Shown piece after piece: positions 1 through 64,000 of a stretch of DNA of 64,000 nt. The translations under genes were made by a program, and so were the position numbers. Source of the stretch: an uncultured Pelagibacteraceae bacterium (GTDB lineage: Bacteria > Pseudomonadota > Alphaproteobacteria > Pelagibacterales > Pelagibacteraceae); the NCBI GenBank assembly GCA_902583075.1, contig CACHUN010000004.1, forward strand, positions 8,680-72,679, written 5' to 3'. Numbering within the stretch: position 1 is the first letter of the stretch; each line of letters starts with the position of its first letter. A model generated the notes under the pieces. The model was not told the DNA's origin and made no database searches. It saw nothing but the letters and a program-made list of their open reading frames with translations.

Positions 1-2
1 CA

Positions 3-404
3 ACTTCAGCGTCTAATCAAGGAATTAATGTTACATTAGTAAGATATAGTTGTATTCTTTATGGAGGTGCAATGTGTGGATTGGCAGGTGCATACCTGTC
101 ATTAATATACACTCCCCAATGGATTGAGAATATGACAGGGGGTAGAGGATGGATTGCACTAGCTTTAGTAGTTTTTGCAACATGGAGTCCGATTAAAGTT
201 CTTATAGGTGCATTAATATTTGGTGGAATTACAATTTTACAATTGCATATGCAGGCAGTAGGTTTAAGAATTCCAGTTCAATTATTAAGTGCATTACCTT
301 ACATCATGACAATAATAGTTTTAGTCGTAATTTCTCGTGATAGTAGAAAAATAAAACTCAATACACCAACTTCATTGGGACAAATCTTCTATAAGGAAAA
401 GTGA
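3..404 (+). CDS. ABC transporter permease, nucleoside/sugar (NupC-like), 5'-truncated by the window edge
   Basis: Frame is open from position 3 (TSASNQGINV...YGGAMCGLAGAYL). Has the GRGWIALALV and LPYIMT motifs of BPD_transp_2 nucleoside permeases and lies next to a BMP gene. Confidence 0.85.
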   Translation, partial: TSASNQGINVTLVRYSCILYGGAMCGLAGAYLSLIYTPQWIENMTGGRGWIALALVVFATWSPIKVLIGALIFGGITILQLHMQAVGLRIPVQLLSALPYIMTIIVLVVISRDSRKIKLNTPTSLGQIFYKEK

Positions 405-492
405 TGTGAGCTATTCCAAAATAAATATTTTTTTTTATTAGAATATTGACTAATTTATAGTATCACAAAATTTAATTTAAAGGGGAAATCAA

Positions 493-1557
493 ATGTATAA
501 ACTATTTTTAAGAAGTTTAATTTCTGTAATATTTTTGCTTGGCTTTAGCTTAAATGCAAATGCAGAATTTAAAGTTGGTTTTGTTTATGTTGGTCCAACT
601 GGGGACCATGGTTGGACATACCAACATGACGAAGGAAGAAAAGCAGTAGAAGCAGCTGGAATAAAAACAACTTATGTAGAAAGCGTACCTGAGGGTGCGG
701 ATGCTGAAAGAGTGATAAGACAATTGGCTCAATCTGGTCATGATCTTATATTCACTACTAGTTTTGGATATATGGATCCAACAAACAAGGTTGCAAAAGA
801 TTTTCCAAATGTAAAATTTGAACATGCAACTGGTTACAAAAGAGAGCATTCAAATGTTGCAACTTATTCTGCAAGATTTTATGAAGGAAGAACTTTGTTA
901 GGACACATGGCTGGCAAAATGACAAAAACAAACACTATTGGATACATAGCTTCTTTTCCAATTCCAGAAGTTATAAGAGGTATTAATGCAATGACATTAG
1001 CTGCGCAAAAAGTAAATCCCAATATTAAGACAAAAATTGTTTGGGTTTTTACTTGGTATGATCCAGGAAAAGAGTCTGAAGCAGCTCAAGCTTTGATTGA
1101 TCAAGGTGCAGATATAATTATGCAACATACTGACAGTACTGCTCCGGTACAAGTTGCTGAAAAAGCAGGAGTTTGGTCTTTTGGTCAAGCAAGTGACATG
1201 CAAAGATTTGCTCCAAAATCTATATTAACGTCAATTATTGATGATTGGGCGCCTTATTATGTGGAAAGATCAATCGCAGCAAGAGATGGTACTTGGAAAC
1301 AACAAGATACTTGGCATGGGTTAAAAGAAGGAATGGTAGCAATGGCTCCATATAATTCTGTAATGGGCGATGATTTAGTAAAAGAAGTAGAGCAACTTCA
1401 AAAAGACTTAGCCTCAGGAAAAGCTCACTCATTTACTGGTCCAATTTATGATCAAAAAGGAAATATTCTTGTAGCAGAAGGTGCAGTAGCAGACGATGGA
1501 ATGCTAGCTGGAATGAATGTTTACGTTAAGGGAGTAGAAGGAGATATTCCTCAATAA
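493..1557 (+). CDS. BMP family ABC transporter substrate-binding protein (purine/nucleoside)
   Basis: Signal peptide, KVGFVYVGP..DHGW, IFTTSFGY and GADIIMQHTD motifs, SD AAGGGG upstream. Confidence 0.92.
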   Translation: MYKLFLRSLISVIFLLGFSLNANAEFKVGFVYVGPTGDHGWTYQHDEGRKAVEAAGIKTTYVESVPEGADAERVIRQLAQSGHDLIFTTSFGYMDPTNKVAKDFPNVKFEHATGYKREHSNVATYSARFYEGRTLLGHMAGKMTKTNTIGYIASFPIPEVIRGINAMTLAAQKVNPNIKTKIVWVFTWYDPGKESEAAQALIDQGADIIMQHTDSTAPVQVAEKAGVWSFGQASDMQRFAPKSILTSIIDDWAPYYVERSIAARDGTWKQQDTWHGLKEGMVAMAPYNSVMGDDLVKEVEQLQKDLASGKAHSFTGPIYDQKGNILVAEGAVADDGMLAGMNVYVKGVEGDIPQ

Positions 1558-1579
1558 AATTCTATTAAAAATTAAAATT

Positions 1580-1607
1580 AAAGGCCAGCTTAGTCTGGCC
1601 TTTTTTT
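1580..1607 (+). terminator. Intrinsic terminator, probably bidirectional
   Basis: AAAGGCCAG-CTTAGT-CTGGCCTTT stem-loop followed by T7, between convergent genes. Confidence 0.85.
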
Positions 1608-2129
1608 CTTAGAATATTTTTTTTTCAAACCATCAATATCGATTTCATCATAATACTCTGATGGTTGAACAATCCATGGATCATTATCTAATAAAATTGG
1701 ACAGAAGTCAGGTGTAAAAGTGGAAGATTTTTTTTTCCAAAGACATGCTGTTTTAATTTCACTTATGTGTTCCTTAACAGGTTCATATTCTTTAAGCCAC
1801 TCTATACTTTTATTTAAAGTTAGTCCTGTGTCTGATAGATCATCTACTAACAATACATTTTTAAAATCTTCGTTAGTTGCAATTGCACTTATATCTCTTG
1901 CAAATATTAGCTCCCCTTGTTTATCTTGTACAGTATCACCGGAGTAACTTTGAATTACAACATAAGCAGTAGGTAATTTAAAAATTCTAGATAAAATATC
2001 TATAATTGGAGCTGCACCTCTCATGATACCAACTAATACTGTTGGCTTGTATTTTTTTTCAATTTCTAAAGCAAGTTTTTCGACTACCTTTTTATATTCT
2101 TCATAAGTAATTATTAATTTATCAGCCAT
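1590..2129 (-). CDS. Type I purine phosphoribosyltransferase (xanthine-guanine/hypoxanthine PRT-like)
   Basis: PRPP loop VLLVDDLSDTGLTL, plus VGIMRGA, QSY and WIVQP motifs. Confidence 0.85.
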   Translation of the reverse strand: MADKLIITYEEYKKVVEKLALEIEKKYKPTVLVGIMRGAAPIIDILSRIFKLPTAYVVIQSYSGDTVQDKQGELIFARDISAIATNEDFKNVLLVDDLSDTGLTLNKSIEWLKEYEPVKEHISEIKTACLWKKKSSTFTPDFCPILLDNDPWIVQPSEYYDEIDIDGLKKKYSKKKRPD

Positions 2130-2172
2130 AAAAATTTGGTATCATAAATAAAAATATTAAAAAAGGATAAAT

Positions 2173-2475
2173 ATGAAAACTTATTGGATAAGTCTCTACT
2201 TACAAATCTCAAACCAGGATAACTTAAAAAAATATGGAGAAAAGGCTGTTCCTATAATAAAAAGTTTTGGAGGGAAACCAGTGGTAAGAGGTGGAAAATT
2301 AAAGTCATTTAGCGGCCCAAACGTTGTGCGTACTGTAATATGGGAGTTTCCGACTTACAATGATGCTATATCATGCCATGAGTCAATTGAATATAAGTCT
2401 GCTTGGACTCATGCTGAAGTTACAACTAAGAGAATAATGTTTATTGTTGAAGGAGTTGAACAAGAACAAATTTGA
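2173..2475 (+). CDS. DUF1330 family protein
   Basis: FGGKPVVRGG...RTVIWEFP...Y pattern, SD AAGGA. Confidence 0.85.
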   Translation: MKTYWISLYLQISNQDNLKKYGEKAVPIIKSFGGKPVVRGGKLKSFSGPNVVRTVIWEFPTYNDAISCHESIEYKSAWTHAEVTTKRIMFIVEGVEQEQI

Positions 2476-2517
2476 TAAAGTAAAAATTGATTATATAATG
2501 ATAAACAAAGGAAAGTT

Positions 2518-2805
2518 ATGAAAGGTTACATAGTTTGTGTGTGGGAAAAAATTAACAGCGAGGAAAAATTAAAGGAATATGCACTAAAAGCCAAGATTGC
2601 TGCAGATAAATACTCAGGGATATTTATAATTAGAGGTGGAAAAAATAGAACAAATGAGGGAATAAACTCTCCAAGAACGACAGTAGTTGAATTTCCAGAT
2701 TACAACACAGCAATAAAATTTTATGATTCCCCTGAATATCAAGAAGCGCTTGACGTTATTAAAGGGCATGCAGTAAGACATCATCAGATAGTTGAAGGTA
2801 CTTAA
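2518..2805 (+). CDS. DUF1330 family protein
   Basis: MKGY...IIRGG...RTTVVEFP...FYDSPEYQ...IVEG pattern, SD AAGGA. Confidence 0.88.
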   Translation: MKGYIVCVWEKINSEEKLKEYALKAKIAADKYSGIFIIRGGKNRTNEGINSPRTTVVEFPDYNTAIKFYDSPEYQEALDVIKGHAVRHHQIVEGT

Positions 2806-3425
2806 TATTGTATAGGCTCATCGTCTATGGAGCGCCATAAATACCAAGTAGCCACAGAACAATATGGAGAAAACCTCTTTTTCAATCGATTTACATAGCT
2901 CATGGGTGGTAAATAGCTTTTTTTATAATTGTTTGAAATAGCTCTTAATAAACCAATATCTTGAACGGGCCATATATTAGATCTATTGTAAGTAAATAAT
3001 AATATCATCTCTGCTGACCATCTACCTATTTGTCTTAACTCAGATAAATAAAGAATTGCCTCCTCGTCTCCCATTTTTTTTATAATTCTCGGATTAAAAG
3101 TTTTATTTACAAATTTTTTTGCCAACTCTTTAATTCCTCTAACTTTTTGCCTACTTAATCCACATTTTTTCAACCGATTAGAGTTAATAGTATTAACTAC
3201 TTTTGGATTAATCTTTCCTCTACATTCTTTTTTAAACTTTAAAAATACAGAATTTGCTGCAGCAACACTTATCTGTTGTCCTATTATACTTTTACACAGA
3301 GATAGAAAAATATCTTTTCTTGTTGTTAAGGTTTTATCTTTGTATTTAGAAATAAGTTTTTTCATTATCTTGTCCTTAGAAAGAAACTTTACTGCCTTTG
3401 ACCAATAAATCGGGGGTTTACTCAT
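2802..3425 (-). CDS. alkA: DNA-3-methyladenine glycosylase II (AlkA/HhH-GPD family)
   Basis: SIIGQQISVAAA, GLSRQK, HhH LRQIGRWSAEM, WPVQD and YLWR motifs. Confidence 0.88.
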   Translation of the reverse strand: MSKPPIYWSKAVKFLSKDKIMKKLISKYKDKTLTTRKDIFLSLCKSIIGQQISVAAANSVFLKFKKECRGKINPKVVNTINSNRLKKCGLSRQKVRGIKELAKKFVNKTFNPRIIKKMGDEEAILYLSELRQIGRWSAEMILLFTYNRSNIWPVQDIGLLRAISNNYKKSYLPPMSYVNRLKKRFSPYCSVATWYLWRSIDDEPIQY

Positions 3426-4299
3426 TTTTAAAAATTAAGTTTGGTTTTTTTAAATAAATTTCTCTTCTAAATATAATTAATGAGGATAACACTACAAGTA
3501 ATGAACCCAATAAAGTTTTAAAAGATGGTATTTCATTCCAAATAAAATAACCAAATACAATTGCAAATACTAAGCTTAAATATTTAAGTGGAGTAACTAA
3601 AGAAACTTCTGAAAGTTTGTAAGATTGTCCAAGTAATAAATTAGCAATACCTCCTAGCAAACCAATCATACACAAAAGAATAAAATCTATTAATGTAGGC
3701 ATTACCCATCCAAATGGAATTGTAAACAAACCTAAAATAGATATCGCTACTGAAAAATAAAAAGAAATAAGCCAAACTGGTTCGGATGTAGATAACTGCC
3801 TGATTGCAATTGCAACATATGACATTCCTAAACAAAAAATTATCGGGTAAATATAGTAAAAATTTAAATTCGAAATACCTGGTTGTGTAATAATTATTAC
3901 ACCTATGAAACCCATCAAAACTGCTAGCCAACGATATTTACCAATTTTTTCTGATAAAAAAAAAATAGATAAAATTGTTGCAAAAATTGGCGCAGCAAAT
4001 GAGATACCCACCACAGTTGCCAAAGGTAAATTTCTTAGTGCAATAAATACTGATACTATTGCCATTAATCCTGCAGCACATCTAAAGAAATGTAATTTAG
4101 GTCGATTTGTTTTATAAAAATTTGCGTAGTTTCCTTTTGGTATTAAAAAAAAAATTGGTATTAATCCGCAAATTCCTCTAAAAAAAAGAACTTCACCAAC
4201 AGGATAATCTTCAGACCACTTCACAAGCACATCCATCATTGAAAATGCACACACAGACAGAAACATGTACAAAAAGCCTAATTGATTTCTAGATAACAT
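3418..4299 (-). CDS. DMT/EamA family transporter
   Basis: About 10 hydrophobic segments in two EamA repeats (FAAPIF...FLSEK; P.KY.SLVFA). Confidence 0.88.
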   Translation of the reverse strand: MLSRNQLGFLYMFLSVCAFSMMDVLVKWSEDYPVGEVLFFRGICGLIPIFFLIPKGNYANFYKTNRPKLHFFRCAAGLMAIVSVFIALRNLPLATVVGISFAAPIFATILSIFFLSEKIGKYRWLAVLMGFIGVIIITQPGISNLNFYYIYPIIFCLGMSYVAIAIRQLSTSEPVWLISFYFSVAISILGLFTIPFGWVMPTLIDFILLCMIGLLGGIANLLLGQSYKLSEVSLVTPLKYLSLVFAIVFGYFIWNEIPSFKTLLGSLLVVLSSLIIFRREIYLKKPNLIFKNE

Positions 4300-4330
4300 G
4301 GGTTAATTTATATTATTATAACATTAATCT

Positions 4331-4774
4331 ATGGAAATAGCAGTCTTAGCTTTGGGGTGTTTCTGGGGTCCAGAAAAAAAATATGGACAATTAGATGGCA
4401 TCTACAGAACAGAAGTTGGATATTGTGGAGGAAACAGTCAAAATACAAATTATAGAGAAGTTTGTACAGGGACAACTAATCATGCGGAAGCTGTAAAATT
4501 AGAATTTGATCCAAAAGTTATTACATACGAGCAAATAATTAAGAAATTTTTTGAATTTCATGATCCAACTACACTAAACTCTCAAGGTCCTGATTTTGGA
4601 ACACAATACAGAAGTGAGATATTCTATCTTAATGATGAACAAAAAAATATTGCCCAAAAAATAATAAATGAAGAAAATTTAAGGTTATCTGGAAAAGTTG
4701 TAACTAAGCTATCTGAGTTGAAAAATTACTGCACTGCTGAAGAGTATCATCAGAAGTATCTAGAAAAAAGATAG
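4331..4774 (+). CDS. msrA: Peptide-methionine (S)-S-oxide reductase
   Basis: GCFWG, HAE, HDPT, QYRS and AEEYHQKY motifs. Confidence 0.96.
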   Translation: MEIAVLALGCFWGPEKKYGQLDGIYRTEVGYCGGNSQNTNYREVCTGTTNHAEAVKLEFDPKVITYEQIIKKFFEFHDPTTLNSQGPDFGTQYRSEIFYLNDEQKNIAQKIINEENLRLSGKVVTKLSELKNYCTAEEYHQKYLEKR

Positions 4775-4775
4775 A

Positions 4776-5591
4776 ATGTCACTTGTCACATCAGAATGGT
4801 TAGAAAATAATTTAAATAGCGTCAAAATAATTGACTGCTCATGGCATATGCCAGGAATTGATAGAAATCCTGAAGCGGAATATTCTAAAAATCATATTCC
4901 TGGTGCAATTTTTTTTGACTTAGATAAAAATTCAGATCAAGATACAGATTTACCTCACATGCTTCCTTCAGAAGAAAAATGGGAAGAAATAGTATCAGCA
5001 ATGGGCATATCGAATACTGATAGAATTGTAATTTATGATAACTCAGATGTTTTAAGTTCATGTAGAGGCTGGTACAATTTTATTTATTTCGGTCATGATA
5101 AACAACTAGTAAGTGTTTTAGATGGTGGTTTAAAAAAATGGCTAATTGAAAATAGAAAAATAACAAGTGAAAAGACAATTTTAAATAACTCAATATACAG
5201 AGCAACAGAAAATAAAAATCTGGTAAAAAGTATTCTTGAAATAAATGAAAACATTGAACAAAAAAATTTCACAGTTATAGATGCAAGAAGTAAGGAAAGA
5301 TTTGATGGAAGTGTTCCTGATCCTAGGAAGAATGTTAGAAGTGGATCTATACCAAACTCTGTATGTCTTCCATTTAAAGAAATTATAAATAGCTCAAACA
5401 ATACTTTTAAAAATGTTAATGAGATCTCAGAAAAATTCAGGGAAATCATTGATTTAAATGATGACAAAAGAGTTTTTTCATGTGGATCTGGTATAACAGC
5501 ATGCGTTTTAAGTCTTGCATATTCCCTTGTAAATAATACATATTCTCCTACAATCTATGATGGTTCATGGGCTGAATATGGAAGATTATAA
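4776..5591 (+). CDS. sseA: 3-mercaptopyruvate sulfurtransferase (two-domain rhodanese)
   Basis: HIPGA, LDGG, CGSGITA active-site loop, YDGSWAEY. Confidence 0.92.
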   Translation: MSLVTSEWLENNLNSVKIIDCSWHMPGIDRNPEAEYSKNHIPGAIFFDLDKNSDQDTDLPHMLPSEEKWEEIVSAMGISNTDRIVIYDNSDVLSSCRGWYNFIYFGHDKQLVSVLDGGLKKWLIENRKITSEKTILNNSIYRATENKNLVKSILEINENIEQKNFTVIDARSKERFDGSVPDPRKNVRSGSIPNSVCLPFKEIINSSNNTFKNVNEISEKFREIIDLNDDKRVFSCGSGITACVLSLAYSLVNNTYSPTIYDGSWAEYGRL

Positions 5592-5593
5592 AA

Positions 5594-6514
5594 ATGAAAA
5601 GATCAACTAAAATAACATCAATAATAGTAATTTTTTTTCTAGTCATTGCAGGTGTAATTATTGCTCGAACAATGATTGGAAACCATTTTAAAAAAAAATT
5701 TAGTAAAAGACCCCCACCAGGTATTATAGTTAAAACAGTTGAGGAAAGAAAATTTCAAAATATCATTGAAACTTTTGGAACAGCAGTTCCAATTAAAACA
5801 CAGTCATACAATATTGAAAAATATGAAATTCTAGAGAATATAAAATATAATACGAGCGTTAAATCTGGTGATGTAGTCGCTAAATTAAAAAATAGAACTA
5901 TAACAGCACCATTCGATGGAGTAATTGGTAAAAGAAACTTTTCTGACGATATTAATGTTTCCGAAAGTTCTGTTATAATAGATATTGAAGATGCATCTTT
6001 TTTATTTATTGATGTTGATGTTCCAGAAGTATTTGCACCATTTGTAGAAAAAGGACTAGGTGTTGATATAAAATTTTCTGGAAATAAGGATAAAATATAT
6101 AAAGGTATAGTAGATTCTTTGGCCAGCAAAATTGATGTTAGCAATAGATCTTTAAGACTTAGAATTAAAATGCAAAATACGAATTCTGAGATTTTGCCTG
6201 GTGCTTTAATGGAGGTAACAATTAAATATAATGAAAGAATCTCGTTAGGTATACCAGATACAAGTGTAATCTTGGAAGGTAATAAAGTTTATATTTATAA
6301 AGTAGATAAAGAGAATGTAACTAACAGAGTTGAAGTTAAAGTTGGCAACAGAAACAAAGGATATCTAGAAGTGGAATCTGGTTTAAAAGAGGGTGACATA
6401 GTTGTTGCTGAAGGATTAAAAAAAGTAAGACCAAATGGAAAAATTAAACCCATTAAAGATGGTGAAAAAAAAAATGAGTCTAGCTGGGGTAAAAAAGAAA
6501 ATAAAAGTAAATAA
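5594..6514 (+). CDS. RND efflux periplasmic adaptor (membrane fusion protein), lacking the alpha-hairpin
   Basis: N-terminal TM anchor, VKSGD...ITAPFDG lipoyl halves, LPG and GLKEGDIVVAEG motifs, directly upstream of an RND permease. Confidence 0.88.
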   Translation: MKRSTKITSIIVIFFLVIAGVIIARTMIGNHFKKKFSKRPPPGIIVKTVEERKFQNIIETFGTAVPIKTQSYNIEKYEILENIKYNTSVKSGDVVAKLKNRTITAPFDGVIGKRNFSDDINVSESSVIIDIEDASFLFIDVDVPEVFAPFVEKGLGVDIKFSGNKDKIYKGIVDSLASKIDVSNRSLRLRIKMQNTNSEILPGALMEVTIKYNERISLGIPDTSVILEGNKVYIYKVDKENVTNRVEVKVGNRNKGYLEVESGLKEGDIVVAEGLKKVRPNGKIKPIKDGEKKNESSWGKKENKSK

Positions 6515-6518
6515 TTAA

Positions 6519-9500
6519 ATGTATTTAACTGATGTTAGTATTAGAAGACCAGCACTTTCATGGGTATTATCATTAATACTTGTTGTATTTGGGACTTTTG
6601 TTTTTTCAAAATTACCAGTAAGGGAACTTCCATCAGGTCTACAACCACCTGTGGTTCAGGTTCAGGTAAAATATGCTTCAGCTTCAGCTCCAATTGTTGA
6701 TGAAGAGGTAACACAAGTAATTGAAGAAGTCATAGGTGGAGCAGAGGGAATAAAAAATATAGACGCCAAATCAGAAAATGGGAAAAGCACAATAAATATT
6801 GAATTTGACACTGATATTAACCTCGACAATGCAGCTAACGATGTAAGGGAAAGAGTTGCTCGAGTTGTTGGAAGACTTCCCACAGAGTCTGAGGCACCAA
6901 GAATACTTAAGCAATCAGCTGGTTTTACGACTACTATGTGGCTAGCTTTGTCCTCAGAAACTTGGAGTGATCTTGAGTTGGGAGATTATGCAGAAAGATA
7001 TTTAGTTGATCAGTTTTCCAGTATTAAAAATGTTGGCCGAATAAGAACAGGTGGCCTTAGGGAACAGAGTATAAGAGTGTGGATTGATCCAATCAAATTA
7101 GCTGCAAATAATTTAACTATACAAGAAGTAGAGAGATCATTAAGAAATGAAAATGTTAGATTACCAGCAGGTACACTTGAAGCTGAAAATATAGATTTAA
7201 CGATCAATATTGATAAATCATACAATGACTTAGAAAAACTTAAGGATCTACCAATTAAGAAGGCTAAAGACAATATAGTAAGACTATCGGATATTGCAAA
7301 TTTAGAATTAGGCCCTGTCACAGAGAAAGTTTTATTTAGAGCTCAGAGCAAAGGAGCTCTAAATTTAAAAACTATGGGAATAGGTATTTATGCAAGAAGT
7401 GGAGCCTCAACGGTTGAATTATCAAAAGAAGTTGAAAAAAAAATTATAGAAATAAGAAAAACTTTACCAGCTGATTTAAATTTAGAAATAGCTTTTAACA
7501 GAGCCACTTATATTGGTGAAGCAATAAATGAAGTTTATAAAACTTTAGTTATAGCTTTTATACTTGTAGTGATAATAATTTATTTATTTTTAGGAAACTT
7601 AAAAGCAGTTATTGTTCCTGCAATAGCTTTACCAGTAAGTCTGATTGCAACTTTCTTAGGTTTATATATATTTGATTTATCAATTAATATATTTGTCTTA
7701 TTAAGTTTTATATTAGCAATTGGAATTATTACTGATGACTCTGTCATTATGACTGATGCGATATATAGAAGAATTGAAAATGGTGAAACACCGCTTGTAG
7801 CAGCTTATAAAGGCTCTAAACAAATTACATTTGCAATTATTGCAACGACTCTTATTTTAGTTGCAGTATTTTTACCTTTAATTTTTATTGAAGGTATTGC
7901 TGGAACATTATTTAAAGAAACTGCAATAGCGCTATCATTTGCAATTGTAGTCTCATCATTTGTTGCTCTAACACTTTCGCCAATGCTAGGTAGTAAATTT
8001 CTTGATAAAAAGAAAAAGTCTAATTTCTTGACAAGAGGATTTGATAAATTTTTTCAAGGTTTTTCAAAATTTTACACTGAGACGTTGGGATTTTGGATGA
8101 ATAAGAAGAAAACAATAATAACATTTATAATTTTTATCGTAGTTGCATCTGGAGCTTTGTACAATTATACAAAAAAAGAGTTATTGCCATTAGAAGATCG
8201 AGGTGTTTACTTAGTTATAGGATTTACCGATGAGGGAAGCTCATTCCAATATACTCAAAAAAGGGCTGAAGACGTTGAACAAAGACTTATTCCATTGCTA
8301 GATGGAGACAATAGTCCTTACAACAGATTTTTAATTATAGTTCCAGGTTTTGGCTCTGAAAATAGCTTCTTAATAATTTCACTTTTAGACAATTGGAAAA
8401 ATAGAAAACAGAATTCTCAAACAATAATGAGACAAGCAATTGGAAAAATAGTTACAGTGCCCCAAACACTAGCTTTCCCTATTTCTCCACAGTCCATAAG
8501 AGTTTCTAGTTACAATAAACCTGTTCAAATGGTTATTTATGGAAATACATATGAAGAGCTAGAGCAAATACAATCTCAAGTTATTAGAATGTTAAGAAAG
8601 AACAGAAATTTATCAAGACTTGAATCTGATTACACAAGAAATAAACCTGAAGTAAATATAAAAATTAACAAAAATAAAGCAAAAGACTTAGGAATATCAA
8701 CTGAAGCAATTGGTCAAACACTAGAAACTTTGTATGGGGGTAAGACGGTTACAAAATTTAATAAACTTGGAAAAGAATACCCTATTATTTTACAACAATA
8801 TTTAGAGGATAGAAAAAATAAAGAAAGTTTAAGTAAAATATTTGTTAGATCAGAAAAAACAGGTAATTTAGTTTCTCTATCTAATCTTGTTGAATTTAAT
8901 GAAAAGGGAACAGCAAGTAAGTTGTCAAGATATAACAGACAACGTGCTGTAACAATATCAGCTAACATAAGTGAAGGTTATACTTTAGCTGAGGCGATAA
9001 AGTATTTAGAGGAAACAATGACTAATGTTGCTCCAGATAAACAAATTACCTGGAAAGGAAAATCTGAAGAATTAAAAGAAACAAGTAATGAACTTTATAT
9101 TATATTTGCTCTAGCATTGTTAACAGCTTATCTTGTTATGTCAGCTACTTTTAATTCATTTATACACCCGTTTATAATTATTTTGACTGTCCCACTCGCA
9201 GTATTTGGAGGTTTAATATTTATTCTATTTTTAAATTCATCAATAAATATATTTTCACAAATCGCCTTAGTAATACTAATTGGTATTTCAACAAAAAATA
9301 GTATTCTTATAGTTGATTATGCAAATCAATTAAGAACTAAAGGTAAAGAAATTGAAAAAGCCGTAAAAGAAGCATGCAGTTTAAGATTTAGACCAATTAT
9401 AATGACATCGCTGAGCACAATGATTGCGATGTTGCCTTTAGTAATTGGAAATATTGGTCCAGGTGCTGGAGAAGGTTCAAGACTTGCAGTAGGTGCAACT

Positions 9501-9629
9501 ATACTTGGTGGAATGATAATTTCTACCTTTTTCACATTATATGTAACTCCAACAATGTATTTAACTCTAGCAAAAAATACGAAGAGAATTGATGCAGTTG
9601 ATATAGAGCTTAAAAAACAATTAAACTAA
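6519..9629 (+). CDS. RND efflux permease (AcrB/AcrD/AcrF family)
   Basis: 1036 aa, SIRRP start, proton-relay TDDS, TKNSILIV and RFRPIIMT motifs. Confidence 0.95.
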   Translation: MYLTDVSIRRPALSWVLSLILVVFGTFVFSKLPVRELPSGLQPPVVQVQVKYASASAPIVDEEVTQVIEEVIGGAEGIKNIDAKSENGKSTINIEFDTDINLDNAANDVRERVARVVGRLPTESEAPRILKQSAGFTTTMWLALSSETWSDLELGDYAERYLVDQFSSIKNVGRIRTGGLREQSIRVWIDPIKLAANNLTIQEVERSLRNENVRLPAGTLEAENIDLTINIDKSYNDLEKLKDLPIKKAKDNIVRLSDIANLELGPVTEKVLFRAQSKGALNLKTMGIGIYARSGASTVELSKEVEKKIIEIRKTLPADLNLEIAFNRATYIGEAINEVYKTLVIAFILVVIIIYLFLGNLKAVIVPAIALPVSLIATFLGLYIFDLSINIFVLLSFILAIGIITDDSVIMTDAIYRRIENGETPLVAAYKGSKQITFAIIATTLILVAVFLPLIFIEGIAGTLFKETAIALSFAIVVSSFVALTLSPMLGSKFLDKKKKSNFLTRGFDKFFQGFSKFYTETLGFWMNKKKTIITFIIFIVVASGALYNYTKKELLPLEDRGVYLVIGFTDEGSSFQYTQKRAEDVEQRLIPLLDGDNSPYNRFLIIVPGFGSENSFLIISLLDNWKNRKQNSQTIMRQAIGKIVTVPQTLAFPISPQSIRVSSYNKPVQMVIYGNTYEELEQIQSQVIRMLRKNRNLSRLESDYTRNKPEVNIKINKNKAKDLGISTEAIGQTLETLYGGKTVTKFNKLGKEYPIILQQYLEDRKNKESLSKIFVRSEKTGNLVSLSNLVEFNEKGTASKLSRYNRQRAVTISANISEGYTLAEAIKYLEETMTNVAPDKQITWKGKSEELKETSNELYIIFALALLTAYLVMSATFNSFIHPFIIILTVPLAVFGGLIFILFLNSSINIFSQIALVILIGISTKNSILIVDYANQLRTKGKEIEKAVKEACSLRFRPIIMTSLSTMIAMLPLVIGNIGPGAGEGSRLAVGATILGGMIISTFFTLYVTPTMYLTLAKNTKRIDAVDIELKKQLN

Positions 9630-10231
9630 AATATAATATATTTTTTAGTAGTAAGTGACTTTCGACAATTATTAAGCTGTTCCTTATATTTCTTAGATTG
9701 ATTCTCAACTTTTTTTGCTAAAAGAATAATTTTTTGGTTCTTTTTATAATTTTTGTAATTTCCCCAGCCTTCATGATAAGCAACATACTGCTTAAAAGCA
9801 TCATTTTTTGGGATTTTTAGGATCTTTTCTGTTTTGTTTGTATACCACCCAATAAAATCTACACTATCTTTAAATCTTGTCCTAGTAGCATACTTATTCC
9901 CTGTTTCGTCTTTGTATTGTTTCCAGGTACCTCTAATTGCTTGAGAATAACCAAAAGAACTTGATGGTCTTTTATAAGGAATAACCTTAAATAATTTTTG
10001 TCTAGGTGGTTTTGCCAACCAATCGAAATCTGACTCCATTTTAATTATAGCAAGTTGCAGATTAATAGGTGTGCCCCATTTTTGTTCAGTTTTTTTTGCA
10101 TGTTTGTACCAGAGATATCTTTCAGAAAATATTGAACAGCTATCTGCAGTATTTTTAGGAATTGAGGAGCAACTAGAAAATAAAATTAAAATTAAAAATA
10201 AATATATATTTTTATTTCGAATCATTTTCAT
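9626..10231 (-). CDS. Lipoprotein with lytic transglycosylase-like (SLT) domain
   Basis: Lipobox FSSC, AIIKMES catalytic-type Glu, GYSQA..TW and AYHEG motifs. Confidence 0.8.
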   Translation of the reverse strand: MKMIRNKNIYLFLILILFSSCSSIPKNTADSCSIFSERYLWYKHAKKTEQKWGTPINLQLAIIKMESDFDWLAKPPRQKLFKVIPYKRPSSSFGYSQAIRGTWKQYKDETGNKYATRTRFKDSVDFIGWYTNKTEKILKIPKNDAFKQYVAYHEGWGNYKNYKKNQKIILLAKKVENQSKKYKEQLNNCRKSLTTKKYIIF

Positions 10232-10233
10232 TA

Positions 10234-10749
10234 TTATCTATTTTTTTTTCTCCATATCCAAGGGTATTCAAATTGCATTTTCCATAAACCCAAAGAAAAT
10301 TTTTTTGCAAAAACTTGATATTTTTTAAATTTACCGTTTGAGTATTTAGGATAATCAAATGCATAACCATTCTTGACCATAAAAACTGATAGGCTTTCAT
10401 TTTTTAAAAAACATTCGCCTATTAATCTGCTATATTGATCTTTATTTTTTTCTATTTTACAATTAACAATCTGATTTCCAATTTTTTTAATGAGCTTATC
10501 TTTAGATAACTTCCCACATAGAATTTCAACATTATTCAAAACACATGATTGTTTCTTTCCAAAAAAAAAATTTTCAGGAGCGTCAATTCCACCAAAGCGA
10601 ATTTTTTTATTATTAATCTTAATTGTGTCACCATCTGTAATTTTTGGTTTACCTGAAATTAATAAATAATTTTGTTCTGAAGATAATAAGGGATTAATAT
10701 TAAAAAAGAGGAAAAAAAAACTAATTAAAATCAGTTTTTGCTTTTTCAT
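10234..10749 (-). CDS. Secreted thermonuclease (SNase-like) family protein
   Basis: Signal peptide, DGDTI, IRFGGIDAPE, DQYSR, MVKNGYA and GLW motifs. Confidence 0.88.
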   Translation of the reverse strand: MKKQKLILISFFFLFFNINPLLSSEQNYLLISGKPKITDGDTIKINNKKIRFGGIDAPENFFFGKKQSCVLNNVEILCGKLSKDKLIKKIGNQIVNCKIEKNKDQYSRLIGECFLKNESLSVFMVKNGYAFDYPKYSNGKFKKYQVFAKKFSLGLWKMQFEYPWIWRKKNR

Positions 10750-11029
10750 TTAATTCGTCCATTTTTTTTCGTAGATCTTCATCTGACACGTTTTTTTCTT
10801 TCAAATCCTCTTTAATTTTTCGAAAAACGTCTTGATCTCCTGCTTCAGCAAAATCTGCTTTTATTACTGATTGAATGTAATCTTTTTCTTGATCTGGATT
10901 ATAACTTAATATTTGAGATACCCATTCACCTAAATATTTATTTCTTCTAGCACTTACTTTGAATTGAAGCTCTTGATCATGAGCAAATTTCTTTTCAAAA
11001 CTTTTTTTTCTATCTTCAAATGAACTCAT
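10721..11029 (-). CDS. DUF1476 protein / F1Fo-ATPase inhibitor zeta subunit
   Basis: N-terminus SFEDRKKSFEKKFAHDQELQFKVSARRNK resembles alphaproteobacterial zeta, with ADFAEAGD..VFRK further on. Confidence 0.88.
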   Translation of the reverse strand: MSSFEDRKKSFEKKFAHDQELQFKVSARRNKYLGEWVSQILSYNPDQEKDYIQSVIKADFAEAGDQDVFRKIKEDLKEKNVSDEDLRKKMDELNEKAKTDFN

Positions 11030-11035
11030 TTTAAT

Positions 11036-11063
11036 AAAATAAAAAGATTTAGCTTTATGTCAA
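11036..11063 (-). promoter_or_regulatory. Putative sigma70 promoter of the zeta gene (leaderless-type)
   Basis: TTGACA-N16-TATTTT, then 6 nt to the ATG. Confidence 0.5.
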
Positions 11064-11093
11064 TCTAATTTAATTTATATTTGTGTTAAATTT

Positions 11094-11804
11094 ATGAATA
11101 ATTTAATACTTGTTAGACACGGACAAAGCGATTGGAACCTAGAAAACCGTTTTACTGGCTGGGTAGATGTAGGTTTAGCTGCCAAAGGCAAGCTTGAAGC
11201 ATGTAAGGCAGGAGAATTAATTAGAGAATTAAACCTTGAATTATCTTATTTTTATACATCATTACAGACTAGATCGATCGAAACACTTAATTTAATCCTC
11301 AATACTATGAGAATTAAAGATCAAAATATTGTTAATGCCTGGGAACTAAATGAGAGACACTACGGAGCGTTAACAGGTTTAAATAAAGATGAAATGAAAA
11401 AACTTTATGGAGAAGAAAAAATTCATACTTTTAGAAGATCTTGGGATAACCCACCTGAACCACTAAAAAAAACTAGTCCATATCATCCAGTGAATATTGA
11501 TATATATAAAAATGTTCCAAAAGATAAAATTCCAGATACAGAGTCATTAAAAAATACATATGAAAGAGTAATACCTTTTTATAAAAAAAATATTGAACCT
11601 AAACTAGATAAAAATATTATTGTATCGGCTCATGGAAATTCAATTAGGTCATTATGTAAATATATATTTAATTTAGATAATGAAAATATTTCGAGTTTGG
11701 AAATACCAACTGGCAATCCTCTATTGATTGTATTTGAAAAAGGAAATATTAAGAATGCAAAGTATTTAGATGAGGATAGAGCAAAAGATCTTTTAGTTTT
11801 CTAA
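11094..11804 (+). CDS. gpmA: 2,3-bisphosphoglycerate-dependent phosphoglycerate mutase
   Basis: LVRHGQS.WN.ENRFTGW, LNERHYG and AHGNS motifs. Confidence 0.96.
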   Translation: MNNLILVRHGQSDWNLENRFTGWVDVGLAAKGKLEACKAGELIRELNLELSYFYTSLQTRSIETLNLILNTMRIKDQNIVNAWELNERHYGALTGLNKDEMKKLYGEEKIHTFRRSWDNPPEPLKKTSPYHPVNIDIYKNVPKDKIPDTESLKNTYERVIPFYKKNIEPKLDKNIIVSAHGNSIRSLCKYIFNLDNENISSLEIPTGNPLLIVFEKGNIKNAKYLDEDRAKDLLVF

Positions 11805-12487
11805 ATAAATAATTTTTCATATATTTCAAAATCAGTTAAATGCTTAAATTCACCTTTATACTCATAACCATAAAGTTTACTTTCTCTTAAAAGTTCATCC
11901 CATATTTCAGATATAGGAAAATAATTTAATTGTTTGTGTAATATTAATTCCTTATTAAATATTTGACATCCAGTATATTTAAAATTGTTTATTTTTTCTT
12001 TCAGGAGGATATTATTATTAATCTCGAAATCTCCATTAAATCTTTTATCGAAGCATGTCAAGTTATTTACAATTAACAAGATATTTTTTATTTTTTTTTC
12101 AAAGTAAATTTTCTCCATTTCTAAAATTGATTTGACATAACTGTCATCCCAAATTGTATCTGGATTGATTACTAGGACATCATCCTCATTAGATTTTTTA
12201 ATTAGACTTAAAGTACCACCCCCTGTTCCTAAAATTGTTTCACCATCATCTACAATTTCAATATTTATTGGAAAATTTTTACTATTAATGAAATCAATAA
12301 TCTTTTCTTTTAAATAAAAAACATTAATTTTGATTTTTTTAATTTTTATTTTTATAAGAAAATTAATTGTATTTTCTAATAAAGTTTCATCTTTATAAAC
12401 TATCAATGGCTTTGGCAAACTATCTGTTATCGGTTGTACTCTCTTACCAAATCCAGCGCAGAGTATAAGAGCAGTTTTAATTTTCAT
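11801..12487 (-). CDS. murU: Nucleotidyltransferase, MurNAc-1-phosphate uridylyltransferase-like (start more likely ATG at 12487 than 12511)
   Basis: ALILCAGFGKR..P....PKPL and LGTGGG motifs, position after an amgK-like gene. Confidence 0.72.
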   Translation of the reverse strand: MKIKTALILCAGFGKRVQPITDSLPKPLIVYKDETLLENTINFLIKIKIKKIKINVFYLKEKIIDFINSKNFPINIEIVDDGETILGTGGGTLSLIKKSNEDDVLVINPDTIWDDSYVKSILEMEKIYFEKKIKNILLIVNNLTCFDKRFNGDFEINNNILLKEKINNFKYTGCQIFNKELILHKQLNYFPISEIWDELLRESKLYGYEYKGEFKHLTDFEIYEKLFI

Positions 12488-13427
12488 AAAATTTTCTAAT
12501 TTTCCTATCAAAGTTTTTAGTTAAAATGTAATTTAAGTCTTTGAATATTGGATTATTCAAAGTTCTGTATTCTATCAACTCCCATGCGTGAGGTATAAGT
12601 TTGAGGTATTTGTTTTTTTTATCTCTTACAGATAATCTAGTAAATATGCCAATTATTTTTAAATTCCTCAATACGGACAGAATTTCAAAGTCATTTTTAA
12701 ACTTCTTAGGGTCTAAGTGTTTATTCTTTTTTATAAACTCGTTAAAAATAAAATTTTTAATCTTTTTATCTGTTTTAAACCTAACATCATCGATAAGAGA
12801 AGCTAAATCATATGCAATATTACCATAGACAGCATCTTGACTGTCTATCAATCCTAAACCTTTTTTAGTTATCATTATATTAGATATATGAAAATCTCGA
12901 TGTACAAAAACTTTATTTTTATAATAAATATTATTTAGTAATTTTTTAAATATCTTATTAAATTTGACATTTAAAATTCTATTATTTTCTCTTTTAACAT
13001 ATTTTGGCAAATACCAGTCTAAGAATAAATTACTCTCATCTAATAATTTTTTTAATGAATAGTCTGGAACTTTATAATTAGTTTTTAAAAACGTTTTTTG
13101 ATACTTAGCTTTTATGTTTTTAATTTTGATCAATAAATCTAAAATTTTTTTATAGTAAATTTTTTTATTTATTGATTTTTTTTGAAATTTTTTAAAAACT
13201 GTTAAATCCCCAAAATCTTCAATCTCAATATAATTATTTTTGTAATTCTGAGATATTAATTTAGGGGCTATAATATTTTTTTTTATTAATATTTTGTTAA
13301 TAGCATCATATTCTAACAAATTACTTTTTTTATTTTTTTTACAATGAACAATAATATTTTTATTTCCTCTATAAAAATTTCTAAATGATGCATCTCCAGT
13401 TATTTTTTTCAATTTATTTAAATTCAT
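12477..13427 (-). CDS. amgK: Aminoglycoside-phosphotransferase-fold kinase, anomeric MurNAc/GlcNAc kinase-like
   Basis: GDASFR.FYR, EDFGD, HRDFH..NIM, DSQDA, YDLASL and LKIIGIF.RL motifs, tsaE-amgK-murU synteny. Confidence 0.78.
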   Translation of the reverse strand: MNLNKLKKITGDASFRNFYRGNKNIIVHCKKNKKSNLLEYDAINKILIKKNIIAPKLISQNYKNNYIEIEDFGDLTVFKKFQKKSINKKIYYKKILDLLIKIKNIKAKYQKTFLKTNYKVPDYSLKKLLDESNLFLDWYLPKYVKRENNRILNVKFNKIFKKLLNNIYYKNKVFVHRDFHISNIMITKKGLGLIDSQDAVYGNIAYDLASLIDDVRFKTDKKIKNFIFNEFIKKNKHLDPKKFKNDFEILSVLRNLKIIGIFTRLSVRDKKNKYLKLIPHAWELIEYRTLNNPIFKDLNYILTKNFDRKIRKFYEN

Positions 13428-13893
13428 TAATTATTTTTTTGTTTTTTGAAATTATTGTAAGATAACGCTCAGTATAGCTTTTATTATATTTAAATATTAA
13501 GCTAATACTATTTTTAATTTTTAGTTTTTTTATAATTTCTGGCCATTCAACTAAGGTTATTTGTTTTTTTAAATTTTCTTGGATACCTAAGTTATTAAGC
13601 TCTTTTTGATTTTTAATTCTATATAAATCATAGTGCTTTATTGAAATTTTTTTTATCTGATATTCATTTGTAATATTAAAAGTAGGACTAGGAACCTCTG
13701 ATATTTTCTGTCTATTTATTCTTTGAAGAGAATTTATAATGTATTTAATGAATGTAGTTTTTCCTACACCTAAATTGCCAATTAAAAGTATGAAATCCCC
13801 TATATTGATAAGTTTACTAAGTTTTTCAGCTACAAGTTTTGTATCTTTTTCTTTAGAAATATTTATTTTGCCGCTTCTAGTAGCGATAAGCAT
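13414..13893 (-). CDS. tsaE: tRNA t6A biosynthesis ATPase
   Basis: [22 protein letters not shown] and LVEW motifs. Confidence 0.93.
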
Positions 13894-15163
13894 GAGGCTT
13901 GTATGGTCCCTCTGGTGTTACGCTAATATAGTCAGCTTGCTCCTTTGATAATGGTGTTAATTTTGCACCAACTTTATCTAGGTGTAGTCTTGCCACTTTT
14001 TCATCTAGGTGTTTAGGAAGCACATAAACTTTATTTTCATAGTTGTGTGAATTGTTCCAAAGCTCAATTTGCGCAATAACCTGGTTGGTAAATGAGGCAC
14101 TCATTACAAAGCTTGGGTGACCAGTTCCACAACCTAAATTTACAAGTCTTCCCTCAGCTAACAAAATTAATCTTTTGTCATCTGGGAATGTTATTTCGTG
14201 AACTTGAGGTTTTACCTCATCCCATTTATAATTTTTCAAAGCATCAACTTGAATTTCGTTATCAAAGTGTCCAATATTACATAAAATAGATCTATCTTTC
14301 ATAGCTCTCATATGATCTGCCGTCACCACATCTTTATTTCCAGTTGCAGTTACAACAATATCTGCTTGACCAATCATTTCATCCATTAAAACTACTTCGT
14401 AACCTTCCATAGCAGCTTGCAATGCGCAAATAGGATCAGTTTCGGTTACTAAGACTCTTGCTCCACTTTGTCTTAAAGATGCTGCACTACCTTTTCCAAC
14501 ATCACCAAAACCTGCAACAATTGCAACTTTTCCTGACATCATTACATCAGTAGCTCTTTTAATTCCATCAACTAAACTTTCCCTACATCCATATAAATTA
14601 TCAAATTTTGATTTTGTGACTGAGTCGTTTACATTAATTGCTGGGACTAACAATTGACCTTGTTCTTCCATTTTTTTAAGTGCTAAAACACCTGTTGTTG
14701 TTTCTTCACTTAAACCTTTTACACCTTTTAATAAATCTTTGTAATCTTTATGCATAAGAGCAGTAAGATCTCCACCATCATCTAAAATCATGTTAGGTAT
14801 CCAATCTTTTTTACCCTCAATTGTTTGTTTTACGCACCACCAGTATTCTTCCTCTGTCTCACCCTTCCAAGCAAATACAGGGATACCAGCTTTTGCAATT
14901 GCTGCTGCTGCATGATCTTGTGTTGAAAATATATTGCATGAAGACCATCTACATTCTGCACCTAAATCAACCAGGGTTTCAATCAAAACTGCTGTTTGAA
15001 TTGTCATATGAAGACAGCCTAAAATTCTTGCGCCTTTAAGTGGATTTTTACCTTTATATTCGGCTCTTACTGCCATTAATCCTGGCATTTCAGTCTCTGC
15101 TAGAGAGATTTCTTTTCTTCCAAATTCTGCTTCGTTAATATCTTTTACTTTATAATCTGTCAT
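13877..15163 (-). CDS. ahcY: Adenosylhomocysteinase
   Basis: [40 protein letters not shown] motifs and YRY C-terminus. Confidence 0.98.
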
Positions 15164-15172
15164 AAGGTAGGG

Positions 15173-15201
15173 CTTGTAGCAACTTTATTTAAATTAATCA
15201 A
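15173..15201 (-). promoter_or_regulatory. Putative sigma70 promoter of ahcY
   Basis: TTGATT-N17-TACAAG with TGn extension, 9 nt before the ATG. Confidence 0.5.
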
Positions 15202-15205
15202 CTTT

Positions 15206-16708
15206 TCATTGGGTCGCCGGAAAAGTTATTTCAACTTTTGCACCTTTCTCTTTATTATTTTCAGCTTTAATTTGTCCATTATGCAATTCAACTAAGTTTT
15301 TCACTATATTTAGGCCCAAGCCAGAGTGTTCTCCAAAATTTTCAGGTCTATTACTGTAAAATCTATTGAAAATTTTATTGGTATCCTTCTCACTAAAACC
15401 GGTCCCCTCATCAATTACGATAAGTCTTGGCCTGCCTTCTTTGTCTTTACTGACTTCTACTATAATTTCTTGATTCTCATGGCTAAAAGAAATTGAATTC
15501 TCAAGTAAATTTGCAATAATTTGTTCTATCCTATTGTTGATACCAAGTATAAAATAATTCTCAGATCCATTAGACTTTAATCTTATTTGTATTTTTCTCT
15601 TTGAATTATAAATATTGTTAAAATCATCAACTACAGATTTTGCAATATCCTTTATGTCAATTTTTTGCATTGTTTCTGTGGAAATTACTGCCTCATCTTT
15701 CAGCATTTGAGAATAATCAGTAATTAATCTTTCTATTCTCTCAACATCATGTGATACAATGTTAATTAATTTTTCTCTTTTAGTTTTATCTTCTGTTTCT
15801 GAAATTATCTCAGATGCACTTTTCAATGAAGCAAGGGGATTTCTGATTTCATGAAGTAAGTCTGTTGAATAATTTTCAGCAGTTGTAATTCTTTTATTTA
15901 ATTCACTTGTCATTTCATCAAGTGATTTTGATAATATTCCTAATTCATCATTTCTTGTCTTAACCCTTTCTATATCTGTTTTTTCATTACTTTTGTCTTT
16001 TATTATTTTTGTATAACTAACTAAATTTTTGATAGGTTTTAAAAAATATCTATTTAAGACATATGAAAAAATAATGATAACCAAAAGTACCACAAGAGCT
16101 GTTCTAATAATAAATTTCTCTCTCTCTTCAATTTGTGCAATTATATTATCAGCATTTTCAGATATAAGAATATAGCCATTATTATTCAAATAATTAATAC
16201 TCTTAATACTAAAAACAAAAAACTGTTCTTGCATTTGTTTTAAATTGGTTAAAGATTTTTCAGACCCTGATAAATAATATTTTTTAAGATCTTCATCAAA
16301 AATTGTTTCATTTTTGTTTTCTTGATTATTAAAATTATTCTCAATTGATTGTTCAGTTAATTCTTCAATTAGTAATAATGATGATGGAATAGATCTTGTA
16401 TCTCCAATCCAATTTAATTTATTGTCAAAAAATATTACTCTATCTAGTTTTTCAAAATAAGGAAATCGGGATTTTTTCGAAAATAAAAATTCGCTTATTC
16501 CATACTCATTTAATTTTATATTTGATTTTTCAAGGTTTAATATTGTTTGAGTTATTATATCTGTATGATTGTTTTGTTTTTCATTAATCAAATTTTTTTG
16601 AATAGCACCTAAGTAAAAGAATGTGATAATTATTATAAATATGAAAACTACTAGATTAATAAATAAGAATTTCTGTAATATAGAGAGATTTTTTAGTATT
16701 TTTCTCAT
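15206..16708 (-). CDS. chvG: Sensor histidine kinase ChvG/BvrS-like
   Basis: Two TM segments, HAMP, HEIRNPL H-box, FYS.RP..FGEHSGLGL, adjacent to chvI and ahcY. Confidence 0.85.
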   Translation of the reverse strand: MRKILKNLSILQKFLFINLVVFIFIIIITFFYLGAIQKNLINEKQNNHTDIITQTILNLEKSNIKLNEYGISEFLFSKKSRFPYFEKLDRVIFFDNKLNWIGDTRSIPSSLLLIEELTEQSIENNFNNQENKNETIFDEDLKKYYLSGSEKSLTNLKQMQEQFFVFSIKSINYLNNNGYILISENADNIIAQIEEREKFIIRTALVVLLVIIIFSYVLNRYFLKPIKNLVSYTKIIKDKSNEKTDIERVKTRNDELGILSKSLDEMTSELNKRITTAENYSTDLLHEIRNPLASLKSASEIISETEDKTKREKLINIVSHDVERIERLITDYSQMLKDEAVISTETMQKIDIKDIAKSVVDDFNNIYNSKRKIQIRLKSNGSENYFILGINNRIEQIIANLLENSISFSHENQEIIVEVSKDKEGRPRLIVIDEGTGFSEKDTNKIFNRFYSNRPENFGEHSGLGLNIVKNLVELHNGQIKAENNKEKGAKVEITFPATQ

Positions 16709-16713
16709 AATTA

Positions 16714-17418
16714 TTATTTAACATTCCATCTATATCCACTTCCATATCTTGTTTCAATTGCTGAAAAATCACTATCTATCTTTTTAAATTTTTTTCTTAT
16801 TCTTTTAACATGACTATCAATAGTCCTATCTTCTATATCTGTATCTTCTCTATAGGCTACATCCATAAGTAAGGCTCTTTCTTTAATCATTCCTGGTCTT
16901 TTTGCCAGCTCCTCAACAATTTTAAATTCTGTTGTAGTAAGTTTATCTGGCAATTGTTTGCCATCCCACTCACATTCAAGTTGGGATGGATCTAACTTTA
17001 ACTTACCATGAGAAATTACATTTTTATTTTCTTCTATGTTGATATCCTTATCTTTTTTTCTTAACTGAACCTTAATTCTTTCAACTAAAACCTTAGTTGA
17101 GAACCCTCCAGTTTTACCAACAAAATCATCTGCACCAAGTTTCAAACCACTAACCTCGTCGGTAACTTCATCTTTAGAAGTCAAAAAAATAACTGGCATA
17201 GAAGTTTTTTTTCTAAGTTTTCTTAGAAGTTCTTCACCATCCATTCTTGGCATTTTGATATCAATCACAGCAAGATCAGGTGGTGTTCTTGATAATCCAA
17301 CAAGAGCATTTTCACCATCAATATAAGTTTGGACTTTAAAACCTTCCTTTTCTAAAGCCATCTGGACAGATGTTAATAAATTTCTATCATCATCTACTAA
17401 CGCAATTGTTTGTGACAT
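16714..17418 (-). CDS. chvI: OmpR-family response regulator ChvI
   Basis: IALVDDDRN, DIKMPRMDG, FLTSKDE and DRTIDSHVKRIRKKF motifs. Confidence 0.93.
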   Translation of the reverse strand: MSQTIALVDDDRNLLTSVQMALEKEGFKVQTYIDGENALVGLSRTPPDLAVIDIKMPRMDGEELLRKLRKKTSMPVIFLTSKDEVTDEVSGLKLGADDFVGKTGGFSTKVLVERIKVQLRKKDKDINIEENKNVISHGKLKLDPSQLECEWDGKQLPDKLTTTEFKIVEELAKRPGMIKERALLMDVAYREDTDIEDRTIDSHVKRIRKKFKKIDSDFSAIETRYGSGYRWNVK

Positions 17419-17468
17419 AAATTAAAATAAAAATACTAAATTGTTCATATTAGGGCAATTGTTTGTTT

Positions 17469-20243
17469 TCAATGAAGTTCACCCCAATTTTCTCCAGTAT
17501 TCACATCGACTAAAAGAGGTATTGAAAATGAATGAAGTTCACTATCTTTTACACTCAACATCAAATCCTTAATTAATTTAGTACTTTTTTTTATTTCTTT
17601 TGAGTTTTCCTCAAAAATTAACTCATCGTGTATCTGTAACAACATTTTTAAACTATTATTTTTATTATTGGAGGTTTCTTTATTTATCCTGATCATTGCT
17701 AATCTCATTATCTCTGATGCTGACCCTTGAATTGGAGCATTTATCGCTGCCCTCTCTTGAAAATTTCTTATATTAAAATTCTTATCGTTAATTCCAGTGA
17801 GATGTGTTTTTCTTCCAAATATATTACTTACATAGCCACTTTTTCTACAAAAATTCACAGTTGTTTTCATATAATCTTTAATTTCTGGAAATTTTTTAAA
17901 ATAAGAATTTAAAAATTCTTCTGCTTCATTGTTTGAAACATTGATTTGTTTGGCTAAACCATATTGTGATATACCATAAATAATCCCAAAATTGATTGCT
18001 TTTGCTTTTCTTCTTGTTTCTGAATCAATTTTATTAATTTCTTTTCCAAATACCTGACTAGCTGTCAAAGTATGAATATCCTCATTATTTAAAAACGCTT
18101 TTTTCAACTGTTTTACATCTGCTAAATCTGCCAAAATTCTCATTTCAACTTGATTGTAGTCTGCTGAAATCAATTTATTATTTTTTTCAGAAACAAACGC
18201 TTTTCTTATATCCTTCCCATCTTCTGATTTTATTGGAATATTTTGTAAATTTGGATCACTAGATGCAAGTCTACCTGTTGTAGTAGCTGCTAACAAAAAA
18301 GATGTATGAACTCTTTTAGTATTTTGATTTATATGTTCTGGCAATGCATCTGAGTAAGTATTTTTAAGTTTACTAATTTGCCTCCATTCCAAGATGAGTT
18401 TTGGAAATTCATAACCTTTGAAAGCTAGGTCCTCTAAAACTGAAGCACTAGTCGCAAAACTTCCTTTTTTTGTTTTTTTTAAAGCTGCTATTTTTAAATC
18501 GTTATACATTATTTCACCAAGTTGCTTGGTTGATCCAATGTTAAATGTTTTCTTTGAAATTTTAAAAATAGATTTTTCTAATTTTTCTATTTTAGTTGAA
18601 AATTTTGAAGACAGTTTGTTGAGTGAAGATTTATCAAGTTTAATACCTTTGATCTCCATCTCTGCTAGTATTTTAATTAGTGGTTTTTCAAATAACTCAT
18701 AAATATTCAATAGTTTTTCTGCTTTTAATGATTTTAAAAAAATTTTGTACAATCTAAAAGTAATATCTGCATCTTCAGCCGCATAATCTTTGGCTTCAGA
18801 TATATTTACTTCAGAAAAATTAAGTTGTTTTTTTCCCGTCCCAACTAAATCTTTAAATTTAATAGTTTTATGACCTAGATGTATCTCTGAAAGAGTATCC
18901 ATATTATGCCTATTTTTACCAGCATCTAGTGTGTAAGACATAAGCATAGTATCTTCTATGGAATTTAAAGTTATTCCACGGTGATAAAAGACAATGAAAT
19001 CAAACTTAATATTTTGTCCTACTTTTTTAATACTCTCATCCTCTAAATAATTCTTAAGAACGCTTAAGACTTTTTTTTCGTTAAGATTATTTCCACGAAC
19101 ATGATTTAATGGAATATAACATGCATTTCCTATTCTGTTAGAAATTGAAATACCTACTAAATTTGCTGTGTGAGGATCTAATGAGGTTGTCTCAGTATCT
19201 ATTGCAAATTCACCTATTTCCTCAGATTGTTTCATCCAATCTTCAATTTCTTTCTCATTTTCAATTAATTGATAATTTTTTTTCTTAATATCTGATATTT
19301 GTTCTGAATTTTTCTCAATATCTTTGGTTACAGGATTATTTGTACCCCCATATTTTGAGATGGCAGCACTCAATAGCCTATTAAATTCCATTTCTCTTAG
19401 AAAAGAATAAAGCTTGTCTTGATCAACACTTTTCAATATGAATTCTTCAATTTTATTTTTTACAGGCACATCTTTTTTTAATGTAACTAGTTTTTTACTT
19501 ATAATTGCATCATCCTTGTTATCTATTAAAGTTTCTCTTCTTTTATTTTGTTTTATTTTTGATGCATTTTTTAATAAATTTTCTAAAGTTCCATATTGAT
19601 TTATCAATTCAGCAGCAGTTTTAATTCCTATACCTGGTACACCAGGGACATTATCTGTGCTATCACCAGCTAAAGATTGGACATCTACTACTTTTTCTGG
19701 AGTAACTCCAAATTTATTGTGGACATCTTCTTGATTTATAAATTTGTTCTTCATTGGATCATAAATTCTCACTCCTTTTTTATAAAGCTGCATTAAATCT
19801 TTGTCAGAGGAAACAATTGTTACCTTTGCACCTAAGTCTAAAATTTTTTCTACATAAGTTGCAATTAAATCATCTGCCTCATAATTGATTAACTCAATTG
19901 AAGGTAAATTAAAGGCTTTTACAGATTGCCTGATGTATTCAAATTGAGGAATTAGATCGTCAGGTGCATCAGATCTATTTCCTTTATACTCTGAATATAT
20001 TTCATTTCTAAAATTTTTTCTTGCTGAATCAAATATTACAGCAAAGTGTGTAGGTTTTTCTGAATTATCATCTGATTTAGAATCCTCTAATAACTTAAAA
20101 AGCATATTGCAAAAACCACTGACGGCACCTACTGGTAATCCATCACTTTTTCTTGTTAAAGGAGGAAGAGCATAATATGCCCTAAAAATGTATCCCGAAC
20201 CATCTATTAAGTAAAAATGGTCACTTTTTTTAATTTTGTCCAT
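17469..20243 (-). CDS. polA: DNA polymerase I
   Basis: 5' nuclease LIDGS..FRAYY, 3'-5' exonuclease DTETT, polymerase ADYNQVEMR, KAINFG and QIHDEL motifs. Confidence 0.98.
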   Translation of the reverse strand: MDKIKKSDHFYLIDGSGYIFRAYYALPPLTRKSDGLPVGAVSGFCNMLFKLLEDSKSDDNSEKPTHFAVIFDSARKNFRNEIYSEYKGNRSDAPDDLIPQFEYIRQSVKAFNLPSIELINYEADDLIATYVEKILDLGAKVTIVSSDKDLMQLYKKGVRIYDPMKNKFINQEDVHNKFGVTPEKVVDVQSLAGDSTDNVPGVPGIGIKTAAELINQYGTLENLLKNASKIKQNKRRETLIDNKDDAIISKKLVTLKKDVPVKNKIEEFILKSVDQDKLYSFLREMEFNRLLSAAISKYGGTNNPVTKDIEKNSEQISDIKKKNYQLIENEKEIEDWMKQSEEIGEFAIDTETTSLDPHTANLVGISISNRIGNACYIPLNHVRGNNLNEKKVLSVLKNYLEDESIKKVGQNIKFDFIVFYHRGITLNSIEDTMLMSYTLDAGKNRHNMDTLSEIHLGHKTIKFKDLVGTGKKQLNFSEVNISEAKDYAAEDADITFRLYKIFLKSLKAEKLLNIYELFEKPLIKILAEMEIKGIKLDKSSLNKLSSKFSTKIEKLEKSIFKISKKTFNIGSTKQLGEIMYNDLKIAALKKTKKGSFATSASVLEDLAFKGYEFPKLILEWRQISKLKNTYSDALPEHINQNTKRVHTSFLLAATTTGRLASSDPNLQNIPIKSEDGKDIRKAFVSEKNNKLISADYNQVEMRILADLADVKQLKKAFLNNEDIHTLTASQVFGKEINKIDSETRRKAKAINFGIIYGISQYGLAKQINVSNNEAEEFLNSYFKKFPEIKDYMKTTVNFCRKSGYVSNIFGRKTHLTGINDKNFNIRNFQERAAINAPIQGSASEIMRLAMIRINKETSNNKNNSLKMLLQIHDELIFEENSKEIKKSTKLIKDLMLSVKDSELHSFSIPLLVDVNTGENWGELH

Positions 20244-20293
20244 AATGTAATGATATCTTAATTTTTATAAATGTAATAAATGTATGCCCTCAT

Positions 20294-21223
20294 ATGAATA
20301 AAAAAAACGTATTAACTGTTAAAAACTTGAATAAAGTCTATTCAAAAAACGGTTCTGAACAAACGCATGCGCTTAATAATTTAAACTTAGAAGTGAAAGA
20401 AGGTGAAATTTTTGGTCTATTAGGGCCAAATGGAGCCGGAAAGAGCACATTTATTAACATATTAGGTGGATCAGTTGTAAAAACTGGTGGTGAAGTAAAT
20501 GTTTGGGGGTTTAACTTAGATAAAAATCCTAGACAAGTTAGAGCCTCTATTGGAATTGTTCCACAAGAGGTAAACTTTGATCCATTTTTTAGTCCTAGAA
20601 AACTTTTAGAGCTTCAAGCAGGGCTATATGGAATTAGAGAAAAAGATAGAATTACAGATACAATATTGAAGTTAGTATCATTAGAAGAACAAGCTGACAG
20701 TTATGCTAGAGCCTTATCTGGTGGTATGAAGAGGAGATTACTTGTAGCAAAAGCGATGGTGCATCAACCTCCAATTATAATTTTGGACGAGCCTACCGCA
20801 GGAGTTGATGTGGAGCTTAGAAATACATTATGGGAAAATGTGAAATCTTTGAACAAACAAGGGGTAACAACAATACTAACAACTCATTACCTTGAGGAGG
20901 CGGAAAAAATGTGTGATAGGATTGGTATTCTAAGTGGAGGAAAATTAGTTGCTTTAGATACAACTAAAAATCTCTTAAAAAAAATTCAAACAAAAATTGT
21001 GTATGTCACCACAGATAAAAAAACTAATATTCAAGATAACACTTTTGAATCACTAAAAGTTATATCAAATGACGAAAACAAGTTAGTTTTATCATATGAG
21101 AAGAGTAAACTGAGCATAGATTCAATAATTTCAGAAATAAAAAAACAAGATATAAGAATAGAAGATATTTCAACTGATGATGGCGATCTTGAAGATGTAT
21201 TTTTAAGACTTACAAAAAATTAA
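20294..21223 (+). CDS. ABC-2 type transporter ATP-binding protein (YadG-like)
   Basis: GPNGAGKST, LSGGMKRR, LDEPTAGVD, TTHYLEE and LEDVF motifs. Confidence 0.9.
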   Translation: MNKKNVLTVKNLNKVYSKNGSEQTHALNNLNLEVKEGEIFGLLGPNGAGKSTFINILGGSVVKTGGEVNVWGFNLDKNPRQVRASIGIVPQEVNFDPFFSPRKLLELQAGLYGIREKDRITDTILKLVSLEEQADSYARALSGGMKRRLLVAKAMVHQPPIIILDEPTAGVDVELRNTLWENVKSLNKQGVTTILTTHYLEEAEKMCDRIGILSGGKLVALDTTKNLLKKIQTKIVYVTTDKKTNIQDNTFESLKVISNDENKLVLSYEKSKLSIDSIISEIKKQDIRIEDISTDDGDLEDVFLRLTKN

Positions 21224-21224
21224 A

Positions 21225-21788
21225 TTATCTAGGAGATCTTTTAGACAGTATCCTTTGAAGAGTTCTTCTATGCATTTTTAGTCTTCTTGCAGTTTCAGAT
21301 ACATTTCTGTTACATAACTCAAAAACTCTGTGTATGTGCTCCCATTTTACTCTATCTGCTGACATTGGGTTTTCAGGTGGGGCTGGTTTTTGATTTGGAT
21401 CAGCTAAAAGTGCCTTTTCAACATCATCTGCATCCGCTGGCTTAGCAATATAGTCAATTGCTCCCTCTTTAATTGCAGCAACTGCTGTTGGGATATTACC
21501 ATATCCCGTTAACATAATAATTCTACTTTTAATGTTACCCTTTTGAATTTCTTTTACTACCTCTAGTCCATTACCATCATTTAATCTAAGATCCACTACA
21601 GCAAATGCTGGACTTTGTGATTTTACAGTCTCAATACCAATTTTTACACTCTCAGCTTGTGTAACTGTAAAACCTTTTTTTTCCATAGCTCTAGCCAATC
21701 TTTGTCTAAATGGATTGTCATCGTCTACGATCAAAAGCGATTTATCCTCAAAATCACTTAATTTTTGGAGTGTTGGTTGGTTAATCAT
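21225..21788 (-). CDS. regA: Redox response regulator RegA/PrrA/ActR
   Basis: LTGYGNIPTAV, PPENPMSADRVKWEHI and NVSETARRL.MHRRTLQRIL.KR motifs. Confidence 0.96.
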   Translation of the reverse strand: MINQPTLQKLSDFEDKSLLIVDDDNPFRQRLARAMEKKGFTVTQAESVKIGIETVKSQSPAFAVVDLRLNDGNGLEVVKEIQKGNIKSRIIMLTGYGNIPTAVAAIKEGAIDYIAKPADADDVEKALLADPNQKPAPPENPMSADRVKWEHIHRVFELCNRNVSETARRLKMHRRTLQRILSKRSPR

Positions 21789-21856
21789 AGCCCTTATATG
21801 GAAGTAAATTTTAATATTTCAATAGCATTATTTACTTTACATTATTAATTATTTCC

Positions 21857-21875
21857 CATAAATGCTGCATTTATG
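21857..21875. promoter_or_regulatory. Perfect 9-1-9 inverted repeat, candidate operator over the putative -10 of the polyamine operon
   Basis: CATAAATGC-T-GCATTTATG, with TTTACA at 21836-21841 lying 17 bp upstream of TAAATG. Confidence 0.45.
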
Positions 21876-21907
21876 AAACTTGCATAAGTGATATGCAGGT
21901 TTTTTTT
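21876..21907 (+). terminator. Terminator-like hairpin in the 5' leader of the polyamine operon (candidate attenuator)
   Basis: AAACTTGCATA-AGTGA-TATGCAGGTTT (11 bp with one G-U pair) running into T8, located between divergent genes. Confidence 0.5.
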
Positions 21908-21932
21908 GTAAATTTTTTTTAGAGGTGCAGAT

Positions 21933-23111
21933 ATGCAAAAATTTAAGTCAGTTGAGGAATTAATTAATCAACTGAGACCTACAGGACCTGTTTATTGTAT
22001 TAGAAAACAGTCAATTAAATTGGCTTCTAATTACTTTCAAAAAAATTTTCCTGGAAAAATACTTTATGCGTTAAAAACTAACCCTCATCCAGTAGTTCTA
22101 AAAACTATAGTTGAAAGTGGTATTAATCGTTTTGACGTAGCATCTATAAAAGAAATAGAGGCCATAAGAAAAATAAGTCCAAATGCGAATTGTTCTTATA
22201 TGCATACGGTCAAAAGTAGAGAAAGCATTAAAGAGGCATATTTTAGATATAATGTTAAGGCCTTTTCTTTGGATACTAAAGATGAATTAATAAAAATTTT
22301 AGAAAGTACAAATTATGCGAAAGACTTAGAGTTATTTGTTAGAGTTTCTGTGTCTAATGAACATGCAGAGATTGATTTATCAAAAAAATTTGGGGCCATT
22401 AATTCTGAGGCAACTGGATTACTTAGATTAACAAAACAATATTCTAAAAAAATTGGACTTAGTTTTCATGTTGGTTCACAATGTATGCACCCAATATCTT
22501 ATTCAAAAGGAATATTTGAAATCAGTAATATAATTAAAAAAACAAAAATTATTCCAGATGTAATTAATGTTGGAGGTGGCTTTCCAACTATTTACCCTGA
22601 TCTTATTCCTCAATCTTTAGATGCTTATTTTAATGAAATTAAAAAAGCTTTGAATAATTTAAAATTGGATAAGCTTCCAGAAATTATTTGTGAGCCTGGA
22701 AGAGCGATTGTTGCAGAAAGTGGCTCAACGATTGTAAGAGTTGATTTAAGAAAAAAACAGAAACTTTATATAAATGATGGAACTTATGGAACTTTGTTTG
22801 ACGCAGGTGTTCCTAACATTGTTTACCCATCAAAAATGATAACTAATGGAAGAGTAATCTCCAAGAAATTAACATCTTTCGATTTCTACGGCCCAACTTG
22901 TGATAGCATGGATTATATGAAAGGTCCTTTTGTTTTACCAAATAATATAAAAGAAAATGATTATATAGAATTAGGACAGCTTGGAGCGTATGGATTAACT
23001 TTTAGAACTAATTTTAATGGATTTTACTCAGATGACATTTATGAAGTTGAGGATAATCCAATCATGACGATGTATGACAAAGAAGCAAATAAAGATTTTC
23101 TTGTTGCTTAA
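21933..23111 (+). CDS. Fold-type III (alanine racemase fold) PLP-dependent ornithine-decarboxylase homolog, probably an arginine decarboxylase
   Basis: YALKTNP (PLP Lys), FHVGSQ, NVGGGFP, EPGR, GPTCDS and GAYG motifs. Substrate inferred from the neighbouring agmatine-pathway genes. Confidence 0.85.
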   Translation: MQKFKSVEELINQLRPTGPVYCIRKQSIKLASNYFQKNFPGKILYALKTNPHPVVLKTIVESGINRFDVASIKEIEAIRKISPNANCSYMHTVKSRESIKEAYFRYNVKAFSLDTKDELIKILESTNYAKDLELFVRVSVSNEHAEIDLSKKFGAINSEATGLLRLTKQYSKKIGLSFHVGSQCMHPISYSKGIFEISNIIKKTKIIPDVINVGGGFPTIYPDLIPQSLDAYFNEIKKALNNLKLDKLPEIICEPGRAIVAESGSTIVRVDLRKKQKLYINDGTYGTLFDAGVPNIVYPSKMITNGRVISKKLTSFDFYGPTCDSMDYMKGPFVLPNNIKENDYIELGQLGAYGLTFRTNFNGFYSDDIYEVEDNPIMTMYDKEANKDFLVA

Positions 23112-24151
23112 TGTCAGATAATAAAAACCAATCAAGTAATAGAAAAAGTGATTTACTAAGTAAAGAGGTAGAGCATATTGATATAACTTCTTTTGACGCC
23201 AGAAAAATCGTCTCTTCAATGGAAAAAATGTCTTTCGTTTCAAGAGAGACTGCAAATGCTGCAAATATTTATAATGAGATGATAAAAGATAAAGATTGTA
23301 CAATATTTTTAACACTCGCAGGATCAACTTCTGCTGCTGGATGTATGCATATTTATAGAGATTTAGTTAAATATAATATGGTTGATGCAATAGTAGCAAC
23401 TGGGGCTTCAATTATTGATATGGATTTCTTTGAGGCACTTGGTTTTAAGCATTATCAGGGATCACAGTATCAAGATGATACAGAGTTAAGAAATAACTAC
23501 GTTGATAGAATATATGATACTTACATTGATGAAGAAGAGCTCCAAATGTGCGATAAAACTATTGGAGAAATTGCAGATCAATTAGAACCCAAAAGTTATA
23601 CATCAAGAGAATTTATAAAAGAGATTGGCAAATATCTTAAAACAAATGCGAAGAAAAAAGATTCATTGATAGAGGTTGCCTATGACAACGATGTTCCAAT
23701 TTTCTGTCCAGCGTTTACTGACTCAAGCGCGGGATTTGGACTTGTAATGCATCAAGAAAGAAATCCAAAAAATCATATCACAATTGACTCAATCCGAGAA
23801 TTTAGAGAATTAACAGAAATTAAAATTAAATCTAAAGGATCCGGCCTTTTTATGATTGGAGGAGGTGTGCCGAAAAATTTTATTCAAGATACTGTTATAT
23901 GTGCTGAACTTTTAGGTAAAGATGTAGATATGCACAAATATGCTATTCAAATAACAGTCGCTGATTCCAGAGATGGAGCCTGCAGTAGCTCAACATTAAA
24001 AGAGGCAAGCTCATGGGGCAAAGTAGATATTACAAAGGAGCAAATGGTTTTTGCAGAAGCAACAAGTGTGCTACCCTTAATAGCAAGTGACGCTTATCAC
24101 AAAGGTGAATGGAAAAATAGAGAAAGAAAAAATTTTTCCAAGATATTTTGA
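23111..24151 (+). CDS. Deoxyhypusine synthase-like protein (SpeY / homospermidine biosynthesis)
   Basis: RIYD, PIFCPAFTDSSAG, IGGGVPKNF, DSRDGACS and EASSWGK (catalytic Lys) motifs. Confidence 0.9.
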   Translation: MSDNKNQSSNRKSDLLSKEVEHIDITSFDARKIVSSMEKMSFVSRETANAANIYNEMIKDKDCTIFLTLAGSTSAAGCMHIYRDLVKYNMVDAIVATGASIIDMDFFEALGFKHYQGSQYQDDTELRNNYVDRIYDTYIDEEELQMCDKTIGEIADQLEPKSYTSREFIKEIGKYLKTNAKKKDSLIEVAYDNDVPIFCPAFTDSSAGFGLVMHQERNPKNHITIDSIREFRELTEIKIKSKGSGLFMIGGGVPKNFIQDTVICAELLGKDVDMHKYAIQITVADSRDGACSSSTLKEASSWGKVDITKEQMVFAEATSVLPLIASDAYHKGEWKNRERKNFSKIF

Positions 24152-24154
24152 TTA

Positions 24155-25036
24155 ATGATCAAAAAAATCAAAATCGGTTTAATACAAAGTAAATCTTTAG
24201 GTTCAATCCAATCTAATATTGATTTAGCTATAAAAAATATTAAAAAAGCTGCAAGGAAAAAGGCAAAGATAATTTGTCTTCCTGAGCTATTTTTAACAAA
24301 TTATTTTTGCCAAACAGAAAGTCATTCAAATTTTAAATTAGCAGAAAAAATTCCAGGAAAAATCTCTGGAATATTTTGTGATTTAGCAAAGGAGCTTGGT
24401 GTTGTATTGAATATTACTATGTTCGAAAAAAAAACATCTGGATTTTATCATAACACTAGTATCATTATTAATGAAAATGGTAATATTCTATCTAAATATC
24501 GTAAGATGCATATACCTGATGACCCGGGCTATTATGAAAAATTTTATTTCAGTCCTGGAGACCTAGGTTTCAAAAGTGTGAAAACTAAATTTGGCAAGAT
24601 AGGTCCTCTTATATGTTGGGATCAATGGTTCCCCGAAGCAGCAAGATTAACAGCTTTAAAAGGGGCTCAAATTATTTTTTATCCTACTGCTATTGGTTGG
24701 CACCCAAAAGAAAAAAAGAAATTTGGAAAATCTCAATTAGAATCTTGGATAACAATGCAAAAATCTCATGCTATTGCTAATGGAACTTATGTGGCTGCTA
24801 TAAATAGAGTTGGTGTTGAAAAAAAAGGAAAAAAAAAAATTGAATTTTGGGGTAATTCAATGATGATAGATCCTAGTGGTAAAATAATTGCAAAAGCAGG
24901 AAATAAAAAAGAAGATATTTTAGTTTGTGAAGTAGATTATAAAAAAATAGATACTGCTAGACAGCACTGGCCTTTTTTAAGAGACCGAAGAACTGAATTT
25001 TATAGAGATATTCTCAAAAATCCTAAAGATGAGTAA
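24155..25036 (+). CDS. aguB: N-carbamoylputrescine amidase (nitrilase superfamily)
   Basis: LPELF, YRKMHIPDDPGYYEKFYF, ICWDQWFPE, YPTAIG and FLRDRR motifs. Confidence 0.88.
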   Translation: MIKKIKIGLIQSKSLGSIQSNIDLAIKNIKKAARKKAKIICLPELFLTNYFCQTESHSNFKLAEKIPGKISGIFCDLAKELGVVLNITMFEKKTSGFYHNTSIIINENGNILSKYRKMHIPDDPGYYEKFYFSPGDLGFKSVKTKFGKIGPLICWDQWFPEAARLTALKGAQIIFYPTAIGWHPKEKKKFGKSQLESWITMQKSHAIANGTYVAAINRVGVEKKGKKKIEFWGNSMMIDPSGKIIAKAGNKKEDILVCEVDYKKIDTARQHWPFLRDRRTEFYRDILKNPKDE

Positions 25037-26093
25037 AAAAATTGATGAATTTAGAATGCCAGCAGAATGGGAGCCTCAAAAATCAGTTTGGATGTCGTGG
25101 CCTCATAATAAAAATGATTGGCCTGGATTATTTGAAAAAATTCCAAATGTAGTTGGAAAAATAATAAAATATCTAACAAAACATCAAAAGGTAGATTTAT
25201 TAGTCAATAATACCAAAAGTATTGGTGTCACAAGAATATATTTAAAAAAAATAGGTTGTAATATATCCAACATTAAATTTCATAAACTTAAAACAGACAG
25301 ACTTTGGTTAAGAGATTCTGGGCCAATATTTTTAGTCAACAAAAAAAAAAGAAAAAAGACAATACTTGATTTTAAATTCAATGCCTGGTCAAAATATAAA
25401 AATTTCAAAAATGATAACAAAATCAATAGCCTTATTAGTAAATATTTGAATATTAAAAGTATTTTACCTAAAAAAGTAAATTCAAAAAAATTTGTAAGAG
25501 TAGTGATGGAAGGAGGTGCATTTGATAACAATGGATCAGGCTCTATATTGCTTACAAAGGAGTGCTTATTAAGTACTAAACAAGAGAGAAATAAAGGATT
25601 CAAAAAAATTGATTACGAAAATCTATTTTCAAAATATTTAAATGCAAAAAATTTTATTTGGCTTAATAAAGGAATTGTTGGAGATGACACTCACGGTCAT
25701 ATTGATGATATTGCAAGATTTGTTTCTAAAAGTACAATTATGATAGCTATAGAAAACAATAAATCAGATAAAAATTATAAAGCTCTTAAAGAAAATTTAA
25801 AAATATTGAGTAAAAGTTACGACGAAAATGGAAAAAAATTAAAAATTATAAAGATTCCTATGCCAAGCCCAGTTGTCATAGACAAAACTCGTGTGCCAGC
25901 AAGTTATTTAAATTTTTTCATAAGTAATAAAACAGTCTTGGTTCCAGTATTTAAAGTGAAAGAAGACAAAAAGGTTTTAAAAATTTTTAAAAAATTTTTT
26001 ACAAATAGAGAAGTTATTGGTATTGATTGTAGTGATTTGATTTGGGGTTTTGGAGCTATTCATTGCATAACGCAACAAGAGCCAAAAATTTGA
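25029..26093 (+). CDS. aguA: Agmatine deiminase
   Basis: RMPAEWE, WLRDSGP, FNAW, EGG, DDTHGHID, ASYLNF and GAIHCITQQ motifs. Confidence 0.92.
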   Translation: MSKKIDEFRMPAEWEPQKSVWMSWPHNKNDWPGLFEKIPNVVGKIIKYLTKHQKVDLLVNNTKSIGVTRIYLKKIGCNISNIKFHKLKTDRLWLRDSGPIFLVNKKKRKKTILDFKFNAWSKYKNFKNDNKINSLISKYLNIKSILPKKVNSKKFVRVVMEGGAFDNNGSGSILLTKECLLSTKQERNKGFKKIDYENLFSKYLNAKNFIWLNKGIVGDDTHGHIDDIARFVSKSTIMIAIENNKSDKNYKALKENLKILSKSYDENGKKLKIIKIPMPSPVVIDKTRVPASYLNFFISNKTVLVPVFKVKEDKKVLKIFKKFFTNREVIGIDCSDLIWGFGAIHCITQQEPKI

Positions 26094-26094
26094 G

Positions 26095-26643
26095 TTAAGC
26101 AGCTTTTAAGGTACCTAATAATAATCTAAAAGGTATCAACATTACTAAAGCTACAAAAATCTTTACTGCTAAATCTCCTAAAGACAGTGTTACCCAAGGT
26201 ATTCCTGTTCCATAAAATGAAATCGAAAAGAATAAAAATGTATCAACAGTAGAACCAATTAATGAAGAGGCAAGTGGCGCAATAAACCATTTTTTTTGTC
26301 TCAATTGATCAAATATTTGTACATCCAATAATTGAGCAATAATAAATGCTGTTCCTGAACCAATTGCTATTCTTACTGAGATTAGATCAGCAAAATTTGT
26401 TGAGAAAATTAGTGTAAACAAAATACCTATTGTAAATCCTATATATACAATTTTTCTAGCAACTAATTTACCAAAAGATCTATTTGCTAGATCAGTTATT
26501 AAAAAAGCTATTGGATAACTAAATGCTCCATATGTAAGAATTTCTTGAAGACCATAATATTGAATTGGAAATTGGACTAAATAATTAGACGCTAAAACAA
26601 CCAATCCCATTAAAAATGAGAGTGTTAAAAATACTTTATTCAT
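26095..26643 (-). CDS. Queuosine precursor transporter (YhhQ/VUT family)
   Basis: ASNYLV, TYGAFSYP..FLITD, AQLLDV.IF and VDTFLFF motifs. Confidence 0.85.
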   Translation of the reverse strand: MNKVFLTLSFLMGLVVLASNYLVQFPIQYYGLQEILTYGAFSYPIAFLITDLANRSFGKLVARKIVYIGFTIGILFTLIFSTNFADLISVRIAIGSGTAFIIAQLLDVQIFDQLRQKKWFIAPLASSLIGSTVDTFLFFSISFYGTGIPWVTLSLGDLAVKIFVALVMLIPFRLLLGTLKAA

Positions 26644-26924
26644 TATGCAGATTTACTTACTAAGGATTTTTTTAATTTTTTTAGTCTTAATGATAAATCT
26701 CTAGACTTGGCTGAAATAAGAAATTGATCAAAACTACCTTTTTTATCTACTGATCTAACCCCGGCATTTGATACGGTTAATCTTAAACTTCTCTTTAGTA
26801 GTTCACTTTTAAATTTAACTTTTTTTAAATTTGGAAGAAATCTTCTTTTAGTCTTATTGTTAGCATGACTAACGTTATGACCCTTAAGTGGGATTTTTCC
26901 AGTAAGTTCACATTTTTTAGACAT
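26643..26924 (-). CDS. rpmB: 50S ribosomal protein L28
   Basis: [10 protein letters not shown]...[19 protein letters not shown]. Confidence 0.97.
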
Positions 26925-26936
26925 AAATTATGAACT

Positions 26937-26965
26937 TGTATAGGATCTGAATCTTATCGCGTCAA
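26937..26965 (-). promoter_or_regulatory. Putative sigma70 promoter of rpmB-yhhQ
   Basis: TTGACG-N17-TATACA, 12 nt before the ATG. Confidence 0.6.
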
Positions 26966-26967
26966 GA

Positions 26968-28008
26968 TTAATTTTTAGTTCCAACGGCCTCTGAAACATT
27001 TTTAAACCCCTTATCTTTTAATAAATCAATTAATTCTGTACTTATTTTTGAAGCTATACGAGGACCTCTATAAACCATTCCAGTATACAATTGAACGAGT
27101 GTTGCACCAGAAATGATTTTTTGAAAAGCATCTTGTCCATTACTAACACCCCCCACTCCTATTATTTTTGTTTTATCTTTTAGAATTTTATAAAATTTAG
27201 AAATTGCCTCGTTTGAAATCTTTTCAATTGGTTTGCCTGAAAGTCCACCCTTTTCTAATTTATTTATATTTTTTAAATTTTCTCTATTCTTATCTGTGGT
27301 ATTCGAAACAATAATAATTTCTATCTCTTGTTCCATAATGATCCTGGATACTTCATTAATTTGATCATCATTAAGATCAGGTGAAACTTTTATTGCTAAT
27401 GGAATGTTTGAATTCAATTTTTTTTTTTCATTTTTTAGTTTGTCAATCAGTAAATTGAGTTCATCTTGGTTATGAAAGTCTCTTAAATTTTCTGTATTGG
27501 GTGAGGAAATATTTATAGTTATATAATCAGCTAAATTATAAAATTTACGAAAACAAATTAAATAATCATCAATTCTATTAGTAGAGTCTTTATTTGGTCC
27601 AATATTTATTCCTAAAAAACCCTTTTTATTATTTTCCTTAATTGTCTGACTAATTTGTTCTGAACCAGAATTGTTAAAACCTAATCTATTTATAAGAGCT
27701 TCATCTTCCTCAAGTCTAAAAACTCTTGGTTTAGGGTTACCAAATTGAGGCTTTGGAGTAATTGTACCTACTTCAACAAAACCAAATCCAAGATTAAACA
27801 GTGGATTATATACTTCAGCATTTTTATCAAAACCAGCAGCAACACCAATTGGTGAAGATAATTTTTTTTCACAAAAAGTTGTTTCTAAAATATGATTATC
27901 TTTAGGTTTTGAGTAAGGAATATTATTTAACTTTAGCGCTTTTATTGCTAAAGAGTGAGCTACTTCAGGGCTAAATTTAAAAATTAATGGTCTTAAAATA
28001 TTAAACAT
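26968..28008 (-). CDS. pyrD: Dihydroorotate dehydrogenase (quinone, class 2)
   Basis: AAGFDKN, GNPKPRVFRL, INRLGFNN, NISSPNT and GGLSG motifs. Confidence 0.96.
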   Translation of the reverse strand: MFNILRPLIFKFSPEVAHSLAIKALKLNNIPYSKPKDNHILETTFCEKKLSSPIGVAAGFDKNAEVYNPLFNLGFGFVEVGTITPKPQFGNPKPRVFRLEEDEALINRLGFNNSGSEQISQTIKENNKKGFLGINIGPNKDSTNRIDDYLICFRKFYNLADYITINISSPNTENLRDFHNQDELNLLIDKLKNEKKKLNSNIPLAIKVSPDLNDDQINEVSRIIMEQEIEIIIVSNTTDKNRENLKNINKLEKGGLSGKPIEKISNEAISKFYKILKDKTKIIGVGGVSNGQDAFQKIISGATLVQLYTGMVYRGPRIASKISTELIDLLKDKGFKNVSEAVGTKN

Positions 28009-29569
28009 TTTCTAATTTACTTTTTATTAATTCTTTGGTTTCTTGAACCCCAAAAAAGCTTATAAAAAAACCAAATCGTGGTCCATTTTCTACCCCAAAA
28101 ACTACCTCATATATTAACTTAAACCAATCACGCAAATTTTCTTTATAGCCATTTTCTTTGCCGACTGTATAAATTGTGGTCTGAATATCTTCAGGTTTCA
28201 TTGTGTCATCGCAGCTATCTAAAGAGTTTACCAAAGCAACTAAAGCATTCTTTTCACTTTCATTTGGTTTTTTATAAATCTTTTTAGATTTTATAGCGTC
28301 ATTAAAATATTTAATTGCATAAGATATTAAGTTGTCAAAAATTGGATGCATATCTTCATTAATATCTTTCTTATATTTCTTAACAAATTTCCAAAGTAAT
28401 TCTTTATTTTCAGCATTGCTAGTCTCTACTAAATTTAATAACATAGAGAAGGACATAATTGAATTTTCATCTGGAATCTCTGAATTGTGAACATGCCAAA
28501 CAGGATTCATAAGTTTTTGAAGTTCGTTTTGAGTTTTACTTTTTTCAACAAAATCAAGATATTCATCAACAGCTTTTGGTACTACTTCTCTATAAAGTTT
28601 TTTTGCTCTTTTTGGATTTTGGTACATATATAATGAGAGACTTTCGGGCGAAGCATATTCTAGCCATTGATCAATAGTGATGCCATTTCCTTTTGACTTA
28701 GATATTTTTTCACCTTTTTCATCTAAAAATAGCTCATATGCAAACCCAGACGGATTTGTTTTTCCTAATAATTTTATAATTTTTGTTGATAAAATTGCAC
28801 TCTCGATCAAATCTTTTCCATACATTTCAAAATCAACATCTAGTGCATACCATCTCATAGCCCAATCTACTTTCCACTGTAACTTACAATTTCCATCTAA
28901 AATACTTTGTTCTAATTTTTTACCATTATTATCGAAAATTATTTTTGAGTTTTTGGTATCTAGTTCTGAAACCGGTATCTCTAATACAACACCTGTATCT
29001 GGACATATCGGTAAAAATGGAGAATAAGTTTTTTGCCTTTCTTTACCAAGTGTGGGAATAATTATATTCATTATTCCTTCATAATTTTCTAAAATTAATT
29101 TTAATGAGTCGTTAAAAAAACCAGATTTATATAAGAATGTTGAGCTTTTAAAATTATATTTAAAATCAAATTTATTTAAAAAGTTTTTTAACATTTCATT
29201 ATTATGCTCTCCAAAACTATTAAATTTCCCAAAAGGATCTGGAACTTGGGTTAAAGGTTTGTGAAGATTTTGCTCTAGTTTTTTAGAATTAGGAATATTG
29301 TCTGGCACTTTTCTTAGTCCATCCATATCATCAGAAAATGTAATTATTTCTTTAGGAAGATCTGTTATATGATTTAAGGCATTAACAATCATTGATGTTC
29401 TTGCTACTTCACCAAAAGTACCAATATGAGGTAAGCCACTTGGGCCATATCCTGTTTGCAGAATTATTTTTCCTTTATTTTCAATATTTTTTTTTCTTTC
29501 TCTTAGAAGCTTTTTAGCTTCAACAAAAGGCCAAGCGTTTGTTTTATCTATGTTGGTTTTATCGATCAC
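28001..29569 (-). CDS. lysS: Class I lysyl-tRNA synthetase (GTG start)
   Basis: AWPF, TGYGPSGLPHIGT, KLQWKVDW, KISKSKGN and GPRFG motifs. Confidence 0.96.
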   Translation of the reverse strand: MIDKTNIDKTNAWPFVEAKKLLRERKKNIENKGKIILQTGYGPSGLPHIGTFGEVARTSMIVNALNHITDLPKEIITFSDDMDGLRKVPDNIPNSKKLEQNLHKPLTQVPDPFGKFNSFGEHNNEMLKNFLNKFDFKYNFKSSTFLYKSGFFNDSLKLILENYEGIMNIIIPTLGKERQKTYSPFLPICPDTGVVLEIPVSELDTKNSKIIFDNNGKKLEQSILDGNCKLQWKVDWAMRWYALDVDFEMYGKDLIESAILSTKIIKLLGKTNPSGFAYELFLDEKGEKISKSKGNGITIDQWLEYASPESLSLYMYQNPKRAKKLYREVVPKAVDEYLDFVEKSKTQNELQKLMNPVWHVHNSEIPDENSIMSFSMLLNLVETSNAENKELLWKFVKKYKKDINEDMHPIFDNLISYAIKYFNDAIKSKKIYKKPNESEKNALVALVNSLDSCDDTMKPEDIQTTIYTVGKENGYKENLRDWFKLIYEVVFGVENGPRFGFFISFFGVQETKELIKSKLENV

Positions 29570-29655
29570 TTTTAATCAAATAGCTTATAAAATAACGTTT
29601 TTAATAATTCTTATAGAGTTGAAATTTATTTACCATAAAATAATGTCCAATCAAA

Positions 29656-31104
29656 ATGTCCAATTATAAAACAGTTTTCTTTACGCTGGGAGTTTTGCAA
29701 ATTATTTTAGGGTTGTCGATGATTGCGCCAATTTTAGCGCAGTTTTTTTATAATGAACTCGACTCTGGTTTCATAAGTTCTGGGATTGTAACTATTATTT
29801 TTGGAGTTCTTTTTTTACTGACGAATTTAGATCATGATAAGGAAATTAGTTTACCACAAGCATTCCTTTTAACAGCTTTATCATGGTTGAGTATTGCTAT
29901 ATTTGGCTCACTTCCTTTCATATTTTCTGAGATTGAATTGAGCACAACTGATGCATTTTTTGAAAGCATGTCAGGTATTACTACAACTGGATCAACTATA
30001 ATCATAAATTTAAATGAAGCCCCCAAAAGTATTCTATTGTGGAGAGGAATGCTTCAATGGCTAGGTGGAATTGGTATTATCGTTATGGCAATTACTTTGA
30101 TGCCACTTATGAATATTGGTGGAATGCAGCTGTTTATTATATCCACAAGTGACACTCCAGAAAAATTTTTACCTAGATCAAAAGAAATAGCATTGAGATT
30201 GATCTTAGTATACTCAGGATTAACTTTTATATGTGCACTATTTTATAAAATATTTGGGATGAATTTTTTTGATAGCATAGTTCACTCAATGACAACAATA
30301 GCAACAGGGGGATTCTCAAATTATAATGAGTCTATAGGTTACTTTGATAATTCTTTAATAGAATTAACATCAATAATATTTATTATTTTAGGAAGTATTC
30401 CATTTATTGCCTATGTTAAATACTTAAATGGAGACAAAAAAATATTTTTTAAAGATACACAAATTAAAACTTTTATAAAAATTGTAATTTTTTCAATTGT
30501 CTTAATGTATTTATATTTATTTATCAAAAATCAGAGTTTTTTTGATACCAGCATAAGGTCGGTAGCATTTAATGTAATATCGATTTTAACTGGTACCGGT
30601 TATGTAACTCAAAACTTTAGTGATTGGGGACAATTCCCATTAATTTATTTTCTGATTCTAATGTTTATTGGTGGGTGTGCAGGCTCTACAGCTTGTGGAA
30701 TTAAAATATTTAGAGTCCAAATTTTATTCCAGTTTATTTCTGTTCAACTTAAGAAAATAATTTATCCGAGGGGTATATTTAAAATAAAATATGAAAATAA
30801 TAATATTGATGAAAAATTTCTAGCATCAATTATATCTTTTATATTTTTATATATTGTAATTTTTTTTCTTATAACTGCTCTTTTATCAACAAGTGGTTTA
30901 GATTTGACTACGTCAATATCTGCTGCTGCAACATCGATATCAAATGTAGGGCCTGGTTTAGGTGATATTATTGGTCCAAACGGTAATTTTTCAAATTTAT
31001 CTGATTTTTCAAAGTGGGTTTTAAGTTTAGCAATGATTTTAGGTAGATTAGAATTATTTGCTGTATTAGTATTATTTATTCCTTCATTTTGGAGAAAATA
31101 TTAA
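29656..31104 (+). CDS. trkH: Trk potassium uptake membrane protein
   Basis: FESMSGITTTG, ATGGFS, GGCAGST..GIK, SNVGPG and GRLE motifs. Confidence 0.95.
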   Translation: MSNYKTVFFTLGVLQIILGLSMIAPILAQFFYNELDSGFISSGIVTIIFGVLFLLTNLDHDKEISLPQAFLLTALSWLSIAIFGSLPFIFSEIELSTTDAFFESMSGITTTGSTIIINLNEAPKSILLWRGMLQWLGGIGIIVMAITLMPLMNIGGMQLFIISTSDTPEKFLPRSKEIALRLILVYSGLTFICALFYKIFGMNFFDSIVHSMTTIATGGFSNYNESIGYFDNSLIELTSIIFIILGSIPFIAYVKYLNGDKKIFFKDTQIKTFIKIVIFSIVLMYLYLFIKNQSFFDTSIRSVAFNVISILTGTGYVTQNFSDWGQFPLIYFLILMFIGGCAGSTACGIKIFRVQILFQFISVQLKKIIYPRGIFKIKYENNNIDEKFLASIISFIFLYIVIFFLITALLSTSGLDLTTSISAAATSISNVGPGLGDIIGPNGNFSNLSDFSKWVLSLAMILGRLELFAVLVLFIPSFWRKY

Positions 31105-32477
31105 TGTCTGAAACTAAACAAAGCTGGGTAGGTTCATTATTAGTTTATAAAGATATTAGGATGTTAAGAATATTGCTTCTAGGGGCAATCAGTGGTTTTC
31201 CTTGGGTATTAATTGCAAGTAGCTTAAGTCTTTGGCTAAAGGAAGAGGGATTAAGCAGATCAACAATTGGTTGGGCAGGACTAATATTTGGAGTGTATGC
31301 ATTTAATTATTTATGGGCTCCAATAATTGACAGAGTACAAATTCCACTTTTAACAAAAAAATTAGGGCATAGACGTGGATGGATTGTATTAATGCAAATA
31401 ATTATTTTATTAAGCTTGGTAGTTTGGAGTTTTATAAATCCTACTCAAAACCTTGCACTCTTAATCAGTGTTGGATTGGTAATTGCTATTGCTTCTGCTA
31501 CTCAAGATATTACTGTTGATGCACTAAGAATAGAACAGATTAATTCAGATGAGGGAAAATCTATGGCTGCCGGAGCTGCTATGGCAGTTGTTGGATGGTG
31601 GACAGGTTATAAATTAGGAGGTGTTATAGCATTGTTCACTGCAGAATTTTTTGAAAACATGGGTGTAGCTAATTATTGGCAGACTACGTTTTTAGTATTA
31701 GGGATTTTAATTATTATTATGAATATAGGTTTGATGTTTGTTCATGAAGCAATTGATTTTAATAGAGTAAATAATCAAAAAGCAACAGATCAAATTATTA
31801 AAGACAAACTTGGATCCAATAATATTATAACAAATTTTATTGCTTATATTACAGGAACAATTGGCGGACCAATTATAAGCTTTTTCAAAAAAAATGGATT
31901 AGCAATTGCACTAGGAATTTTAGGTTTTGTATTTTTATTCAAGATCGGAGAAGCATTTTTAGGTCGGATGTCGATTGTTTTTTATAAAGAAATTGGTTTT
32001 TCTAAAGGTCAAATAGCTATCTATTCTAAGGGATTAGGATGGATTACTACTGTAGTATTTACTTTACTTGGTGGAATAATGGCAATGCGGGCTGGAACTA
32101 TTAAAACAATGTTTTTTGCGGGTGGTTTAATGGCTATAACAAATCTTACTTTTGCAGTTTTAGCTTGGACAGGTAAATCTGAACTTTTATTTGCAATAGC
32201 TGTAATTGCAGATGACATAACTGCAGCATTTGCTACTGTTGCATTTGTTGCTTTTATATCATTGTTAGTGGATAGAACCTATACAGCCACTCAATATGCA
32301 TTATTAGCATCAATTGGTACAGCTGGAAGAACAACGCTTGCCTCATCTTCAGGAGCGTTGGTAGATTGGTTGAATGGAGACTGGGGTACTTTTTTTGTAA
32401 TAACAACTGTTATGGTGATACCATCACTAATTTGTCTTTGGTTTATAAGGAATAAAGTAAAAATCGGTGCAAAATAG
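31104..32477 (+). CDS. ampG: AmpG-family muropeptide MFS permease (start ATG at 31104)
   Basis: LG..SGFP, LWAPIID, RRGW, ASATQDI.VDA.RIE and TATQYALL motifs. Confidence 0.88.
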   Translation: MSETKQSWVGSLLVYKDIRMLRILLLGAISGFPWVLIASSLSLWLKEEGLSRSTIGWAGLIFGVYAFNYLWAPIIDRVQIPLLTKKLGHRRGWIVLMQIIILLSLVVWSFINPTQNLALLISVGLVIAIASATQDITVDALRIEQINSDEGKSMAAGAAMAVVGWWTGYKLGGVIALFTAEFFENMGVANYWQTTFLVLGILIIIMNIGLMFVHEAIDFNRVNNQKATDQIIKDKLGSNNIITNFIAYITGTIGGPIISFFKKNGLAIALGILGFVFLFKIGEAFLGRMSIVFYKEIGFSKGQIAIYSKGLGWITTVVFTLLGGIMAMRAGTIKTMFFAGGLMAITNLTFAVLAWTGKSELLFAIAVIADDITAAFATVAFVAFISLLVDRTYTATQYALLASIGTAGRTTLASSSGALVDWLNGDWGTFFVITTVMVIPSLICLWFIRNKVKIGAK

Positions 32478-33213
32478 CTTTTTTTGCAGTAAATCATACT
32501 TGAACGTATATGAGTTAGCATCAAAAAACTCTAATATAAGCACTCAATTATTATACGGTGAAAAATTTAAAGTAATCAAAAGAAATAAAAAATTTTTAAA
32601 GATCAAAGCTGACTTTGATGATTATGTTGGTTTTATAAAAGTTGGAAAGTTTAACAAAAGATTAAATAAGACTTATAAAGTTAGTGTATTAAAGTCTAAA
32701 ATTTATTCAAAACCTAAAAGTAAATTTGGTACAAAAAAATACCTTCCTTTTTCATCAGAAATTGAAATTTTAAATAAAAATAATAATTTTGTAATGTTTG
32801 AAAAAAATAAATGGATTAGGTTTAATGACCTAGAGATTATAAATAAACGAAATATGGATTTTACGAAAATATTAAAAATTTTTTTAAATTGTAAATATAA
32901 ATGGGGTGGAAAAAGTTTTGAAGGTATTGACTGTTCAGCTTTATTACAAATATTTTATAAATTTAATAATAAATTTTTTCCAAGAGATACGATTGATCAG
33001 ATTAAGATTAAAAAAGGAACTGTACAAAAAAAAAATTTCAAAAAGGGGGATATTATTTTTTGGAAAGGACATGTAGCAATTTGTTTGAATTCTAAAAATT
33101 TAATTCATGCATATGGACCAAGAAAAAAAGTTTTAATAATGCCAATTAATAAAACTATTAAAATAATTGAGAAAACTGCGAATTTAAAAGTAGCAAAAGT
33201 TGTATCTATTTAA
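32467..33213 (+). CDS. NlpC/P60 (C40) peptidase with N-terminal SH3-like region
   Basis: TQLLYGE, Y.WGG...GIDCS, PRD, GD.IFWKGHVA and IHA (Cys-His-His) motifs. Confidence 0.88.
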   Translation: MQNSFFCSKSYLNVYELASKNSNISTQLLYGEKFKVIKRNKKFLKIKADFDDYVGFIKVGKFNKRLNKTYKVSVLKSKIYSKPKSKFGTKKYLPFSSEIEILNKNNNFVMFEKNKWIRFNDLEIINKRNMDFTKILKIFLNCKYKWGGKSFEGIDCSALLQIFYKFNNKFFPRDTIDQIKIKKGTVQKKNFKKGDIIFWKGHVAICLNSKNLIHAYGPRKKVLIMPINKTIKIIEKTANLKVAKVVSI

Positions 33214-34109
33214 TCTTGGTCTCTTCCAAAATCTGGTTTTGCTATATCTTGTTTTAAACTTAGTATCTGCTGTCTTACTTTTTTTGAATTAATTAATTTC
33301 TTTCTTAAAGTCTTATCATCTAAATTTTTTATATTTTTCTTAAAGGAATTTAAATTATTAATAAATAAGTTTATTGCACTAACTATATTTCTTTTATTAT
33401 TAAAAAAAATATCTCTCCACATTATTTCATTAGATGCGGCTATCCTTGAAAAATCTCTTAATCCTCCCGCACTAAACTTTATGATATTTTTTTTTTGTTT
33501 TTTTTGAAAATCTTGTGCAGTTTTAATCAAGTTATAAGCAATTAGATGAGGCAAATGACTTGTAATTGAAAAAACTTTATCATGAATTTTTGCATCCATA
33601 ATAATTACATTTGAACCTAATTTTTTCCAAAATTTTAGTAATTTGTTTTGTTTTATTTTATTTTTATCGCTTACTACAATACACCATTTGTTCAAAAAAA
33701 GATTTTTAGTACCATATTCAGGTCCACTTACTTCGGAGCCTGATATTGGGTGACTTGTAATCCAATCAAGAGATTTAGATAATTTTTTATTTTTCAATTT
33801 TAATATATTTTCTTTAGTTGAGCCTACATCAGTAATTAAGCAATTTTTATTCAAATACTTGTTTAAATTAGGAATAATTTTCTCATATTCGCTCATTGGC
33901 GTTGATAATACTACAAAATCAAAATCAGATAATTTATCGTCCAATTTTTTAAGAATTCTTATTTTGCTATTAATTTTTTTTATTTTTAGAATATTTTTTT
34001 GTGATTTTTCGTAAACAAAATAATATTTAGAGATTTTCTTACTTATCGAACCTCGTAATATTGAAGACCCTATAAGTCCGCAACCAATAATTAAAATTTT
34101 TTTAAACAT
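33210..34109 (-). CDS. tyrA: Prephenate/arogenate (cyclohexadienyl) dehydrogenase
   Basis: IIGCGLIGSS, TDVGSTK, HPISGSE, HD...TSHLPH and GGLRDFSRIA motifs. Confidence 0.92.
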   Translation of the reverse strand: MFKKILIIGCGLIGSSILRGSISKKISKYYFVYEKSQKNILKIKKINSKIRILKKLDDKLSDFDFVVLSTPMSEYEKIIPNLNKYLNKNCLITDVGSTKENILKLKNKKLSKSLDWITSHPISGSEVSGPEYGTKNLFLNKWCIVVSDKNKIKQNKLLKFWKKLGSNVIIMDAKIHDKVFSITSHLPHLIAYNLIKTAQDFQKKQKKNIIKFSAGGLRDFSRIAASNEIMWRDIFFNNKRNIVSAINLFINNLNSFKKNIKNLDDKTLRKKLINSKKVRQQILSLKQDIAKPDFGRDQD

Positions 34110-35187
34110 TTTTAAAGATATTATTCAATTTATTTAGCAATAGTTTATTTTCACTACTATTTCCTATAGTAAGTCTCAAACAATTTTTAATTCCATATGA
34201 ATTCATCTCTCTTAAAATTATTCCTGAAGCTTCAAGTTTTTTTTCTACAAAACTAGCTGAAAGTTTACAATTTTTAAAATCTAAAAGAAAAAAATTTGGT
34301 CCAATATCGTTTGTCTTAATATTATATGAATTCAATGTCTTTTGTATTTTTTTTGCCCAATCTAAATTGTGTTTTACAGATTTGTTTATAAACCTTTGAT
34401 CTTTTAAAGATTCAATAGCGCATGACTGTGCTATCTTATTAACATTAAACGGTGGTTTAATTTTATACAGGGCGTCTACTATTTTTTTGCTTCCATATCC
34501 CCATCCAACTCTTAAGGAAGCAAGTCCATAAATTTTAGAGAAAGTTCTCAATATAAATACATTATTTTTATTTTTGAAAAGCTCTAAACCTGATTTGTAA
34601 TCTTTATTTAGCATATATTCAAAATAAGCATCGTCAACAACAAGTAAAATTTTTTTATTTAAACGCTTTCTTAATTCTAATAACTGTTTTTTCGAAATAT
34701 ATGTGCCTGTGGGATTATTAGGGTTAGCTAAAAATACAATTTTAGTCTTGTTTGATACTTTTTTCAAAATTTCATTATTTGATACTTTAAAATTTATTTC
34801 TTTAGAAAATACAACCTTCGCCCCCACTATTTGCGCATAAATTCTGTACATTAAAAAACTAAATTCTGGCACAATCACCTGATCCCCTTTATTTAAAAAT
34901 AGTTGGCATATCATTTGAATAATTTCATCGGACCCAGATCCACAAATCACTTGGTTTTGATTACAATTATATTTTTTTGAAATTATAGAAGTTAAATCTC
35001 TGAATTTCCCGTCTGGGTATTTGGAGATATTGTCATTAAATTTTTTTATTACTTTTTTAGCATCATTACTCATACCTAAGGCAGACTCATTTGCTGATAA
35101 TTTAATTATTTTTTTTTTTTTACTTAAAAAAGATCTTCCTGGTTTGTAAGCTTGTAAGGTTATTTTTCTAAATATTGGGGTATTCAT
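34102..35187 (-). CDS. hisC: Histidinol-phosphate aminotransferase
   Basis: KLSANE, GSDE, ANPNNPTG, DDAY and RTFSKIYGLA.LRVG motifs. Confidence 0.93.
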   Translation of the reverse strand: MNTPIFRKITLQAYKPGRSFLSKKKKIIKLSANESALGMSNDAKKVIKKFNDNISKYPDGKFRDLTSIISKKYNCNQNQVICGSGSDEIIQMICQLFLNKGDQVIVPEFSFLMYRIYAQIVGAKVVFSKEINFKVSNNEILKKVSNKTKIVFLANPNNPTGTYISKKQLLELRKRLNKKILLVVDDAYFEYMLNKDYKSGLELFKNKNNVFILRTFSKIYGLASLRVGWGYGSKKIVDALYKIKPPFNVNKIAQSCAIESLKDQRFINKSVKHNLDWAKKIQKTLNSYNIKTNDIGPNFFLLDFKNCKLSASFVEKKLEASGIILREMNSYGIKNCLRLTIGNSSENKLLLNKLNNIFKNV

Positions 35188-35251
35188 GATGTTAATTTTT
35201 ATTAATAAATAGTCAGATAATTAGATAATACAATCAATAATTCTAAAAAAA

Positions 35252-35280
35252 TTGACATCCAAAAAGCTATCTTATAAAAC
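35252..35280 (+). promoter_or_regulatory. Putative sigma70 promoter of metX
   Basis: TTGACA-N17-TAAAAC, predicting a start at about 35287, the first base of the aptamer. Confidence 0.65.
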
Positions 35281-35286
35281 GTTTTT

Positions 35287-35337
35287 GCGCTGATTTAACT
35301 GAATTGCGAGCGCTATAAAAAACCTGCTAAATAAGTT
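35287..35337 (+). ncRNA. SAM-II riboswitch aptamer
   Basis: GCGCT-GATTTAACTGAATTGCG-AGCGC...GCTAAATAAG: P1 GCGCU/AGCGC, conserved UGAUUUAAC loop, UUGC/GC(U)AA pseudoknot, AACU/AGUU; upstream of metX. Confidence 0.92.
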
Positions 35338-35369
35338 TTTTTTCTCACAATTCATTCAGCAAAAATATT

Positions 35370-36503
35370 ATGAGTAATTTTGGTAAAATGAAAAGTATAT
35401 TAATTAAAGAACCTCTTAAACTTGATTGTGGAAAAGAAATATCAAATTTTCCATTAGCTTATGAGACTTATGGAAATCTTAATGAAAAAAAAGACAATGC
35501 CATATTAATTTTTCATGCACTAACAGGAGATCAGTTTGCTTCAGACATAAACCCTGTGACAAATAAAGAAGGTTGGTGGAATTATGCAGTTGGCCCAGGT
35601 AAAGCGTTTGATACTGGAAAATTTTTTGTTATTTGTGCAAATGTCATTGGTGGTTGTATGGGATCGTACGGACCAGGAACTATTGATCCATTGACTAACA
35701 AACCTATAGCAACAAATTTTCCAGTTATTACAATAAACGATATGGTTAATGCTCAATATAAACTTTTGGATCACTTTAAAATAGAAAAATTATTTGCAGT
35801 TGCTGGTGGTTCAATGGGCGGAATGCAAGTATTACAATTTGTATCAAATTTTCCGAACAAGGCTAAGGTTGCCTTGCCAATTGCTTGTACAGCTAGTCAC
35901 TCAGCACAAAATATTGCTTTCAATGAACTTGGAAGACAAGCAATTATGTCAGATATTAATTGGAAAGACGGTCTATATGACGGGAAGACATTTAATCCAG
36001 ACAAAGGTTTGGCTGTAGCTAGAATGGCAGCACATATTACATATTTATCAAAAAAAGGATTACAAGAAAAATTTGGTCGAAATCTACAAGAAAGATCTGA
36101 TTTAAAATTTGGTTTTGATGCTGACTTTCAAATTGAGAGTTATTTAAGATATCAAGGCTCTGTGTTTGTGGATAGATTTGATGCAAATAGTTACTTATAT
36201 ATTACAAGAGCAATGGACTACTTTGATTTGACTAAACAACATGGTGGGAATCTTTCTAAAGCTTTTAAAGATAGTAAGACAAAGTTTTTCATTATTTCAT
36301 TTACTTCGGATTGGTTATATCCAACTTCTGAAAATAAAGACATTGTAATAGCACTAAATGCTATAGGAGCTGATGTTGGTTTTGTAGAAATTAAAACTGA
36401 TAAGGGTCATGACTCTTTTTTATTAGATGTGCCAGATTTTTTAAGCACTATTAAAAACTACTTAAACACTACTTATTTAAATATAAATGAAAGAAGAATT
36501 TAA
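35370..36503 (+). CDS. metX: Homoserine O-acetyltransferase
   Basis: HALTGD, GWW, NVIGGC.GS, GGSMGGMQ, RFDANSY, DWLYP and GHDSFL motifs. Confidence 0.95.
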   Translation: MSNFGKMKSILIKEPLKLDCGKEISNFPLAYETYGNLNEKKDNAILIFHALTGDQFASDINPVTNKEGWWNYAVGPGKAFDTGKFFVICANVIGGCMGSYGPGTIDPLTNKPIATNFPVITINDMVNAQYKLLDHFKIEKLFAVAGGSMGGMQVLQFVSNFPNKAKVALPIACTASHSAQNIAFNELGRQAIMSDINWKDGLYDGKTFNPDKGLAVARMAAHITYLSKKGLQEKFGRNLQERSDLKFGFDADFQIESYLRYQGSVFVDRFDANSYLYITRAMDYFDLTKQHGGNLSKAFKDSKTKFFIISFTSDWLYPTSENKDIVIALNAIGADVGFVEIKTDKGHDSFLLDVPDFLSTIKNYLNTTYLNINERRI

Positions 36504-37083
36504 AGTTATATCAGAATTAATTGATGAAAAATCAAGAGTCCTAGACGTTGGATGTGGTGATGGAATTTTGATGGAATATTTATTAAAAAATAAAGTGGTA
36601 GATGTAAGAGGACTTGAAATTTCCAAAGAAAAAGTCAAAAAATGTTTATCAAATGGACTAGCTGTAGTTGAAGGTGATGCAGAGTATGACTTAAAACAAT
36701 TTCCAGATTTATCTTTTGATTATGTGATTCTTAGTCAAACTTTACAAGCTTTCATGAGTCCAGAGAATGTAATTAAAGATTTATTAAGAATTGGTAAGAA
36801 AGTTATTGTAACCATTCCAAATTTTGGACATTGGAAAGTTAGACTAGATTTACTTTTTAAAGGAGAAATGCCAATTACTAAGAATTTGCCTTATGAATGG
36901 TATAATACTCCAAATTTACATATGTGTACAATTCAAGACTTTTATAATTTTTGTAATAATAAAAGGATCAATATTTTTAAAACAATTTCTTTAAATGGAC
37001 AAAAAACTTCAAAAATTACATCTTCAAATTTGAAATTTAAAAACCTAATATCTGAGTTAGGTATTTTTTTACTAGAGAAATAA
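36487..37083 (+). CDS. metW: Methionine biosynthesis protein MetW
   Basis: VLDVGCGDG, ILSQTLQ, PNFGHW and WYNTPN.H motifs, overlaps metX. Confidence 0.94.
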   Translation: MKEEFKVISELIDEKSRVLDVGCGDGILMEYLLKNKVVDVRGLEISKEKVKKCLSNGLAVVEGDAEYDLKQFPDLSFDYVILSQTLQAFMSPENVIKDLLRIGKKVIVTIPNFGHWKVRLDLLFKGEMPITKNLPYEWYNTPNLHMCTIQDFYNFCNNKRINIFKTISLNGQKTSKITSSNLKFKNLISELGIFLLEK

Positions 37084-37084
37084 T

Positions 37085-37804
37085 ATGAAAATAGAAATAA
37101 TAAAATGTTTAGAGGATAATTTTTCATATTTATTAATTGATGAAATTAATAGATCTGCTGTTGTGATAGATCCAAGCGAAGCAGAGCCTGTAATAAATAA
37201 AATTGAAAGTCTCGACTTAAAATTAAAATTTATAATGAACACTCACCATCATTATGATCATGTTGGAGGCAATAAAGAGCTTAAAAAATTATATAATGCC
37301 AAAGTTATCGGTTTTGATCAGGACAAACACAGAATACCTGAAATAGATATATTGGTAAAAAATAATGAAATTTGGAAAGCTGGTATATTTGAAGCAAAAG
37401 TTTTTCATATTCCAGGACATACTTTAGGTCATGTATGTTTTTATTTTTTCAAAGAGAATGCATTATTTTCTGGAGATACATTGTTTTCATTAGGTTGTGG
37501 AAGAGTATTTGAGGGCACTCATGAAGAAATGTTTAATTCCTTACAGTTAATAAAGAGTTTACCTTTAGATACAGAAATTTATTGTGGACATGAATATACA
37601 TTAAAAAATTCGGATTTTTGTTTAAAGTATGATTCAGATAACAAGAGACTAATTTCAAAAATTGAGACAGTAAAAAATAAGTTAGCAAAAGGAATACCAA
37701 CTATACCCTCTACTCTTGAAGAAGAACTACAAACCAATATTTTTTTAAGATCAAAAAACGTTAAAAACTTTTCAAAATTGAGAGATTTAAAGGATAATTT
37801 CTAA
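37085..37804 (+). CDS. gloB: Hydroxyacylglutathione hydrolase (glyoxalase II)
   Basis: THHHYDHVGG, PGHT, GDTLF..GCGR.FEG and CGHEYT motifs. Confidence 0.95.
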   Translation: MKIEIIKCLEDNFSYLLIDEINRSAVVIDPSEAEPVINKIESLDLKLKFIMNTHHHYDHVGGNKELKKLYNAKVIGFDQDKHRIPEIDILVKNNEIWKAGIFEAKVFHIPGHTLGHVCFYFFKENALFSGDTLFSLGCGRVFEGTHEEMFNSLQLIKSLPLDTEIYCGHEYTLKNSDFCLKYDSDNKRLISKIETVKNKLAKGIPTIPSTLEEELQTNIFLRSKNVKNFSKLRDLKDNF

Positions 37805-37814
37805 CTTATTCAGC

Positions 37815-37842
37815 TTGACTAAAATAAGGCCCTGACTATATT
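37815..37842 (+). promoter_or_regulatory. Putative sigma70 promoter of rplU-rpmA
   Basis: TTGACT-N16-TATATT, SD TAGGA before the ATG. Confidence 0.55.
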
Positions 37843-37869
37843 GCTGATAATTAAAAATTAGGATCATTA

Positions 37870-38280
37870 ATGTCATACGCAGTAATACAAACAGGTGGAA
37901 AGCAGTACAAAGTCTCAGCTGGTGAAATAATAAAAGTAGAAAAATTAGCTGAGTCAAATCCAGCCTCTAAAGTAGAATTTAAAGAAATTTTAGCTTATGG
38001 AGATGATAAAAGTATTGAATTAGGTACACCAACTGTGGATGGTGCTAAAGTTGAAGCTGAATTATTAAAAAATGGCAAAGAGAGAACTGTTCTTATTTTT
38101 AAAAAAAGAAGAAGAAAAAATTCAAGACGTAAAAACGGTCACAGACAACAGTATTCACTAATAAGAATTAACAAAATTTTTTCAAAAGATGGTAAAGTTT
38201 TATCAGAGGCTGAAAAGATGAAAAAAAAGGAAGTTGTAGTTAAAGAAGCTAAAGAAGAAAAAATTGAGGCTTCAAAATAA
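37870..38280 (+). CDS. rplU: 50S ribosomal protein L21
   Basis: YAVIQTGGKQYKV and FKKRRRK..RRKNGHRQ motifs. Confidence 0.97.
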   Translation: MSYAVIQTGGKQYKVSAGEIIKVEKLAESNPASKVEFKEILAYGDDKSIELGTPTVDGAKVEAELLKNGKERTVLIFKKRRRKNSRRKNGHRQQYSLIRINKIFSKDGKVLSEAEKMKKKEVVVKEAKEEKIEASK

Positions 38281-38291
38281 ATAGGTAATTT

Positions 38292-38546
38292 ATGGCAACA
38301 AAAAAAGCTGGTGGATCATCGAGAAACGGAAGAGATAGTGCAGGCCGTAGACTAGGTGTAAAAAAATATGGTGGGGAATTAGTAATACCTGGAAATATTA
38401 TTGTAAGACAAAGAGGCACTAAAATTTTTCCTGGAGAAAATGTTGGAGTGGGTAAAGACCATTCAATTTTTTCTGTTGTTAAAGGAAAAGTTGTTTTTAA
38501 AAAAAGCAAATCAGACAGAACTTACGTATCAGTAAAGCCTAATTAG
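38292..38546 (+). CDS. rpmA: 50S ribosomal protein L27
   Basis: [22 protein letters not shown] and IIVRQRGT motifs. Confidence 0.97.
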
Positions 38547-38561
38547 TAGACAGCTAATTAA

Positions 38562-40652
<2,091 letters not shown>

Positions 40653-40656
<4 letters not shown>

Positions 40657-41900
40657 GTAAAAACTTAGAAAAAATCGGTACAAATGCGAAAATTGCTTTT
40701 CAAAACAAAATAAGTAATAAAAAAAAAAATAAAGTATTAAATTATTACATTCAACTTATTAAAAAAAACCAAAATAAAATTTTAGTCGAAAACACAAAAG
40801 ATATAAAAATAGCCAAATCTAAAAAACTTAAAGAAAATTTAATTAAAAGACTTGCTCTTAATAATGACAAAATAAGCTCAATTATTAAATCAATCGAAAC
40901 TATTGCAAAATTTAAGGATCCAGTAGATGTTGATATAGAAACCTGGAAAAGACCAAACGGTTTAAAAATAAAGAAAGTATCAATTCCGATTGGTATTATT
41001 GGTGTAATTTATGAAAGTAGACCAAATGTAACTTCGGATGTATCTACACTTTGTTTTAAATCTGGGAACTGCGTAATCCTAAGAGGAGGATCAGAGTCTT
41101 ACTTTAGTAATAAAATTTTAGCTAATCTTTTTAGAAAATCATTAGAAAAATACAAAATAAATAAGAATTTTGTTCAGTTTATAGAGAATAAAAATAGAAA
41201 ACTGGTCGACTACATGCTGTCAAAAATGTCAAAATATATAGATGTTATTATTCCAAGAGGTGGGAAAAGTCTTGTAAAAAAAGTTCAAGATTTATCCTCT
41301 GTTCCTGTAATTGGACACCTTGAAGGTATGTGTCATACTTATATTGATAAAGATGCAAATCTTTCAATGGCAAAAAAAATATTAATCAATGCTAAATTAC
41401 GTAATACTAGTATTTGTGGAGCTACCGAGACACTTTTAATACATAAAAATAAATCAAAAAACGTAAATGAGATATTAAATGAACTTACCAAGAGAGATTG
41501 TTTTATTTATGCTGATAGAAAAATTTCTAAATTGTTTAACGGAAATTCAAAATTAGCAAATAATAAAACATGGTCGAAGGAACATTTATCTGCAAAAATT
41601 TCTGTAAAACTAGTAAATAATATTAATGATGCAGTAAAACATATTAATAAATATGGAACAATGCATACTGATGCGATAATTACAAATAATAAAATTTCTG
41701 CAAAATTTTTTATAAAAAATATTAAAAGTTCGATCGCTATTCACAATTCTTCAACTCAGTATGCTGATGGAGGAGAATTTGGTTTTGGAGGTGAAGTTGG
41801 AATTTCAACAAACAAACTTCCACCAAGAGGTCCTGTTGGACTAAACCAGCTAGTTAGTTACAAATATGAGATATATGGGTCTGGACAAACAAGAAAATAA
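40653..41900 (+). CDS. proA: Gamma-glutamyl phosphate reductase
   Basis: IYESRPNV, IPRGG, CGATETLL, DGGEFGFGGEVGIST and RGPVGL motifs. Confidence 0.96.
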
Positions 41901-42411
41901 AAAAAAAATTGGTATTCTTGGAGGCACCTTTGATCCAGCACATAAAGGACATTTAAGTATCTCTAAAGAGGCAAAAAAAAGATACAATATTGATAAGATT
42001 ATTTGGGCAGTTACCAAAAAAAATCCATTTAAAGAGAAAAGTAGTTTAAGTTTAGATAAAAGAATAAATTTTGCAAAAAAAATTTCTAAAAAAAATTCAT
42101 TTATAAAAGTAAAATATTTTGAGGATAAAATTAAATCAAATAGAACAATTGACCTGATAAAGCATATTAAAAAAAATAATAAAAAGACCGATATTTATTT
42201 CATAATGGGAGCAGATAGTTTAATTAATTTTCATAAATGGAAAAACTCTGATTTAATTTCATCTATTTGTAACATTCTAGTATTTGATAGAGACAGATAT
42301 AAGGCCAAATCATTAAGTTCTAGAAGCTTTAAAAAGTATAGCAAGAAAAGCTTAAAATTTATAAAATTTAATAAGGTCAATATTTCATCTTCTAAATTAA
42401 GAAAAATTTGA
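41866..42411 (+). CDS. nadD: Nicotinate-nucleotide adenylyltransferase (start may be 41875)
   Basis: GGTFDPAHKGH, IMGADS...HKW and ISSS.LR motifs. Confidence 0.92.
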   Translation: MRYMGLDKQENKKKIGILGGTFDPAHKGHLSISKEAKKRYNIDKIIWAVTKKNPFKEKSSLSLDKRINFAKKISKKNSFIKVKYFEDKIKSNRTIDLIKHIKKNNKKTDIYFIMGADSLINFHKWKNSDLISSICNILVFDRDRYKAKSLSSRSFKKYSKKSLKFIKFNKVNISSSKLRKI

Positions 42412-42428
42412 TACTCTTTTAATAATTA

Positions 42429-42779
42429 ATGGACAAAATCTCTACTCTTCACAAAGATGTGGTCAATCTCTTAGATGCAAATAAAGCCCTAGATATTGTT
42501 TCAATAGATTTAGATGGAAAATCATCAATAGCGGATCAAATGATAATCGCTAGCGGGACGTCTTCAAGACATATCCAAGCTTTATCAGAGCAAGTATATG
42601 AATACTTAAAAAAAAATGGTGTAAGCAATTGTAAAATTGAAGGAAGAGAAAGTAGTGATTGGAAACTTGTAGATGGAATTGATCTTATTATTCATATTTT
42701 CAATCCTGAAAAAAGAAAATTTTATGAATTAGAAAAAATATGGTCTGAATTAATTCCTAAAGAAAAAGTAATTATATGA
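42429..42779 (+). CDS. rsfS: Ribosome silencing factor
   Basis: KA.DI, IASGTS.RH, W.LVD and R.FY.LEK.W motifs. Confidence 0.94.
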   Translation: MDKISTLHKDVVNLLDANKALDIVSIDLDGKSSIADQMIIASGTSSRHIQALSEQVYEYLKKNGVSNCKIEGRESSDWKLVDGIDLIIHIFNPEKRKFYELEKIWSELIPKEKVII

Positions 42780-43921
42780 TGAAAAAACCTAAAACATATT
42801 TTTTATCATTATTTATTTATTTTTTTGTAACTAGTATTGTTGCCGTATCAGAAGAGAATGATATTTATAAAAAAATAGATGTTTTTTCAGAAGTCTTAGA
42901 TAAAATTAATAAAGAATTTGTTGATGAGGTAAACCAAAGTGATGCAATGGATGCTGCAATCAACGGTGTTCTTCAATCCTTAGATCCTTATTCTGCTTAT
43001 ATGTCACCAGACTCTTATCAAAGTATGCAAACAGAAACGAGCGGAGAATTTGGAGGACTAGGAATTGAAGTGAGCATGGAAGCTGGGGTAATAAAGGTAA
43101 TAACACCAATGGATGATTCACCTGCGGCTGAAGCAGGAGTTAAAGCTGGTGATTATATTGTAAGAATTAATGATATTCAGGTTCAAGGTAAATCTTTAAG
43201 TGAAGCAGTTGACATAATGAGGGGTCCTGTTGGATCAGATATTGAAATAACAGTTAGAAGAAGGGGTGAACGAAAGGCATTAGTTTTTAATATTACTAGA
43301 GAAAAAATTAAAGTTTCATCAGTAAAATCTGAGATATTAGGTAATCAAACTGGTTATTTAAGACTTACTTCTTTTAATGAAAACAGTAGTGGTCAAATTA
43401 GAGATAAAATTAAAGAGTTTAAAAAAAATGAAAATGTTAAAAATTATATTTTAGATTTAAGAAATAATCCTGGTGGACTACTTTCTCAGGCAATTAAAAT
43501 TACAGATTTTTTTATAGATAGCGGAGAAATTGTTTCAACAAAAAGTAAAAGAAAATATGAAAGTAGAAAATTCTTTGCAAGAAAAGGTGATATATTAGAT
43601 GGAGATACAATTGTTGTCCTAATAAATTATGGTTCAGCATCTGCATCTGAAATTGTAGCAGGGGCGCTAAAGGATCATAAAAGAGCAATAATAATTGGAG
43701 AAAATAGCTATGGTAAAGGCTCTGTACAATCAATCATTCCTCTCAAAAATAAAGGTGCAATAAGATTGACTGTATCTAAATATTATCTTCCATCAGGAAA
43801 ATCTATATCAGAAATAGGTGTCTCGCCTGATATTGAGGTAGCTGAAGGATCTGATGACTTTAGGTTTAATACTGATACAGACAATCAACTTCAATTTGCT
43901 CTAGAGCTTTTAAACGGCTAA
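42776..43921 (+). CDS. ctpA: S41 carboxy-terminal processing protease
   Basis: LDPYS, GLGI PDZ, DLRNNPGG, SASASEI and GKGSVQ motifs. Confidence 0.93.
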   Translation: MMKKPKTYFLSLFIYFFVTSIVAVSEENDIYKKIDVFSEVLDKINKEFVDEVNQSDAMDAAINGVLQSLDPYSAYMSPDSYQSMQTETSGEFGGLGIEVSMEAGVIKVITPMDDSPAAEAGVKAGDYIVRINDIQVQGKSLSEAVDIMRGPVGSDIEITVRRRGERKALVFNITREKIKVSSVKSEILGNQTGYLRLTSFNENSSGQIRDKIKEFKKNENVKNYILDLRNNPGGLLSQAIKITDFFIDSGEIVSTKSKRKYESRKFFARKGDILDGDTIVVLINYGSASASEIVAGALKDHKRAIIIGENSYGKGSVQSIIPLKNKGAIRLTVSKYYLPSGKSISEIGVSPDIEVAEGSDDFRFNTDTDNQLQFALELLNG

Positions 43922-43922
43922 A

Positions 43923-44402
43923 ATGAAAGAGAAATATAAAAATTTACCACTTAGAAGTGGTGTTGGGATAGTTGTTTTAAATAAAGAAAACAAAATTTTT
44001 GTTGCAAAAAGAATAGATAATAAAAAAAACTTTTGGCAAATGCCACAAGGTGGGGTTGATAAGGGTGAAGACTTTTATGAGGCTGCAATTAGAGAATTAA
44101 AAGAAGAAACTAGTATTAAATCAGTAAGTTTAATTAAAAAAATTGATGGCTTACTTGCCTACCACTTACCAAATGAATTATTAGGAATTATTTGGAAAGG
44201 TAAATTTAAAGGTCAAAAACAACAATGGTATATAATGAGATTTAATGGTGATGAAAAAGAAATCAATATTAATACAAAACATCCAGAATTTCTTGAATGG
44301 AGATGGGTAGATCCAGATAAAATTACCGAACTTGTGGTAGAATTTAAACTACATGTATACGAAAAAATTCTAGAAGAAGTAAAAAAAATTTTAGTTAATT
44401 GA
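43923..44402 (+). CDS. rppH: RNA pyrophosphohydrolase (Nudix)
   Basis: WQMPQGG.D.GE....AA.REL.EE, GQKQ.W and FK..VY motifs. Confidence 0.93.
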   Translation: MKEKYKNLPLRSGVGIVVLNKENKIFVAKRIDNKKNFWQMPQGGVDKGEDFYEAAIRELKEETSIKSVSLIKKIDGLLAYHLPNELLGIIWKGKFKGQKQQWYIMRFNGDEKEININTKHPEFLEWRWVDPDKITELVVEFKLHVYEKILEEVKKILVN

Positions 44403-44782
44403 TTTTAATGCTTCAAGTTTTTGATCAAGTAAATATTTTTCCTGATCATTTATATCAGACTTATTAAGTTCTTCCTCAGCAGATTTCTGAATTTCTGAAA
44501 TTTTTTCTTTATCAATGTCTTTTAAATTTAAAATAAGACTTGTAAGTATAGAAAGATTATTATCTTTAAATTCAATTATTCCATCATTTACGTAAAAACT
44601 TTCCTCGCCAGACTTTGAAAATATTTTAATTATTCCTGGTTTTAAAAAAGAAATAATAGAAATATGGTCTTTTAAAATCCCTATCTCACCTTCAAATGCA
44701 GGAACAACTACCTCGGTGACATCATTTTTTGATAAAAATGATTTTTCAGGGTTTACTATTTCTACAGAATATTCTTCGCTCA

Positions 44783-44783
<1 letters not shown>
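44391..44783 (-). CDS. atpC: ATP synthase F1 epsilon subunit
   Basis: IVNPE and P..EGEIGIL.DH motifs, operon position. Confidence 0.92.
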
Positions 44784-47079
<2,296 letters not shown>

Positions 47080-47085
47080 TATTTT

Positions 47086-48621
47086 TTATGAGTTAAAATC
47101 TTTCTTAAGTTGTAAAATAATCTCATTCAATTCTTTCTCTTTATCATCTTCAAGTTTCCCTGAAGCTGTGATTGACTCAATGATATCTGGCTTTTCAGCT
47201 TTACATTTTTCAATAATTTTATTCTCAAAACTTGAAATATCCTTTTGTTCAATATCATCAAGATGTCCTCTAACTCCACAAAATACAGAAATGACTTGTT
47301 CTGCAACTGTCATGGGAGAATATTGGTTTTGCTTTAATAGTTCAGTTAATTTTGAACCTCGGTTGAGTAATTTTTGAGTAGATGCATCAAGGTCTGAACC
47401 AAACTGTGCAAATGCTGCCATTTCTCGATATTGAGCCAATTCTAATTTCATCGACCCTGAAACTTTTTTCATGGCCTTTGTCTGGGCAGAGGATCCTACT
47501 CTTGATACAGATAAACCAACGTTAATTGCTGGTCTTATACCTTGGTTAAAAAGTTCAGTTTCAAGGAAAATTTGTCCATCAGTAATTGAGATCACATTTG
47601 TTGGTATAAATGCAGAAACGTCACCTCCTTGAGTCTCAATGATTGGAAGAGCTGTCAAAGAACCACCTCCATGTTCATCACCTAATTTTGCTGCTCTTTC
47701 AAGTAATCTACTATGTAAATAAAATACATCGCCAGGATACGCCTCTCTTCCAGGGGGTCTTCTTAACAATAGTGACATTTGTCTATAAGCTACCGCTTGT
47801 TTTGATAAATCATCATATATTATTAAAGCATGCATTCCATTATCTCTAAAATATTCACCCATAGTACATCCAGTGTATGGAGCTAAAAACTGAAGTGGTG
47901 CTGCATCTGATGCTGTTGCTGCAACTATTGTTGTGTATTCCATTGCACCAGCTTCTTCTAATGTTTTTTCGATCTGTCTAACTGTAGATCTTTTTTGACC
48001 CACGGCCACATAAATACAATATAATTTTTTCTTCTCATCACCTGACTCATTAATTTTTTTCTGGTTTATAATAGCGTCAATAGCCACTGCTGTTTTACCA
48101 GTTTGTCTATCTCCAATAATTAATTCTCTTTGTCCTCTTCCAATTGGAACCAGACTATCAATTGATTTGAGACCAGTCTGCATTGGTTCACTAACAGATT
48201 TACGTGGAATTATACCTGGAGCTTTGACTTCAACCCTACTTCTTTTTAAGTTTTTATCTAATGCACCTTTTCCATCAATTGGATTTCCCAAACCATCAAC
48301 TACTCTACCAAGCAATTCTTTTCCAACTGGTGTATCAACAATCGCACCAGTTCTTTTTACAGTATCACCTTCTTTAACAGCTTTATCATCACCAAAAATT
48401 ACAACACCTACATTTTCACTTTCCAAGTTTAATGCCATTCCTTTGGAACCATCAGAGAATTCCACCATTTCTCCAGCTTGAACATTATCTAATCCATATA
48501 TTCTTGCTATACCATCTCCTACTGATAAAACTTGACCAACTTCTGTAACTTCAGCTTTATCTCCAAACTTTTTAATTTGTTCTTTTAATATTTTTGTAAC
48601 TTCTGAAGGATTTATTTCCAT
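47086..48621 (-). CDS. atpA: ATP synthase F1 alpha subunit
   Basis: GDRQTGKT and [21 protein letters not shown] motifs. Confidence 0.99.
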
Positions 48622-49179
48622 TTAAGCCTCTATCATTGTATTTTCGATTTGTTGTAATTTATTTTTAATAGAGGTGTCTACCATAATACTACCAACTTGT
48701 ATTACTAGACCTCCAATTAAACTTTTATCATATTTATAGTCTAATTTTATTTTCGCGTTAAAATTTTGAGACAATTCATCTTTTATTTTATTTACTTGTT
48801 CTCCTGATAATTCTTTAGAAGAAATTAGTTCAGCTTTTACTTCTCCTCTTTTTTTTGAACAAGTGTCAACAAAATCTTGTAGAATTGTTCTTACATAAAA
48901 AAATCTTCTTTTAGATATAAGAAAACCTAAAAATTTTGATAGTAAAGAGTTTAATTTATAATTATCAGTAATCTTATTGATTACATCATGAAGTTCATTT
49001 ACAGAATTAGTTGGATCTTTTATTAATAAACTAAAATCTTTGCTATCATCTATTAATTTTAATAAAGATATTGATTGTTCTTCAACTTCATCTATTGAAT
49101 TATTTTCTTTAGCTAATTCATATAGTGCTAAAGAATATCTACCTGCTGTAGTAACTGAAAAACTGTTATTTTTGCTCAA
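48622..49179 (-). CDS. atpH: ATP synthase F1 delta subunit (TTG start)
   Basis: RYS.AL and LIGG...QVGS.MVD.S motifs, first gene of the F1 operon. Confidence 0.93.
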   Translation of the reverse strand: MSKNNSFSVTTAGRYSLALYELAKENNSIDEVEEQSISLLKLIDDSKDFSLLIKDPTNSVNELHDVINKITDNYKLNSLLSKFLGFLISKRRFFYVRTILQDFVDTCSKKRGEVKAELISSKELSGEQVNKIKDELSQNFNAKIKLDYKYDKSLIGGLVIQVGSIMVDTSIKNKLQQIENTMIEA

Positions 49180-49212
49180 TTTTGACTCTTTATTTTAGAA
49201 GATTTTTTGGAT

Positions 49213-49241
49213 TAAGTAGCATATGCGTTAGATGTCTTCAA
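49213..49241 (-). promoter_or_regulatory. Putative sigma70 promoter of atpHAGDC
   Basis: TTGAAG-N17-TACTTA with TGn extension. Confidence 0.5.
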
Positions 49242-49276
49242 GCATCAGATTAACAATTTAATATCTATTTTGTCTC

Positions 49277-51232
49277 TTAATTAAAGGATATTGGATCAAC
49301 ATCAACCGTCAGTTTTATTTCGCTGGATAATTTGTGCTTATTTAATATTCCAGCCAACTTATTTTGTATTTTCGACCCCTTTTTTGACCTTATTAAAAGC
49401 CTTTGTCTATATTTTCCTTTAACTCTATAAATAGGTGCATTCACAGGCCCTAAAACTTTATCATCGAGAGAATTTAAGAGCACTTGTTTTAAATTTTGAG
49501 ACTCTTCTTCTAATTTATTTTCGTTCGAGGCAGTGAGTATTAATGAAATAAATCTTTCAAATGGTGGAAGATTATTTTTTTCTCTTAACTTTAATTCATT
49601 TTCTAAAAAAATAAATGGGTCATGGTGAGTAATTTGACTTATAATATTTTTATTAATACCAAGAGTTTGAAAATATACTTTAGCAGGTTTGCCAGTCCTT
49701 CCTGCTCTTCCAGATAACTGGTGGTAAAGTTGAAGATTTTTTTCAGCTGTTCTAAGATCGTGTCCATTAGATGTTAAATCAATATCTAGAACAACAATGC
49801 AATTTAAATTTGGAAAATGAAAACCTTTTGAAATTAATTGTGTCCCAATTAAAATATCAACTTCACCATTCACTATACTTTCAAGTTTATCTTTGGATGA
49901 TTTTTTGTTCATGGTGTCGCTTGAAAAAATAGATATTTTTTTGTCAGGAAATAATATCTTTACTTCCTCTGCGATTCTTTCTACGCCTGGGCCACTAAAA
50001 ACAAAATCACAGGTATTTCCTTTACTACAATTTCTATTTAATTTACTTTTGAAACCACAATAATGACAAAGTAAAACATTTTTACCTTTATGATATACTA
50101 AATTTATTGAACAGTTAGGGCAGGCATATACTTTTACGCAATTTTTGCATAGGGCATAGGGTGCAAAACCTCTTCTATTCATAAAAAATAAAACTTGATC
50201 ATTTTTTTTTAAATGATCTCTAACCTTTTTCAAAGTTTCAGTAGCTATCCATGATTGTTTATTTAATTTACTATTATTTAAATCAATTATTTCAAATGAA
50301 GGGAGATTTGCATCTTTATATCTTTTAATTAATCTTGAGATAGAATACTTATTTTTTTTAACATTAGCATATGTTTCAATTGAAGGAACTGCAGTTACAA
50401 GGTTAATAGGAATATTTTCAAAGTTAGCTCTAGCTATTGCCATATCCCTTGCATTGTAAATTACTCCCTCCTCTTGCTTAAATGATTGATCATGTTCTTC
50501 ATCAATTACTATTAGTCCTATTTTTTTAAATGGCAAAAAAAGAGACGATCTTGCCCCTATAACCACCTTTATTAATCCTGATGCTACGCCACTCCAGATA
50601 ATTTTTTTTCTTTTTGGTGTTATTCCCGAATGCCAAATTGCAGCTTTAAAACCAAAAAATTCCTCAAATTTTTTCTCAAATTCTGAAGTAAGTCCTATTT
50701 CTGGTAGTAAAATTATTGCCTGATAACCCTTTTTTAAAATTTCCTCTATTTGCTTGAAATATATAATTGTTTTTCCAGATCCAGTTGTTCCTTGAAGCAA
50801 GTGTACTCTAAATTCTTCATTTTTTTTTAACATTTCTCTAAAGACTTTATTTTGATCTTCAGACAGTTTAAAAATTTTCCTAGTTTTTTTATTATTAAAG
50901 ATTAGATATTCTTTATGATTAAATTTGGTTATTGCATCACCACCAAGTAAATGAAGTTTTAAACACATTCCAATCGGTACCAAATTATAATTTGAGAACC
51001 AATTCAAAAAATTTATTGTTTCAATTTTCAAAGGATTTATTTCGATTGTAGATTTAATTTTTTTAAGTTTAAATTTTTTTTGAATTTTCTTTTCAAATAA
51101 GTTCCAAACAACACCTGTTAAATCCTTTTTTCCAAATGGTACCTTTACATAGGTTCCTGGACTTAATTTTTTATCAAATTCGTATGTAAAAGGATGATTG
51201 AAAATATTTGGTAATAAAACTGGAATTTGCAT
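49277..51232 (-). CDS. priA: Replication restart helicase PriA
   Basis: GTTGSGKT, LLPEI, DEEHD.SFKQ, Cys-rich region and GRAGR motif. Confidence 0.95.
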   Translation of the reverse strand: MQIPVLLPNIFNHPFTYEFDKKLSPGTYVKVPFGKKDLTGVVWNLFEKKIQKKFKLKKIKSTIEINPLKIETINFLNWFSNYNLVPIGMCLKLHLLGGDAITKFNHKEYLIFNNKKTRKIFKLSEDQNKVFREMLKKNEEFRVHLLQGTTGSGKTIIYFKQIEEILKKGYQAIILLPEIGLTSEFEKKFEEFFGFKAAIWHSGITPKRKKIIWSGVASGLIKVVIGARSSLFLPFKKIGLIVIDEEHDQSFKQEEGVIYNARDMAIARANFENIPINLVTAVPSIETYANVKKNKYSISRLIKRYKDANLPSFEIIDLNNSKLNKQSWIATETLKKVRDHLKKNDQVLFFMNRRGFAPYALCKNCVKVYACPNCSINLVYHKGKNVLLCHYCGFKSKLNRNCSKGNTCDFVFSGPGVERIAEEVKILFPDKKISIFSSDTMNKKSSKDKLESIVNGEVDILIGTQLISKGFHFPNLNCIVVLDIDLTSNGHDLRTAEKNLQLYHQLSGRAGRTGKPAKVYFQTLGINKNIISQITHHDPFIFLENELKLREKNNLPPFERFISLILTASNENKLEEESQNLKQVLLNSLDDKVLGPVNAPIYRVKGKYRQRLLIRSKKGSKIQNKLAGILNKHKLSSEIKLTVDVDPISFN

Positions 51233-52600
51233 TTATTTCAACCAAGGATATTTATATTGGTAATCCTTAAATAGATTATAATATTTCGAATACTTATCAG
51301 TATTATAACTAGTAATCTTATTTCTAATTTGAATATTGCTTGTCGTTCTAATATCTAGATCATCTCTCTTATAAAATTCGAGAACATTAGTATCCCATTT
51401 TAAACCACAAAAATTAAATATTTCTTTAGAAATTTTTTCTTTATTTTGTGTAAGATTTTCAAGAGATACATCATGTATAATATTCGGATATTTTTTTTTA
51501 AAATATTTGATTATTTTTCTATAGTTATCAATATAAGTAATTATGTTTTGTATACTATGTGTCCAAGATAGGTCAGGTAGTAATGATTGATAAATTCCTA
51601 CAATGGAGTCCTTAAGATTTCTATGACAATGTAAAAATTTAGCTTTCGGGAATATACTCAGTATAAAATCAATGTTAAAGAAATTCTCTAAAGATTTGTC
51701 TACAAAATAATTTACATCTTTTTCAATCAAAGAAAATTGAGAATATTTCTTATTAACAAAATTTTTAAACTCATTGACTTTAAAATTAAATATTTCTTGC
51801 TTTTCATCATTTAATAATATTTTAGAGGAAAGTTGATTTATTACACCCATATTAATGAAAGCAGACTCTCCAAATGATGGAATGTTATTTTCTGAAGAAG
51901 TAATAATTGCTTCAACTAGTGTTGATCCCGATCTTGGTAAGCCTATAATAAATATTGGTGAAATATCATTAAATAAATGATCTTTTTTTTCATTTTCTAT
52001 AAAATTTGATTGATTGTAATGATCTAAAATTACTTTTGAATAATACTTTTGTGATTGAAGGTTATAGTTTTTTTTAAAGTCAAAACAGAGGCTGTGAGAA
52101 TTATTTAAAAAAGCTAACTCTTTTTCAAAGTTTCTATCTTTCTTTTCTTTTTTAGATAGTAAGAATTCGGATAAAAACTTTTCTAAAATATTTGCATTTG
52201 GATTATCGTTAATTTGTTTAATAATTTTAAAATGACTTGTTTTAAGAAAATTTGGTTTTAATGTGAAAATACCATAATATGCTCTGATATCTCTTATATT
52301 TATATCTAAAACTTTAAGATAAGTTGATAATGATTTTTCTATATCACCAGTAGACTGTTCTAAATATGCAACTTTTAAATAAGTATTTAAAGATTTAGGA
52401 TTGATTTTCTTACATTTGTCAAAAAATGTTAGACTCTTTTTAATATTTTTTAATTCAAAATTAATAATTGCGAGATTATAATTAATTTCGAAGTTATTAT
52501 TATTTTTATTCAAATCTAGAAAGATTTTTTCTGCATCTTTAAAATTTTTTTGTGAAAGAAATTTTTTACCTAAATCTAAACTCATACTGAAATATATCAC
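51233..52600 (-). CDS. TPR-containing sulfotransferase family protein
   Basis: N-terminal TPR-like helices, PIFIIGLPRSGSTLVE (5'-PSB loop), DKS..NF, FP.AK..HC.R and TTSN.Q.R motifs. Confidence 0.85.
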   Translation of the reverse strand: MIYFSMSLDLGKKFLSQKNFKDAEKIFLDLNKNNNNFEINYNLAIINFELKNIKKSLTFFDKCKKINPKSLNTYLKVAYLEQSTGDIEKSLSTYLKVLDINIRDIRAYYGIFTLKPNFLKTSHFKIIKQINDNPNANILEKFLSEFLLSKKEKKDRNFEKELAFLNNSHSLCFDFKKNYNLQSQKYYSKVILDHYNQSNFIENEKKDHLFNDISPIFIIGLPRSGSTLVEAIITSSENNIPSFGESAFINMGVINQLSSKILLNDEKQEIFNFKVNEFKNFVNKKYSQFSLIEKDVNYFVDKSLENFFNIDFILSIFPKAKFLHCHRNLKDSIVGIYQSLLPDLSWTHSIQNIITYIDNYRKIIKYFKKKYPNIIHDVSLENLTQNKEKISKEIFNFCGLKWDTNVLEFYKRDDLDIRTTSNIQIRNKITSYNTDKYSKYYNLFKDYQYKYPWLK

Positions 52601-52643
52601 TTCTATACAATTAATATAATGAAAGATATGATTTTAAATTAAT

Positions 52644-54038
52644 CTAAGAGTGTATTTCTCTTTTATCAACTGATAGAGCTGCTTCTTTAATTGCTTCTGA
52701 GAAAGTAGGATGTGCGTGACAAGTTCTTGCTATATCCTCTGAACTTGCTCCAAATTCCATAGCAACAGACATCTCAGCTATCATTTCACCTGCATGTGGA
52801 CCAATTATGTGCACACCTAAAACTCTATCTGTTGTACTTTCAGCTAGTATTTTAACAAATCCCTCTGGCTCATTTATTGCTTTAGCCCTTGAGTTTGCCA
52901 TAAAAGGAAATTTGCCAACTTTAAAGTTTATTTTTTTTTCTTTTAATTCTTCCTCGGTTTTACCAACATAGGCTACCTCTGGTGAAGTATAAATTACACC
53001 TGGTATGATATCATAATTCACATGACCTGACTGTCCAGCAATTAGCTCCGCCACAGCTATTCCTTCTTCTTCAGCTTTGTGAGCCAACATAGGTCCATCT
53101 ATAACATCTCCTATTGCATAAACATTTTTTACATTGGTTTCAAAATTTTTATTAACTTTTATTTTTCCTTTTTTATCCAGATTTACTCCAATTTTTTCTA
53201 AATTTAATTTATCTGTGTAGGGTTTTCTTCCAACAGAAATCAAAACTACGTCAGCTTCAATATTATTTTTTGAATCTTTGTTTGTCGTTTCTATAATTAC
53301 TCCTTTGTCATTTTTAGTAATTTTTTCAACTTTAGTATTTAATTCAAATTTAATATTCTGTTTTTTTAAAATTTTCATAAATTCATTTGAAATTTCTTTA
53401 TCGAGTCCTGGTGTGATGTGATCTAAATATTCTATAACGTGAACCTCACTTCCTAATCTTGACCAAACAGAACCCATCTCCAATCCAATATACCCACCCC
53501 CAACAACAACCATTTTTTTTGGAAGCTTAGAGATGTTAAGAGCCCCAGTTGATGAAAGAATTTTTTTTTCATCAAAATCTATTCCTGGAAGAGATAAAGG
53601 CTCTGATCCTGTACTTATTATAGTTTTATCAGTTTTGATTTTTATTTCTGATTTATCATTTTTGACTAATATTTCATTTTTTTCATTAAAAGATCCAACC
53701 CCTTTAATGTAAGTAACTTTGTTTTTTTTAAATAAAAACTCCACTCCTTTTGTAAGTGTTGAAACTGAGCTTTCTTTATTGCTCATCATTTTTTCCAGAT
53801 TAAGCTTAATTTCACCAGTTTCGATGCCAATATCAGAGAACTTTTTAGCTCTATGAAAACTTTCTGACATATTTAACAGGCTTTTAGAGGGAATACATCC
53901 TATATTAAGACATGTACCTCCCAAAGATCCTCTGGACTCTACACACGCAGTTTTTAATCCTAATTGTGATAATCTAATCGCACAAACATATCCTGCAGGT
54001 CCTCCTCCAATTACAGTAACATCAAATTTTTCAGCCAT
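52644..54038 (-). CDS. lpdA: Dihydrolipoamide dehydrogenase
   Basis: GGGPAGY, GGTCLNIGCIPSK and HAHPTFSE motifs. Confidence 0.97.
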   Translation of the reverse strand: MAEKFDVTVIGGGPAGYVCAIRLSQLGLKTACVESRGSLGGTCLNIGCIPSKSLLNMSESFHRAKKFSDIGIETGEIKLNLEKMMSNKESSVSTLTKGVEFLFKKNKVTYIKGVGSFNEKNEILVKNDKSEIKIKTDKTIISTGSEPLSLPGIDFDEKKILSSTGALNISKLPKKMVVVGGGYIGLEMGSVWSRLGSEVHVIEYLDHITPGLDKEISNEFMKILKKQNIKFELNTKVEKITKNDKGVIIETTNKDSKNNIEADVVLISVGRKPYTDKLNLEKIGVNLDKKGKIKVNKNFETNVKNVYAIGDVIDGPMLAHKAEEEGIAVAELIAGQSGHVNYDIIPGVIYTSPEVAYVGKTEEELKEKKINFKVGKFPFMANSRAKAINEPEGFVKILAESTTDRVLGVHIIGPHAGEMIAEMSVAMEFGASSEDIARTCHAHPTFSEAIKEAALSVDKREIHS

Positions 54039-55360
54039 TAGATATTTAAAAATAATCTTCTAGGGTCTTCTAAATTTTCTTTAACAGTTTTTAAGAACGA
54101 CACGGATTCCTTTCCATCAATAATTCTATGATCATATGACAAAGCCAAATACATTATAGGCTTAATTTTTATATCACCATTGTCATTTACTGGTCTTTCA
54201 ACAATATTGTGCATGCCTAATACGCCTGATTGAGGAGGATTTAATATTGGTGTTGAAAGCATAGAACCATATACACCTCCATTACTTATAGTAAAGGTAC
54301 CACCCTGTAAATCCTCAATTGTTAGACTACCTTCGTTTGCCTTTTCAGATAATTTTTTAATTTCTTTTTCTATATCAGCAAATGACATCTCATCTGCATT
54401 TCTTAGCACTGGAACTACTAAACCTTTTTCAGTTCCAACAGCGAAACTAATATTATAATAATTCTTATAAATTATGTCTTGATCTTCAATCTCAGCGTTA
54501 ATTGCTGGAAATAATTTTAGTCCAACGACACAAGCTTTAACAAAAAATGACATTAGACCCAGTTTTATTCCGTATCTGCTTTTGAAATCTTCTTGGTTAT
54601 CTTTTCTCATTGCCATAATCCCAGACATATCTACCTCGTTAAAAGTAGTTAACATTGCTGCATTGTCTTGAGCTTGTTTTAATCTTTTTGCAATCGTTTG
54701 CCTTAAACGAGTCATTTTAATTCTTTCTTCTTCACCGTATTGAATTCTTCTTTGGTTGGGTTGTGGGTTGGCTCCCATCATTGTAATTAGATCACCTTTT
54801 AAAATTCTTCCTGCTTTGCCTGTTCCCTTTACATTATCTAGGTTGATATTTTTTTCTGCAACCATTTTTCTAACTGCAGGTGAAAGAATAATTGGTTGTT
54901 GTGGGGTTTCCTCTGTTTCTACTTCCTCAGTTAAAAGTAAAGGCTCTTCCTCTAATAGCTCCATTGAACGATCTTCAGTTAATACTAATGGTTCTTCTAA
55001 CTTAGTTTGAGGTTTTTTTTCTATATCTAAATTAATTACATTGCTTTTCTGATCTTTAAATTCTTTCTCTTTATTATCCTCAAGTTGTTTTTTGCTTTCG
55101 GGTACATTTTTAATATCAACATTCCCTTCAGAAATTGAGCCTAATACAGCTCCAACTTCAACTGTATCCCCATCTTTAAAACTAATTTCTGATAATGTCC
55201 CACTAATAGGGGACGGAACTTCTAAATTTACTTTATCAGTTTCCAGTTCAACTATTGCTTCATCCGCCTCAACTGTTTCACCTTCTTTTTTCAACCATTT
55301 AGAAACTGTTGCTTCTGTAATACTTTCACCTAAAGTAGGCACTAAAATTTTTTCACTCAT
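54038..55360 (-). CDS. sucB: 2-oxoglutarate dehydrogenase E2 (dihydrolipoamide succinyltransferase)
   Basis: Lipoyl ETDKV, E3-binding SPAVRK...GTG..GRI.K.D, and YDHRIIDG motifs. Confidence 0.96.
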
Positions 55361-58239
55361 TGATTAAATACTTCATTTATAATTTCTTGTTGCTCAAGTT
55401 GATGCCTTTTAGCATATCCAGTGGCTGGTGATGCATCAGGACTTCTTCCAATATAAGAAACTTCATTATTTTTAGCTTTAATGGTATCCAATGTCCATTG
55501 TATATAATCTCTCACTGAAAACCATGCGCCCATATTTTTTGGCTCTTCCTGACACCAATAAAAATTAGCATTTTTAGCATATGGTTTAAGTTCTTTTACC
55601 AAACTCTTTGCTGGAAAAGGATAAAGTTGCTCTATTCTAAACATTACCACATCATCTCTTTTTAATTTTTCTCTGGCATTTAAAAGATCGAAGTATACTT
55701 TTCCTGAACAAATTATAACTTTTTTTATTTCACTAGATTTTTTTAATTTAATAAAATTTTTAGATTGATCACTTAATGCATGATCCCACATTATTCGGTG
55801 AAATGATGTTTGCTTACTAAAATCATCAATGGTTGATACACAAAACTTATTTCTTAACAAAGATTTAGGTGTCATGATTACAAGTGGTTTTCTAAAATCA
55901 CGATGTATTTGTCTACGTAAAGCGTGAAAATAATTTGCTGGAGTTGTACAATTCATAACTTGAAGATTATCATTTGCACACATTTGTAAAAATCGTTCAA
56001 GTCTAGCTGATGAATGTTCTGGCCCTTGACCTTCATAACCATGAGGTAATAACATTACTAAACCTGATGCTCTTTGCCATTTTCTTTCACCAGATGCAAT
56101 AAATTGATCAATTATAACTTGTGCACCATTTGCGAAATCACCAAATTGAGCTTCCCAAAGAGTAAGAGTATTTGGTTCTACTAAACTATATCCATATTCA
56201 AATCCTAAAACTGCAAGTTCTGACAAAAAACTATCAACTATTTCAAATTTTTTTTGATTTTTTGAAATATTATTTAATGGAATATATCTAGAATTATTTG
56301 TTTGGTCTCTTAAAACTGAATGTCTCTGACTGAATGTTCCTCTGCCAGAATCTTGTCCTACAAATCGAACTGGAAAACCTTCATCTAATAATGAACCAAA
56401 AGCTAATGATTCAGCAGTAGACCAGTCAATATTAAAACCATCGTCTACAGATTTTTTTCTACTTTGCAAAATTTTGCTAATAGTTTTGTGAGTACTTATT
56501 TCAGATGGAACAACATTTATTTTATCTGAAATATTTTTTAGTATTTTTTCATCTGCTCCAGTAATTCCTCTTTTATCTTTCCCTTTTTTAGGTTTATAGC
56601 TAGACCATGCTCCTTCAAACCATTCAATTTTAGGATTATAATCTTTAGCTGTTTTAAATTGATCATCTAAAAGATCTTTAAATTTTTTAATTTGATCATT
56701 TAAACCCTCTTTAGATATTAAATTTTCATTAATAAGTTTAGATCCATATATATTCGCTGTTGATTGATGCGATCTAATTTTTTTATACATCAATGGTTGA
56801 GTGAATGATGGCTCATCTCCCTCATTGTGTCCAAATCGTCTATAACAAACTAAGTCAATTACTACATCTCGATTGAACTTTAATCTAAATTCGGTTGCAA
56901 TTCTTGAGGCATAAACAACGGCTTCTGGGTCATCTCCATTGACATGGATGATAGGTGCATCAACCATTTTAGCAATATCTGATGGGTGAGGGGAAGATCT
57001 TGCAAACCTAGGGCTTGTGGTAAATCCAATTTGATTATTCACTATTATATGAATAGTTCCACCTGTATTGTGTCCTGGTAAACCCGACATTGCAAAACAT
57101 TCGGCAACAATACCTTGTCCAGCAAAAGCAGCATCTCCATGAATTAAAATTGGAATTACTTTATTTCTTTCAGTATCTTTATGAAAAAATTGTTTTGCTC
57201 TAGTCTGACCTAGCACAACTGGATTAACTGCTTCCAAGTGCGAAGGATTATCTGTTAAACTCACATGTACAGAATTTCCATCAAATTCTCTGTCAGATGA
57301 AGCTCCCAAATGATATTTCACATCCCCAGCACTATCCTCGTCTGTATTGTTTATTTCACCTGCAAATTCATTAAATATTCTTTTGTATGATTTTTGTAAG
57401 ACGTTAGCTAAAACATTTAGTCTTCCTCTGTGAGACATTCCAATTTTAACCTCTTTAATCTTGGATTGGCCTCCAATTTTTATAATTTGCTCCAAACCTG
57501 GAATTAAGCTTTCACCTCCATCTAGACCAAATCTTTTGGAACCAACATATTTTGTATGTAAAAATTTCTCAAATCCCTCAGCTTGAATTAATTTATTCAA
57601 AATTGCATTTTTACCATTTTCTGTAAATTTTAATGCATTTTCATCTTTTTCTACTCTGTCCCTAAACCATTTTCTCTCTGTTGGATTTGATATATGCATA
57701 TATTCATAACCAACTGATCCACAATAAGTTTTTCTAAGTATAGATAAAATTTCTTTTATGTTTGAATACTCTTTATTTAAAACACCATCTAAATATATTT
57801 GCTTATCATAATCTTCTTTATTAAAACCATAATTTTCTGGGTGCAATTCATCTAAATATTCACTTTCTCTAATTTCAAGTGGATCTAGTTTAGAGAGTAG
57901 ATGACCTCTTTGTCTATAAGATCTAATAAGTGAAACAGCTCTTATTGAGTTACTATTACCAGCTATAACATCTACTTGATTAACATTAAGATTAGAGAGT
58001 TCTTTATTTAAATCTATATTTTCTTTAATTTTTACTTTTTTTGGACTCCATGAAGGACCTTTTATTTCTTTAACTACAGACTCTAATTCTTCACCAATAT
58101 CAATAAAATATTCTTTCCAACCACTGGGTAGGTTTGGGTCTTTATTTATAAACTTCACATACATTTGCTCAATAAAAGCATTATTTGACTTGTTTAAAAA
58201 TGAAGTTTTTTTGAACTCAAGATTTTTGGAAGCTGACAT
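55357..58239 (-). CDS. sucA: 2-oxoglutarate dehydrogenase E1
   Basis: [30 protein letters not shown] and EAQFGDF motifs. Confidence 0.98.
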
Positions 58240-58274
58240 ATTTATTATTTAAATATTATACAAACAAAATGTTA

Positions 58275-59150
58275 TCAATTAGACAATTTATTTAGTAGAG
58301 TTTTTCCAATATCAGAGGGAGAATTTGCAACAGTTATACCACAATCTTGCATGATTCTTATCTTTTCCTCTGCATTTCCTTTGCCACCTGAAATAATTGC
58401 TCCAGCATGTCCCATCCTTCTTCCTGGTGGAGCAGTAACTCCAGCTATGAATCCGACAATTGGTTTTTTTATTTTATGATTTTTAACAAATTCTGCAGCT
58501 TCCTCTTCAGCAGTTCCACCTATTTCTCCAATCATTAATATAGACTCTGTTTGATCGTCATTTAGAAAAAGATCAAGACAATCAATGAAATTAGTTCCAT
58601 TAATTGGATCGCCTCCAATGCCAATACATGTGGATTGACCAAGGTTGTTTTCTGTTGTTTGAGCAACTGCTTCGTAGGTTAGAGTTCCTGATCTTGATAC
58701 AATTCCAACTGAACCTTTTTTATGAATATTGCCTGGCATTATTCCAATTTTACACTCGTTAGGTGTAATGATACCTGGACAATTCGGACCAATTAGTCTG
58801 GAGTTTGAGTTTTCTAGTTTTTTTTTTACTTTTAGCATATCTAGAATTGGTATTCCCTCGCTTATACACACGATTAATTCAATAGATGCATCTATAGCTT
58901 CAATTATTGCTGAGGAAGCGAATTTTGCAGGTACATATATCATTGAAGCATCTGCACCTGTAGCATTTTTTGCCTCTTTGACAGTATTAAATACCGGTCT
59001 TTCCAAATGAATTTGACCTCCTTTTTTAGGTGTTACGCCTCCAACTAAGTTTGTTCCATATTTAATAGATTGCTCAGAATGAAAAGTTCCATGAGCACCA
59101 GTGAAACCTTGACAAATTACTTTGGTATCTTTGTTAATTAAAACTGACAT
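58275..59150 (-). CDS. sucD: Succinyl-CoA synthetase alpha subunit
   Basis: [20 protein letters not shown] and MGHAGA motifs. Confidence 0.98.
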
Positions 59151-60316
59151 TATTTAAATTTTATTGCCTCAACTATTTTTTTTGCTGCATCAGATAAATC
59201 ATTTGCAGAAATTATTTCTAAACCAGAATTCTCTAATATTTTTTTTCCTTCTTCAAAGTTTGTTCCTGCTAGTCTAACTACTAATGGAACATTAATTTGA
59301 ATTTCTTTTGCTGCGTCTACAACACCTTGTGCAAGAACATCACATCTCATAATTCCACCAAAAATATTAATCAATATTCCTTTTACATTTTTGTCAGATA
59401 ATATAATTTTAAAAGCAGCTGAAACTTTTTCTTTGGATGCACCACCACCTACGTCTAAAAAATTTGCAGGTTCTTGTCCGTACAATTTAATAATATCCAT
59501 GGTAGCCATTGCTAATCCAGCGCCATTTACCATACATCCTATATTTCCATCCAATTTAATGTATGCTAGATCATGTTTGCTTGCTTCAATTTCTGCTTCT
59601 TCTTCTTCATTAAAATCTCTAAGCTTTTGAATTTCTGGATGCTTAAATAATGCATTTTCATCAAACGTCATCTTTGCATCTAAACATACAATTTTGTTTT
59701 TTTTTGTTAAAATAAGAGGATTTATCTCTACTAGGTTTGCATCTGTATCAATGAACATTTTATACATTGATTTTATTAGATTAATTGCTTGTTTGCTCGC
59801 ATTGTTGTCTAAATCAAAAATTTTAATGATTTTGCTACAGTCTCCCTCTGAAATACTTTCATTAAAATCTACTTTAGTAGTGATTATTTTCTCTGGTGAT
59901 TTTATGGCAACTTCCTCTATATTCATTCCACCCTGATCACTTGAAATAAATGCAATTTTCGCAGAAGCTCTATCAATAAGACAGGACAAATAGAATTCTT
60001 TTTCTATTTCTGATACAGTTTCAACATACAATCTTTTTACCTCTCTTCCTGATGGTCCAGTTTGATGAGTAACTAATGTTTTTCCAAACAATTTATTCGC
60101 TTCCTCTTCCAAAAGAGTAATATTATCAACAATTTTTACTCCTCCAGCCTTTCCTCTGCCTCCTGCATGAATTTGAGCTTTTAATACATACTTATCAGCT
60201 TTAAGATTTTTTACTTTTTCAATTAACTCATTTACATTAAGAGCATAAACGCCCTCGGGAACAATCGCGCCATACTTTTTAAGTATATCCTTTGCCTGGT
60301 GCTCGTGAATATTCAT
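59150..60316 (-). CDS. sucC: Succinyl-CoA synthetase beta subunit
   Basis: [23 protein letters not shown] and [11 protein letters not shown] motifs. Confidence 0.98.
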
Positions 60317-61285
<969 letters not shown>

Positions 61286-62779
61286 TTATTTCATTGTTGG
61301 CATTATAAACTCAGCATTAGATCTAATTCCTGATGGCCATCTGGAGGTAATTGTTTTTAATTTAGTATAAAATTTTACACCTTCCATACCATGCGTTCCA
61401 CTATCTCCAAATAAAGACCTTTTCCATCCTCCGAAACTATGAAAAGCCATTGGCACTGGTATTGGAACATTTATTCCTACCATTCCAACTTGAATTTTGC
61501 TTGCGAATGTTCTCCCTGCATCTCCATCTCTAGTATAAATGCTAACTCCATTTCCGTATTCGTGCTCATTAATCATTTTTGTAGCCTCTTCAAATGTTTT
61601 TACTCTCACGACAGATAAAACTGGTCCAAATATTTCCTCTTTGTAAATTCTCATGTCAGTAGTCACATGATCAAAAAGACACCCACCAATATAAAAACCA
61701 TTTTCATAGCCCTGCAATTTCAAATTTCTTCCATCAAGAACAAGTTTTGCTCCTTCTTTAACACCTAGATCTACATAGCCTTTTACTTTTTCCAAATGTT
61801 CTTTGGTTACTAAAGGGCCCATCTCAGATGATTTATCCATACCCGGTCCAATTTTTAATGCTTCAGCTTTTTTTGATAGCCTTGAGACTAACTCATCACC
61901 TACATCACCGACCGCTACTGCTACTGACTGAGCCATACATCTTTCTCCAGCTGAACCATATGCAGCACCCATTAAACCATTCACTGCACTATCTAAATCA
62001 CAATCTGGCATTACAACTAAATGATTTTTTGCTCCACCTAATGCTTGGACTCTTTTCTCATTTTTAGCTGCATTTTCGTAAATGTATTTAGCAATAGGAG
62101 TTGATCCAACAAAACTAACTGCTTTAATATTTTGGTTTGTTAATATCGCATCAACAACCTCTTTATCACCATTTACAACATTAAAAACTCCCTCTGGAAG
62201 ACCAGCTTCATGAAGCAGTTCTGCCAATTTCATCGGACATGAGGGATCTTTTTCTGATGGTTTTAAAATAAAACTATTACCACAAGCTATAGCTAACGGA
62301 AACATCCACATCGGTACCATCGCTGGAAAATTAAATGGGGTTATGCCTGCTGCAACACCCAAAGGCTGTCGCATTGAATAACTATCAACGTTTGTTCCAA
62401 CATTTTCGGAAAACTCTCCTTTGAGCAAGTGTGGAATTCCACATGCAAACTCAACAACTTCTAATCCTCTTATTAATGATCCCTTAGCATCCTCATAAAC
62501 TTTTCCATGTTCTGAGACTATTAATTTTGCCAATTCATCAAAATTTTTTTCGATAAGCTCTTTGAATTTAAACATTATTCTTGCTCTTTGAAGTGGAGGA
62601 TTTAATGACCAAGTCTTAAAAGCTTTTTGTGCAATTTCTACTGCACTATCCAAATCTGCTTTTGAGGCTAAATTAACCCCAGACTCTTGTTCCCCGGTTG
62701 CTGGATTAAAGATTTTTCCTTTTCTCTCTGAATTACCTGATATTACTTTTCCACCAACAAAATGTTTGATTAAATTCAT
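61286..62779 (-). CDS. mmsA: CoA-acylating (methyl)malonate-semialdehyde dehydrogenase
   Basis: ITPFNFPAM, FVGST, GAKNH, GERCMA and INVPIPVP motifs. Confidence 0.95.
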   Translation of the reverse strand: MNLIKHFVGGKVISGNSERKGKIFNPATGEQESGVNLASKADLDSAVEIAQKAFKTWSLNPPLQRARIMFKFKELIEKNFDELAKLIVSEHGKVYEDAKGSLIRGLEVVEFACGIPHLLKGEFSENVGTNVDSYSMRQPLGVAAGITPFNFPAMVPMWMFPLAIACGNSFILKPSEKDPSCPMKLAELLHEAGLPEGVFNVVNGDKEVVDAILTNQNIKAVSFVGSTPIAKYIYENAAKNEKRVQALGGAKNHLVVMPDCDLDSAVNGLMGAAYGSAGERCMAQSVAVAVGDVGDELVSRLSKKAEALKIGPGMDKSSEMGPLVTKEHLEKVKGYVDLGVKEGAKLVLDGRNLKLQGYENGFYIGGCLFDHVTTDMRIYKEEIFGPVLSVVRVKTFEEATKMINEHEYGNGVSIYTRDGDAGRTFASKIQVGMVGINVPIPVPMAFHSFGGWKRSLFGDSGTHGMEGVKFYTKLKTITSRWPSGIRSNAEFIMPTMK

Positions 62780-62803
62780 GATTGAAATTATTTAATTAAG
62801 TAA

Positions 62804-63574
62804 TCAAGCTGTTGCAAGCATTTTCTTTATCTCTGCAATAGCTTTTGCAGGATTTAAGCCCTTGGGACAAGCATTTGTACAATTCAAGATAGTATGACAT
62901 CTATAAAGTTTAAGCTCGTCAGCAACTTTTTTAAGTCTTTCTTTTCTATCCTCATCTCTACTATCAATTATCCATCTATAAGCCTGAAGTAAAACAGCTG
63001 GACCTAAATATTTTTCACCATTCCACCAATAACTTGGGCAAGACGTTGAACAACATGCACACATTATGCATTCATAGAAACCATCCAATTTTGCTCTATC
63101 TTCTTTTGATTGAATATTTTCCTTATCATTTTTTTTTGTGGTTTTTAACCAAGGTTCAACTGATTCATATTGTTTATACAATGTACTCAGATCTCCAATT
63201 AAATCTTTTAAAACTTTTAAATGAGGTAAAGGATAGATATCAATATCTCCTTCCAACTCTGAATGAGCTTTGGTACACGCTAAACCGTTTTTTCCATTCA
63301 TATTCATTGCACAAGATCCACAAACTCCATGCGCACATGATCTTCTATACGCAATCGAAGGATCTATTTCATTTTTAATTTTATTTAATATATCCAGGAC
63401 TTTTGATGAACAGTTATCCATATCAACTTCATAAGTATCAATTCTTGGATTTTCATTTTTAGATGGATCCCATCTATATACATTAACTTTTCTTATGTTT
63501 TTTGATCCTGTGTTATCTTTGTAGTACTGCCCTTTTTTTACCTTTGAATTTGCTGGTAAATTAAACTGGACCAT
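62804..63574 (-). CDS. sdhB: Succinate dehydrogenase iron-sulfur subunit
   Basis: [24 protein letters not shown] and CHTILNC...CPKG motifs. Confidence 0.97.
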
Positions 63575-63999
63575 TAATATACTCTTTCCTGTGGAGGAAA
63601 ATATTGTACATCATTTGTTAGTGTTGATCTGTGGACAGGTCTATAGCTAATTTTAGTTTTTGAACCATTGCACCATGAAAGAGTATGTTGCATAAAATTT
63701 TCGTCATCTCTTTTTGGAAAATCTTCTCTTGCATGAGCCCCTCTACTTTCTTTTCTATTATAAGCAGAGTCCATTGTTGTGATTGCTTGTCTTATTAAAT
63801 TATCAAATTCTAATGTTTCAACTAAGTCGGTATTAAATATTAATGATTTATCTTTTACTGATAAAGAGTCCATGCCATCATAAGGTTTTCTGATTTCATC
63901 TACACCTTCTTTTAAAGTTTTTTCTGATCTAAATACAGCACACTTAGATTGCATTGTTTTTTGCATAGAAAGTCTTAGTTCAGACGTTGGATTTGAACC
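63574..63999 (-). CDS. sdhA: Succinate dehydrogenase flavoprotein, C-terminal part (truncated by the window edge)
   Basis: [17 protein letters not shown] motif and R.Y C-terminus, overlaps the sdhB start. Confidence 0.95.
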
Positions 64000-64000
64000 T

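Follow-up and report, generated by a model that had tools for sequence, protein, structure and literature searches.

The four genes at positions 21,933 to 26,093 of the window (the whole 64,000-nt stretch of DNA that was analysed, from an uncultured Pelagibacteraceae bacterium) very probably encode the form that an already published route from agmatine to homospermidine takes in SAR11, with aguB-aguA as an exchangeable ending. In this pathway (i) the decarboxylase would turn arginine into agmatine, (ii) SpeY would couple two agmatines to diagmatine (G44G), (iii) the AguA homolog would deiminate both ends of G44G, giving bis(carbamoyl)homospermidine (C44C), and (iv) the AguB homolog is predicted to free homospermidine from C44C, the guanidino groups of the two agmatines leaving as ammonia. 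The first three steps are predicted from published experiments with orthologs; the fourth is a proposal in print too. By stoichiometry, the aguB-aguA ending would return five of the eight N atoms of two arginines as ammonium, and the speB ending would give four of the eight as urea. The earlier note had considered this combination perhaps undescribed. The idea of an undescribed pathway was rejected, given that both the cluster and the pathway, the AguB step excepted, are published (PMC9992855, PMC13625781). We make no claim of a new discovery for the pathway, since it was established in 2023-2026 with the enzymes of a close relative, apart from the step catalyzed by AguB.

The identities, order, motifs and conservation of the four genes were observed directly. 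ORF analysis of the window placed them next to each other and in the same orientation on the + strand, at 21933-23111 (adc, 392 aa), 23111-24151 (speY, 346 aa), 24155-25036 (aguB, 293 aa) and 25029-26093 (aguA, 354 aa). The three junctions are (i) a 1-nt overlap at 23111 (TAATG), (ii) a 3-nt gap (TGA-TTA-ATG) and (iii) an 8-nt overlap (25029-25036), which bears out the tight coupling described in the earlier note. The products match, above the respective cut-offs, the Pfam families Orn_Arg_deC_N and Orn_DAP_Arg_deC (PF02784 and PF00278), DS, CN_hydrolase (PF00795) and PAD_porph (PF04371, 357 bits), and all carry the recognisable catalytic motifs reported earlier. With AguA as the query, 80 loci were retrieved, of which 73 have the order ADC-SpeY-AguB-AguA and the remaining seven are truncated at contig edges; the arrangement is therefore not a matter of chance, and aguBA is conserved together with the first two genes. 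The operon is flanked by two genes of the - strand: a divergent upstream gene for a RegA/PrrA response regulator (21225-21788; NF033791, above cut-off), found at this position in 20/20 loci of other genera, and a convergent downstream gene for a queuosine-precursor transporter (26095-26643; TIGR00697, above cut-off), which is also the downstream neighbour in close relatives. Contigs assembled from RNA libraries (metatranscriptomes) cover the operon genes and bridge all three junctions; they cannot prove a single transcript, because they are assembled contigs and one of them also spans the convergent aguA/queT junction; their low coverage of aguA carries no meaning. Base composition gave no sign of a recent foreign origin of aguB-aguA, the G+C content of aguB (0.295) and aguA (0.262) carrying no signal when compared with that of the neighbours (0.275-0.356).

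The leader contains a terminator-like hairpin followed by a U run (21875-21903, + strand), located 30 nt 5′ of the first start codon. Its position is conserved across the genus and its sequences differ, as seen in a leader alignment from which one row with wrong coordinates (L004) was left out. A known RNA element was rejected, both for the window and for the leader: the whole 64-kb window gave no Rfam match at the gathering score, the leader gave 11 weak ones, each scoring far under its gathering threshold, and the hairpin has no Rfam family. A promoter scan was uninformative (22 sites vs 27.6 expected).

The first gene encodes an alanine-racemase (AR)-fold "ODC-like" PLP decarboxylase, which is likely an arginine decarboxylase (ADC). 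Its closest PDB sequences are the lysine/ornithine decarboxylases 2plj and 5gjm and the ADC of PBCV-1 (2nv9). The motifs K48, H179, E254 and C323-D324 are present, and P294 stands where the "MFD/MYD" helix of L/ODC has its Asp. The motif NDGTYG[TS]LFD[AG]G of the helix was seen in 27 loci drawn from the genus, of both terminal types, and in 20/20 loci of other genera. The gene lies directly upstream of speY, a position in which, by a published rule for SpeY-encoding alphaproteobacteria, an AR-fold ODC homolog is an ODC neofunctionalised to ADC (PMC13625781). The SAR11 "ODC" homologs of Pelagibacter and Fonsibacter that were assayed (WP_075506504, WP_099339815) decarboxylate arginine only (PMC9992855; PNAS 2023, Table 2). 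The window ADC shares 81% identity with the 394-aa decarboxylase of a speB-type relative and 64-65% with the copies of another genus of the family (g13), neither being a confirmed assayed sequence.

The second gene encodes a DHS homolog, SpeY, which scored 579 bits on the NCBIfam model of the G44G (caldomycin) synthase (NF002699; cut-off 500); the next model reached 306 bits against a cut-off of 434. Aligned with DHS (9iex_B), the protein retains the catalytic Lys and Glu (K304 for K329, E298 for E323), and non-acidic residues replace D243 (F209) and D316 (C291). CdmS of Thermus thermophilus likewise keeps the DHS Lys/Glu, with non-acidic residues at the D243 and D316 positions (PMC10981699, section 9); both enzymes have Phe at the former, whereas at the latter CdmS carries Leu and the window protein Cys. 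CdmS homocouples agmatine, but its system relies on a ureohydrolase, unlike that of the window. G44G was formed by 6/6 SpeY homologs, including that of Ca. Fonsibacter ubiquis (PMC13625781, JBC 2026, Table 1). From these similarities, SpeY of the window likely joins two agmatines into G44G. A single-query search did not find SpeY in 24/24 genomes of a sister family (f2). As regards the end product, PMC8437039 gives homospermidine as a native polyamine of HTCC1062, reports only low levels of it in two SAR11 strains and questions whether making homospermidine is the main role of Dys2; the main text of PMC10219603 offers nothing of relevance.

The earlier note had offered two routes. In one of them, AguA and AguB would make putrescine from agmatine and the DHS-like enzyme would make homospermidine from putrescine (or, in a variant considered here, from putrescine and spermidine), which is how these clusters were interpreted in 2023 (PMC9992855), and a spermidine-synthase-family gene in the genome could use the putrescine. 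This route is disfavoured because the SpeY enzymes tested to date use agmatine, not putrescine: CdmS accepts agmatine only (PMC10981699), and in E. coli the formation of homospermidine by speY genes required an agmatinase (PMC13625781). Proteins 3 and 4 speak against it as well (see below), and we regard it as highly improbable. A gene of the HSS/CASDH family (PF16653), the mark of the HSS putrescine-dependent pathway, had no match in the window's own genome (84% complete). The other route, in which SpeY couples agmatine and AguA/AguB act through carbamoyl intermediates, agrees with the experiments on SAR11 orthologs (PMC13625781, PMC9992855) and with the residues found in the window.

The third gene encodes an AguB-like amidohydrolase of the nitrilase fold, a predicted bis(carbamoyl)homospermidine amidohydrolase (NCHAH). 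It contains E44, K117 and C154, which we take to be the triad, and its best PDB matches are 6mg6 and the N-carbamoylputrescine amidohydrolase 5h8i. The AguA-like product of the fourth gene, a predicted diagmatine iminohydrolase (DIH), contains D96, H224, D226 and C346, presumably the catalytic residues. Its closest PDB sequence is 1xkn (300 bits), named agmatine deiminases scoring far lower (157-170 bits). Neither protein reaches the NCBIfam cut-off of the canonical enzymes of putrescine formation from agmatine: the best model of the AguB-like protein, TIGR03381, gave 295 bits (cut-off 410.25), and the AguA-like protein stayed under the agmatine-deiminase cut-offs (TIGR03380, 245 vs 381.8 bits). 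The latter belongs to the AguA family, its catalytic motifs are intact, and its gene accompanies speY in a genome that has no speY-linked ureohydrolase; these are the features expected of a DIH. Coexpression of SpeY and the AIH of Ca. F. ubiquis yielded C44C, and the activity of this AIH is known from coexpression alone (PMC13625781). The sole SpeY-associated AIH assayed in vitro, that of Rhizorhabdus wittichii, was active on G44G and inactive on agmatine, a combination shown for this DIH only; 9/9 AIH homologs, canonical ones included, made C44C (PMC13625781). The published DIH work revealed no sequence signature separating DIH from agmatine deiminase, and the AguB (NCHAH) step was proposed there, pure C44C being unavailable.

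The closest known system is the ODC/ADC-SpeY-NCPAH-AIH cluster of Ca. F. ubiquis (PMC9992855, PMC13625781), with the same four enzyme families in the same bacterial order and with demonstrated ADC, SpeY and AIH activities. Its accession numbers, ending in 815 (ADC), 814 (SpeY) and 812 (AIH), suggest a window-like gene order. Ca. F. ubiquis is a freshwater relative, while the window copy belongs to a marine lineage, its neighbours at 82-96% AguA identity being titled Pelagibacteraceae. Three g13 loci, whose products share 64-65%, 79-80%, 62-63% and 55% identity with proteins 1-4, are stand-ins from the family only; in length, their SpeY (348 aa) and AguA (356 aa) agree with the entries of PMC13625781 (Table S1). 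The ODC/ADC-SpeY-arginase/agmatinase cluster of Ca. Pelagibacter ubique, whose 394-aa decarboxylase is arginine-only (PMC9992855), shares the first two genes but ends in one ureohydrolase (releasing urea), whereas the window operon ends in aguB-aguA (ammonium). R. wittichii also encodes an AguA-family DIH and an ODC-like gene upstream of speY (PMC13625781), but there aguA and aguB are located away from speY, at another place in the genome. AguBA of Pseudomonas aeruginosa has the folds and the chemistry (guanidino to carbamoyl to amine) of the window pair but prefers agmatine.

As stated in the earlier note, the operon lacks a ureohydrolase, though one is encoded elsewhere in the genome. This unlinked agmatinase-family gene (G000:C5:8834-9790), which exceeds the NF002564 and TIGR01230 cut-offs and has counterparts in 11 of the 15 aguA-bearing genomes drawn from the genus, could still release urea. 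Ureohydrolases are promiscuous toward G44G (PMC13625781), and part of the flux could therefore skip AguA/AguB or drain agmatine. Together with the C44C formed by canonical AIH homologs and the coexpression-only record of the Fonsibacter enzyme, this gene would fit a cell route that is not urea-free: the first two steps would be kept, and either AguA/AguB would be dual-specific (for G44G and agmatine, perhaps also aminopropylagmatine) or the unlinked ureohydrolase would finish much of the G44G. We consider such mixed use improbable. The unlinked gene adjoins aldehyde dehydrogenase-like and acyl-CoA-metabolism genes (named from their translations), which suggests a role in catabolism. Nor does it seem to stand in for the slot enzyme, because in the genomes drawn from the genus it occurs beside both slot types, and one of the two modules comes after speY in every one of the 30 loci.

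The pair at 24155-26093 (+ strand), predicted to release ammonium, is one of two forms of an exchangeable terminal module, the other being a single speB-family gene at the same position after speY. One or the other occupied this slot in all of those 30 loci and in 20/20 loci of other genera. A survey of 120 genomes of the family, of the kind suggested earlier, found aguA in 42, slot-type speB in 76 and both in none, whereas 26.6 genomes with both would be expected if the modules were independent of each other (related genomes are themselves not independent samples); this fits two endings doing one job. On a marker tree of 31 genomes the terminal module changed state at least five times, and adc-speY follows the main split of the same tree. 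These patterns indicate repeated replacement of one module by the other. The direction of change cannot be read from the tree of slot-SpeB proteins, in which no branch was starred. We found no published description of this either/or exchange or of the repeated module changes.

The nitrogen economy raised in the earlier note is chemically sound, but gene distribution supports it weakly (urease in 8/92 speB-type vs 0/57 aguBA-type genomes), and the unlinked agmatinase could release urea. It is conceivable, though we hold it to be rather unlikely, that the family possesses a two-allele locus, in which recombination swaps aguB-aguA and speB downstream of an adc-speY core that is passed on vertically, and putative selection by nitrogen supply sets the choice: aguBA where the nitrogen of urea is unrecoverable, speB where urease is present or where a shorter enzyme saves cost.

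The compact operon of the window is a ready test case for the AguB step. The genes of this slot that are annotated as aguA, aguB or speB are probably biosynthetic and should not be read as markers of agmatine catabolism. Because the modules exchange on a strict either/or basis within several genera of SAR11, the most abundant bacteria of the sea, they offer a natural experiment on nitrogen economy.

The four ORFs of the operon, adc (21933..23111), speY (23111..24151), aguB (24155..25036) and aguA (25029..26093), all on the forward strand, were re-read on the sequence, and their lengths and junctions agree with those of the earlier note. Pfam comparisons identified the products as (i) an alanine-racemase-fold basic-amino-acid decarboxylase, (ii) a deoxyhypusine-synthase (DHS) homolog, (iii) a carbon-nitrogen hydrolase and (iv) a Porphyromonas-type deiminase, respectively. 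The operon is flanked upstream by a divergently oriented regA gene and downstream by a convergently oriented queuosine-precursor transporter gene (queT), instead of which a convergent ORF of ~425-430 aa lies 3′ of the module in loci L194-L213 of other genera. The order ADC-SpeY-AguB-AguA is retained in 73 of 80 loci of the nearest AguA relatives, the other 7 ending at contig edges. In these relatives the aguBA pair is conserved with the first two genes, and the proposed four-gene operon is real and conserved.

A hairpin resembling a terminator lies just 5′ of the decarboxylase start (21875-21903, + strand), together with a U run and the conserved sequence TTAAATT; the 86-nt leader gave z = -2.66. 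The position of the hairpin is constant across the genus and its arm sequences differ (TGCATA-N5-TATGCA type versus AAAGTTTTT...AAAAAGCTTT type). Its role may be to halt transcription running on from the genes upstream, or to serve in attenuation. All four genes are covered by contigs of four marine metatranscriptomes, and single contigs bridge each of the adc/speY, speY/aguB and aguB/aguA junctions; since one of them also spans the junction between the convergent aguA and queT genes, such contigs do not by themselves establish co-transcription.

In the decarboxylase, P294 occupies the aligned position of the Asp found in the L/ODC helix of 2plj ('MFD') and 5gjm ('MYD'), and an Asp sits four residues before it. 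This helix, which presumably sets substrate choice, has the same motif in 27 loci, of both module types, from the genus draw (37 genomes: the own genome and 36 genus relatives) and in 20/20 loci of other genera. AguB contains E44, K117 and C154, and AguA contains D96, H224, D226 and C346, motifs which we take to be catalytic. The solved sequence nearest to AguA is 1xkn (300 bits), with named agmatine deiminases far lower (157-170 bits). In an alignment of SpeY with DHS chain 9iex_B, with positions counted by hand, K304 and E298 match K329 and E323, whereas F209 and C291 stand at D243 and D316. We take this chain to be human DHS, because its numbering fits PMC10981699, in which the Thermus enzyme is described as differing from human DHS by Phe and Leu at these two Asp positions; SpeY of the window shares the Phe and has Cys in place of Leu.

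The earlier note considered two routes to homospermidine: (a) conversion of agmatine to putrescine by AguA and AguB before condensation, or (b) condensation of two agmatines to diagmatine (G44G), with removal of the guanidino groups via carbamoyl intermediates. It is reported in PMC13625781 (JBC 2026) that agmatine is converted to G44G by SpeY homologs, among them the one from Ca. Fonsibacter ubiquis (Pelagibacterales), that Fonsibacter SpeY plus AIH, the AguA-type deiminase, yields bis(carbamoyl)homospermidine (C44C), and that the AIH of R. wittichii is active on G44G and inactive on agmatine; the final enzyme is called NCHAH there, as a proposed activity. Agmatine homocoupling is established in Thermus (PMC10981699, Sci Rep 2024). 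In PMC9992855 (PNAS 2023), the SAR11 'ODC' homologs assayed accepted arginine as their sole substrate, and a gene cluster for decarboxylase, SpeY, NCPAH and AIH is described in Ca. F. ubiquis. Route (b) is therefore already known and published, and, given its match to this chemistry, very likely right for the window operon, while the agmatine-based SpeY and the G44G-acting AIH disfavour route (a). In strain HTCC1062, homospermidine is a native polyamine at a low level according to PMC8437039 (mBio 2021), which doubts that Dys2 mainly makes it.

The survey of speY with aguAB versus speB suggested by the earlier note revealed no genome with both modules (37 + 120 genomes). In the genus draw, speY is present in 30/37 genomes, followed directly by aguB-aguA in 14 and by a speB-family gene in 16. 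Genome-wide, aguA was found in 15/37, slot-type speB in 17/37 and both in 0/37; one further genome has a speB fragment not placed in a type, and four incomplete genomes have neither. Among 120 family genomes of at least 85% completeness, 42 carry aguA, 76 slot-type speB, none both and two neither; one of the 42 (G105) is marked unpublished, and the pattern is the same without it. Genera g1, g5, g7 and g14 each contain both types. The arrangement regA-adc-speY-module occurs in all 20 adjacency-checked genomes (10 of each type), hand-picked from this second draw and spread over eight other genera. In g1, aguA was found in 3/44 genomes of the near-complete draw versus 14/36 of the mostly incomplete draw, so the aguBA type is under-represented among the best-assembled genomes. 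With a single query, no speY match was obtained in 24/24 genomes (G037-G060; completeness 83-100%) of the sister family f2; thus, within the order, only the family of the window may have the pathway. A frameshift splits the slot speB of L208 (G084:C1:284600-291500; genome 100% complete), through sequencing error or gene decay, and frameshifts affect adc in L196 (G074) and speY in L029 (G016), possibly as assembly errors. The family-wide either/or pattern was not found in print, subscription papers and bioRxiv supplements being outside the scope of the search.

On a marker tree of concatenated RpoB, IleS and DnaK (31 genomes; 6/37 omitted, having no assigned module or no speY), the module state requires five changes, every one forced by starred branches. 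A single aguBA clade appears in 0/200 bootstrap trees of the marker set and is rejected by the AU test (p 1e-72). The ADC+SpeY tree (29 genomes) retains the main split of the marker tree, with one change. In the AguB+AguA tree, G008 and G031, the two members of the mostly-speB clade that have aguBA, fall in different lineages of the other clade (99/98 and 96/95); their grouping was rejected (p 4e-5) by a test chosen post hoc, with G008 long-branched. The simplest reading is that the terminal module was repeatedly replaced by recombination. An ancestor with both modules, followed by repeated loss, is possible, but the two were found together in no genome searched. In these SAR11 genomes it is apparently the terminal module by itself that moves, whereas the transferred unit proposed in PMC13625781 is speY+duh or speY+dih.

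In the own genome (84% complete), PF16653 (HSS/CASDH family) had no hits, urease had none above its cut-off, and one spermidine-synthase-family gene is present. The genome also carries a single unlinked ureohydrolase gene (L001, G000:C5:8834-9790, - strand) over the agmatinase cut-offs, whose product shares ~30% identity with the SpeB encoded next to speY in relatives; its presence weakens the claim of a wholly urea-free cell. This gene adjoins an aldehyde dehydrogenase-like gene. Most genomes, whichever module type they belong to, contain this unlinked agmatinase-family gene; in the genus draw it was found in 11 of the 15 genomes with aguA.

On stoichiometric grounds, 5/8 arginine nitrogens would come back as ammonium with the aguBA ending, whereas the speB ending would place 4/8 in urea. 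The nitrogen-saving use suggested earlier is weakly favoured by the distribution of urease over the cut-off, in 8/92 speB-type versus 0/57 aguBA-type genomes (Fisher p 0.024, overstated since kin are non-independent). A strong effect is counted against by the 84/92 speB-type genomes without detected urease and by the protein cost (647 residues for aguB-aguA versus ~290 for the speB ending). Nitrogen economy is thus a hypothesis for what drives module choice. The remaining interest of the operon lies in the predicted AguB step and in the either/or swap of the last module across SAR11.
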